From Octopus sinensis (Eukaryota), in contig NC_042999.1 of NCBI RefSeq assembly GCF_006345805.1, positions 60,946,001-61,010,000 on the forward strand: a stretch of 64,000 bases of DNA. The letters are read 5' to 3'. The translations under genes and the position numbers were made by a program. Positions within the stretch are counted from its first letter, which is position 1. Every line of letters starts with the position of its first letter. Shown here in pieces: positions 1 through 64,000 of this stretch. Below the pieces are notes generated by a model that was not told where the DNA came from, did no database searches, and was given only the letters and a program-made list of their open reading frames with translations.

Positions 1-180
1 ATAACATTTCTGTTATGATTTCTGAAGGAATTCACTTCACTCATGTTGTTGCACAATGAACAGGGCTTGCCTCTCTTACAGTTGTTCTTTAAGAACTTGC
101 TGAAAATTTCGCTTTTGTTTTTATGTTTTCGTTTCTCATTGTGTTCAGTTTTTTTTACGTCCTGTACTCATATATGCATG

Positions 181-224
<44 letters not shown>

Positions 225-340
225 GTAGGTCTTGTACATATATGTATGAATATATGCATATATTTATATATTATTTATATTATTATATGATCAAACGCCA
301 CGCATTCTTTTCCAAGTAAGTGTATATATATATATAATAT

Positions 341-398
<58 letters not shown>

Positions 399-402
<4 letters not shown>

Positions 403-1560
403 CATTCCATATATAATGTTTTTTATACTTCTTTTATTTTTCAAAATTAAGATAAACAAAATTCTCTTTTATCCTAAAATATACTCACTTTCATATTCTA
501 CAATGTTCTTCCATTTATCTGGTAGAATTGCAAGCACCGTCTTCCAAATTCCACTTGTCCGTGGCGAAAAATACTCCTCTAGTACTGAACCCACCTCGTC
601 TACAGAATTCATATTTTTTTCTATCCAAATGACTTTGAAGACAGCGGAATAATTTATAATCAGATAGGAAAAAGTCCGGCGAAAATGGTGTGTGGGGCAT
701 CGTTTCCCATTCAAACTGCCCCAGCCTTTGGAATGTTATCCTCATAGTGTATGGCCAAGCATTATCCTGATGGAAGAACACTTTTCGTCTTGAAACCAAA
801 GATGGTCGTGTTTCGTCTAGCGCTGACGTAAACTTCTCAAGCTGCTTGCAGTACATCTCCTTTGTTATCATTTGGTTTGGGTTTCAAGGTTCAATGTTCA
901 AAGAGCACGCTTTTTATATCCCATCAAACAGATAACAACACCTTACGTGGATGAAGACCTTATTTAGCCTGGGGTGCCCGTGTTTCTCCTTCCCCTACCC
1001 ATTGTCTGTGGTCAGTACTTAAGATTTATATAGACAACTGATTTTTTATCTCCAATCACTATTCGGTCCGAAAAATCTTCATTCGTGAGACATGACAGCA
1101 AAGACGAGCACACATTCACTTTCTACACGCGATTAGACTCGGAAAGTTTGTGAGGAACCCATTGACCCAAATTGCTGACTTTCCCAATAGCACACAGTTA
1201 TGGATGAATGGTTGAATGACCAAATCCAAGCTTCTCTGCTAGTTCAACAGTTACGATGGGATTTTCTTCCACCAGGGTTTGCAGGACGTCCTCGTCGAGC
1301 TCCACAGATCTTCCAGGACAAGGATCGTCTTCTAGGTTGTAGCTTCCAGCTCGGAATTTCTGGAACTGCTTATACTGATTGTCCCATCCCCATATACTAC
1401 ATTAATATTCCTCGCACTTTCCGTCGCCTCGTACCCTTTATTGACCTCGTAAATCAAAGTATGCCAAATATGCTCCTTTGTCAGTTCCATTGTAGCTTTG
1501 AAGAAATAGCTGTGAAAATCGAAGTAGATGTGCTACACACTGAATCACTTAAACAAGGAG
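399..1560 (-). mobile_element. Mariner DNA transposon relic (frameshifted transposase ~1490->469), one TIR retained
   Basis: Minus-strand peptides MELTKEHI..., VIGDKK (TGDEKW-like), FFHQDNAWPY, HTPFSPDFFLSDY (YSPDLAPSDY-like); TIR GGGTCATTCCATATATAATG next to TA at 397-398; same family as 15190-16155. Confidence 0.9.
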
Positions 1561-2362
1561 AGATATATAAATAAATGCAATACATGTGTACCTCTTAACC
1601 TTGAAAAGTTAAACTAAACGTTCGATGGAATTGTCCTTTCCCAGAAATGTAAGTTTATAAGTATTTTTCCTGCGCGTGTTCTTTCTAAAAGAAATTCTAA
1701 ACTAAATATCAGCCTAAATGTTGCTATACCTCTTATCTTTTTAACTCATTCTCCATATTTATTTTTACCCATTTCTCTTTCTTTGTAATTCGACATAGTT
1801 TCCGCTTAGTGGTTTTTGTTTTGTATTTGGTTAGATTTAACCTTCTTTCCATGTACATTTATCTCTAACAGTAGCCTTATAACAATACGTTTGGAGTATG
1901 CTCATAATATTTATTCTAAGTTTTCCAATGACAAAAGTTAACATGTCTGCTGAGATGGTGTCGCTGTTTGTTTCATCGTTATCACGAAGGCAGTGGTCCG
2001 TGTCCGTTGCTGGTTTATTTATTATTCTCAGAATGAATTTTGATATATTTTTGAAATTCGACTGTTTTAGAATTTGTAAATTATTGTTGTGTATCACAGT
2101 AGCTTATGACACGCGCACATTATACAAATTGTAGTTGACTTGTTGTAGACTTAACTGACCACTAATGGAAGTTCCATAACCAATCAGAACAATTCTCTCA
2201 TCATGCTGATTTTGACCATAAGTGAAGATTTAGTCACCTAAACTACAAATGCAGGTCATTATTTATGCATATGTGCATCACTTATACATGCGGACATATA
2301 TACACGAATACGACGTGCACGCACAACGGGTAGTTTCACAGATTCGACAGCCATATTTTATT

Positions 2363-2595
2363 CTCTTTTACTTTTTTACTCTTTTATTTGTTTCAGTCAT
2401 TTGACTGCGACCATGCTGGAGCAACACCCTTAGTCGAACAAATCGACCCCAGGACTTATTCTTTGTAAGCTTAGTATTTATGTATTTATTCTATCGGTTT
2501 TGTTTTGCTGAACCGCTAAGCTACGGGGACGTAAACACACCAGCATCGGATGTCAAGCGATGTTGGGGGGACAAACAGACACGCATACACACACA

Positions 2596-2685
<90 letters not shown>

Positions 2686-2850
2686 GTATACACGACGGGT
2701 TTCTTTCAGTTTCCGTGTACCAAATCCACTCACAAGGATTTGGTCAGTCCGAGGCTATAGTAGAAGACACTTGCCCAAGGTGCCACGCAGTGGGAATAAA
2801 CCCGAAAAAATGTGGTTGGTAAGCAAGTTACTTACCACACAGCCACTCCT
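2363..2850 (-). mobile_element. tRNA-derived SINE family 1 (CORE-like segment, internal microsatellite)
   Basis: Head AGGAGTGGCTGTGTGGTAAG, B-box-like GGGTTTATTCCC, TGGCACCTTGGGCAAGTGTCTT, internal (TA)/(CA) tract, 3' module CCAGCATGGTCGCAGTCAAATGACTGAAAC, A-rich tail; 8 copies in window. Confidence 0.9.
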
Positions 2851-3075
2851 AGACATGAGGGTACATTGAAAGATATCTGGCCAGAGTATTTCCATAATAG
2901 GATTAAAGCAACCCAGCATGCTTACATAGTGTGAATCTTAGGCACCCCACTATGCTCATTTTGTTTAAATTTATCAATGTTTTAACCAAATATAGGATAT
3001 ATTCATATGAAAGTTGTGTATATTACATTATCAAATATATAATCTATATTATCGTGAGTATATCATTGAAGTTCC

Positions 3076-3231
3076 GAAGTGGCTGTGTATTAAGTTGCTT
3101 GCTTACCAACCACATGGTTCCGGGTTCAGTCCCACTTCGTGGCCTATTGGGCAAGTGTCTTCTGCTATATCCTCGGGCCGACCAAAGCCTTGTGAATGGA
3201 TGTTAGATGTAAACTGAAAGAAGCTCACTGT

Positions 3232-3278
<47 letters not shown>

Positions 3279-3510
3279 CGTGTGTGTGTGTGTGTGTGTG
3301 TATTTGTCTGTGTTTGTCCCTCCAACATCTCTTGACAACCGATGCTGGTGTGTTTACGTCCTCGTAACCTAGCGGTTCGGGAAAAGAGTCCGATAGAATA
3401 TGTACTAAGCTAACAAAGAATGAGTCCTGGGGTCGATTTGCTCGACTAAATGCGGTGCTCCAGCGTGGCCACAGTCAAATATCTGAAACAACTAAAAGAG
3501 AAAATGAGTA
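3076..3510 (+). mobile_element. SINE family 1 copy
   Basis: GTGGCTGTGT...GGTTCCGGGTTCAGTCCC...GGGCAAGTGTCTT...(TA)n(TG)n...GCGGTGCTCCAGCGTGGCCACAGTCAAAT. Confidence 0.9.
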
Positions 3511-4974
3511 ACTGTGTCACGATGGAAAAATCGCGACGCGATCATTTTCAGGATCTCCAAATATGATTAGAGAAAAAGAGAAAATTGTTCGCTATCCTGG
3601 TCGTAATATTTTGTAAGAGATTCGACTCTACCAGAAGAACTCATATGAAATACTTACCACTGCTGATGAATATGTGAGTGACGAAAAATTTATTATAAAA
3701 TAAATATTAATATTTTGAAAAACCACCTGCTGTGGTCAGAGTTGAAAGAAATAACATAATTCTATTTTTTCATCAATATTGCATGACTAGAGTATATGAT
3801 GAAGAAAAGAAAATCAATATAAATCAGATATATAAAGAAATATATCTAAATTCTTTCCTTCAATCTATGTTGTCTGAATTGAACTTTTCACATAAGTTTA
3901 TATTTCGACATTTATTTAATCAGTAGTATATATTTTCGTCCAAAATCTGAAACTAAAATCTAATCGATATGTCTCTAGAAAGCCATTTATGAAAAGGAGC
4001 ATGATTATTTCCGTCTTGGAAAAAAAAAAGGATATAGAGGCATCGTATTTCTGTTCGATGATTTGATACAGGAAAATAAAAAGGTTAATATATTTTGATG
4101 TTTGCAAGAGTGCATTCATGGGGTTGTTGCCGAACTGATGCACTTTCCTAGCTTGTGTTCGAGATATATAGAGAAAGAAAGCGAAGAGAGAAAAGAAAAA
4201 AAATACACTACTAGAATTCTTATTGTTCTCCTTTGTGTGATAAACATAAATCAGAATAAATGTAATCTAGATTTGACTGGCAAAGCTATACATGCTTTCA
4301 AACTGTGACATTACCATAGAGAAGAAGCTATCATGAATTATTTAGTGAGCACAGAACTTTATTTCGTGTAATGGACACATAGGACTGAGATAGAAGATAA
4401 AATAGTCTTTGATAATCGTTTTTAGCGATGTTACTAACTTTAATCAGATTTTACACACTTCCTAGCTCTTCGGTCGTATAACGATATACATAATATCAAT
4501 TTTCAATTGATGTACCGCTAATGTTTCTATTGATGTACCGACAACGTTAATTCATTTCGTATGTAGAGTGAAGTCGAAGACAGAGAACATTAAAGTAAAT
4601 ATATTTCCTTCGTTCAAAATAATAGATTCCACTTCATATTTACATCCATTTAGTTATTGAGTAGCTCGCTTATTTGATACGTGATGTGATTTATGAGTTG
4701 TGTTTAGATTCTGTTCTTACTATGAAATATTGCAAGTGTGGTTAAATATTAAGAAGAACATTAATTTCACCGAAACGTGGATGCCGGTTAGAAAATAAAG
4801 TAATAGGCCTCTTCACCCGATAAACAGTAGAGATAATTTCATTTTAACCTTCGGTATAGCAGTCTACCTGAGCACTAATTAACATTTTAACCAAGAAACT
4901 GAGAGGTAACAAATTTTAAACCAAAATGTTTTCATTTAATAATTTAAAGGATATTTGAAAAGTGAAAGGAAATC

Positions 4975-5117
4975 ACAGGTGTGGGTGTGTGGTAAGAGTT
5001 TTGCTTCCGAACCACATGGTTCGTAGCTCAGTCCCATTACGTGGTACCTTGGACAAGGTTCTCATAATATAATAAGGCCGACCCAAAGCTTCATAGACAG
5101 AAGTTGAAAGAAGCCCA
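4975..5117 (+). mobile_element. SINE family 1, 5' half only
   Basis: CAGGTGTGGGTGTGTGGTAAG...CCACATGGTTC...GTGGTACCTTGGACAAG...TGAAAGAAGCCC. Confidence 0.75.
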
Positions 5118-5183
5118 GTGCCTATCTATATGTGTTTGTGTACATATATATATATATACATATATAAACATATACCTATATAT

Positions 5184-5241
5184 GATTTTGATTTTGATTT
5201 TTCCAGTTTCAGCTAATGAGCTGTGGCCATGCTGGGGCACC

Positions 5242-5245
<4 letters not shown>
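5184..5245 (-). mobile_element. Stand-alone two-hairpin 3' tail module
   Basis: Minus: TGGCGGTGCCCCAGCATGGCCACAGCTCATTAGCTGAAAC followed by (AAAATC)n. Confidence 0.7.
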
Positions 5246-5297
<52 letters not shown>

Positions 5298-5360
5298 TAT
5301 ATGTTTATATATGTATACACACACATATTCTAACTATATATCTACCTATATATATATATA

Positions 5361-5771
5361 CTCTTTCACTCTTTCACTTGTTTCAGTCATTTGACTGCGG
5401 CCATGCTGGAGCACCGCCTTTAATCGAGCAACTCGACACCGGGACTTATTCTTTTTGTAAGCCCAGTACTTATTCTATCGGTCTCTTTTGTCAAACCGCT
5501 AAGTAACGGGGACATAAACACACCAGCATCGGTTGTCAAGCAATGCTAGGGGGACAAACACAGACGTACAAACACACACACACGCATATATATATATACA
5601 CATATATACGACGGGTTTCTTTCAGTTTCCGTCTACCAAATCCACTCACAAGGCTTTGGTCAGCCCGAGACTATAGTAGAAGACACTTGCCCAAGGTGCC
5701 ACGCAGTGGGACTGAACCCGGAACCATGTGGTTGGTAAACAAGCTACTTACCACACAGCCACTCCTGCGCC
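5361..5771 (-). mobile_element. SINE family 1, near full length, flanked by a ~66-bp direct duplication
   Basis: GGCGCAGGAGTGGCTGTGTGGTAAG head to GTGAAAGA tail; flanks 5284-5349 and 5772-5837 identical. Confidence 0.92.
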
Positions 5772-6451
5772 TATATATATATAGGTATATGTTTATATAT
5801 GTATACACACACATATTCTAACTATATATCTACCTATTTATATATATATATATATATAGTACGTTTAAATATTTGTTGTGCAAGATTTTTTATGTGACGT
5901 CGTGTGTTGAAACAGATATTGTTATATTTCGGAATGGTCATTTTGCCAGTTTAGCCAATAAAAACACACGCACTATATATTTGGTGTTACTTTGCTTCAG
6001 TGTTATTTATTTTTTACATTAATCTTAATCTTTTTTCGGCCAGAGTTCTTTCGTCACACTCCTGTGACCGCATCAGTGGTCCTTTGTTTTCTTCTGACTT
6101 ATTTGTGTCTCTCCTTACTAACCGGCAGCCATTTTGTATTTCTATTGTATGTCTTCATTTGCGCATGCTTATATCTCTATGTGCGTTTATGTTTATTTAG
6201 TGTGTGTGTGGGGGGGATGCCTGTAATATTTGTATCTTCTGTTTATATATGTTCATGTAATTTGTAATTTTATATGTTCATGTAATTTGTATTTTGTATT
6301 TTGCTTTTGTTTTTGTTGTTTTTGTTTATTCTTATTTTGTTCATGTGTTTACATCCACCCATTATTATCATTACATATGCCTGTATGTATGTATGTATGT
6401 ATAACAACAATACTAGTAATAATAATAATAAATTGAATCCAAAATATATAT

Positions 6452-6533
<82 letters not shown>

Positions 6534-6619
6534 CATATATACATACACATATATACATATATATATAGTTATTTATTTATTTATCTGTGTATTTATTATG
6601 TTTTCAGGATCCTCTATCG

Positions 6620-7225
6620 TCATATGTTGTGGTGTGTGTTAGTGCTCTATTCTAGTTTTCTATTCAGGCTAGGTTTATTTTCTATTATGTGTGTAGCTTC
6701 TGTAATTTGTCTAATTGTTGCATCTGATCTATGTGTGGATAATATTTTAATTTCTATGTTATTGATTGATCCCCGTGTTGTTGTTCGGCGTGTTGTTACA
6801 GAATCGATGAGCTTTTACCTTCCTTGAGTTGTCTCCAATGCTCATTTACCCGCTCTCCTATGCTTCTTGCCGTTTCCCCATCGTATGTCGTTGTCTTGTT
6901 ACTGCATCGTCCCTCTATACATCTTATACTATAGACTACATTTCTGGCTTTACAGTTTGTTTGTGGGCTAAATCTACATACAGTACAGTACCTATCTGTA
7001 CAGGGGGTTCTACTAAAAGGATAGGTTCTACCAATTATAGATTTGATAGGGTTGCCTGGCTTTTCAACCACCTTAATTCTTAGCTTAAGTTTGTCTAGGG
7101 TCCTTCTAAAGCGATACGCCAGTTCATCTCCAGGGGTGGTGTCAACGAACATGACACTCTGGTATTTTTGGCTATCATACCAAGAGTTGGCCTTCCCTAT
7201 TTCCTTTTTTGTCCTTTCTATAGTG
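6620..7225 (-). mobile_element. Penelope-like element, C-terminal linker + GIY-YIG endonuclease fragment
   Basis: ORF 6796-7257: ...CTDRYCTVC...CKARNVVYSIRCIEGRCSNKTTTYDGETARSIGERVNEH: Cys-rich linker plus VVY...YxGETxR...RxxEH; truncated at a TA tract. Confidence 0.85.
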
Positions 7226-7299
7226 TTCCATATATATATATACACCGGAGTAAGCACGATAAATGTCTAACAAGGTGGAAGAGAGAGTACTCAAATAAC

Positions 7300-7430
7300 A
7301 CTTTATTTAAAAGCAGCAGAAATATAACAAAAGCTGTTACTCAGAGTATCACGTTCCCGACGAACGGCAACTGGAACGTGAAACTCTGAGTTACAGCTTT
7401 TGTTATAATTTTGCTGCTTTTAAATAAAGT
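7300..7430. repeat. ~58-bp-arm inverted repeat (fold-back) overlapping a hammerhead-like core
   Basis: 7300-7357 ACTTTATTTAAAAGCAGCAG...CACGTTCC is the near-perfect reverse complement of 7373-7430; CCGACGA-ACG..CGT-GAAAC-TCTGA-GTT at 7357-7392. Confidence 0.85.
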
Positions 7431-7876
7431 ATATATATACAGGCGTACATAGGTTTACACATACATTTAACAGGTTCAACAGAGACGACTATGGAATATA
7501 TTTAAAACAACTTTAAAACATTTTGAAACTATAGTTGGTAAAAAAAAGAAGTGTCCTATTTTACTACGCTGCGTTTAGGTGACAGGCCATTTTTGAGCAG
7601 TTGGCATTTGTCTTATTCAAAACCCAACCACGCTCATGTTGCTAGAGAACACATGAAACGGAATGGTATTAATTAATTTTAGGACAGCTGGTATTATTCT
7701 TAAACAACACCTACGAGACACCTGCAGTGCACATGCTAATGAAATTATCAAACGGAAGCAACGCAGGTGAGAAACAAAATTTGAAGAAAACATGAACATC
7801 CTGGCTCTTAATAGTGGATAGTACACCACGGTAATACAATAGAAGGGGAATAATAATGTTACGCTTCATCAAATAG

Positions 7877-8124
7877 CTTTTACTCTTTACTCATTTTTAC
7901 ACTTTTACGTGTTCCAGTCATTTGACTGCGGCCATGTTGGAGCACTGCATTTAGTCCAACAAATCGACCCCAGAACTTATTCTTTGTGAGTCTAGTACTT
8001 GTTCTATCGGTCTCTTTTGCCGAACCGCTAAGTTAAGGGGACGTAAATACACCAGCATCGATTGTCAAGCGATGTTGGGGGGACAAACAAACACAGACAC
8101 ACAAACATACACACACACACACAT

Positions 8125-8159
<35 letters not shown>

Positions 8160-8294
8160 CATATATATGACGGGCTTCTTTCAGTTTCTGTCTACCAAAT
8201 CCACTCACAAGGATATAGCAGAAGACATTTGCCCAAGGTGGGACCGAACCAGGAACCATGTGGTTGGAAAGCAAGCTACTTACCAAACAGCTAC
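7877..8294 (-). mobile_element. SINE family 1 copy with small deletions
   Basis: Same head, core and tail as other copies; abuts a mariner N-terminal fragment. Confidence 0.88.
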
Positions 8295-8560
8295 GAATTT
8301 TATGCACATTTTCGGGGATAACACTCGTGGCAGTTCTTCCAGATATCTCATCGCCTTCCGGGGACATTCTTCTGCTTTTGAAGCACCCGCTCAACTAGAC
8401 ATATTGCGTATAATTCATTGCTTCAATACCATGAACTTGCTCAATGTCTCTACCGCAAACTAAGTTTAACGCAGAATTTCAGATTGACCCTTCTTTCCAA
8501 TTTCCTCTCCATGACAAAACTGCAGTCTACAGCATATCTGTAGCACTTTCAGATCTCAAT
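8295..8560 (-). mobile_element. Mariner transposase N-terminal fragment
   Basis: Minus: MERKLERRVNLKFCVKL... and GDEISGRTATSVIPENVHKI (DDxRSGRP-like). Confidence 0.7.
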
Positions 8561-8759
8561 ATGCAGCCATTGTATTTGTAAATAAATTATAATAGGGTTA
8601 ATAACATAATAAAAAAAAAAATACTGAAAGAGTGAAACAGCTGTAAGATATTATCCCAATTTCTATTCCCGTATGTTATATATTATAATAATTACTGATA
8701 TCTTTATATATTATATATGTAAAGCATAATATGTTATACAAGTATGTGTATTGTTATCT

Positions 8760-9310
8760 CCACTAATCAGAAAAAGGCATGACAGAGTCGCGGTCCAATC
8801 AAGATTATGCACATCGCTTTTTATATCCACGGTAGCGTGCATCGAGAATTCGTCCCCGAACGCCAGTTTGTCAATTGAAAATTCTACCGCAATATTTTGA
8901 ACCGTTTCAGGAAGGGAATTCAGTGAAAGCGACCACAAAGAATTGGATTCTTCGCGACGAGAATGCATCCTGTCACCGTGATCACCTCACTCGCGCGTTT
9001 CACACTAAAAACAACATTTTATCGCTTCGGCATCCACCCTTTTGGCTATCAAAGAGCATCTCTACCCCAAGATGAAAATGCAGACCAAAGGTCTTAGTTT
9101 TAACACCGTTGTAGAGATTGAGAACGAATTGCAGAAGGCCCTCGACTCGCTTACAGAAAACGATTTCCAGGTCGGATTCCAAATTTGACAAAAACGCTGG
9201 AACCAGTGCGCAAGCTGACTATTTCGAACGTGATTATGTTAAATATGATGTTAATAAATCATTTTTATTAAACATAACTAGTCCGGGAACGCTTTGATGC
9301 AACCTTGTAC
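8760..9310 (+). mobile_element. Mariner transposase C-terminal fragment plus right end
   Basis: Plus: HREFVPERQFVN...NWILRDENASCH...LRHPP (WxLxxDNAPxH...PHPP-like); ends GGAACGCTTTGATGCAACCTTGTA, TIR-like with TA. Confidence 0.8.
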
Positions 9311-10585
9311 AATGACATCCGAAAGAAAAATTGTCTTGAGATAAATACTGAGAAATTTCTTGTAACGGAATACATACATAAATATCAACACATGGAATAT
9401 TCCATCAGAACATTCCATCAAGTGCAAACATAGCAGACCATGCCTAGTTGTTTTACCCCTGGTCTCCAAGTGCTATTTTAAAGTAAGCAAGTTATTTAAG
9501 CTTTCGCCTTTGGGCTTGTTGAGCGAAGATTCCAGATATGTGACAGAAGATATCGATGCCATTACAGCGCTTGCTTCTTTTTGATGCTGTATCCATAACT
9601 AGATCACAATGGTTCATTTCACACGTAGAAGGAAGAGAAAGGGTGTTAAAGCAAAGCTCATCTTGAATATATTATTTAAATTTAGCATGACAATGCAACC
9701 AAAATGCCCGCAAGCATTGATATAAATCTAACGTTTGGTATAAACTTAACTTTTAGTATGATCCATGTTAATAAAGGATATAGAGATATCATCACAAAAA
9801 TATGACGTGATAGAGCAAATCTGAGGTCACTTTGTAATCAGTCCCGTAACATTAATCTAAAACGACTCTCAGATTTTATGCCAGAGAATAAAATATTTAT
9901 TTTGTTGACCAGTCTGAAATGTGCAAGGGATAATGTCGAAAATTAAATAAACAAGCAGCTAGCACGCACGCTAAAAGTACATTATGTGTGCAGAAGAGTG
10001 AAAATAAGGAAACTTTTCTCAAGTTCAAAATTTGTAGTTTCCTTATCGACATTCCAATGATGGACTGTGTATTTGTATTAGAAAGTAGTTCCTTCCTTAG
10101 AACAATTCTTCAAATAATTAAAAATCAGAATAGATTATACATACACAAATGTACACACATACATACATGCATACATACATACATACTTACATACATACAT
10201 GCAAGCATGCATGCGTGCATGCATGAATGCATTCATGCCTGCATACATACATATATACACTGGTTATGTACTAAAAAATTTGCATAGAAACTTAGAACTA
10301 GTCGGTTTTATGGAAAATGTGCAAAAGAAATTGAGGCGGCTTCTCCAAATCCGCTCTACTTAATGGCACAGTGGAAATTCCGAAAAGACATTCCGAAAAT
10401 TCTGCTTGAGTGATTCTTGTGTGAATAGACGCAGACACTTGGGTATATGCATTGACAGTTCAACCAAGAGACCAACTGAAACTACATACTTAGAAACACT
10501 GAGAGCTCTCTCATCTCAAAAAGTATTGTTGCTTTGTTAGCAACCGGCTTGAACTCTATCAAGAAGAAATTTAACTAAAGCCAAA

Positions 10586-10640
<55 letters not shown>

Positions 10641-12023
10641 CATAGAAACACAATTATATAAACATAGGAAGAGGTGGATAGTCATGTAGAGGAAGCAGAC
10701 TGATTATTATATCGCTAGCTGAAACATTCCTTTAAGCACATCTTCGAATCTTTTGATGCTCATCATTCGTGAAGGAAAAAAATTTTCACTGAAAAAGCTG
10801 CCACAGCGCTAATTTTCCAATTCGGTGAAGGTCACTGACGTGAATTAAAGAACAACTATTAGCAGGAAGTGAAAATAGCTATTTATTTAAAACCTTTCGG
10901 GGTCATAAAATTTATCATCAAGTATAAAAGAAGGGTACGTTCATTTTGAATAGAAATTTAATTTATCTGATATCATTGTCTATTAATATTAGTGATGAAG
11001 CATATATTGATATCATAAAATAATCACAGGAACAGCTGACAAGAAGTAGTGCTTCATCGTTGTACTCAAATAATTGAAGTATTTTAAGAGGAAGTCAGGG
11101 AAAATAGAGAGCTTATCTAATTCATACTCACTTTTCTAATACATTAGTGCCATTCGCTATAGGTTTATCTCTGTCATACATCAGATTGCATTAACACCGC
11201 TTCACCGATTTATTCCACGATGTTTCCTCTTTGTAATTAATTCATGTGACAGATAAGAAAAAAATATGATAATCATATGAAAAATAATTAAAAACAGAAA
11301 TAAAAAATAACATGAAATTAATTCGCCTCATATATTCTGTGACCGATACAGAGATCAATATTAAATATCTCAATCACCTAGTGAATCACTTAATATGTTG
11401 TCTGGACATTTTGTGTAGCATTGATTTTTAATATAGGCACATACCCTGAAAGTGTTTTTGTTAATACATACTAAAATATAGCTTCAGTCCAGAAATGATA
11501 AAATTCAACATTCAGGTTGGTGTGATTCGAATACTGAGTGTAAAGTGGTGTAAGTACATACCACAAAGAATTGAAAGGGACACACCAGATTCTACAAATT
11601 TACCGATACTTTATTCGGAGTTGAAAGAATTCTGCTATTTCACGTCCTGGCCATCTTATATATATTACTTATAACAAGTACAACGATATTAATTTGGAGG
11701 TAAAGGGTTAAACTATTGAACTGTCCCCAGAACTGACTGATCCTTTATATCACCAGTCACTGGAAGGTGGCTATGGAAGAAAACTTGGCCTCGAAAGCAT
11801 TCCAGTTCAGAACATCAACAAACGGGGCAATTACCGCAAGGTATTGTGTCCAGTGCTCTAACTGATAAAGCAATAGAGTATTTAGAGAAAGCTGGTTATG
11901 GTCGGTTCATAGGGTTACCCAAGGTTTCGCGTCCATAAAGTGCTTAGCTTTACATACGCCACGTCAGACCCTAAACGGGAGTCTGATATTCAAATCAGTT
12001 TGCTTTAGTACGGTATAAGATAA

Positions 12024-12255
12024 GGCGGCGAGCTGGCAGAATCGTTAAGCACGCCGGACGAAATGCGAAGCCGTATTTCGTCTGCCGTTTCGTTCTGAGC
12101 TCAAATTCTGCCGAGGTCGACTGTACCTTTCATCCTTTCGGGGTCGATTAAACAAGTACCAGTTACGCACTGGGGTCGATATAATCGACTTAATCCGTTT
12201 GTCTGTCCTTGTTTGTCCCCTCTGTGTTTAGCCCCTTGTGGGTAGTAAAGAAATA
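12024..12255 (+). mobile_element. SINE family 2 (tRNA head + Deu/Nin-like domain), well preserved, 14-bp TSD
   Basis: GGCGGCGAGCTGGCAGAATCG head; GAGGTCGACTGTACCTTTCATCCTTTCGGGGTCGAT...AAGTACCAG domain; GGTATAAGATAAGG at 12012-12025 and 12256-12269. Confidence 0.88.
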
Positions 12256-12269
12256 GGTATAAGATAAGG

Positions 12270-13200
12270 TCATTGTTCGAAGAAAATGGCTCGCCAATTG
12301 CAGACCCCAGAGATTCAGTGAAATACTGAATGGGTTATACAATAGTGTTTCCACAAATCTCTAGGCGAATAACTATGCTTGATGAGTTCTTCGGCACCAT
12401 AGTTCTACACAAATAAATGGTAATAATTGATAGCATCAAAATAGAAGAAACAGATATGATATCAGCCATTGATCAAATTATCTCAAACTCAGTCACATGC
12501 CCCAAAGAAACGAAAGGGAGCTCTAGAAAGACCCCTTCAGATACACTTCCAGAGCTTCCTTGCAGCAAGAAGACATCCCAGTTAAAGGACGTAATATATC
12601 CTATCGATATGGGAGGTAGCAGAGCAGATAGTAACAATTATAGACTTGTCTCTCTAACCTCCCATGACAACAAAGTCATGGAACGCATTATCAGGAAGAA
12701 AGTGATCGCGTTTCTTGAAGATAATGACTTGTTCCTTAATAACAAACATGGCTTCTGCCCAGGGAGAATTGCCTTACCTAGCTTTTGCAGAATTATGACT
12801 GGGTTTTGAAACAATTAACGAATCGCCCAAACGTGGATGTGATATATATCTCAATTCTGAAAAAGCCTTTGCTACGGATAGTCATGGGATGGTGTCCCAC
12901 AAGCTACCGACACTCGGTCTAACTGGGGAACTGGGAGTGTAGTTGCATGATTTCTTGAAAGACAGAAGTTTGTGGAGTGCCTCAGGGAATTGTATTACTC
13001 TTTCAGACATACCATCAGTTACACAGATATCTACACTTACTAGATATGCCGACGATATAAAAGTTGCAGTAGTAGTCATGGAAACTTCTGATGCTAATCT
13101 AGAGAAAGACCAAGATCTTATATATATATATATATAAAGGGGCTAAAGCAAGCAATATGCAATTTAATACAGGTAAACTCCAAGCCCTCTGATAGCAATT
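12270..13200 (+). mobile_element. CR1/Jockey-group LINE reverse transcriptase relic
   Basis: PIDMGGSRADSNNYRLVSLTS...VMERIIRKKVIAFLEDNDLFLNNKHGFCPGR, VDVIYLNSEKAF, HDFLKDR, YADDIK; frameshifted and internally deleted. Confidence 0.88.
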
Positions 13201-13306
13201 AAACCACGACAAAAAAGGATCGCATGTCCAAAAGGAAAAGGCGATCCCTTTTGTAAAAATCGCAAAAACGTGAAAATCAGACTAAGTTGGGATTTCATTG
13301 AAAGAT

Positions 13307-13372
<66 letters not shown>

Positions 13373-13819
13373 GTAAAATATAGGATAGTGAGTTTATTTC
13401 AGAAATTTCACTACCAGTGGCCTAGAATGTATAAAAAGTCAATAGATTACATATTCTCAATATAAAATATTGTACATTTAAACACAAGAGACAACTGCCT
13501 TCAGCAGGCAGTCTTTATACCCTAGACGAATTAGTCAAAACGCCCAAAACCACATTTAAGACTAATCTTGAAAAGGAATGAAAAAAAATGTTGAAGGCAG
13601 TTTTCGCTTGTGTTTAAATGCACACTATTTTATATTGAGAATATGTTGTCTATTGACTTTTAATACATGCTAGGCCACTGGTAGTGAAATTAATAAAAAA
13701 AACTCACTACCCTATATTTTACGTATATTTAGCAAGTTTTTTAAATATTAATGCGGCATTTATTCCTTTTCTGCTGACTGAAACTGCGCTTGTGTGGTGG
13801 ATGTTAAAATTATAATGTA

Positions 13820-14923
13820 CTAGCAGTATCGCCCGGCGTTGCTCGGGTTTGTAAGGGAAATAACTATATAAGCATTTTTAGTGAGTAATAGCAAAAAATG
13901 CATTAAAAATGGAATAAAAGATGATGGTAATTTTTTTTTAAATTGTTGACTCATCGTACACATTTTTAGAGAGTTACTTCCCTTATATAATAGCGAAAAA
14001 TGCATTAAAATGGAATAAAAAATGATGGTAATTTTTTTTTTAATCGTTGACTCATCGTAGACATTTTTAGAGAGTTACTTCCCTTATATAATAGCGAAAA
14101 ATGCATTAAAATGGAATAAAAAATGATGGTAATTTTTTTTTAATCGTTGACTCATCGTAGACATTTTTAGAGAGTTACTTCCCTTATATAATAGCGAAAA
14201 ATGCATTAAAATGGAATAAAAAGTTATGGTAATTTTTTTTTTAAATCGTAGACTCATCGTAGACGCGCGATAATACCCAGAAGGGCTCGATATGAATCAC
14301 GACTATAAGATACCCGGTTTTGGTTAAACTGCACCGCAAAATGTGGGAGTAGTTAGGAATCTAAATCGTAGGAGACAGACACACAAGCTTACTTTTATAT
14401 ATAAAGATTTGTGCAACAACTAAAACAATCGGTTGTGAAAATTGTTTGCACAGGAAACCTGCCCTGTGTTGCGGTAATTGCCGTTTTTGTGGATCTGTTT
14501 CAGCTTTTTTAGCGATTTCTGTTTTGGCGACTTCAAGCCATGAAGTCGTTGTTCTAAAAGAACGCTGGTCTCCTTGACAACGCATTACGACGTTGATTTC
14601 CTTACACTCCCTTCCCCACAGCTTCACGAGGGAGGGAAGAAGGGGGAGAAGCAACACAGGTGCAGATGTGAGCGTGTACGCCAACTCCGCCGCCATCGAC
14701 ACACGAAAAAATATGCATTAAAATGAAATAAAAAATGATGTTAAATTATTTTTAAAATCGTAGTCTCATCGTAGACGCGCGCTAATACTCAGACGGGCTC
14801 GATATGAATCACGACTATAAGATACCCGAATTTGGTTAAACTGCACCGCAAAATGTGGGAGTAGTTAGGAATCAAAATCGAAGGGGACAGACACTCACAC
14901 AACTACAGTTTTATATATATAGA
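13820..14923 (-). mobile_element. Non-autonomous Helitron (compound, two 5' ends)
   Basis: Minus: 5' TCTATATATATAAAACTG, 3' hairpin CCCGAGCAACGCCGGG then CGATACTGCTAG; inserted between A and T, no TSD; second TC start at 14407. Confidence 0.88.
13873..14261. repeat. ~101-bp tandem minisatellite (~3.8 copies) inside the Helitron
   Basis: GC(G/A)AAAAATGCATTAAAA recurs at 13891, 13993, 14094, 14194. Confidence 0.9.
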
Positions 14924-14976
14924 TAACGATGAGACACGTATTATTCATCTCTTAATTACATGTTAGTGTTATGGCG

Positions 14977-15032
14977 CGCTCACTGATGAGAAATTCACCT
15001 GCTAAAAAATATTTGAAACCTAGGTCTGACCG
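14977..15032 (+). ncRNA. Type I minimal hammerhead ribozyme motif (stem II decayed)
   Basis: CGCTCA-CTGATGA-G...-GAAAC-CTAG-GTC|TGACCG; stem I 5 of 6 bp, palindromic stem III ACCTAGGT, GUC triplet. Confidence 0.7.
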
Positions 15033-15189
15033 GAATAAAATAACAAGGTAATTTTTTACAATTTTCAAGATTTTGAAGATTGCCCTTAAACGTGGTTTTG
15101 GTCGTTTTGACTACTTCTAGCGTGTAAAAGCTGCCTGTTGAAGGCATTTTTCTCTTGTGTTTTAATTTACATTATTTTATATATATATA

Positions 15190-16257
<1,068 letters not shown>

Positions 16258-16393
16258 GTGTGTGTGTGTGTATGCATATATGTATCTATGTATCTACCTT
16301 TCTATACATATATTCAAATTTATACATTTTATGCATAGAGACTGAGCGAGTGAGGTTGAGAGAGATAGAAAGAAAGTGAGAGTAAGATGGAAA

Positions 16394-16448
<55 letters not shown>

Positions 16449-18879
16449 CTACCTTTTCAGCCTGAAGGGAAGATAGTACGATAACTCTTCATTGGGGCTC
16501 CGAGGTAAATGAGAATTCGGAACATATTTTCAAACTGAAACCTGCTTCGATTACAAGCAATGAATTGATCTCTCTTGAAAGCATCCAACGTGCAGAATGG
16601 TGATACTAAATCGGTGAACTTATTTTTTTTACCATACATGCAAGCCACGGTGTAATTAGAACTTATAAGAACAAAAGAAAAGCGTAAGCCGTTCCACATC
16701 CAACTTTCTTACACTACTGCGAATCCAATGTACCAAACACATTTGGTTCCATGGTTTTGCAGTTTCACTAATATTCTTGCTGAAAGGAAAGTCAGTTTCG
16801 CCTGTATCTCATTTCGGAACGCCAAACGTTAGAAGTCATTTCATGGGACTTTCTATCCGCTGCCAATTTTTCGCGTTGGCGAGAATAAAATGCTACTTCT
16901 GGAGTCCAGATTTTGAATATGAAAGACAAGATGCCACCAGTTTACGTTCTTTGGAATAGTGAGACATCGAAATGCTTTCGTTTTTGCTCTGTTCACACCT
17001 AAACCATCCCTGATTGAAAATACCTATTATGAACAGTGAATGAGCAGTGAATGTTTCAGTCAATTGTATATCCACGTTGAAGAACCCCGCATGCATATTA
17101 TAAATATCGAAAATCCTTAGGGACGTTGCATATCTGTTGTATTTATGATGAAACTCTAAGCATTCCTATACTTATTAACAACCGAGACATATTTCAGTGT
17201 AGAGTGTTAAATGTATACTCATAATCACATCTTTTTCTTTCATCTTTCAAATAAACCGTAAAGCAATTTAAATAAGCCGGTGCTGCTGTTTACTAGTAGC
17301 TGCTTTAAATTTCACATTAGATGTAAAGAAATGCATTTCAAGAATTGATGGCAATAAAATTCGACTAGACGAATTTATTTGAATTAAGGCTATTTATGTA
17401 TATTTAATCAAAATACATTCCAACTAAATAGATGCTACCTTGGAAGCTCCAGCTATGACCTCTACAAAAACATACGTTATTCCACTCATTAAAAAAAATA
17501 GGTTAGATGAATGTAACACAGTTTGAGATTGTGCAAATGAGCTTGGTTAGATCCAAAGCGGATCAAAAGAAACGCAGCAGGATTTTTATATCGGTTGTTT
17601 ATATACGTATATTTTTTTAACGGGAAATCCTGCGAAAACAACTGGAAATTCACATGAAATTCTTTCATGTTGACACATCTTACTACGTACAAATATATGC
17701 CAATTTCTCTAAAAACCCAGCTTGGTGTAGACGGATGAACATTACTTCATTTTCAAAACAGAAATTAATATTGATTTAGCACAATAATCAAAGAGCTAAC
17801 TGAAAAATAATTGCCACCTGCAAATAACAGATGTAGCTCTGCTTAGTGGAAGTGATTTTAATCCTAAATATGCATACGATGCTTGATAAACTTTATAAAC
17901 ATCGATCATTTACAAGAACGCCCAGTATTAGTTTTTATTATTAAATTTCATGCGATTTATTAAGATTACATATTGCATATGTTTGCAGTTTGTTTTCATT
18001 TAAAATTGGAAATACTCCAAACAAGATATTGTGCTTTTTTATTCGGTATGAGTAAAATAATCAGCAAATTTATATCTTTAATGATTTTCAAACGTCAAAA
18101 TTAAAAATGACATTCATTAATTTTATCTTATAAAATGGAAAATAGCAGAAAATAACACCAACAAAGACAAGTAAAATTACCTATTAAATATAATTATATA
18201 ATTTATGAAAAATTGATAGCAAAACATTTAAATGAAAATATTATCAAATGTTCGTAAACATTTATAATTAATAGCAATTAATTATTTGTCTTCAATTGAG
18301 AAAATGAAGGAAGTGCCACTGACTTTCATTTTCTGGTGAGTATGTAACTGAATATCATTTAATAAACTGTTTCCCAAATGTGAACAGTACAATGCAATTA
18401 CCGTTTTACCTTACCAATAGTGTGGATTAATTAAATTCGGTGTTTTTTATTTTTTCACATCTAAGCTGTAAGCCATAATATACTTCAGCATTGTCACGTT
18501 TACATGTCTTCATGAATAAGAGGTAGAAAAATTAATGTAATTTCTGTTATTTCTTATGTTAATAGAAAAACGTGATAGTTGTGTGCGTGCGTACGTGCGT
18601 GAGTTCATGTTAGCGATTGCGTATGTGCGTGTGTATTTGTGTGTGTGTGTATGTGTGTGTTTGTGAGTGTGCGTGTGTGAGTGTGTATGTCTGTGTGTGC
18701 GTGCGGGTGTGTGCTCATTATTTGCTGATGTTCCTGTTGTTCCACGATGCTCACATTAATATTATTGCTAACATCGATAATAATGAGAAACAGGAGGGGG
18801 AGAAGGAGGAGAAAGATGACGACGATGGAGTGGAAAAGGACAGCGAAAATGAGCAAAGCTAATATAACATAATAAAACT

Positions 18880-20025
<1,146 letters not shown>

Positions 20026-20949
20026 TATATATGGTAAACAAGATTGCATCAAATGTAATTATTCCGAAACAATGGAATGAATTTTTTTTTCTCTCTTTTT
20101 CACTTAGGAACAAAATGAAAAATACCGAGCGATTATAGTGTTGCTAACATCAATAACATCTAGAAACCAATAACACCTGCAATAGCAACTGCAACATCCT
20201 TTGCAGGTAGTGATACTTGCACAATATTTGCAGTGTATATGACAACTGTCACAATAAAACAGCTATTGGAAATGAACAAGCAGATGTTAAGCTCAACAAA
20301 ATCAAATTTACATAGAGAAAATTTACACAAAATTGTGGTTAAAAGAAAAAAAATATTATTTTAAGAATTTTCCCGAGATTATTGCGCATAGTTAATATGT
20401 GAGATACGCCGGGAACAATTTTTTTTTTTAATATTATTTTCCTTGTATGTAATATTTTGTATTTTTAGCTATTAACTTTTATGTTTTGACATAAAAGCCA
20501 ACACATTCCGCATCCCTCCTTATTGTAACTCATGATAGAAATTTAATTTGCGAAAGAAAAATTTTTTGAAAAAAATGTCTACGTGACCAAAAATTGTGGT
20601 AAATATTTCATATGCTTTTTTATGAGGCACATTTGAAATATTTGAAATCTTTTACTTTCATGTCTTTGGGTTTGTTCTTTTTTTTTCTTTCAATTCAGGT
20701 AGACCAGAGAGATATAGCACCGACTACCAGCTGAGTCTTTGCAAATTGTCAGCGAATAAATACATCACTTACATGAAGCAATAAAAAAACCGCTGCTTTG
20801 GTTCATGTACATTCCACTCCCTCTTTCTCTCTCTCCCTCTCTCTTCCTCACCTTCTGTTCTTCTCTCTCTCTGTTTCTCACTCTCTATTTCACTCTCCGC
20901 TTTGTGTGCGCGTGCGTTGTATACCTACAAACACATACATTCAAATACA

Positions 20950-21868
20950 CAGAAGGTGGGGCTTAAACGTTCATAAGCTGACTATGACGAAATGAGGCAA
21001 GAACTGTGAAATTTTGCATGCATCATTTTCATCTCCCGTTATTAATAACTGCATTATTGTTTTCCATGTAAACTGATAACTCATTGTTCTAAGAACACTT
21101 CAAATGTAACTAGTGGCGGATTCTCTTGACATCTCCTGACATCGGCGTGCTTTCACGTACCTGCAGAAAAAAGGGTTTAAATCCGACACTAGCGGTGATA
21201 CTGAGGTTTTTCAACAATGCAAAGTTTTGGTAGCTGAATTTAGGATGATGAAGCAGGTGTTCAAAGATGACCCAAGGTCTGGACGTCCTGCAGTTGCCAC
21301 CACCGAGGAAAACATAGATGGTGTTGAGCACCAGCTAATGGATAACCGGCGATTGACTATAAATCAAACAGCCAATGCTATTAGAATATCCCGTTAGAGA
21401 GTTGTAATATTCTGCACACTGAGCTTAGCATGCCGGATGCTTCTGCTTAGTGAGTTCTTCGTCTTCTGACAACTGATCGAAAGCGCTTCAGGCTGATCAC
21501 GTCCCGAGAAAATCTGACATTGTTTGAGGCAAATCCAGCTGGTTTTCTTGAAGTATCCAAAGTGTAGTCGTCACTTAGAGCCAGAGACAAACAGACAATT
21601 CATAGAGTGGAAACACGTGTCCTCACTTGCTCTAATGTAGGCCAAAGTCATTTCATCTGCAGGGAAGTTGATGGCCTTAATGTTTTGGGGTGCGGCACCC
21701 ATTATATTCATTGATCCACTTCAAAATGTTCACACCATCAGTTGAGAGAACTATGCCAATTTGCTGAGGCAATTACGAAAGGCTATCATGATCAAACACC
21801 CAGGAAAACTGAAAAACGGGGTCGGGGTCTTCTTTCATTATGACAATACTCCAGCACACAAGTTCGTG
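20950..21868 (+). mobile_element. Mariner relic (different subfamily), 3' truncated
   Basis: DDPRSGRPAVATTEENID, LMDNRRLTINQTANAIRIS, EPETNRQFIEWKH, SAGKLMALMFWG, FFHYDNTPAHK. Confidence 0.88.
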
Positions 21869-22151
21869 TTATGTAAACCCGGTGGCATTGTTTATCTCTT
21901 GTAATGATGAAATATTTTGAAGATAACTCCGTCCACGCTAGCAAAGGCGTAGTCTTCTACGAGAGGTGCAACATACACGCCAAAGGTCTAGGGATAGCTA
22001 CACTTCCAGTCAATGCCGTTAGTGTTCCTTAACTTAGGACATATACAGCTTTACATAACATGCCGTTGATATGATGGGTGCTTCTCCCGCAAATTTATGT
22101 TTAAGTAGGTTACTCCATCAACATACCTTTGTAACGTATTGGACAATGATG

Positions 22152-22157
22152 TGCAGC

Positions 22158-22191
<34 letters not shown>

Positions 22192-22297
22192 ACAGCAGCA
22201 GCAGCAGCAGCACCAGCAGCAGCAGTAGTAGTAGTAGTAATAGTAATGATGGGGGCTGTGATGGTGGCACTAGCAGCGGTAGCAGCAGCAGCAGCAA
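22152..22297. repeat. (AGT)n/(AGC)n trinucleotide repeat
   Basis: Directly visible. Confidence 0.9.
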
Positions 22298-22529
22298 CCT
22301 CATTTCTTGCTTTAATGGCTGAGGCATATTTCTCAATTGCCACCTTGAGCTGGACAGATTCTTCCGTAAACAGATACTCCTGGTTATATGACATATCAGC
22401 AGATATCATGTTTGGTGGTTGGGATTTAGGTTTGCCATTTTGTAATATTCCAATCGTTCAATTTTTTTATATTTCTTTTTCTACCTTTAATCCTCCAACG
22501 CGGAGTATAGGCCACTTATAATTGAATTC

Positions 22530-23520
22530 CATGTCGCATAATCTTTCGCTTCTGTACTTATACTCTGCCATGAATGTCACCCTTTCTCTAGTTCCTTTTC
22601 TGTTGATCTACGCCACGAGTTCTTAGGCCTACCTTTCTTTCTATATCCATCCGGATTCCACTGTAAAGCACCTTTCGCTACATTTGGTGTTTCTTTTCTA
22701 ATTGTGCTACCAATCCACTTACACTTTTTCTTAAATATTTGCTCCCTTATCGAAACTTGATTTGTTCTTTGCCATAGCTCCATATTGCTTATGTGTTCGG
22801 GTCATCTAATGTTAAGTATACTACACAAGCATCTGTTGAGGAATGATTGTATTTGCTTATTTGACTTAACTGTTGTTCGCCATGTCTCAGCCCCATACAA
22901 TAACACCGCTTTTACGTTAGTGCTAAAAATTCTTATTTTGTTCTTTATTGAAATTACACTTGCGCTCCATACCTGTTTTTAACAGGTGAAAAGCGGTACT
23001 TGCCTTACTTAATATCTTGCCTGCAAACGTTATCTTACTACCTAAATATGCAAACTCGGCTACATCCTCTACTTCATTGGTTTCTAGTTTAAAACGTTCG
23101 CTGTTTTCTTCATTAACGCGCATAATTTTTGATTTGTCGCGGTTGACTTTCAATCCTAGTTTGGCAGCTATTGCTTCTAATTTTGACGTTTTATTTTGCA
23201 TTTGGCTGTATGTTTGTGAAAACAGCGCTATATCATCTGTAAAATCGAGATCTTCTAGAGCTTCTACATCCGTCCATCCAATGCCCGTTTGGCTTTCAAT
23301 CGTAGTTTCCTTCATAATCCAATCTATAACCAGTAGAAATAAAAAGGGAGAAAGTATACAGCCCTGTTGAACACCTGTTTTTACTTCGAATTTATCCGTA
23401 GCTCCGTTTCCATGCAAGACTCGGCATGACATTCCTTGATAAGTTGCTCTTATTATAGATATATACTTGTCTGGAATGCCGTAGTGCTGCATAATTTTCC
23501 ATAAGCCTTCCCTATCTCCA
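22530..23520 (-). mobile_element. RTE-clade LINE, 3' part of RT ORF (5' truncated, frameshifted)
   Basis: YGIPDKYISIIRATY...GVQQGCILSPFLFLLVIDWIM...LEDLDFTDDIAL...FAYLGS; KWIGSTIRK...LQWNPDGYRKKGRPKNSWRR. Confidence 0.92.
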
Positions 23521-24784
23521 CTGTCACATGTTCAATTACTTTCAGAAAAGTCAATTGTTTAATTGGTTACCATCGAGTAAATGAGATCAGCAAGCCACCA
23601 TTAGCACACGTAATATGCATCGATAAACAAGTCAATATTCTGACTCAAGTGAAATATGTAACGCCATGTTATAATCGGGAACTGTACTTCAAAAATAGTA
23701 TGCAGCCGGCATACTAAAATAGTTGTCAAGATAGTATGGACAAGTACATTTTATTTGTGCTCAATACATATATACTACACGATGTGTGTAAGTGAAGGCG
23801 ACTTTCATTATAGTTCTGAATCTGTTACAGAAATTCAATTACTTCAGTACACAACCTAAGATGCGTCTGTATTCAAATTATTCAGCGTCCTCTTCACACG
23901 GCTCCAGTGATTATATAATAAAGTGTTGGCGTCTTAGTTAAAATGATTACTATTATTACATTAAGGTGATTTTACTGTATTTTACGCCAAATAATGTAAT
24001 TATTACACCACATTTAAATGGATTTAAATTGAGAAAGAAAAAGTACGATACCTATAATATAATTTCCGTTACAGTATACAATGAACAATCAAAAGTAATT
24101 ATAACTAACACACTAACATTTGACTGTGGATAAATATAGAGAAGATATCGATGAATAAAATAAATTTGTGATAAAACAGTATCAGACGTCTAAAGAAGTC
24201 TACTACAATAAATTTAGTCTGAATTTTTTATTGGAAAAAAAAAATCAAAGATGGCAAGAAAGATATGTTGCAAAAATATGACTTTAATTTGCAATCAAAA
24301 CATTAATACAAGTTACAAAAATAAAACACCGCTTCTCACTTATAATACTACGATACGCATGTCTCTTCTCTTGACTGTCAAATATTTCTGTTTACTCTCC
24401 AAACTTAATTACAAATCATCATTTTTATTCTTTCGTATCCAGAATGTCAAACCTTTTTCAACTATCTTATCTTACATGTGTTCAAGCTGAAACCCAAAAA
24501 CATATCACCTTCCAATCTGGAAGGTTCCTCTTTCAGTCCCTTCTAACTAAACTTTAGAAAAATCCATTTAGATGTTTTCAGTTTACAGAAACCGGTTTGT
24601 ACAACATAAAGTACAACATATTTCTTGCAGGGAGCTGGCTACAGACATTAATACTAAAAATGTATCAAGTGACCTGATCTGAGATCGTGTGCTGGAACGA
24701 AAACAATTGCAGCGTGGAAGGTGTTTATAAGCCATTTAAGAAACACACAAAATCCGTTAGATTCACTTCAACATTTAAATTTAA

Positions 24785-24835
24785 TTTGTCAAAATATTTT
24801 CGACGCTTTGAGACTGCGACCTGTTCACTGACAAA
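24785..24835 (-). ncRNA. Hammerhead-like fold with G3-C8 swapped core
   Basis: Minus: TTTGTCA-GTGAACA-G-GTCGC-AGTCTCAAA-GCGTC-GAA-AATATT-T|TGACAAA; 7-bp stem I, 4 of 5 bp stem II, palindromic stem III. Confidence 0.6.
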
Positions 24836-25049
24836 ATTCCGTGTTGTTGCATCTTTTCTGTTAATTTGTAAATATCGTTCCTTTCTCTTATAAATTTCTG
24901 CAATAAGTACCGGTCTCAAATTCGGGGAGATAGTATAAACAGAGACGGAGAATAATCTTCCTTCTTGAAGGATATTGGTACAGCGAAGAATTAAGCGACG
25001 AAATAACAGAAGTGGATTTGGCCATCGCACAATCACTTTTGTCAACTGC

Positions 25050-25425
25050 CACCCTACTAATTCTACCGTTTGACTGCTCTAACATATCTACCATTTTACC
25101 ATCCAACCAATTCTATCATTCTACCGATCCACAAATTCCGTTATTCTACTACACTACCACTTCCACTTTTATGACTTACAAATTTTACCATTCTGACGCT
25201 CCAAACATTTTAATGTTCTACCATTCTACCAGTATACCAATTCTACAATTCCATCGCCCTCCCATGTCCAACGTTTTACTACTAAACTAATTCTACAATT
25301 CTATTATTGTCCTAGAAGTTCTACCATTCTATCATGTAAAAAGGTTCTATAATTCTATCGCTCTACCAAGTCTACAATTCTATTACTCTAAAATTCTAAT
25401 AGTCTACTGTTCTACCTATTCTATT
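25050..25425. repeat. Degenerate ATTCTACC-like low-complexity array
   Basis: Recurrent TTCTAC/ATTCTA words with roughly 8-nt periodicity. Confidence 0.7.
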
Positions 25426-26122
25426 AGGGCCCAGAAACATTCACAAGCCAACCAAGGACCCAGGAAGGTTTTGTGAGGGATTTATAAATCGGTCGTGGGC
25501 GGCTAGGTCACAGATGGTAAACAAGACGTTTCTTGAGAAAACTGGAACAGGCAGGAGACCCCCAACTTACCTGGAACCTGGAAGTCAAGAGTAGAAACAC
25601 AAAGATCCACATATGATGAGAAAGGGGCTGCCGATCAAATGCTTCTAGAAGGTCGCTCAACTTTATACAAAAAGCAACCAAAAGTTTTCAATTTCAAACT
25701 GCTCAATCAAAATATACAAAAGTGATATTCAATAACTTCACCGTAGACACTTCAAAACGGACTCAATACTCAAATCTGGAATGTCACTAATCAGAGTCCT
25801 CCCAGTGAGATTTTCACTGAATTCGCAGCCCTCAGAACGAATACTCACAACGTAAATTCGATTATTCGGCATGTATTTACATTATGTATGATACAAAGAT
25901 GCCTATTTCAAATTCATACAGATTCCCTTGCATATAATAAATTGTTATTCAACCATGCTGCTAACTGCAACACCAGGGATATTTGATCTCTGATTTCCTA
26001 TGTCGGTATCGACGAATTTCTTATTAGTCTAAGGCTAGCACTGCTTACATGCTAATGATAAAGACCAAGAAGGCAGATATGCGCACCTATCATGTGAACC
26101 CGGCACCCTCGGCCGATTTTCG

Positions 26123-26154
<32 letters not shown>

Positions 26155-26157
<3 letters not shown>

Positions 26158-26385
26158 CTACTTCTTCCCTCTCGTGTGTGACCCTTTAGTCTGGCAGTCG
26201 CCATGATAGATCGTTAGTCACTACACACATTTTTTTCTCTCCTTATTTTTTCTGTGTTCCTTTCTGTGGAAGAGCGTAGGCTCGAATCGTAAAAGGCTTT
26301 TTCTATTCGTGAGCCTTATACTAATACATATGTTTGTTTTGTACACCACCTGTCTTCGTCAATTGATTTTTTCGTAAACTCTCCC
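26155..26385 (+). mobile_element. Penelope pLTR-like fragment between TA tracts, with degenerate HHR at 26259-26296
   Basis: CCTTT-CTGTGGA-A-GAGC-GTAG-GCTC-GAATC-GTA|AAAGG; perfect stems I and II, two core substitutions. Confidence 0.55.
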
Positions 26386-27435
26386 TATATATATATATAT
26401 ATAGAGAGAGAGGGTGAGAGATGAGAGAATGAGGGGGAGAGAGAGGGAGAGATGGAAAGAAAGGGAGAAATGGAAAGAGAGGGGGAAATATCACAGTATA
26501 TTTCTTTCGTTGCGATGATGAAGCTAATTTCAGTATGATACACAAACTGACGTGCGTGTGTGTGTGTGTGTATGTAGATTTATGCGAGTATGTATGCCTA
26601 CAAATATAGTATACAATAAGCACAGCATCGCTCATAAATCAACCTGCACACTGGTGACCTAGGGCTGAAGAGCAAGAACGATGTCATCAACAATAATACG
26701 TTTAATAACCTTTCTTGAAAGTAATTACCAGTTTTAGATTCGATGACATTTTTCTCTTGTTAAGATTCTTCACTAAATTGCAGACTATTGAGTATGAATT
26801 ATCTTCACAGATCTTAGGAAAATTACGCTTCCAGAACATGGTAGCACACTTTCTGAATGTCATCGTAACTTTTCAACTAATTCGGTGACAATGCATTGCA
26901 AATGAAATTTTTATACTACTAACTGAATTTGTTTGATTCAGAGAAAATCTAATGTGTGTTAGAAAGTGCTAGTCCTTGAAGTAAAGTAAGCAAATTACAT
27001 ATATAAATATAAACATATTGATACGTACAATATACACATAAGCTAATGTAGAGAAAGCGAGAAAGATCGTCAGTGAGATAGACAGATAGAAAGATAGATA
27101 GATACATACATACATACGTATGCACATAAAAATATAGACACACACCTTAATAGTTTTGGGGAAAATAAAAACATAAAAGAGAACAATACACGTACTTCTA
27201 TGTACATTTTTGTTATTTGGAATCGTTAGATACTTACCAGAGTGGGTCAACACCCGAGAGTATCGTGCATAATAGTAGGCATACAATGCACAAATCTCCT
27301 CACCCGAATGTCACTTTTGTAATATTCTGCCGTACATATTTATGAGCGTGTGTGCGCGCATTTGTATGTCTATGTATATGTATGATATGCACCCCCCCAT
27401 ATATATATATACATATATATATATATGTCATTGTA

Positions 27436-27817
27436 CAGTTTTATTTCAAGATTTCTTGCCAACCTAGATTCAAGGCTCCTTCATTGGAATTTCAACGTTA
27501 AGAACAGGGTATTTTTCTTTGAATGTATGTGTGTATATGTTCAGATTTGTATTCTCATACATGCATATCTAGACATGCTCATATATATTTAAATGATAAA
27601 CTTCTAGAACGTTTTGAAGATTTTTACTGTTCCAGTGATTGATTGGATCTGTTGTTTTCGAATTAGGTTTCTCCTTTCTGACTTTGAGGAGTCTAATATC
27701 TAAAGACTGGTATTTAGACAGTGTCTTATATATCCCAGGGCCCCAATAATGTTTATGTATATTGATATGTTTATGTATATACGTATGTATCTATCTCTTT
27801 ATGAATGTATGTATGTT

Positions 27818-27895
<78 letters not shown>

Positions 27896-28601
27896 ATGTG
27901 TTTGTATATGCTTGTATAAAATAACACAGAATTTCTTTCCCGCTTTGGCGTTCATTACCGTACTAAAAATAAATGTACTCGTATTTCCTTATGGCAAAAT
28001 GTAATTATCTTTCACGATAACACAAAATATTTGGAGAATATATTCGTAGCCATGCAATTACTACCAAAATGACCCTCCACGTACCATCTAAATTCGTACC
28101 ACTAAAATTTTGCCACTAAAATTTTGTTGCATTTTTTTGTACAGTTTCATAGTTTCATACTGGCAAAGCTTGCCTTCTGCATAGGTAAACACAGATGGAT
28201 ATACAGACATACGTGTAACACACTGCCTAAATAGCAATCTTGAGAAATTAAGATTCCCAAAACCAGATCCAATCCACTTGAACTATAAACGTATGTAAAA
28301 CTTTCCAGCAGTTTATCATTTAAGTATATATGAGCATGTCAAGAGAATACATACATAAAACAAAACATACAGATCTGCAGATATACACACATACATACAT
28401 ACATACATACATACATACATACATACATACATACATACATACATACATACATACATACATGCAAACAAACAAACATATTTACATACATACATACATAGAA
28501 AAATAGCCTGTTAATGTTGTTGAAATTCCAATGAAGGATCCTTGGATCAAAGGTAGGAACCCTCTATTTCTCTATTGGCAAAGAATCTTGAAATAAAACT
28601 G
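27436..28601. repeat. Large diverged inverted repeat (27436-27730 vs 28214-28601)
   Basis: CAGTTTTATTTCAAGATTTCTTGCCAA / TTGGCAAAGAATCTTGAAATAAAACTG; GACATGCTCATATATATTTAAATGATAAACT / AGTTTATCATTTAAGTATATATGAGCATGTC. Confidence 0.8.
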
Positions 28602-28611
28602 AATAGTGAAA

Positions 28612-28767
<156 letters not shown>

Positions 28768-29109
28768 CATATGATATGTGTGAAGGTGTGAATGTGTATG
28801 TGTGTCTATTCACATCAAAACTAAAAGCAAAAACAGAAAAAAAACAGCAAAAGTTAAAAGGATGTACAGAGTGACGCTCAGATAATGTTTAAGATCAAAG
28901 GAAGACGGAGCATGAAGTGCCGAGAATGGGTCCTCGTTAGAAAGAAGATAAGGAAGAAAGGGGACAGAGTCCGGAGGGATGGCAAAGAATAGTCACAGAA
29001 ATACAGGTGTGTTGTTACGTTGGTGAAAATTATCAGACTGGAAATGGAGAGAAAATATTTTTTGAAGGGAGGAGCGTGTGAAAATGACCAACGTGTGTAT
29101 GTATGCGTG

Positions 29110-29142
<33 letters not shown>

Positions 29143-29331
29143 CGGTGTGTCTGTGTGTTCGCGCGGTAGTATATGTGTACATGTGTGTTTGTGTTTATAC
29201 GATTGATATCTGTCTGAGAGAGCGCAGTAAACGAATTGGTTACAGTAGTCTTAGTGGTCGAGTGACGGTGACATGTGCGTATGTATGTGTATTGGTGATA
29301 CCGTGTGTGTACGTATGTTTGTGTGTGTGTA

Positions 29332-29363
<32 letters not shown>

Positions 29364-29598
29364 CATATACGCGCAAAACGCCCCCCCCCGTCAAATGGAC
29401 GGTGGTGAGTTGTCAAACATTTAAACCAAATTTTCTCAAATCAACTTGTCCGACCGTCCCATAGGCCTCCCCTTTGAGAAACACTGATTTAACTTAAATT
29501 TCAGACACCAACAAAAGAAGAAATAAAGATAGACTTTTTTCTATTCCAAAGAAAAACGATTTTATTCACACAAATATGCAGCAGAAGAGTTTAAAGTA

Positions 29599-29838
29599 CT
29601 AGTAATGATAAGGGTGTTGACTGGGAGAACACAAACATGGTTTAAACAGTAAGCTTGGCAGGAAACAAACGGCGTTATCGATTGCACTCCAACCTGGAAT
29701 CAACTTTTGTAATTTTTCAAGACTTATACATGCCCAGATACCGTCAGTATCTACATATCAAATTTGAGTGCAAACGGATGGAGGATGCCCGAGATCCTAG
29801 AAGACACACAGACAACGGATTTTATATTATATATATAT
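29599..29838 (-). mobile_element. Short Helitron-like element
   Basis: Minus: starts TATATAATATAAAATCCGTTGTCTGTGTGTC like the other Helitron 5' ends; ends with hairpin GTGTT-CTCCCAGTC-AACAC, 11 nt, CTAG|T. Confidence 0.5.
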
Positions 29839-29879
29839 ACGTGTGTACGTGTGTATGTATGTATTATATTTTATCAGTT

Positions 29880-30720
29880 ACCTGTTTTGATTATTGGATT
29901 GCTGCCATGCTGGGAAACTGGCTTGAAAGCTACTTATTCTAACGGTTTCCTTATGTTTGCAGGAAATGGTTCTCAGACTATTTTATGCAGTGGGCTTCCG
30001 TGAACTTGCTTTGCGTATATTTGAAACCATTTTCTTTTTCTGTCATGTATTCAATTATTTGCGATTGTAAAAGACTTTGAGCATCTCATTTAGATATCCT
30101 GTGGATACGTATGCAAACGGTAATATCGTATGGTAATAAAACATACCATATTTCCAAAATAATATGCAAATGTTAATAGCATTTGCCTTGAAATAATGCA
30201 TCTTATTGTACTTTACTGGTTTAAATGTCAAGCTACTTTCATCCACACATATTTTCAAACGTTCTCCCTCTCTGATGGAGCTGACCTTGTTTATTCGAGG
30301 ACATGAAGGCCAACGCAGACAACAAATGCAGCTCTTTATAAATATCTCTCGGTAGATCATTCAAAAGAAACAAAAAGTCATACTAAAGAACAGAAATCAA
30401 ATCCTGCATTGATAATACGATATGTAATGTGAGATAGGGCGCATATTTGACCTAAACGAATAACTTTGATGGGTCTTCAGATAAGATAGCTTCATGAACT
30501 CTTAGAGCATTTCCTGCGCTCTTCTGAAATTTTAATATTTACTGAACCCAGTGCAATTCCCAAAGTTGTTCAGGGTTACGACAAATACATTTAGACGATT
30601 GTTCAAACTAAACGACCATTGCTGAATCACGAAGATGAGATGTCTAATAAATATAAGAGTGTGCTATGGACAATTTCCCAGGAACAAAACGTTCTGTACT
30701 TGACGTATCAGCTTTGTAGT
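29880..30720 (-). mobile_element. Heavily decayed piggyBac-like transposase
   Basis: Minus ORF 30055-30360: KICVDESSLTFK...HYFKA...FWKYG...GY resembles the piggyBac xDESMxxFxG...YxxxKPxKxG catalytic block. Confidence 0.45.
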
Positions 30721-30911
30721 ACGGAATAAGTATTTCCATCGAATAATTTTTCAACTGATGTTTAAATAGGTTTCGCAATCTACATACAGGTATATCCAAG
30801 CACGCACATACTCATACATGGACGCATGCATACGTATATCCGCACACATACACAGGCAAAAAAAACACAGACACGCACACACACGCGCACGCACACGTAC
30901 GCACACATGCA

Positions 30912-31182
30912 CTTTTACTCTTTTACTTGTTACAGTCATTTGACTGTGGCCATGCTTGAACATCGCCTTTAGTCGAAGAAATCGACCCCAGGACTTATTC
31001 TTTGTAAGGCTAGAACTTATTCTATCGGACTTTTTGGGGACCGTGCACACACCAACATTAGTGTCAAGCGATAGTGGCTGGACAAAATTTGACACATATA
31101 TACATATATACATACATGCATACACACACACATATATATATATATAAATATATAAAATATATATGTGTAAATATATATATAT

Positions 31183-31279
<97 letters not shown>

Positions 31280-31415
31280 GACGAGCTTCTTTCAATTTCC
31301 GTCTAGAAAATCCACTCATGAGGCTATAAATAGAAGACACTTGGCCAGGATGCAATGCAGTGGGACTGAACCAGGAAACATGTGTTTGGGAAGCAAGTTT
31401 CTAACCGCACAGCCA
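30912..31415 (-). mobile_element. SINE family 1 copy with expanded internal TA tract
   Basis: Same head and tail; internal microsatellite ~31095-31278. Confidence 0.85.
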
Positions 31416-31420
31416 ATATA

Positions 31421-31494
<74 letters not shown>

Positions 31495-31923
31495 TGTGTG
31501 TTCGTGTGTGAGTGTATGTTTATTAAGAGAAATAATTATATATGTAGTAATGAATAAAATATGCATGCGTGTGTGTGTATGCCCGTATATAGGCTTTAGG
31601 TATGTCGTATTAATTTATTCGAAGTCCAAGATGTGAGTACATTCAACGTTCTTTATTCAATTTTTGTTGTATAAGATTATATTAAGTAGTTGTCCTTTAC
31701 CCTTCATTCATTCATCCATTCATTCATCCATCTATCCATCCATCCATCCATCCATCCATCCATCCTTCCATCTATATATATATATATATATATATTTATT
31801 TTATAGAAGGAGCTTCTACGGGACTAGAACTGTTTCATTCAAATATAAAATAACTTAATTTACTCTGCTATGTATTGAGTACCTTATTAACTGTGGTTAA
31901 CCCCGACTCAACCCGGGACCTAC

Positions 31924-31966
<43 letters not shown>

Positions 31967-32207
31967 GAAGAGATAGGTAGAAACATATAAATATATATAT
32001 ATATATTTATATAAATATATATATATAATTATATATGTTTCTACCTATCTCTCCGTCTATCTATGGATATATATGTGTGTGTGTATGTATGTATGTATGT
32101 ATATATATATATATGTATGTAAGTATGTATATATATATAGGTATATAAATAGAGAGATCGACAGACAGATAGACAGACAGACACACAGAAAAGCAGACAG
32201 ACAGATC

Positions 32208-32239
<32 letters not shown>

Positions 32240-32821
32240 TATAAATAGATATAGATATGTATGTATGCATATCGATAGGCAGAACCATACATTATTATAT
32301 GTATATTTGTGTGTTTGTGTGTATGTATATGTGTGCGTGTGTTTGTGTGTGTATGGGTGTGTGTGTATTCTGACTGATAGCTGTAGTAATGGATATACGA
32401 ATATATCTATTTTACTTGTGATATACATTGATTTCCCTCGTTTGCTGAACTTTTAATGGAACGACTGAAGAAATACGCTGACGTTATTATTTAGGTTATT
32501 AGTTTCATTGAAATCGATAAGATGTGTGGTCGACATGAAGATTTTTCTAATTGACGTATATTTACTTTTCCTTTGGGGACTTATTGTATTGCTACATATA
32601 ATTTTCTGTATTGCAAAATATAATCACATTTTTTTCTTGGTTACAGGAAAAACGAACATATGGCACTCAATTTTGTACCATATAAAATGGAGAATCAAAC
32701 AAAATTTAAATAAAAAATTGGAGCTAATATTTTAAAAAATGTATAAAGATACTGTTGTAGATACTATTCAAAAAAATTGTGTATCGTATGTGTGTTTAGA
32801 TATATGTATATACATGCATAT

Positions 32822-32852
<31 letters not shown>

Positions 32853-33308
32853 ATATATATATATATATAATATATATATATATATTTGTATATATATATA
32901 TATATATATACACTAATACATATATATATACACACACATATATACATATACATACAAACATAGAGATATACAGACATTAATACACTCATACACGCACACA
33001 TACACATTCAAATTTACACACACACACACACAAATACACACTTACACATATCAGCCTCTGCATGTGTATGTACACTTGTAAGATTCTAAAAGTGTGTGTA
33101 TGAGAATGAAATATGAGAATTGCGCTTAATATTTATGAAAGGGAAAGAGAATAATAGCGTACTGGTAATATTAATTCCTGTTTTTAATGTATATTAATAC
33201 ATATATAAACATATAATGTCTATATATTATTGTGTGTGTATATATGCATGTTTGCGCGCAGGTAAGTATGTATATATGTACTCATATGAATGCATATCAA
33301 CACCCTTG

Positions 33309-33870
33309 ATTCTCTTGCTCTGTCTGTCCTTCTCTATACATCGATCAAAGGGGACGACCGCTTGGCTGACCGGTTTGCGGAACACCTCCGAGGCATCAGA
33401 CTCGGCAACGACAATCCGGTCTCGCGCAATTTCCGTTCTACCGGTCACTTTTTTTAACACCTCTCTGTGTTCGGATTTTCATGGCACAGGGCCACATGGG
33501 CTCCCGTCTTTGGCGTGAACAGGGATTAATGTTCTCTCTTCGTTCCTTTGCGCCACATGGGCTCAACCCTCCTCTCCTCATCTTCTAACCCGACTTCTCT
33601 CTCCTCTCTTCTCAAACGTACTTCTTCCCACTCACCTCTCCTCTCTTGCTCTGACACGTAATTCCCCACTTCACTCCAACCCACCTTCTCCATCTCACTC
33701 TCTCCCTTCATCGTCACCCCTCCATCATTATCCCACCCCTACACATTCCAAACAACCATCCCTATACATCCCATCCCTCCCCCTCAATCCCTCACATCCC
33801 TCATTAGCTTCCCCCACTTTCGCCTCCCCCACACCCAACACCAATACACCACACCACATCACTCCCACAC
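33309..33870 (+). mobile_element. Penelope-like GIY-YIG fragment and C/T-rich 3' region
   Basis: SCSVCPSLYIDQRG / RLADRFAEHLRGI...PVSRNFRSTGH...REQGLMFSLRSFAPHGLN, stop at 33586-33588; typical PLE endonuclease C-terminus. Confidence 0.85.
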
Positions 33871-33934
33871 TATATGTGTATGTATATATATATATATATA
33901 TATTTATGTGTGTGTGTGTATATATATGTATATA

Positions 33935-34308
33935 CATGTATATATATGTTAACGGCAAAATGTCTGTCTATGTGTGTGTGTGTATCTTTTATGCAAATCC
34001 ACAATTTTTCAGGTAGAGGGCTCGCACTTTCTATGGTCATTCAAAACCGTCCAACGGTGATCGTGCATATCTTTACATTTCCCCAGTCAGCCAGCAAAGC
34101 CATTAAAAAATTCAAAAGAAGTGACTTTTTTGTGAATTTTCTATCCAAAACCCAATCAAAATGCCCGAAACTTGATACGCCAATTGAATGCCAGCTAATA
34201 GTATGTGATTGGTCGGAGATTTGGACAGTACTCGCTTGTATGTGCGCACACATACAGCTGTATATGCATGCACTAGTACTATAACCCGGCATTGCCGGGC
34301 CATAGTAG
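33935..34308 (+). mobile_element. Non-autonomous Helitron-like element
   Basis: 5' TATATATGTTAACGGCAAAATGTCTGTC resembles the 45994 copy; perfect hairpin CCCGGCA-T-TGCCGGG (34285-34299) followed by CCATAGTAG|T. Confidence 0.6.
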
Positions 34309-34606
34309 TATATATATATATAACTAAATCAAGGATACAAAAACTCTTAAAGGGATGTCAGTATCCATGTCATATACAGTATGTCAGTGAAAATCCAAAG
34401 ATGTCCCCTTCGCATTGGTGGATATTGTTAAACCATATGTTTTTTTTATACATGAGAAAAAGAAAGCTGAGAAACTGGCATATGGGCATCAATTTGTTAG
34501 GACACAATACAATTCTCAACAATATCAATCTCAGTTTTACCTGCAACTGTTTCCATGCACAATGAAATCAGTTTCAGAAATTAAATTAAATTAAACTGAA
34601 TTACGT

Positions 34607-34910
34607 AGGCGTAGGAGTGGCTGTGTGGTAAGAAATTTGCTTACCAACCACATGGTTCTGGGTTCAGTCCCACTGCGTGGAACCTTGGGCAAGTGTCTTC
34701 TACTATAGCCTCGGGCCGGCCAAAGCCTTATGAGTGGATTTGGTGGACGGAAACCGAAAGAAGCCCGTTGTATATATGTATATATGTGTGTATATGTGTG
34801 TGTGTCTGCGTTTGTTTCCACAACATTGCTTGACAACCGATGCCCGAATAAAAGCGGTGCTCCAGCATGGCCACAGTCAGATGACTGAAACCAGTAAAAG
34901 AGTGAAAGAG
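34607..34910 (+). mobile_element. SINE family 1 copy with internal deletion
   Basis: AGGCGTAGGAGTGGCTGTGTGGTAAG...ACAACCGATGCC//GCGGTGCTCCAGCATGGCCACAGTCAGATGACTGAAAC. Confidence 0.9.
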
Positions 34911-35169
34911 TACGTTTCCATATCGAATATCTTTAATTGGGTATTTCATCTGGGGAAGAATTTGATAGAAAAGAGCAACATTCCGATGTGTTGTTTGACC
35001 CTTGATTGACTCAAATATGTGCGATTCAACAGCGAATGTATTAAAAAAAACGTTACTCATGTATATTTAGATGCAAGCGTGTTTAATGCATTTGTGCGTG
35101 TGCGTGTGTAATGTGTTGTAAAACAAAAACAAAATATCCGTTATAACTCTCAGGAAATTAGTAATAGAA

Positions 35170-36100
35170 ACAATGGGATTAAATGACCCCCCCCCCGCCC
35201 CGTATAAATATAATGAGATTTTTAAATTTGAAGATTATAATATAGCTTCTGATAAGAGTGATATTAATTGGCTCATTAATCCATTCGCTAAGAAAATTAA
35301 GAACAATGTATTTAGATCTTTATATAAACTGTTTTCTAATCATTTTACCAAAGAAAATAGATATTATGATGTAATTAAAGCCAGGTTTCTTCGTGATGCT
35401 TTTTCTGTTTCGAAGAATACGTCCCAGATTATTTCTTCCCTTAACGAGAGGAAATTATCAAAAGTTTTAGAACAATAATTACCTGTTAAAATGCAAAAAT
35501 TATATTCTAAGAAATAATATTAGGGAAACATTTATAGATAATTCTGCTAATGTACAAGGGGAAACAACCCATTTTAAATTCCATCATAACCTGAAGAATA
35601 CTAGTAACGATGTAAATAACAATATAATACTCTTAAACATGGAAAAATTCAAGATAACTTATTCCATCTGGTAAAGTACAGAACAAGAACATTTTTTACT
35701 GAAAATATTGCAGCTAAGAATAAAATTTGAATATTAGAATTATTTGAATTTAATTTACAGAGTAACATTATAATTAAAAAGAAAGGTACCATCAATATGT
35801 TAAAATATTGACGCACTAGAATACTTTAAAAAATGAGAGCCAGAAGTACCAATGTAGCTAAAGTTTTATGCAAAGAAGAATAGTATATATGGTAGGCAAA
35901 TTCATTAATTAAAAACATAGGCATTGGGTCAAGAATAAAAATGTGAAGACTTCACGATATTTTAGGCAATAACTCAAGCAAATTTTACTGTGAATTTTTT
36001 GTTATAGGTAGATTTTACTGTAATATATAACTAAGTTTTGCATTATTCGATTTATTGTACTAATTAATTATGTGCTACTCTTACCTATTTTCAAATTTCT
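35170..36100 (+). mobile_element. AT-rich decayed Penelope-like ORF (post-RT region)
   Basis: DINWLINPFAKKIKNNVFRSLYKLFSNHFTKENRYYDVI...FSVSKNTSQIISSLNERKL resembles the PLE motif IIWFNPPF...HF...Y...SYS...N..QIIS.HN. Confidence 0.65.
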
Positions 36101-36425
36101 AATTATCAATAAATAATTTAAAAAATGAATTTTTTTAATGTGCAAAAGATATTTTAAATGAGGTATTTTAAATTTTTAATAGAAGTAAGAAGTAATAACA
36201 AATGAAAGTAATAACTTGTAATATAATTTTTAGTTTTAATAAAAGATTAATATTTTCTAAATCTAAATATTTTATTTGAAATTTTATCCTTAGCGGCAAT
36301 ATTTTAAGCAAAAATTTTCTTGGCCTGTACTTTAACAAATGTAATAACTTGTCCCGTAATTTTCCAGAGAATATTATTTCTCTTTCTCGCATTTTTGTAA
36401 TATATATATATATATATATATATTT

Positions 36426-36886
36426 ATTAATCAATATAGGGTGGCAGAAAAAAATTTTGTAGAATTTTGTAGAATTTTTTTCTGCCACCCTATATTGATT
36501 AATTATGAATTTTCTGGTTAATTTCGTAATGGAATCGACGGCTTATATTTATTTGCTGCCGATAAATTTGGCGCGAGTGCGACGATTTGAAAATTTTAGG
36601 TCAGATATTACCTTGGCAGGGTTTGAAATGCCTCGTGAAAATATCTGTTCCGACTTGGCTATTTCTTGCTGAAGAATCTGAGGGCCTATGGAAGATTGGC
36701 TTGATTTAATTTAATCAGGTTAGTTTACCATTAAACAGCAGATGAAACGGTGCATCGTACAAGAAATTACAGGGTAAATGTTTTTAAAATTTTCTCCTGT
36801 TTACGGAATTAATCTTTATTTGCGGTTGAAGCTTTGGCTGTTATTTCTAGTGGGTGAATGGCCTATCATGGCCGTTCCTTGATTGT

Positions 36887-36890
<4 letters not shown>
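36426..36890 (+). mobile_element. Non-coding HHR-bearing element between TA tracts with a 31-bp fold-back at its left end
   Basis: Perfect arms 36426-36456 / 36473-36503; HHR at 36661-36767; (TA)n on both sides. Confidence 0.7.
36661..36767 (+). ncRNA. Type I hammerhead ribozyme, intact core
   Basis: ATTTCTTG-CTGAAGA-ATCTG-[58 nt]-CAGAT-GAAAC-GGTGCATC-GTA|CAAGAAAT; 8-bp stem I, 5-bp stem II, self-complementary stem III. Confidence 0.8.
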
Positions 36891-36952
<62 letters not shown>

Positions 36953-37029
36953 GTATATGTATATGTATATATATATATACAGATATACATATATGTGTAT
37001 GCATGTATATACATACATATATAAATACA

Positions 37030-37062
<33 letters not shown>

Positions 37063-37219
37063 CCCAGTCCATCAATTGCTGTTATACATTACCGATCACA
37101 ATGCACTTCAAAGTCTCTCTTGACCAGAAATGGCCTGAACTCTTTGCATGAACACCACCCTGTACATAACTCCATGTCCTCCTACATGGCCTTGCTTTTT
37201 GCTTTTTGAGTCAAAAAAT

Positions 37220-37505
37220 TAACTTAACTTAACTTAACTTAACTGACTAACTTAACTTCCAATACCGTCTTGATTGCGCCAATCTTTTGAATTGTGATAC
37301 ATATTGCTTAACTGAATCGGGTTCCTATCGTTGTGGGGACCTTCATAAGGGGTCATTTCCGATCTTATTGATGCCGCTGGGCAAATACGTGGGTCCACCT
37401 CGTGCCATGTCCGTCCTGACGGAACTTGTATATTCGGTACTCTGCGAGTATGTCGTTCCCTCCGTCCTCTCCACGAATTATCTCGGACAAACTGCATTGA
37501 ACTAC
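37220..37505 (-). mobile_element. Probable LINE 3' end with (TTAAG)n tail
   Basis: GC-richer segment ending on the minus strand in (AAGTT)n repeats at 37220-37258; no clear protein motif. Confidence 0.4.
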
Positions 37506-37940
37506 ATATGTATATATTTATATATATAGTCGCAGTTCGTCTTTTGAAGTATTTCTGTGTCAGGTGAGAAAAGATTTCTAGCTGCTGTTTAATATACGTT
37601 TTAGACACTTCAAGTAAAGTGTTTCGAGTATTTTGATGTTGAAGTTAGTTGACATTTAGTGATTCGGTTAAGTGTATACTTTAAGGGTGTTTGACTTAGT
37701 TAATACATATTCAGAAATGTATGTCGAACTCTCAGAATGTTGGCAATAATTAGATTGAGAATTATGTTGTATTATTACTGGAGAAAATGATGTTGTAAAA
37801 CTTTAAAATGTGTTGCTACTGAGTTAGATAACAGTAGATCAGAGACGGGTATGCGTCACGCACGCACACTTATACAAATATAAGCATACGTTATTTATAT
37901 TATTTACATTTGACAGATATTTGTCATCTTGTTTGTTGTT

Positions 37941-37986
37941 AACACAAAGTTTCGGCTAATATAACCTCCTGGCTTCATCAGGTGCC
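37941..37986 (-). ncRNA. Degenerate minimal hammerhead in a short element next to (TAA)n
   Basis: Minus: GGCAC-CTGATGA-AGCCAGG...TAGCC-GAAAC-TTT|GTGTT; stem I pairs, stems II and III partly decayed. Confidence 0.55.
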
Positions 37987-38038
37987 TTGGGGAAATTTCG
38001 ATACTGGGTTCTCATTCGTAAGGTAGTTTTCGATGTTA

Positions 38039-38093
<55 letters not shown>

Positions 38094-38094
38094 G

Positions 38095-40280
38095 GATCTA
38101 TATATATACTTTATGGGAGTTACCACCGATAAACACTCACAAGTAAAGTGATCACCTTCGAGCACGACCTACGACTGTGAAGTGAAAAACATCGTTATTG
38201 TGAAAAATAACCCGAGAAAATAATTATGAACCGAAAGTCTGCCTGAAACACATAACCTGTATATCGCATTATGAAAGGGGATACCATCAAGCTAGTAAAT
38301 GCTCCTTCCAAGAAAGACCTATTGTCATTCGGTGAAGAATCTGGAAATGTGAATAAATAACAGAATCGCAATGCAGTATCGTTAAAAGGGCTACAAATTG
38401 AATATTGTGGGAATGCCTCTCCCAAATTTTATATCACCAGTGAAAAATTTCCTGAGGGTTATTTTAAATCCTCGGAATAGAAAATCACCTGGTATAGACC
38501 TGATACTGGTGCAAAAATGTCACGTTCTACAGGGTAATTTTCAAGACCCAGTTTAAAAACAGAAATCAACGGACGCTGAGATAGATATACCATAACAAAG
38601 AGAAATACCAAGAGCAAAGTGACCCATGTGGCCAAACACTATTGGCCCATCTCATGCGTAAATGGATGTTATGTACAAACTGTGTACAGTTTGTATGTTT
38701 CTCCAAGACCGCTGCCAAACAAATGTGATGATAGATGAACTGCAAGAAGAAAGGTGCCGGGAGCTGTAGTAAACAGCTCCTCCTCAAAAATGCTGTCCTT
38801 ACAGAAGCTAAGCTATATCACCGTAATCTCTTTACAGTATAGCTACACAACAAGATAGTAATACTCATGGATGATACAATCACCGCCCCTTGCCTAAGTA
38901 CCAGCTGTTATAGTAAATACCATCGAAAGACTGACCACATCATGACCTACACAGTAATCATTGACAATTCCAGGGTGATATTTTATCCGTAATGTTGTTT
39001 GTACTGGAAGTAAACTCCGTGTCAGCCCTGTTAACAAAATGCCAGGATACATTCTGGGGAACAAAGAAAAGATTAAAATTAATGTCACGTACTCATTTTT
39101 CGTTGATGTCCTAAAGTTATAATCTGGTAATAGACGAATAGAACTAGTCACAACATCCTCACGAGACAAGCATGATGTTTGAGCTTGATAAATATTCATA
39201 CATGATAGTTAACCGAAGAAATATTGTCAACCAGACCGAGAATATGTACGTCAATATCTTGTCTATCTCCCCTATCTTTATTAATGAAAACTACAAGTAT
39301 CTCATAATCAACGAGAATGTTGCATACGCTGATGCTATGAATAAAGCCAGAATACCAGTACAGTAGACACCGGAAAATATGGCACACGGAATTGTCTGCA
39401 TTTAACAAAACCACATCCCATAATGGTTTGTTAGTAGCAATGCTAGTACCAAAATTTGGGATTCTGGACTGAACACTCAACTTGATTTGCAGCCTGGACA
39501 TGAAAACTAGAAAGCTACTGACCATTACTGGAAACTTCGACACTAACAACAACAATGGTAGGATGTGCTATACCAAGATGTGAGATATCACCCACATGAT
39601 CGGTAACTACCCCAAAATGTCTACAAGGTAGTACCATCCTCTAAGTTGTGATATTGTTGCAAAGACTATTTACAATGCTATCCACAAGAATGATTGCTCA
39701 GACATGTACATATAAGACGTGTCACAACCAGAAAATATCCGCACCTTTAGAAGCCAGGAATAACAGTGGAACACCGCAATGAAAAACATCAATTCGGTAC
39801 AGACATAAGGCCTGATATTCTTCTGTTTGGGTAGGGAACAAAAGTCATACACTCTAGTAGAGGTTAGAGGACCAGCGGTTGTGAATGCGCAGTCAAAGTT
39901 TCAGGAAAAAGAGAACGTTTATGGAGAATTAATACAGAACTTACAGCTTTTGTTGTAAGTTCTGTATCACCACAAATTCTCATTTGTACCAACAAATTTA
40001 CATAAAAAACTAGAAATATTAGGTTTTTTCGAGGAAGAGGACACCGACGCGGATTCTCCGAATCCAATCTATTACTGACACAATGAAGATGTGTGAAACA
40101 TTCCAAAGATATTTTTAAATCTCAGATTGTTTAGATGAATAGATGCACAGGCTTGGGTGTGTGTATCGACAGCCGAACCAACACACCAACTCAACTACAA
40201 ATTTTCAGATACCTAGGACCCTCTTAACTCAAAAACTCTTGTCACTTTGTTAGCGATCGGCTTGATATCAAAGCGAAACA
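38095..40280 (+). mobile_element. Decayed R4/Dong-like non-LTR retrotransposon next to an (ATT)n tract
   Basis: KSPGID, KQLLLKNAVLTEAKLYHRNL, TYSFFVDVLKLY, FELDK, KIWHTELSAFNK, FGILDW...LDMKTRKLLT, RPDI; (ATT)n at 38041-38092 fits the known TAA-repeat targeting of Dong elements. Confidence 0.8.
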
Positions 40281-40963
40281 TGTATATATAGCCACACACA
40301 CATATTATGTCCGAGTGAACATGTATAGTTTCCTTAGAAGTTATTTAACACTTTAGCATCAGTTTTTACTTTAAATTCATAGTCGCATTGTTACTACGAT
40401 GATGGATGAGCACGCCACTTCTATTTGTGCAAACTTCATGTACATAGACGTAAGGCTTCATGACTTCAGCTGTCACATAGCTAGAAATAATTTTGAAAAA
40501 TATGTTCCTTATGTCCCAGATGTACTTCATTTAACAGAATTGGCATGAGATCAAATGAAGAAAAAATAATTTCAGTTTCAAATGATAAATCATTGTCAGA
40601 TGCGGCACTACCTCAACAGCACACCAAGATTAAATTAAATTTAAATTGAAGGATTTTATACATCGCTACACAGGTGTGCATGATTATATGTGTTAGTGTA
40701 GAAGTGGAGTTGTATGTGTGGTAGAGTTAAAAATCAGTATCCTTGTAGCTGTAGTGTCTTACCTTTAATTAGTATTTACAAAGTAAACCATGTGTAGACG
40801 CACTTTAAAATGACTGATAGTGAAACAGTAAAGATATTAGAATATTACTCGGCACATAACCGATTACATATCTGCGCCATATATTTATATTTTCGCACGC
40901 ACACACACACACACGCATATATGCATGTGTATATGTCTGTGTTTCTGCATGTATATGTACATA

Positions 40964-42080
40964 CAGGGATTGAACAAAATAATGGAAACGCCTTAATATT
41001 TCAAACAAATTTATTTCGGCAGTAATTACAGCTTGAATTCTACGAGGTATGAACTCGTACAAAGTTTGAATTGTTTCCAAAGGAATTTGTATCCATTCTT
41101 CGGCTAAAACAATCTCCAGTTCTGGTAGTGATGATGGTGAAGGATATTCACTTCTGACTTGGTTTTTCGAAACTGCACCATAAATGTTCAATATTATTGA
41201 GATCTAGGGACTGTGGTGGCCGGATAAGATGTTTAACTTCACTAGAATGTTCCTCGTGCCATTCAGTAAAAACAATCAGCTGTGTGAATGTGTACATTAT
41301 CATCCTGAAAGATTGTGTTACCCTCCGCGAACAATTCCGAAACATAGGATGAATTTGATCAAATAGAACGCTTAAATACTCTTGAATATTAATTCTGCCA
41401 TGAAGAGAAACCATTGGGTCGGTGGATTTCCAAGATATAGCCCCCAACATCGTTACAGATCCTCCTCCTTGTTTAATAGTTAGAAGAATGCTGTCTGGGT
41501 CAAATGCTTCTTTTGGCTGTCTCCACACGTATACTCAGCTGCTAGTCGGAAATAAGGTCAAGGATGACTCATCCGAGAAAATAACATTTTCCCACTGCTC
41601 TAGGGACCAATTCTGTAGTCTTTTACTCCACTCTAAACGCTTTGCAACGTTTGCTTTCTGATTGCAGCCCTCCTGTGAAATCCGGCTTTATGCATCTCCC
41701 GGCGAACAGTTTTTGTGAAAATTGGGTTCTCGAGGTGGTCATTAATTTCTGCGATAATTTTTGGAGCTGTAATTTTCTGATCCTTTCTAACAATTTGCAT
41801 AAGCGTCCGACGGTCCCTATCTGAAAGTTTTTCCGGCGTTTTGTTTCGACGAGGAGGTTTTTTTTCCACTTTGTCAAACGCTGTCGTCAATTTCGAGACA
41901 GCACTTCTTGATACGCCAAACATTTCAGCTGTTAACGTTACGCTAGCGCCTGCCATTCTAGCACCAATAATTTGACCTCTTTGAAAATCCGATAGATCTG
42001 TCATTTTAATGAATTTTAATTACATTTTTCTGATGATATCTGAAAAGAAGAAACAATTTTAGTAAAACATATTAAGCATA
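40964..42080 (-). mobile_element. Tc1-like transposon (frameshifted transposase 42004->~41000), one TIR
   Basis: MTDLSDFQRGQIIGARMAGAS..., VIFSDES, TIKQGGGSVTMLGAIS, FQDDN, PPQSLDLNNIEHLW; TA|CAGGGATTGAACAAAATAATGGAAAC at 40962. Confidence 0.93.
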
Positions 42081-42480
42081 TTTCTTAAATTTACATTGTG
42101 ATTAAATTTGCATTTACATTTGCCAGGGAATCTTTCATTCAAACTATTTAATATTGTTCTCTTCACGTTAATCAACCTTCTTGGTCTAATTAATTAAGTC
42201 ATTCCATAGTATGAGTTATACTTGAATTTGATATTAATAAGTAAAACAATAATTAAATCTATCAAATCTCGATACTTAGATTTTTAAACCAGCTGCCTAA
42301 TCTTTTAATTTTCACATGTAATCGATGTATATCAATGAAGAGACAACGTATTCTCTTGCGAAATCAGAGTATATATGCTTATTTGAAATTTTATTATTGT
42401 AAAAGCTTACGTTTACATGTTTATACATATTATTATACACAAATCCACGCGCGTGCCTATATATGTGTGTATGAGTATAC

Positions 42481-42745
<265 letters not shown>

Positions 42746-43859
42746 TGGGTAAGACCTCTATTTCTTTTCTTGCTTTCTGTCTATCCGTTTACATCTACAT
42801 AAAGATTTGTGTATGTTTGCGTGTGTGTGTATTTGCGTGTGTTGGTGTGTGTAATTGTATCTCTCTCTCCTTTTCTCTCTCTCCTCCTCTCTCTCCCCCT
42901 CTCTCTCTCCCCTTTCTCTCTCTCTCTCTCTCTGTACATGTTCGATTTTTTGGTGGGAAGCAGCTTAAAGCTTGTTGACGTGGTCGATCTTGTTTACGTG
43001 AGAAAAGACATAAGTATTAATCATACAATAGCAATGCTACGAACTACGAGATCAAAGGAAGCGAATAGGTAGCGTCGCTAAATCGTCAGCGAGAATGTCT
43101 TGCTCCGAATTTTTGTGTTCTAAATTCAAATTCCCCCATGTTAACTTCCCCTTCATCCTTTCTGAATCAATAAACTAGCCAGCATTACCCTGAGGTTTAT
43201 TCTTACACTGTCTGTCTTCTCTCTCTTTCTCTATCTCTCTGTCTGCCTCTGTGCCTTTCTCCCTCTCTCTTTCTTTCTCGCTCCCTATCTCTATCTCTTT
43301 CTCTGTTCTCTCTTTCCGTCTACAAGATAACTGTTCTAGCCCAACCTTGATGGCGATTATCTTAAAAAATTCTATATTCCCTAAACACGCCGTCTGACCC
43401 ATAACCTCTACAAATCTATCATGAGTTGACTGCCCTGCCCATAGAGAAAAGAAAGTTAGATATCAGCAAACATCTTCCAAAGTTGTGTCAAAAACTCTAC
43501 AGCTAAAACACTATAAATGCTTGAGGATTAGATTGTAGCATGGCTCCTGTATAGGATACAGTTTCCCGCTGGGAATTCTTATACTTTCATAATTTTTATC
43601 AGTATTTTATCAGATGTTATGTCACCTATTGCATCGGTATAGTGTATAATCTAGTCTGTGGGATTCAAGGTCAGAATACAAACTGAAATATTAAAATCTC
43701 GAAAGAAATCTAAGATAACCACTTATATACTGACTTAGACGAAACCGACAATGGAGCCTCCCCTCCTATCATTCGATATGATACAAATGCTTCTGACAAA
43801 TGACTCACAAAAAAGTTATTCTTGATACTTTTTTTTAATATAGTTCTGTCAGGAAGATA

Positions 43860-44170
43860 TAGTGTGAGTCTGTGACACTCGCAGATCACTTGTGAGCAGC
43901 GGCACCGAACAATTTAATGAATTTGTCGAACATCTGTTGACAGTTGTAGAGAAAATATGGCTAATGGCGAATTCCAGCAAAGTGTCATTCGGAGAAGGAA
44001 GGATTTGGAGGTAATTTCTAGTGCAATGTCTTGTGAGTAGAAGCAATATGGGGTTCGATAGTTGGAAAGAAGAGGCATTCATGAGTCTTTGAATAGCACA
44101 AGACTAGTTTCAGTGAGAAAAGGCCACTCAGGGCCAAGAAGAAAACGTACAGGGAGGAGAGAGTGCCTGT
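43860..44170 (-). mobile_element. Decayed CR1/Jockey-like LINE 3' end
   Basis: Minus TRHCTRNYLQILPSPNDTLLEFAISHIF resembles a frameshifted RTxxYxxSFFPRTxxLWNxLP C-terminus. Confidence 0.4.
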
Positions 44171-45993
44171 TTATGATTTAAAGGCTGTTATCGTTTTTTG
44201 AAAATACGTTCTGGTAAGCTTATATAGTAGCATCACCGGTATCATAATAGTAACTATACTATAGTGTACATCTAAAATACGCAGGGTTGTCCTGTCTGGA
44301 ACACCTTTGGACATAGTTATACTGATGTAGATTAGATTGAGTTTGATATTGCGTTAATTCAGTTATTTTGTATTAGCCTCCTTGCTAAACTTAAAACATA
44401 TTGTTCTATTACGGCACTGATTTGTTTATTAAATTAGCAGCTTTACAGATTTCGTTTGCATACAACCATTCATTGGAATATTGGCTGAAGTAATTTTGTT
44501 TCATTCACTGGGAATATATGAGCCTTTTAATTTCAATTATTATCCCACAAAGTCATTATTTAATTACATTGAATTTCAAATATTTCCATTTTGCTTTAAC
44601 AGTGCAAATATGCTTAACTGGACTATTCCATCAAAATTTTAATTCGCTAGCCTGAGACATAAATTTATGGCCATAACTGTAAGGAAACTGAAGATTCACC
44701 GATGTATAAGGCCCAGTCAGCTGTAAATCACATCAATGCTTCTCAGGCAAAAGGAAAGAAGTGGAATTATATAAAAGAAGAAGCAAGAGAAAAGTAAAAT
44801 TCTTTCGGAAGAAACAACAAGAGTATAGGAAGTACAATAATACATATAATGATTATAAGGAGGGGAATGAAGATTAGTTAGAACGGAAGGAAGAGAAGAA
44901 TGATATATCATAAATATAATATGAAATGGAATGATATTAGTTACAATAAATTTTCGAATTTTCTTTTTATAAAAGCAGTATCGCCATTCAATATATCTTG
45001 TTTTGCGGTTTTCTTTGTTACTGCGTTCTATTCAACTCTCCTCTATCATTGAAAAATTACCAAGAACGTAAAAAAAATAGATATGAAGATCAGTCTTGCC
45101 TAGGAATGAATGCCATTTATCAAAATAATTTCTCTTTCTGAATATCAATATTCTATCCAGACTCTGCTATAACAATTGAGCGAATTGTCATGTAAAAATA
45201 AAATAAAATAAATCCAGGGAAAATATTGGACATGAATATTTCCAAGGATTTTTTTTTCTTTTTACATTTTTTCTTTCCTTCACTTTTGCTTTTCATAAAA
45301 ACAAAGTACATGAACAAAAAAGACGCCTTCTTAGATTAAGTATCAAGGGGAAAGTTCAAAAACTCGATTCTGTGTATATTTCTTCCTCCTTCAGATTTGG
45401 TATCTTCTGATTTCTAAATTCTCCACCATTGTCTCTATCACTTTCTACGTTCACTCTTTTTTTCTTTTACTTTCTTTTTACTTTCTCTCATTCTTGCTCT
45501 CACTCATACCGCTCTCAATTTTCCTCTCTCTCATTAATAATGCTCAACACAAAAGTTATGTCACTATATCGGAAAAAATGCCGGGAAAATGTTTTCATTT
45601 GCAATGCAAAGATAAGAAAAATTGCACAGTATTATATTTATAAAGAATCTGTCTTTTTTCCCTGTCTTTATCATAGGCTAGGTCAGTTATGGTCATGCAA
45701 CATTCTGGCAGCGTTCCAAATAATAAACCGTGTTACAGCCTATACACGCAGATAAAAGTTATATATTTCAATGTTTTATTAACAAAACTGTTGACTTCAG
45801 AACTGGGAAATGAAATACCAGTAATAAGCTGTTATTAAAGTATTAAATCTATACATCGAAATATAACCTAGATACATTTAAGAAAACCTGTATTACATAA
45901 TACAGTTACTGAACGTGTTTAGCCCTACGTTGCCCTTGAAGGAGCAGATCTTTGATCAAAGTTCTTCTAGCTCTGACATTTCAACTTATTTTA

Positions 45994-46376
45994 TCTCTCT
46001 CTATATAAACGGCAGTTTGTCTGTGCGTGTTTCTGTGTGTCTGTTTTCTTGTACCCTCACCCTGACCACGGCTTTCAACCGATTCTGATGAAACTTGACA
46101 CACACATAGCCCAATGTCATAATTCAAAACTAACGCAGCGAAAATTTTGAAAAGTTCCCCCAGTTCTGAAAAAAATCGATAAATTCGACATGGGGTCGAG
46201 AATCAGAAACACAAACCGCAAACTGTCTAGGGGACGCAACTCCACCTTTTTTAACTAAAAAAAAATTTACCATCATTTTTTTCCATCTTTTTGCTATTTT
46301 TTTGGCTATAACTCTCTAAAAATGCTTTATAGTTATTTCCCTTACAAACCTGAGCAACGCCGGGCGATACTGCTAG
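45994..46376 (+). mobile_element. Non-autonomous Helitron
   Basis: A|TCTCTCTCTATATAAACGGC...CCTGAGCAACGCCGGGCGATACTGCTAG|T; last ~120 bp shared with the 13820-14923 element. Confidence 0.88.
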
Positions 46377-46723
46377 TATATCTATATCTACGTTATGCAG
46401 TTTATACCTGATTTTACTACAAACTTTTAGGTTTTATGAGATATCTCTGTTATTTCAAGAAGGTCGAACGGAAAGGAAGGGCTAACTCTTTGACTCATAA
46501 CATCAAGTGTATACACATGGGATCCAACGGTGTAAACTTACTTACACAGTACCCCCATTAGAGAATCGGGCAGTAATTCACGGACATACTCATTGGACAT
46601 AGATACACATATATATGTACATATTACCGTGTTTGATACGATAAGAAAAGAATGCATAAAACCGAACACTGCCATACAAATGGGAACAAATTATGCATGT
46701 ACATACAATATATATGTTTGAAC

Positions 46724-46775
<52 letters not shown>

Positions 46776-46883
46776 ATATATATATATTTATAGAATAACA
46801 AAATAATAAATAAAACATATGCATATATACATACATATATGTACGTACCTACATCTACATGTGTATATACATGCATATCTGGG

Positions 46884-47000
46884 TACAGGACACCAAAAAA
46901 ACGTCGAACACAATGAGAAGCGAAAAGATAAAAACAAAACCAAGGAAATGGACATTTTTCTTAAACAACGAAAGAATAGAGTACAAGACATACAACATTA
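46884..47000 (+). repeat. Dispersed repeat, also at 70-167 (reverse) and related at 58669-58830
   Basis: GTACAGGAC...GAACACAATGAGAAGCGAAAAGATAAAAACAAAA vs TTTTGTTTTTATGTTTTCGTTTCTCATTGTGTTC...GTCCTGTAC. Confidence 0.65.
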
Positions 47001-47209
47001 CGTTATATAATTAGGGTTCAGTAAAATAATTTACTTTACCACACACCGAACTTTTAGAAATAGCAGCCAAAAAATCTTCGCTATTTCTTCTACTATAAGA
47101 AAAATCTCCCAGACAATGTATACTCAAAACTAATTATTTTTGAGTTCGATGCACCAAATGGCAATTGCTAAAAAGAATTCGTGAAGTAAAATCATGTAGC
47201 AACACCAAA

Positions 47210-47278
47210 TGGCGGTGCCACAGCATGGCCACAGCATGGCCACAGCTTGTGAGCTGAAACTAGATAAATAAAAAAAAG
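47210..47278 (+). mobile_element. Stand-alone 3' tail module with 11-bp internal duplication
   Basis: TGGCGGTGCCACAGCATGGCCACAGCATGGCCACAGCTTGTGAGCTGAAACTAG. Confidence 0.7.
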
Positions 47279-49040
47279 GAGGCTATTACAATATATATAT
47301 ATATTGTACTCCTATGTTAGTGAATGGAGGGGTACTATCGATATATAAGAAAATAGTTTCCCAGCTATTCACTTCCTCAGCTTCAAAAAGATTTTCTCAC
47401 GAAGATCAGGCTTTTAAAATGCCTTTTCACTCAATGAGCCGATTTTATTAACTAATCATACACTTTTTCCCCAGCTTCATCTCTCATTTGAATGATATAT
47501 GTAACGGAATATGCAATTAAATATACGCCTGTATTAAAAAAATATTTGGTTAATGAGATGATTGATGCCGCTTTCTTGATACTGTGTTCCAGGCGACAGG
47601 TTGAATGGCGGACTATTTTATGCGTAGATTGGGTTCCACATGAATCCGGTTTCGGTTTATTTGATTTTATATAAAACAGCTGGGGGAAAGTCTTCGTATA
47701 TAATTATGTAATGGTGAATAGTATTAATACGTAAGTGTTTTGGATGCCAGTTCTGAACTCTCGTTTTTCACATGTAATAATTCGTACTGAATGAAACTTG
47801 ACCTCAATGAAGGAGTCTATTTCATTCGTTTGAAGTTAAATGTATATATGTTTATATCTCCTCGAAATGGGTTCATAACTCACTTGTTATACATGTCAGT
47901 GAGAGGAAAAGGATACAGAAAACGTTTCTTGAAACATAGTAAGTACTAAATAAAATTTTCTTATTTCTTTCATTAGCCACATTCAGAAAGTCACAGGGGA
48001 TCGGAGAACATTCATATACCTCGATCTGTTAACGTCCATGACACGGACCTAATTTCATGGTTATGCCTTCCACGTTATCACAAACTGTAAAAATATTCGA
48101 ACATCATTTTACGCTGAAATTTAGGTCATTCACATGGATAAACATTAGAAACATATATGCCAGTAGAACCAGTGTTATTGAATAACTCGTTTCCATAGAA
48201 CAATTGTGGTTTTGCGTTATTATCATCGTGACCAATCAGTCTTGGAGGCACCAGTGTTGTTATTAAGCTACTGGGAAAAAGCTAGCGAATGTATAATGAC
48301 ACAGAAGCAAACAAGACATTATTGAAATACAACAGACGAAGAATTCTGCATAAATAACAGCACGAAGCCTCACGGCTATATACCGCAGAAGAAAAAAGTT
48401 AAATATTTTACAAATACCACAAATACAATATAAAGAGATTTGCCGCTATCAAACGAACTTTGTGAGGTTGCGCAGGGTAAAATAGTGTAAGGCCTAACGG
48501 ACGTAGCAGGATCCCAAAGCAGCATGACCAATTTGGTCAAAGGAAGAGTGAAAAGAAAACAATACCGCCTTCACCGGATACCGGTCACGTGGTAGGGAAG
48601 AGGAAGTATAGAGAGAGGGAAAGAATAGGATACAAAGAGAGAGAGAGAGAGATAGGACGAAGGAGCAGAGGGAGGGAAGAAACAGTGAAAGAGAAGAAAA
48701 AGACACAAGAGAGGCAAACAAGGATGAAAAGAGTGGGTAAGAGTGGTGAAAAGATAGAGTAAGAGTAGAGGTGGGAAAAAGTTAGAGCAAAGAGAGTTAA
48801 GAGTCGCACAATAAATATTCAATGAATAATATTTTTCAAGATAAAGTAAACAAACTCGGTTTGTGTTGCGCTACATGGCTGTATCAAGGACTGAATAGAG
48901 AGAAAAGAAGGAGAAAAAGTTTGACGAAATCAGAGCAAATGGGAAACTAGACGAAAACTTAACAGACAGGGAATATAGACAAAGACAAGATACATGGACT
49001 ATTCGCTGCTGAGTTCTCCGTGTATTTGAATATATTTATA

Positions 49041-49107
49041 TGGCGGTGCCCCAGCATGGCCACAGCTCGTGAGCTGAAACTAGATGAAATGAAATGAAAT
49101 GAAATGA
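49041..49107 (+). mobile_element. Stand-alone 3' tail module with (GAAAT)n tail
   Basis: TGGCGGTGCCCCAGCATGGCCACAGCTCGTGAGCTGAAACTAGAT(GAAAT)4. Confidence 0.75.
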
Positions 49108-51425
49108 GTATACATTTATTTATACTCAGCAGATGTAAAAGGGTGATTCAATGTCCAAGAGGTTTTGTGCGTTGGCGTTTATCAAACACTAAGTGCGTGG
49201 GTATGTGTGTGTTTGTGTGCGTATGTTTGTGTGTGTGTGTGTGTGTGTGGTGTATGTGTATGCGTGTGTGTGTGTTTGTGTGCGTATGCTTGAGTGTGTG
49301 TGTGTGTGGTGTATGTGCATGTGTGTGTGTGTGGTGTATGTGCATGTGTGTATGTTTGTGTGTGTGTGTGTGCTTGTGCGTACATACATGTTGGCTTAGC
49401 TCTTTGTGGAAAAATGGAAAAACAATATTAATATAAACGTAATGTATTGGGTAGCTCTCATACGGTGTTACACTTATATGATATTAGCGGAATGAGACTT
49501 TCTTGTAATTGGTATTTGTATAAACACCGATCTCGCTAATACAGAGTAAATATATAATTGTTTAAGTGCTGACCACTTCATTTCGCTTTTATTCATATTG
49601 CAAAGTATTTCACATAGTAAGTTTAATAGCCAAGAGCCAGAGAATACATACAATATTGCCCTTACAGAAAATACTTGTAATGTCTAGCATAATTTTATAC
49701 AAATACGTTATTTCTATAGCAATAGAAATAATGGTTTTTGATATAGCCAGGCATATGGAAGATAGAAATCATTGATTATTCCGACACAAATATATTTCAA
49801 TGGTATTTAGTTTCCGTCCAAGGCAGGTTGAAAATCGAAGCCCACCCTATCAGTTTTTGAACTAAGAATGTAAATTGAATGAAACTAAGTACATTTTACA
49901 TCATTCTACCATTAAATGATCTGCTAACCTATAACGTTGGTTATCTTTACTGCGTATCTATTGCTTAACTTTATTGCCCTTCCGTGTTATCCTTCTCGTT
50001 GTTAAGTCATTGCATGGTCTCATTAGTATAAACTTTTCCTTTGAGAAGCAACAGCGGCCACCTTTTTCAATCATTCTCAGTTTCACTTGGAACACCGTGA
50101 GCGATATTCTACAAGACAACGTAACTAACTCCAAAGAAAGGGCGAAGAACGGGTTTCAGTACATGGCTGGTATTTTATTCATCAACATCACTATTATGAA
50201 TGATAAAGTTTGCCTTGTTAGTATTTTGAAAAGGAACTTCAGAGGGCCAGGTATCTTATACAATCACTTAAACGATACTGTTAATTCTACGCTTTACCAA
50301 CCGCTATGTTTCAGTTAGACGCTAATACACGACTGTACTTTATTTATCAAGCTCAGTTTCGTGAATGGTAAAGTTGACCTCGAAAGTATATAAATTAAAA
50401 ACACAGAGATCCGAGAAATTCTATCCAATAACATTAAGATAACTGCCAATTCAACGCTTTACCAACCACATCCTCCAAACGGTACAAATAATAAGTGTTA
50501 TCACAAGAACGTTCAGACTACATGTTAACATCTGCAGCTCATTAGTAATAGTTAAACCTTTTGTTAGAGACCAAAGTGAAAGAGCAGTGAATCATATGTG
50601 TTCGCCTTTCTCACTTACTCTGTATCTCTCTATTTTTCTCTCTTTCCTTTTTTCCGTTCTCTATTTCATAAACATACACGCACTTACGTATATACACATA
50701 CAAAAACACTCTCGTTTCTTTAAACTTACCCTCGTATTCACGTAGTTATAAAACTTACCCTAATTAAATCTTAATCGCTTCAACCGGCTGCCATAATTTT
50801 AACTACATGAGAGATATTTCCACAACAATTCATTTGAATTTCAGATATGTTGAACACTGTCGGAAGCGATGAAATAGTTCTCCGCTATCACAACATCTCG
50901 ATACATTAAATACGTTAAATAATTTTATTCTGAATATATTCAATTATGTATTCATATCTTCAAATAAGCTTCATTCAATGCGTTAGAATAAAAGTCTAAT
51001 AATAATCCAATGTGGACATAATATACAATAGTAAATATTGATTAATAACCAGTGATGACATACAGTAATGTGAAACTAGAGAAATGTGACATTGAAGAAA
51101 CAAGGGATGATCGCAGACAAAAGAACTGAATTAATTAGTACTTGTAGCCCAGCATGGCATAAATTATGGTACTTCTACCTTAAAAGATGTTATTCATGTT
51201 AGCTATTTGCTAAGAAATCCAAATATGGTGCAATAAAATTTATTACAGGTTTATGTGCACATACAAACACACATAATGCCCATATATACATATAGTCAGA
51301 TAGAAATGGTGATTCTTGGGGCTAAATAACAGTAACATTTTTACTTTTCCTGGGACTGCCGCATTAAGTTGGCAACAAGCCATCACTTTATCGTGCTGTT
51401 ACTACATAACTCTCTCTGAGAGATT

Positions 51426-51485
<60 letters not shown>

Positions 51486-52191
51486 AATATTAGGGAATAA
51501 ATCCAAACTTACAGGGAAAAATCAGATTTAGGATTGAATCCAATTTTATAGTAAAATATTATATTATATTAAATTTATAATATATATATATATATATATA
51601 AGTAATATTCGTAGTCACTTCAATATGGTTGTCTGTTCGAACGGACTCTATTGCGAGTTTTTAACTCCAAGAGGACATCTCCACTAGCTGGTTAACGATA
51701 CAGAGCTGCATCCGTTAAATTACGAGCTGAGGAGCGAACCCGTACCACCTTCTAGTGACGGTACCAGCAGACCGAACTTTTATCCACGTAGTTTCGATGT
51801 GTGGTAAATAAAGATATATATTTGAGAAGCACGCAGAAGATTGTATGCTGGAGAATAGTAAAATTAAATGTTTAGAAGCTGCAATGCAATGAAAGTAATT
51901 CAAGAGATTCGGCAAAGATGAAACATGCCAAAAATTTGGTAACCTAAATCAGAGTGGTTGCCTAGGATGGTTGTAAGCAAATAGATGCAGTGCAAAGTAA
52001 TTTAAGACATAATTTTGTTAAGCCAAAGCAGGAAATAAGATAATATTTGTGAATTTGTTGGCTAAAACCACTATTTAATTCAATTGGGTAATCTGGTTTC
52101 AGTTAACATATTATACGGAAGAATATATTTCGTAATATTATAACGGTACGGTCACATATATATATGGTCACTGAAGATTTTGTTGATGCTT

Positions 52192-52264
<73 letters not shown>

Positions 52265-53161
52265 GTGATATACTTACATGGACAGGCATGCCAAATTGTA
52301 AGGATTCATAAATCTTATGAAAGTTACATTGGTTGTTTCCCGTTGCATTATACAGTTTTATATACAGTATACAATGCTTGTCGCCTGCTCTTTGAATGCA
52401 CAGTGATGACGAGTTCGCATGATCTCACAGCATATCTCCTCACTAGCAGTCTAAGAGGTTTGTGTGACACATGTCTATATGCCAGTTCTCTTCTAGCACC
52501 TTATGCACAGGACTATATTCTCCTATTTGACACAATTAACTGAGCATTACCACTCCAATCTAGAAGACACCGGGAAGTAATGACAGCAAAACATTAACTG
52601 CATACACCTCAAAACGTTTGAACTTCGGAAGTGATGTTTCGTCACACTGTACATTTTAACGTCTTAGTTTTTTATGAGAGCTTTCCCTGATATTTCTAGC
52701 AGGTCGAATGACGCCTTAGAAATTCTCTTTTCATATGTGTAGTATATGGCTAAATTACCTGGTGGAAAGTGAAACCATAATAAAATTGTTATCAATCAAC
52801 GTTTTCATTACTTCACAACAAACTCAGCATTCTAGAATGTAACGTCAGCAATTTTTCTTTGTCTGAATCATAACAAAATATTAGAATCTTTTAAGACCAG
52901 GTTCCGTATTTTAATTATAATTCTGAGAGAAACTGCAGTAATAGAAAAAAAAAAGTTAAGAAAGAAAACCATATTGATATTTGTTTGTATTATATTACTT
53001 CAAATGTGGAAAATCTGATAGCAAAAGAAATATATAAATATACAATACCAAATATAATGTAAACCTCTTTATGCATATATAATATATTCTTTGACATGGC
53101 TGTATTAAGCAATAATCCTCAATATCAAATATAATCCTGTTATAATATTCCGCAGCATTGC

Positions 53162-53250
<89 letters not shown>

Positions 53251-54214
53251 TGTACATCTGTATCAAAACTGATATTGATTTAAGCTATCGTTCTCTTGTA
53301 ATAATTCTCTCCAGTTCGTGTCCATTAATATCAAACTATTTTTACAAATTTGGGTCAAGGTGAATCGATCTGATTCTCAATGTAAACATTGTACCATTAC
53401 CTTTCTCTGCTATTATCCACATATTCCCTGTTTCTATTTATTCCATGGTCTCAGAATGTAACTAGTCTCAAGTCACAAAGAAGTGTATCAGACATACTTA
53501 AACTTATCGGATCTGACGTGTATTGTAGGGAAACCTGAAATCAATAATGCTAAAATATGCCAAGATCCAATGGAAACTCAACTGGAAATCTTCTCTAAGT
53601 TAATCTAACAATAAATCGTTTAGTTTGCTTTCCATTCTTTACCTATTTTTGGCAGATCGTGTCCAATGAATCATGTTTATCTCCGGCTATCCTTAGCTTA
53701 CGAAACATGATTAAATATTTGTAAGTAGGAATTCGCCAAAATTCAGTGATGCGAAAGAAAAGTTTGCATATTACTTGGAAACCAAAATAACCAAACAAAT
53801 ATCAACATTTATATACTTTTTGCTGAATATTTCCCGGTGAGATTTAATTTTTGGCCATTTTACAATAATTTCATTAATTTTCAATTATCTCTAACACACA
53901 GACTTAACCCTAGACGTATCATCACATTGCTTCATTTCATACACTAATAAATATAAATTTATTGAATAAATGTCAAAGTGTATAGAGAAAGGATTATTAC
54001 ATTTCGATTAGTTTTGCAAAATTTGACATAACCTAAACAAAAGTCGTTGGAACTGTATAATGGAATAGAGTTTAAGCGATTATTATTGTTATAAGAAAAT
54101 ATTGTGCTACTATGTAATCTCAGTCAGCTCTTTTATATTAAATGCTTCCTCTTTCTAGTTCATTTTCCTGTCTTCCATTTTTCTAACATTTATTCAACGT
54201 GTTGCTGCTGCTGT

Positions 54215-54711
54215 CTTCTTCTTCTTCTTCTTCTTACAATCAGGACTCACGCCATTACCCACAAAGAATAATCTCTGATTCGAGCCCACTCTAAGCTACT
54301 AAGTACGCGTGTGGCAACTTGGAGATCCACCCACCACATGCGATAGACTGGTGGTTGCACGGGCGCGAAAGCTACGTTGTTATCCTCATTCCGTAAACGT
54401 GTCCTCATTCCGGTGGTTTTTACAGGTGGAGAGCATCCTGAGGTACAGAGGATTCTCAATCTAGACTAGGGTCAGAAAGTTTACCACACCATAGTGGGTT
54501 ACACCATGGCTCTTCTGTTTTGTGGCAGAAGCAGGAAGAAAGAATGAAAGTTGTGGTGAAAGAGTACACGGGGTGGTTTACGCCCCGGAGGAGCCTCGTG
54601 GAACTTAGGTGTTTTTGCTCAATTAACACACACAATGCTCGGTCTGGGAATCGAAACCGCATTCTTACGACCGCGAGTCTGCTGCCCTAACCACTGGGCC
54701 ATTGCGCCTCA
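54215..54711 (-). mobile_element. SINE family 3 (tRNA head), (AAG)n tail
   Basis: Minus: GAGGCGCAATGGCCCAGTGGTTAGGGCAGC (A box)...GGTTTCGATTCCC (B box)...TTGAGCAAAAACACCTAAG. Confidence 0.85.
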
Positions 54712-55775
54712 ACCGTCGCTGTTGTTTGTTTCTGTGTCTGAAGACGTCGAGCAGTTCTAGGACTCAAGAGCTCAACAAATTTCCCATTTATCTTTTGTTA
54801 CTCAGAGCTGTACAATATCGAACATGATTTTGTTTTATTTAATGTAGGATATAATCTGGGGATATTTAGCTGCTATTTCTAACAGATATTTTCTCGTTTG
54901 GATGTAAGAAAAAATGATGCATTGATTGGCATATAGTACCAGCAACACCACTAGCAAGGAAAACACTCAATGCAAAGCTCATATTACTTTCACCGAGATA
55001 AGATGATAGTTTACGAGTCTGAATCACGAAGCTGTTATTCTAATTATATAATTTACATGAATTTTCGATAACATGCTAGGAATAGAAAATTAGGTTCATA
55101 AACATGAATAACCGGTCACAATCATGGATCTAACTAGATCATGAAGGATATATGATATAATTAAAATTATCTCGGCTAAAATAATCCTTGTTACATCATT
55201 CAATATAACGATCAGGTCTTCTCAGTTTCAGGTAACAGCTTCTTAATTTTAAGATACTATAAATATAAAAAAAGACATAAACTTGATTTGGCGCTCATTT
55301 AATAATTGTACGTCTATACATCTCGCTATTTTGTCATTGATTATACACAATTCTATACTTCCTTACATTATGCAACGAAATAAATTGGCTATTTTGGAAA
55401 GACTGCATCATTCAAGCAAATGGAGATTACCTGCATTATTATTAATACGCTATAATAATCAAATTTGCTATACGATGATTACAGAGATATACTCTGGAGG
55501 TGTTATTAGAAGAGAACTGTTCTATAGCAGGCAGCAAACAATAGTTTCAAGGAATTTTTAGTGATATTTTATAGACAATGTCACATACCGTTATGATTAT
55601 TACCCTCCGTTTATCTGTTCGCCTGGAGATGTTAAATAAAATATCTTTTGTCACAATAGTAATTTCAAACATAAAGTAACTATATCATCTACAACAATAA
55701 TTGTTTTACGTTTTTACTTTGCTCTCGTCCGAATATCATATTTTCCTTAGAAATTACATTATCTTCACCATTTTT

Positions 55776-55980
55776 GCGGTGAGCTGGCAAAATCGTTACA
55801 ATGTCGATCAAAACATAAAGAAGCAGCGCAGTATTCTGTTTCTTCGCGTTCTGATTTCAAATCCGATCGGTATTAACTATGCATTCATCATTGTGTTCGA
55901 TAACCTACCATTCAATTGTTGATGGCAATGATATCGACTCCTCTCAAATTACTAGCCTTGTACATAAATCAGAAACCACC
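55776..55980 (+). mobile_element. Old SINE family 2 copy (further decayed copies ~11670-11870, 43065-43195, 49740-49930, 50320-50460, 62320-62550)
   Basis: GCGGTGAGCTGGCAAAATCGTTA...CGTTCTGATTTCAAATCC matches the 12024 copy. Confidence 0.6.
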
Positions 55981-56009
55981 ATTTCTTCTATACCTTTCTA
56001 TCGTTTTTT

Positions 56010-56288
56010 CATCTCTTCTTCCAATCATTTGACTGTGGCCATGCTGGAGCACCGCCTTGAAGGGTTTTAGTCGAACAAATCGACACCCAGGACTTATTTT
56101 CTTCCTTTTAAGCTTAGTACTTATTCTATCAGTCTGTTTCATTGAATCGCTAATTTACAGTGACGTAAACATACAAACACCGGTTGTCAAGCGGTAGTGG
56201 GAGGCAAGCACAAACACAACGACACACACACACACACACATACAAAGACACACACGTGCACACGCAATATCTTTTATCTTCTTGTTTC

Positions 56289-56342
<54 letters not shown>

Positions 56343-56502
56343 TACCTATGAAGGGCTTCTTTCAGTTTCTCTCTACCAAATGAATACACAGGACGTTGGT
56401 CGGCCGGAGGCTAAAATATAAGACAGTATCTACACATGTGGACTGAACCCGGAACCATGTGGTTAGGAAGCAAGATTCTTACAACACTGACACGCCTGCG
56501 TC
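56010..56502 (-). mobile_element. SINE family 1 copy (older; internal CA + AGAT tract)
   Basis: TCATTTGACTGTGGCCATGCTGGAGCACCGCC...GGACTGAACCCGGAACCATGTGGTT. Confidence 0.85.
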
Positions 56503-56569
56503 TATGTTGATTAATATGTAAATCAATTCAGCATTTTAAATATAAATGCTTGTGGTAATATACTTCAGC

Positions 56570-56790
56570 CCATGCAACAGTCCGGTTCTTCGAGAAACAA
56601 GGGAACAGAGCCATGCTTCTCTAATCCCATTCGACTTATCCAAAGACATTGAAGTATACGTGTCCCTTGACGAACTCTACCGCCGCCTAAGTAAGTGTGA
56701 GGGACCGAAATACAAACCTCAGTACGGATGGACTTCGCCAAGATGCTATAGCTAAGAGAATACATGCCACGTTTTATAAGGAAAGTCTAT
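56570..56790 (+). mobile_element. Decayed RTE-like RT fragment
   Basis: LRETREQSHASLIPFDLSKDIEVYVSLDELYRRLSKCEGP resembles EKxREQxxxLxxxFxDLxKAFDxVxRxxLWxxLxKxGxP. Confidence 0.45.
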
Positions 56791-56802
56791 GACACTCTAA
56801 AT

Positions 56803-57040
56803 CAGCGGTTCTCTACCGTGGTCCACATAACCCTCAGGGGTTCACATACGATTTTATTTTAAAAATTTATGTGCAATATATTGGTTATACTTCTACGATG
56901 CACAAAATATTTTAAACAATATTTATGCATTTCCTAATAATATTTAAGTATTAAAACATAATAGCGGTTTTTTTAAAACATCTGTTAGCTATGAAGGCCC
57001 ATTCGAGTAAAATAGGCGAAAAATGGTTGACAATCTGGTG
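56803..57040. mobile_element. Possible hAT-type MITE relic
   Basis: Starts CAGCGGTTCTCTACC; degenerate inverse GGTTGACAATCTGGTG; similar end TTTGAGAAACACTG at ~29473-29486. Confidence 0.35.
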
Positions 57041-57191
57041 CATGAAAGTAAGGTGAGGGAAACGGTTGATATCGTAGACCGCAGACACGCCTACTATCAA
57101 ATCCTAACATCGTAAGGACATATTGTAGCAGAACCGATACCGTGAACGATTTACGAACTGGTGATGACAAACACCCAGCAGCAACAGCAGT

Positions 57192-57690
57192 GGAAGCGCA
57201 ATGGCCCAATGGTTAGAGCAGCGGACTCGTTGTCGAAGGATCGCGGTTTCGATTCCCAGACCGGGTGCTGTGTGTGTTTATTCAGCGAAAACACCTACAG
57301 CGCCACGAGGCTCCGGTAGGGGGGTGGGGGTGGCGACCCCTGTTGTACTCTTTCGCTCCAACTTTCTCTCACTCTTTCTTCCTGTTTCTTGTCCCCGACT
57401 TCCTACGCAACCACCGAGCCTGGATGCGCATTTATCCATCCGTCGACGCTCTCGGTATCGGGGGTTGACCTGCTTTCTCTTCTGCGGGTCTTACGAATAG
57501 CAAAGGACCACGTTTCGGACTGCGGACAGTCCTGAGACGCGCAACAGCAACAGCGGCAACAACAGCAACAACAGCAACAACAGCAACAACCAGGGAGACA
57601 ACAACGGCCGACGAACTGATTAAGACAACAACAACAACAACAACAACGACAGCAGCTCAGGAACAAAACATCAACAACAACAACAATATC
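57192..57690 (+). mobile_element. SINE family 3 copy with a different 3' body and (CAA/CAG)n tail
   Basis: GGAAGCGCAATGGCCCAATGGTTAGAGCAGC...GGTTTCGATTCCCAGACCG; similarity to the 54215 copy ends after TCTTTCTTCCTG (~57385). Confidence 0.85.
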
Positions 57691-57958
57691 GACAGCATGA
57701 AAACAAGTAAAAGATAAAAGTTAAATGCAATTTGAATATAAGAAAAATATAGGAAGCTGAAGTAATTGGTATATTTGTAATAAAATACTTCGAAATCAAC
57801 AGGACGTAAGAGAACAAGTTTTATTTTGGATTTCTTTTATTAGGTCAACATTTTGAGAAAACCACGAATGTGCAGTTATGCAATCCTTTCTAGAGATATT
57901 ACTAGAGCTTGTGTGTGTTTGGGTGTATGCATATGTACATATCACTTTCTGTATGCAC

Positions 57959-58024
<66 letters not shown>

Positions 58025-58401
58025 TAACAATATAGGATTGGTAACCATTACAATTTGTAGCGGCGAAAGGTCAAGACGTTGTTTCTGAGGCTGACCAAAG
58101 AATTTTTATTTTTAGATATAAATGATGTACTCAAGTGTAGTTATGTTTTTAGCTTGTGCTTTTTCCATGATCATACATGAGTATTTTATTTATATCCCAT
58201 CGAAAGCTCTACTGAAGAAAGAATATATCTTTTATTATAAGATTAATTCCGAAATCGATTCAATATAGAGATAACGAAATCTAAATTTTCTAAAGGTTAG
58301 TTGCCCGTTTTCAGTTTCAATTCTCCTATAGCAAGCGGATTATAAGCGGATAAATCAGTGCATTGGCTTTAGAATAACCCTCTTTAGCCCTTAATTATAT
58401 G

Positions 58402-58441
<40 letters not shown>

Positions 58442-58544
58442 GTATAAACATATATACATATGTATATATATGCATATATACATATCTATCTATATATATA
58501 TATAAATATATATATACATATATACATAAATATATATATACAGC

Positions 58545-58598
58545 GGTGGTGTCCCAGCATGGCCGCGGCCTTCGGGCTAAAACATTTTAACGATTTAA

Positions 58599-58600
<2 letters not shown>
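58545..58600 (+). mobile_element. Stand-alone 3' tail module, divergent variant
   Basis: GGTGGTGTCCCAGCATGGCCGCGGCCTTCGGGCTAAAAC within a TA tract. Confidence 0.6.
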
Positions 58601-58637
<37 letters not shown>

Positions 58638-58889
58638 CACACACACACACATTAATATTCATATATGTGTACAGGACGTCACCAACAGTAAACATGAAAT
58701 ACGAAAACAAATGAGTTCAATACGCAAACAACGAGAAAAACAAATGGAAAACAGGACAAGAAACATAAAGAACGACCAGTCATCAGTTGTGGGCTGTCTG
58801 TCTACTCCCCATTTTGAGCATTGAACACATCCACATATACACATATATATATATATGTATATACATACATATATATATATATACATACC

Positions 58890-58954
<65 letters not shown>

Positions 58955-60722
58955 CTGTATATGAAATTTAAATCAATAATGAGAATCATTTGTCGGGAAT
59001 TATGGGGATTGTTATGTGTGTAAACATTATTTAGTCATTTACGATAAAAACATAAGTAATCAATTTTGAAACGAGAGGGAAAAAGAAGACGAAATTGTGA
59101 AATTGAGAAACACTATATAGGCTTCAAAATCCAACGAGGATGAGATTAAAAATGACTCAGCTAAACGTGTCTCCTAGAAGTATTAGGTATATGCACCTGC
59201 TAATCTCTATTTTGTACGTTAAATACAACTTCACACTATTTCACCAGAAATTAACAATTCTCTTGGGAAATATTGATAGCATCTGCTATACTTTAAAATA
59301 TCTTTCAGAAAAATAGGATGTAAAGTGAAGTGAAAATAATCCGAAAGTTAGTTATTTATATGTTAGTACAACATTATTCCCTTCCTTCTACAAGCACTGA
59401 GTCTAATCTACGAAATACACGTGTATTGGATAGTTTTCAGGATAAATTGTCCAATAAGAATGTTAATTGACTAGGTCTGAATAGAAGGTATCTATTCCAA
59501 ATACAACAGTAACCAAACTAAACAAGCTGTTAGTAATGTCGAAAAAGGAAAAAGAATCTAAAAAGAGATAAACTCAAGACTCGAGGCGTCTGAGTATTGA
59601 TTGTAAAGTAATACGTGAATGGCTGCAATTTCTAACGATCCCTTCTATAATTTATACCAGTATACTTGCAACACTTTCCACAATATAAGCTTATACAAAT
59701 GTCTATATATATGTATATACACGTGTATACATATGTAATATATATGGATATTTGAACATGTGCTTGTATGTATATGTATGCATGCTTTCTCTTCTTGAGA
59801 AAGCTTATAGTATTTTACTAAATGTATCTTTGAATAAATTGGATATAAACTTTCCATGAACCTCATTGTTTATGCGTGAAAAATCATAGCTTATAGATAG
59901 CTTAATCTAATGCCAATCAATATAATGTTGTACGTCTTTAGTCAGCGTTGCCTTTTCAAATAAATTCTTAATTGAATGTAATCTATGCCTTTTTTGACCT
60001 GTGGGGCTTCTTCTATCTATGAAAAGTTATCTCTTTGACGATTTCTATTCTTTACGTTTTCACATATATTTTTTTATACTTAATATTGCTTTCATGAAAT
60101 AGATAACAACTAAAATTCTCTATATAGTCGTTAAATAATGATCCTTTACTCTGAACATTTAAACTTTTTAACAAGTTAAGATGAAGAAAGCAAGCCACGA
60201 ACCGATTAGAATATTTCTGATCTCATCACCTGAATTGTGCTGTGGTCTTTTAACTATAAATAGTTAACCATATTTTAAAAGAGCCAATATATACAGGTAC
60301 GTATAACACCAAGCAATGTATATTCGTTAATTTGTTTACTATTTAATGAAGTCTTTGCATAACTAATTACGGTTTACTAGGAACAGTAAGACAATCTACC
60401 TGAAATCGCACTCCTCAGATTTACAAACCAGACGATTATTTGCTTAGATGGAACAAATATAGTCATCCAAAAGTGACGGGATGATCATGTTGCACTGCTG
60501 TAAATAAGGTGTCCGATTGATCAATGCTGGTGTGGAGTTAAGGAACATCAACAGCAATAACACTAGCAAAATCAACAACAAATAGTCTCACTTTTGTAGA
60601 CAATGCAGTCATTACTAGATAATTACAAGTCGTTTCTACTGAAGTTGAAATATTGAGAAAGTAAACTTGAATATCCACTATTCTTATTTGGTATACAACT
60701 ATAACGTTTATTGAGATTAAAG

Positions 60723-60791
<69 letters not shown>

Positions 60792-60795
<4 letters not shown>

Positions 60796-60907
60796 ATAGG
60801 AAAGAATGGAGCTGAACGAAGATTTAACAAAATTCCTTTATTATAAAGGAATTTATAATAAAGGAATTTTGTTAAATCTTCGTTCAGCTCCATTCTTTCC
60901 TATACTT
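60792..60907. repeat. Perfect 56-bp-arm palindrome with GGAA loop
   Basis: 60792-60847 is the exact reverse complement of 60852-60907; lies at the end of a ~265-bp insert between two long (TA)n tracts. Confidence 0.95.
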
Positions 60908-61054
60908 AATATATTAAACTCCAAACTTCCGCACTGAGGCACGGATTCTATGCCCTATGGTCGTAACTTCAACCGTGCTTTTTCTGTTGTGAGTTTGCTA
61001 CCCAGGTATCGGTTATCTTTCGAATGATCCGTGATAAGATAATTCATTTGTCTA

Positions 61055-61129
<75 letters not shown>

Positions 61130-61147
61130 TATATATATATACATATA

Positions 61148-62290
61148 TATAATAAAATATTAGGGAATAAATCCAAACTTACAGGGAAAAATCAGATTTA
61201 GGATTAAATCCAATTTTATAGTATAAATATATTATATTATATTATATTAAATTAGAGATAAGACCACTATTAGGCAAATCAAACAATGAAAAACATAAGC
61301 CAATACATAAAATTAATTAATTTATATTATTTTAAATATAAATCAAAAATATTAAAAGTTTAGTAAAAGATAAAGAGTAAAACACTACGATCGTTTCATG
61401 GCTGTGCAATTCGTAATAATTCGAGTTATGGTTACAGTCAATCTTCAGGTTAATTGAAATATCTAAAATATAATCAGAAATATTTAAACAATATTTTTAA
61501 GATATAAATAATATAATACTTTTACTTATAATAAACTCTATTATCAAACTAGAAACATAAAACTTAACAATTATGATTATATCAAAATCGACTATAATGT
61601 TAAATATCAATTTTAATTTATAAGGTAGGAAACCCACCAATAATCTAATATCGGTATTAGTCTATATCTAATTACATAAATATTTTAAAATGACTAATAT
61701 ATATAAATTATCAATGAAAATATATAAATGTATATAAATAATATGATTAAGATCTAAAATAATCTCTATAAATATATATATATGCACATATAATAAAAAC
61801 CTAATAAATTAATTTTTCATATTTAAAGATGAAATAGCTAATTTCAAAATACAAATAAACAAACTTAAACGAACTTTCGGAAATCTTATGTAAAATACTT
61901 ATAGAAATAATCAATTCGTAGTAATATAGTATCGAATAAATACTATAAATATAATTATCAATGGGAATAACTAGCGAATATCAATTTAAAGAAATAACTA
62001 AGTTATGCTATTAAATTCGACATGGCCTGGACCAATCTTTAGTCGAAACATATCTAAGTTTATCAAAGTTTATCTAATTTAATTATAAATTTAAAACTAC
62101 AATTAATACTATTAAAACATGTATATACAAAAGCCTAACTTAATACACCTCGTATGCTTGCTATCAAATAACAAATCTATCGCTAAGTAGTATCTTACGA
62201 ATAAACTTAAATTTAATATCTAATAATATAGAAAATTACGATCTAATTATCGTAATTTTATATTCTAACGTTTATTATTTTGGATATATT
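61148..62290 (-). mobile_element. Very AT-rich Penelope-like terminal region with HHR at 61381-61453; first ~95 bp also at 51481-51575
   Basis: Minus: AC-CTGAAGA-TTGACTGT...ACAGCCAT-GAAAC-GATC-GTA|GT; AATAAAATATTAGGGAATAAATCCAAACTTACAGGG duplicated, both copies abutting TA tracts. Confidence 0.6.
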
Positions 62291-63272
62291 GAATATGCGA
62301 AATCATTTCTACATAAGAACAAGGCCTGAAATTTTGGGAGAGGAGGCTAGTCGATTCCACAAACCCGAGGACTAAACTTCTATTTATTTCATCGAACCGG
62401 GTAGGATAAAAGGCTAAGTCGATCTCGGCAGCGTGCTAGGATAAAGTGTGAGCTGGCAAAGCGCTGAGCTAGCCGAACCGTCAGCATACGGGGAAAAAAT
62501 GTTTAGCAGCATTTTTCCGGTTTTACGTTGTGTTCACATCCCGCCAAGATTTTTGAAGTTGGAAGAAGTATGAGTGGAACACTTATGAGTACACATCTGT
62601 TTAAATAAGGATAAACAATGACAATTATAGCGCCCAGTTGTATCAGTATAATAGCTTAAAGATGTTAACCTTAACTAAATTAGAATTAAAGCCCGGATAT
62701 GTAACAATATAACATCTTAGAGATCTTAATCTTATTTCAATTGTCATAGATTGTTAGGAATGCTGGCTTCAATGCCATAAACTTCGAAGACAAAATATAT
62801 CTAACAAACAAGACAATTGGAACATACTTGCAGACGAACACTGATACATATCAACCACGATGATGGATGACATGTAACGCACATACATAGGCAGCACGAA
62901 CCTATGTATGTGTGTCTGTGATTTCTCTATGTATATAAACTGTAGTTATCACGATTTTAAGTACAAATTCGTGGTTAGCTGCGAGGGGCTACGTTTGTGT
63001 GTGAGCAGGGAAATATGTAAGCAAAATATATGCATACATTCTAAAATAGAATAGGAGAAAAAAGAAAATACATTCTCAGCAGTATTTCTTTCGCTGAGAA
63101 TATGTCATAGTGACAATAATTTTGTCAAATACCTAAAAGATAAGAAAGCAAATAATAACTAGATTCTGTCATTCAGTGCGTATGGAGATAATATCATTCT
63201 GGTTTTGACAGTATATACTCTATAACACATGTGAACAATTGTGTGAGTTCATGACTCCGACACTGCATGTAT

Positions 63273-63273
63273 G

Positions 63274-63346
<73 letters not shown>

Positions 63347-63390
63347 ATCTATCTATCTATCTATCTATCTATATATATATATATATATAT

Positions 63391-63441
<51 letters not shown>

Positions 63442-63602
63442 ATATATATATTTATCTATCTATCTGTTTGTCTGTCTGTCTATATATCCCTGTGATGTGT
63501 CAGTCTCTATCTATCAATATATATGTGTGTATGTGTGTGCGTGTGTGTGTTTGTATGTGTGCATGTGTGTGTGTGCGTGTGTGTTTGCGTGGTTTGTGCG
63601 TG
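63273..63602. repeat. (TCTA)n/(TA)n/(TG)n compound microsatellite
   Basis: Directly visible. Confidence 0.95.
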
Positions 63603-64000
63603 CGTAGTTCTGACACCGACTTTCTTCATGTCAAAAAAAAGCGACATATGGTATGAATCAATTGATTTTGTCAGATTGTTTCCATTTGATAGTTAGAAAA
63701 TAAATAGAAAAATCTAATCATTCCTAATATTCGCTGAAACTACAAAGCAACTAGCTGTAAAAGCAAAAACGCCTGACAGATTTAAAAGGTCACAGCTACA
63801 TCTTTCTTAAACATTAGTCTCTTGCGCAAAGCAGGTGATCTCTTTCTCTGAGGGTATATTCTTAGGTTTTCTTCTTTTACATCTATCAGACATTTTGCAA
63901 TCTGCAATGATAAATTGCGAAGAATGACGTTATTATTTCATCAGAATAATTTTTTTAAATATTGAATTGGTGCTGTCTAATATTATATGGAAGAAACGGT

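What the first reader, a model, noticed from the sequence alone, without database searches (positions are those of the whole stretch)
13366..15180. Reconstructable ~443-nt terminally redundant hammerhead unit (retrozyme-like), split by a Helitron
Seen: removing the Helitron joins 13589-13819 to 14924-15180. The joined sequence starts and ends with the same ~45-nt segment (TGTTGAAGGCA...TATTTTAT), implying a ~443-nt monomer, with CTGATGA...GAAAC-CTAG-GTC and a paired stem I. An inverted segment (13366-13572) precedes it and spans the monomer junction, so the template was circular or multimeric. No ORF; TA tracts on both sides. Established: Penelope insertions give partial tandems with inverted leading pieces, and animal non-LTR retrozymes are short HHR-bearing repeats that make circular RNA. 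Inference: a non-autonomous retrozyme family, or a solo pLTR, mobilised by Penelope RT.
Basis: partly seen in the sequence, partly recalled or inferred. Interest (0 to 1): 0.75.

Follow-up and report, generated by a model that had tools for sequence, protein, structure and literature searches.

The report
Old hammerhead retrozyme, Penelope-style two-armed insertion
This is one old, Helitron-interrupted copy of an abundant protein-free 469-base repeat with a predicted self-cutting hammerhead RNA motif; its copies often sit in TA microsatellites as two back-to-back arms that end at two different fixed points, so it was likely copied from both ends of a DNA break by a borrowed Penelope-type retrotransposon enzyme, possibly from a circular RNA.

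Summary
Observation confirmed. 13820-14923 is a Helitron (minus strand, A|TC...CTAG|T); 24 of 27 other copies run through that site uninterrupted. The unit is a dispersed, ORF-less 469-nt repeat (443 nt here through deletions), probably about 2,000 arms, with a type I hammerhead whose stem I covaries between subfamilies. This copy's ribozyme is damaged. In 155 insertions, 3' ends pile up 160 (S) and 243-254 (L) nt after the predicted cut and usually abut (TA)n. All 75 inverted pairs face outward; of 44 with both ends classed, 39 are S+L, 5 S+S, 0 L+L. In 18 of 34 S+L pairs each arm holds sequence the other lacks, so fold-back copying fails and priming from both DNA ends fits. No copy continues into a shared coding 3' region: it is not a solo pLTR. 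Three sister families obey the same rule; a young one has a five-unit arm and locus-private variants shared by repeats and arms. Verdict: non-autonomous Penelope-mobilised retrozyme-type element. Circular RNA, cleavage and the driver element are not shown. The scan found this kind before on other DNA, including this genome.

The parts
13305..13365 (.). (TA)n tract at the left end; likely insertion target
   Evidence: TRF 13305-13371; 111 of 180 outer S/L ends abut (TA)n against 308 of 5000 random places
13364..13588 (-). Inverted arm, unit positions 32-254, ending at the long (L) fixed site; 5' end meets the forward arm with no gap
   Evidence: 207 of 228 aligned bases match the family consensus
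13589..13819 (+). Forward arm, first part, unit positions 114-349
   Evidence: 212 of 229
13589..13635 (+). First copy of the 47-nt overlap (unit 114-160); second copy 15136-15182
   Evidence: 87% identity
13680..13711 (+). Predicted hairpin just before the L site
   Evidence: 7 pairs, 88-94% paired in 117-121 arms; one pair A-U 76 / G-C 15 / G-U 18
13820..14923 (-). Non-autonomous Helitron, later insertion: TC start, 3' hairpin, CTAG end, A|T target, no duplication; a second TC start at about 14408 (13820-14408 is the length shared with other copies)
13886..14264 (.). 101-bp minisatellite (3.7 copies) inside the Helitron
14924..15182 (+). Forward arm, second part, unit positions 350-469 then 1-160, ending at the short (S) fixed site
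   Evidence: 236 of 259
14977..15032 (+). Type I hammerhead motif, predicted cut after 15026; palindromic minimal stem III; damaged in this copy (stem I mismatch, 17-nt stem II deletion)
15126..15151 (+). Predicted hairpin upstream of the S site
   Evidence: 9 pairs, 82-97% paired; G-C 78 / A-U 67 / G-U 24 and C-G 97 / U-G 58 / U-A 16 at two pairs
15183..15189 (.). Short TA run at the right end
   Evidence: read

Best explanation
This is a decayed copy of a protein-free 469-nt repeat with a predicted hammerhead ribozyme that was likely mobilised in trans by a Penelope-like (probably Neptune-clade) reverse transcriptase-endonuclease, which would cut both strands of a (TA)n tract and prime cDNA from each DNA end at a different fixed internal site of the RNA; a Helitron later landed in it. 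Steps: (1) shown: ORF-less unit that closes on itself, dispersed copies, variable 5' ends, two fixed 3' ends 160 and 243-254 nt after the predicted cut, TA flanks. (2) shown: inverted pairs always face outward and pair one S with one L end far above chance; the arms overlap in sequence but usually neither contains the other. (3) inferred: both ends of a double-strand cut prime reverse transcription, one at S and one at L, on the same RNA or the same source transcript; the two cDNA 3' ends are then joined head to head with little or no gap. (4) inferred: the template is longer than one unit at the point of copying, either a ligated circle made by hammerhead cleavage (my odds about 55%) or an uncut multimer. 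(5) inferred: hairpins before S and L are the enzyme's recognition sites. (6) not found: the coding partner.
For: 3' ends: 60 of 241 arms at exactly position 160 and 40 at 254, 5' ends spread. 75 outward pairs and no inward pair among 155 insertions; S+L 39, S+S 5, L+L 0 of 44 classed (expected 21.7/13.6/8.6; 0 of 200,000 permutations reach it); 21/3/0 in the 80 insertions picked by an exact motif. S arm runs further 5' than the L arm in 21 of 34 clean pairs, in 18 without holding the L tail. Arm junction gaps are within 8 nt in 54 of 69 pairs. Arms of one locus are more alike than arms of different loci (0.904 vs 0.867, n=52, Wilcoxon 2.5e-9). 127 of 241 arms cross the hammerhead site; 111 of 123 align across it with no missing column. 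Stem I pair C-G 57 / U-A 32 with the triplet GUC/GUA by subfamily. Sister families B (492 nt), E (479 nt), G (540 nt) keep the geometry: S+L in 9 of 9, 13 of 13 and 14 of 14 classed clean pairs. In young family G one arm is 2,726 nt (5 units), and variants seen at one locus only occur in both repeats and in both arms. GIY-YIG PLE ORFs with the CxxC motif abound, some intact. Three insertions are direct joins of the unit to coding PLE pieces on the same strand. A purified PLE protein cuts and extends both strands of AT-rich DNA, starts at two internal RNA sites and is modelled as a dimer (PMC11167929).
Against: No coding element with this unit as its repeat was found in 79 PLE loci, so the driver is inferred from insertion anatomy. 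31 of 75 inverted pairs have at least one end away from S and L, and 5 are S+S. The E and G queries forced one arm to be long, so those counts test only the partner arm. S and L lie 94 nt apart, against the 30-40 nt tail described for PLEs. S and L are themselves TA-like, so part of the 'fixed end' could be pairing with the target, whereas the in vitro PLE start site was not homologous to the cut DNA. Family A has no long arrays in the sample: longest old arm 744 nt, and the one 1,073-nt arm is a recent 99.6% duplication. Covariation counts reflect a few subfamily-level events. The three chimeras involve two different coding families and could be deletions between neighbours. In vitro, hammerhead cleavage was not needed for PLE insertion (PMC11167929).
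Confidence: 0.8

Rival explanations
1. Same enzyme and two-ended priming, but the template is an uncut, longer-than-unit linear transcript (or a linear monomer with end-to-end jumps); no circle is involved and the hammerhead is idle during insertion.
For: Partial tandems that could give such transcripts are common (39 of 241 arms exceed 469 nt). Hammerhead mutants still inserted in vitro (PMC11167929). Only one of nine frog retrozyme dimers cleaved in vitro (10.64898/2026.07.22.740005). Some family A arms stop 6-20 nt after the cut site (10 of 44 at risk, binomial p=0.025).
Against: Sources long enough are rare in family A, yet three old arms cross the site twice. Junctions across the site are seamless. 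Locus-private variants repeat in both laps and both arms in family G. The ribozyme and its pairing are kept across families that are only about 65% alike. The stop signal is weak (Fisher p=0.13) and absent from family G.
Confidence: 0.35
2. The inverted arm is made by fold-back self-priming of the first cDNA (or an antisense template), and the short end is an endonuclease cut that resolves the hairpin.
For: Proposed for head-to-head PLE structures in PMC3846280 (passage); explains one long and one short end and the similarity of the two arms.
Against: A fold-back copy must lie inside the first arm; in 18 of 34 pairs each arm has sequence the other lacks.
Confidence: 0.08
3. The copies are 5'-truncated ends or solo pLTRs of a coding Penelope-like element.
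For: Coding PLEs with their own hammerheads are abundant here; three copies adjoin PLE coding sequence; only a small share of about 5,000 endonuclease candidates was examined.
Against: The unit closes on itself; the 5' flanks of 76 single arms share nothing beyond three short pairwise hits; 0 of 29 copies of the family joined at L198/L207 carry the unit; the young 781-aa family ends in a different sequence.
Confidence: 0.07
4. A DNA-level repeat (satellite or inverted-repeat DNA transposon) with a chance ribozyme-like motif.
For: Inverted ends and TA flanks recall Tc1/mariner MITEs (recalled); Rfam finds nothing.
Against: Half the insertions have one arm only; arm lengths and 5' ends vary freely; the two outer ends differ; strand-specific G-U pairs and compensatory changes point to RNA structure.
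Confidence: 0.02

Closest known systems
Metazoan non-LTR retrozymes (PMC7229834: passages and Discussion read; bioRxiv 10.64898/2026.07.22.740005: parts 1-3 of 5 read, supplements not seen)
   Same: ORF-less, AT-rich (32% GC), few-hundred-base unit with a type I hammerhead, head-to-tail closure, co-occurring with PLEs; PLE mobilisation proposed in both papers.
   Different: Family A is mostly dispersed insertions of 0.1-1.6 units per arm rather than arrays; it shows PLE-type insertion anatomy (fixed internal ends, TA target, head-to-head arms), which the parts I read do not describe; no circular RNA shown; no homologous coding pLTR found.
EN+ Penelope-like elements, Neptune/Poseidon/Naiad insertion anatomy (PMC8557442 and PMC3846280: passages; PMC11167929: main text read)
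   Same: 5' truncation, partial tandem, adjacent inverted truncated copy, a tail on only one end, microsatellite or AT-rich targets, two internal start sites downstream of a hammerhead.
   Different: No ORF; tail of about 94 nt instead of 30-40; start sites 160 and about 250 nt after the cut.
PLE-associated minimal hammerheads acting as dimers (PMC4209133: passages)
   Same: Type I, long helix II, 1-2 bp helix III with palindromic loop, covarying families within one genome.
   Different: Six-pair helix I as in canonical motifs; sits in a closed non-coding unit, not in the repeat of a coding element.
Non-autonomous Chlamys PLEs such as MRC1 (PMC8557442: passage)
   Same: Non-coding PLE derivatives with pLTR-like and head-to-tail insertions.
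   Different: Green algae, N-terminal endonuclease clade described as lacking canonical hammerheads; those share 3' ends with autonomous families, which was not found here.

Membership tests
Metazoan non-LTR retrozyme | Type I hammerhead in each unit | tested here: met
   Motif and stem I covariation in about 90 arms; no Rfam match; damaged in the window copy
Metazoan non-LTR retrozyme | Short non-coding unit, low GC, no LTR/PBS/PPT architecture | tested here: met
   469 nt, 32% GC, longest ATG frame 30 codons; PBS/PPT not searched separately
Metazoan non-LTR retrozyme | Head-to-tail tandem with at least two complete ribozyme units | tested here: inconclusive
   Family A: 39 of 241 arms exceed one unit, 4 cross the site twice, only one holds two whole units and it is a recent duplication. 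Homologous family G has a 5-unit arm
Metazoan non-LTR retrozyme | Self-cleavage of the transcript | not testable with these tools
   needs an in vitro assay
Metazoan non-LTR retrozyme | Abundant monomeric circular RNA | not testable with these tools
   only contigs of runs guessed to be RNA were available
Penelope-like element (non-autonomous) | Fixed 3' ends with optional tail, variable 5' truncation | tested here: met
Penelope-like element (non-autonomous) | Adjacent inverted truncated copy, tail on one end only | tested here: met
   75 outward pairs; 39 of 44 classed are S+L
Penelope-like element (non-autonomous) | AT-rich or microsatellite target | tested here: met
   111 of 180 against 308 of 5000
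Penelope-like element (non-autonomous) | Sequence shared with the terminal repeat of a coding PLE | tested here: inconclusive
   none in 79 PLE loci, a small part of about 5,000 candidates
Penelope-like element (autonomous) or its solo pLTR | RT-GIY-YIG ORF upstream of the repeat | tested here: not met
   146 loci searched; 3 direct joins at unrelated points, no shared coding 3' region
Helitron (insert 13820-14923) | 5' TC, 3' CTRR, subterminal hairpin, A|T target, no duplication, other copies with the same ends | tested here: met

The most novel reading that the evidence does not exclude
A superfamily of ORF-less hammerhead RNA circles (at least four families, 469-540 nt) parasitises PLE enzymes, and each two-armed insertion records a dimeric enzyme priming both ends of one break on one RNA circle at two different hairpin-marked sites. 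This would explain the head-to-head, one-tail anatomy of all PLEs without self-priming and would tie animal retrozymes to PLE machinery by footprint.
Probability: 0.45. Interest if true: 0.65.

Novelty: new member of a known kind. Interest (0 to 1): 0.45.

Why it matters
Two open points meet here. Papers on animal retrozymes propose PLEs as the mover but rest on co-occurrence and repeat similarity; the insertion footprint is more direct. And the origin of the inverted, one-tailed PLE end is unsettled; the S+L exclusion and the non-nested arms give a counted constraint that favours priming from both DNA ends and names exact RNA positions to test in an existing in vitro assay. The window copy itself is an old, broken member; the young family G is the one to test.

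Tried and rejected
Rfam: no hammerhead family at gathering or E<=10. Search for RNA: no RNA holder listed; contigs of runs guessed to be RNA cover families A and G, some joining across the unit start, but contigs cannot show ends, strand, level or circles, and genomic tandems give the same joints: no weight given. Driver search: profile of A, then A+B, over 79 PLE loci gave only TA-separated neighbours. The repeat next to the young 781-aa PLE looked like its pLTR but is another closed ORF-less unit, family E. The PLE family joined to the unit at L198 and L207 has its own repeat. In one search, 28 of 35 loci with a protein hit came from a common non-PLE repeat inside one query and were dropped; two query ORFs were not PLE proteins. 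The flank-enrichment test failed because the library held unrelated repeats (9 of 74 against 31 of 205), so the chimeras have no valid background rate. The 1,073-nt arm L048 was rejected as evidence of rolling copying (99.6% identical units in an old family). Pile-up of 5' ends after the cut site: weak, post hoc, open to alignment creep in an A-rich stretch, not seen in family G. A vs E similarity is marginal (only the first 254 nt, score 126 against 85.5+-11). Target duplications cannot be read in TA tracts. Literature searches gave no paper on such a family in cephalopods or counting S+L pairs; subscription journals and Repbase/Dfam were not searchable, so the family may be catalogued there.

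Full report
Observation. The region reads (TA)n, an inverted arm (13364-13588), a forward arm (13589-13819), a 1,104-nt insert, the rest of the forward arm (14924-15182) and a short TA run. The insert is a Helitron on the minus strand: TC start, 3' hairpin, CTAG end, placed between A and T with no duplication; its 3' end recurs, always before T, at 9 other places in the loci held. It holds a 101-bp minisatellite and a second TC start near 14408. Of 27 distinct other loci from the first genome search, 24 cross the insertion point uninterrupted, two begin at or after it, and one has a different repeat inserted at the same base.

The family. The window is part of a 2.72-Gb animal genome (probably a cephalopod, a guess from size and repeat content, not tested). 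The two halves gave 950 and 2,062 first-look candidates; an exact 22-mer occurs 337 times against one control hit, which at about 90% identity implies some 2,000 arms or more (inference). The consensus monomer is 469 nt, 32% GC, with no ATG frame over 30 codons. I number it from the base after the predicted cut. The window's forward arm is 114>469>160 and its inverted arm 32>254, each 91-93% identical to consensus, so this is an old copy.

The ribozyme. The family has a six-pair stem I, a CUGAUGA core, a long stem II, GAAA and a palindromic minimal stem III. A second subfamily changes one stem I pair from C-G to U-A together with GUC to GUA (57 and 32 of 103 arms). Two further hairpins, before positions 160 and 254, also covary. 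These counts come from few subfamily events. The window copy has a stem I mismatch and a 17-nt stem II deletion, and its stem II does not fold, so it is probably dead. Rfam finds nothing. A palindromic short helix III is described as typical of metazoan and PLE hammerheads that work as dimers (PMC4209133, passages).

Insertion anatomy. In 155 distinct insertions (241 arms), 5' ends are spread while 3' ends pile up at 160 (60 arms exactly; class S 155-180) and 254 (40 exactly; class L 240-262). 111 of 180 outer S/L ends abut (TA)n, against 18 of 76 single-arm 5' ends and 308 of 5000 random places. 76 insertions have one arm, 75 are outward-facing inverted structures, 4 are same-strand pieces, none faces inward. 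Of the 75, 44 have both ends classed: 39 S+L, 5 S+S, 0 L+L, against 21.7, 13.6 and 8.6 expected; 31 have an end elsewhere. The 80 insertions picked by exact motif give 21, 3, 0. In 21 of 34 clean two-arm S+L pairs the S arm reaches further 5' than the L arm, and in 18 of these it lacks the L tail, so neither arm is a copy of the other (two of the 34 are a near-identical local duplicate). The arms of one locus are more alike than arms of different loci, which may partly reflect shared subfamily and age.

Not a pLTR. 127 arms cross the hammerhead site, 39 exceed one unit, and three old arms cross it twice. No shared upstream sequence appears in 76 single-arm flanks. The genome is rich in GIY-YIG PLEs (5,029 candidates, 150 scored), with a CxxC motif before the nuclease as described for Neptune and Nematis (PMC8557442, passage), and intact RT plus GIY-YIG frames of 775-781 codons. 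A profile of the unit found no attached copy in 79 PLE loci. Three insertions join the unit directly to PLE coding or 3' sequence on the same strand (L198, L207, L111), from two coding families that have their own terminal repeats. They fit template switching but have no valid background rate.

Sister families. B (492 nt) is homologous to A throughout (score 306 against 157+-13 for shuffles), G (540 nt) too (210 against 139.5+-12.5), E (479 nt) only marginally. All end about 160-175 and 245-270 nt after their own predicted cut. Classed clean inverted pairs are S+L in 9 of 9 (25 loci), 13 of 13 (28 loci) and 14 of 14 (20 distinct loci); the E and G queries favoured a long main arm. G is young (97-99%), has an arm of 5 units whose repeats are 98% alike, and has variants confined to one locus that stand in both repeats of one arm and in the opposite arm (L337: two sites; also L324, L325, L332, L339). 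One template read more than once is the simplest reading, though a homogenised source array would look the same.

Mechanism. A purified lizard PLE protein cuts and extends both strands of AT-rich DNA, starts at two internal sites downstream of its hammerhead, is modelled as a dimer, and does not need ribozyme cleavage (PMC11167929, main text). The anatomy here is what that chemistry would leave if each DNA end primed at a different site. An earlier proposal of self-priming for head-to-head PLE ends (PMC3846280, passage) predicts nested arms and fails in over half the pairs. Whether the template is a circle or an uncut multimer is open; I put the circle at about 55%.

Comparison and novelty. 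It works like a non-autonomous PLE and looks like an animal non-LTR retrozyme. PLE mobilisation of retrozymes is proposed in PMC7229834 (Discussion) and argued from distribution and pLTR similarity in 10.64898/2026.07.22.740005 (supplements not seen and may list related families). A tail on one of two inverted repeats is known for PLEs. PMC8969392 (passages) gives the same general anatomy. My eight searches found no paper on this family or a count of the S+L rule. After this analysis I looked up the scan's earlier notes: several describe the same kind of element and the same two-site rule in this and other genomes (one search found nothing by sequence). They agree but are not independent proof.

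Verdict. Real and correctly reconstructed; a new member of a known kind, with a useful mechanistic footprint. Interest 0.45.

Noticed in passing
G000:C3:52354900-52358400 (L308) and L318-L342: Young 540-nt hammerhead family G, homologous to the finding's unit, 1,934 first-look candidates, five-unit arm; best target for RNA tests.
   Followed up: partly
L133-L157 and L278-L307: Families B (492 nt) and E (479 nt) of ORF-less hammerhead units with the same two end sites; E has a different stem III loop and arms up to 849 nt.
   Followed up: partly
window:36414-36890: Decayed relative of the unit between TA tracts with a short inverted piece (profile E 2.6e-6).
   Followed up: no
window:13819/13820 and L022:1790-1978: Two unrelated elements (this Helitron, and a short common repeat in L022) interrupt the unit at the same base, about 60 nt upstream of the ribozyme; L002 also begins there. 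Possible insertion hotspot.
   Followed up: no
L198:1388-2700, L207:641-1561, L111:1050-1650: Direct same-strand joins between the unit and coding PLE pieces; candidate template-switch products.
   Followed up: partly
loci listed: At least nine further hammerhead-bearing repeat types ending in TA tracts among the fetched loci; some are ends of coding PLEs.
   Followed up: no
L117-L120: Neptune-like PLEs with an extra upstream open frame (280-479 codons) overlapping the RT-endonuclease frame; many near-intact copies.
   Followed up: no
window:6656-7056; 12500-13300; 15440-16000; 46258-46381: PLE endonuclease remnant; LINE reverse transcriptase remnant and mariner transposase remnant (both recognised by recalled motifs, not tested); 3' part of another copy of the Helitron.
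   Followed up: no
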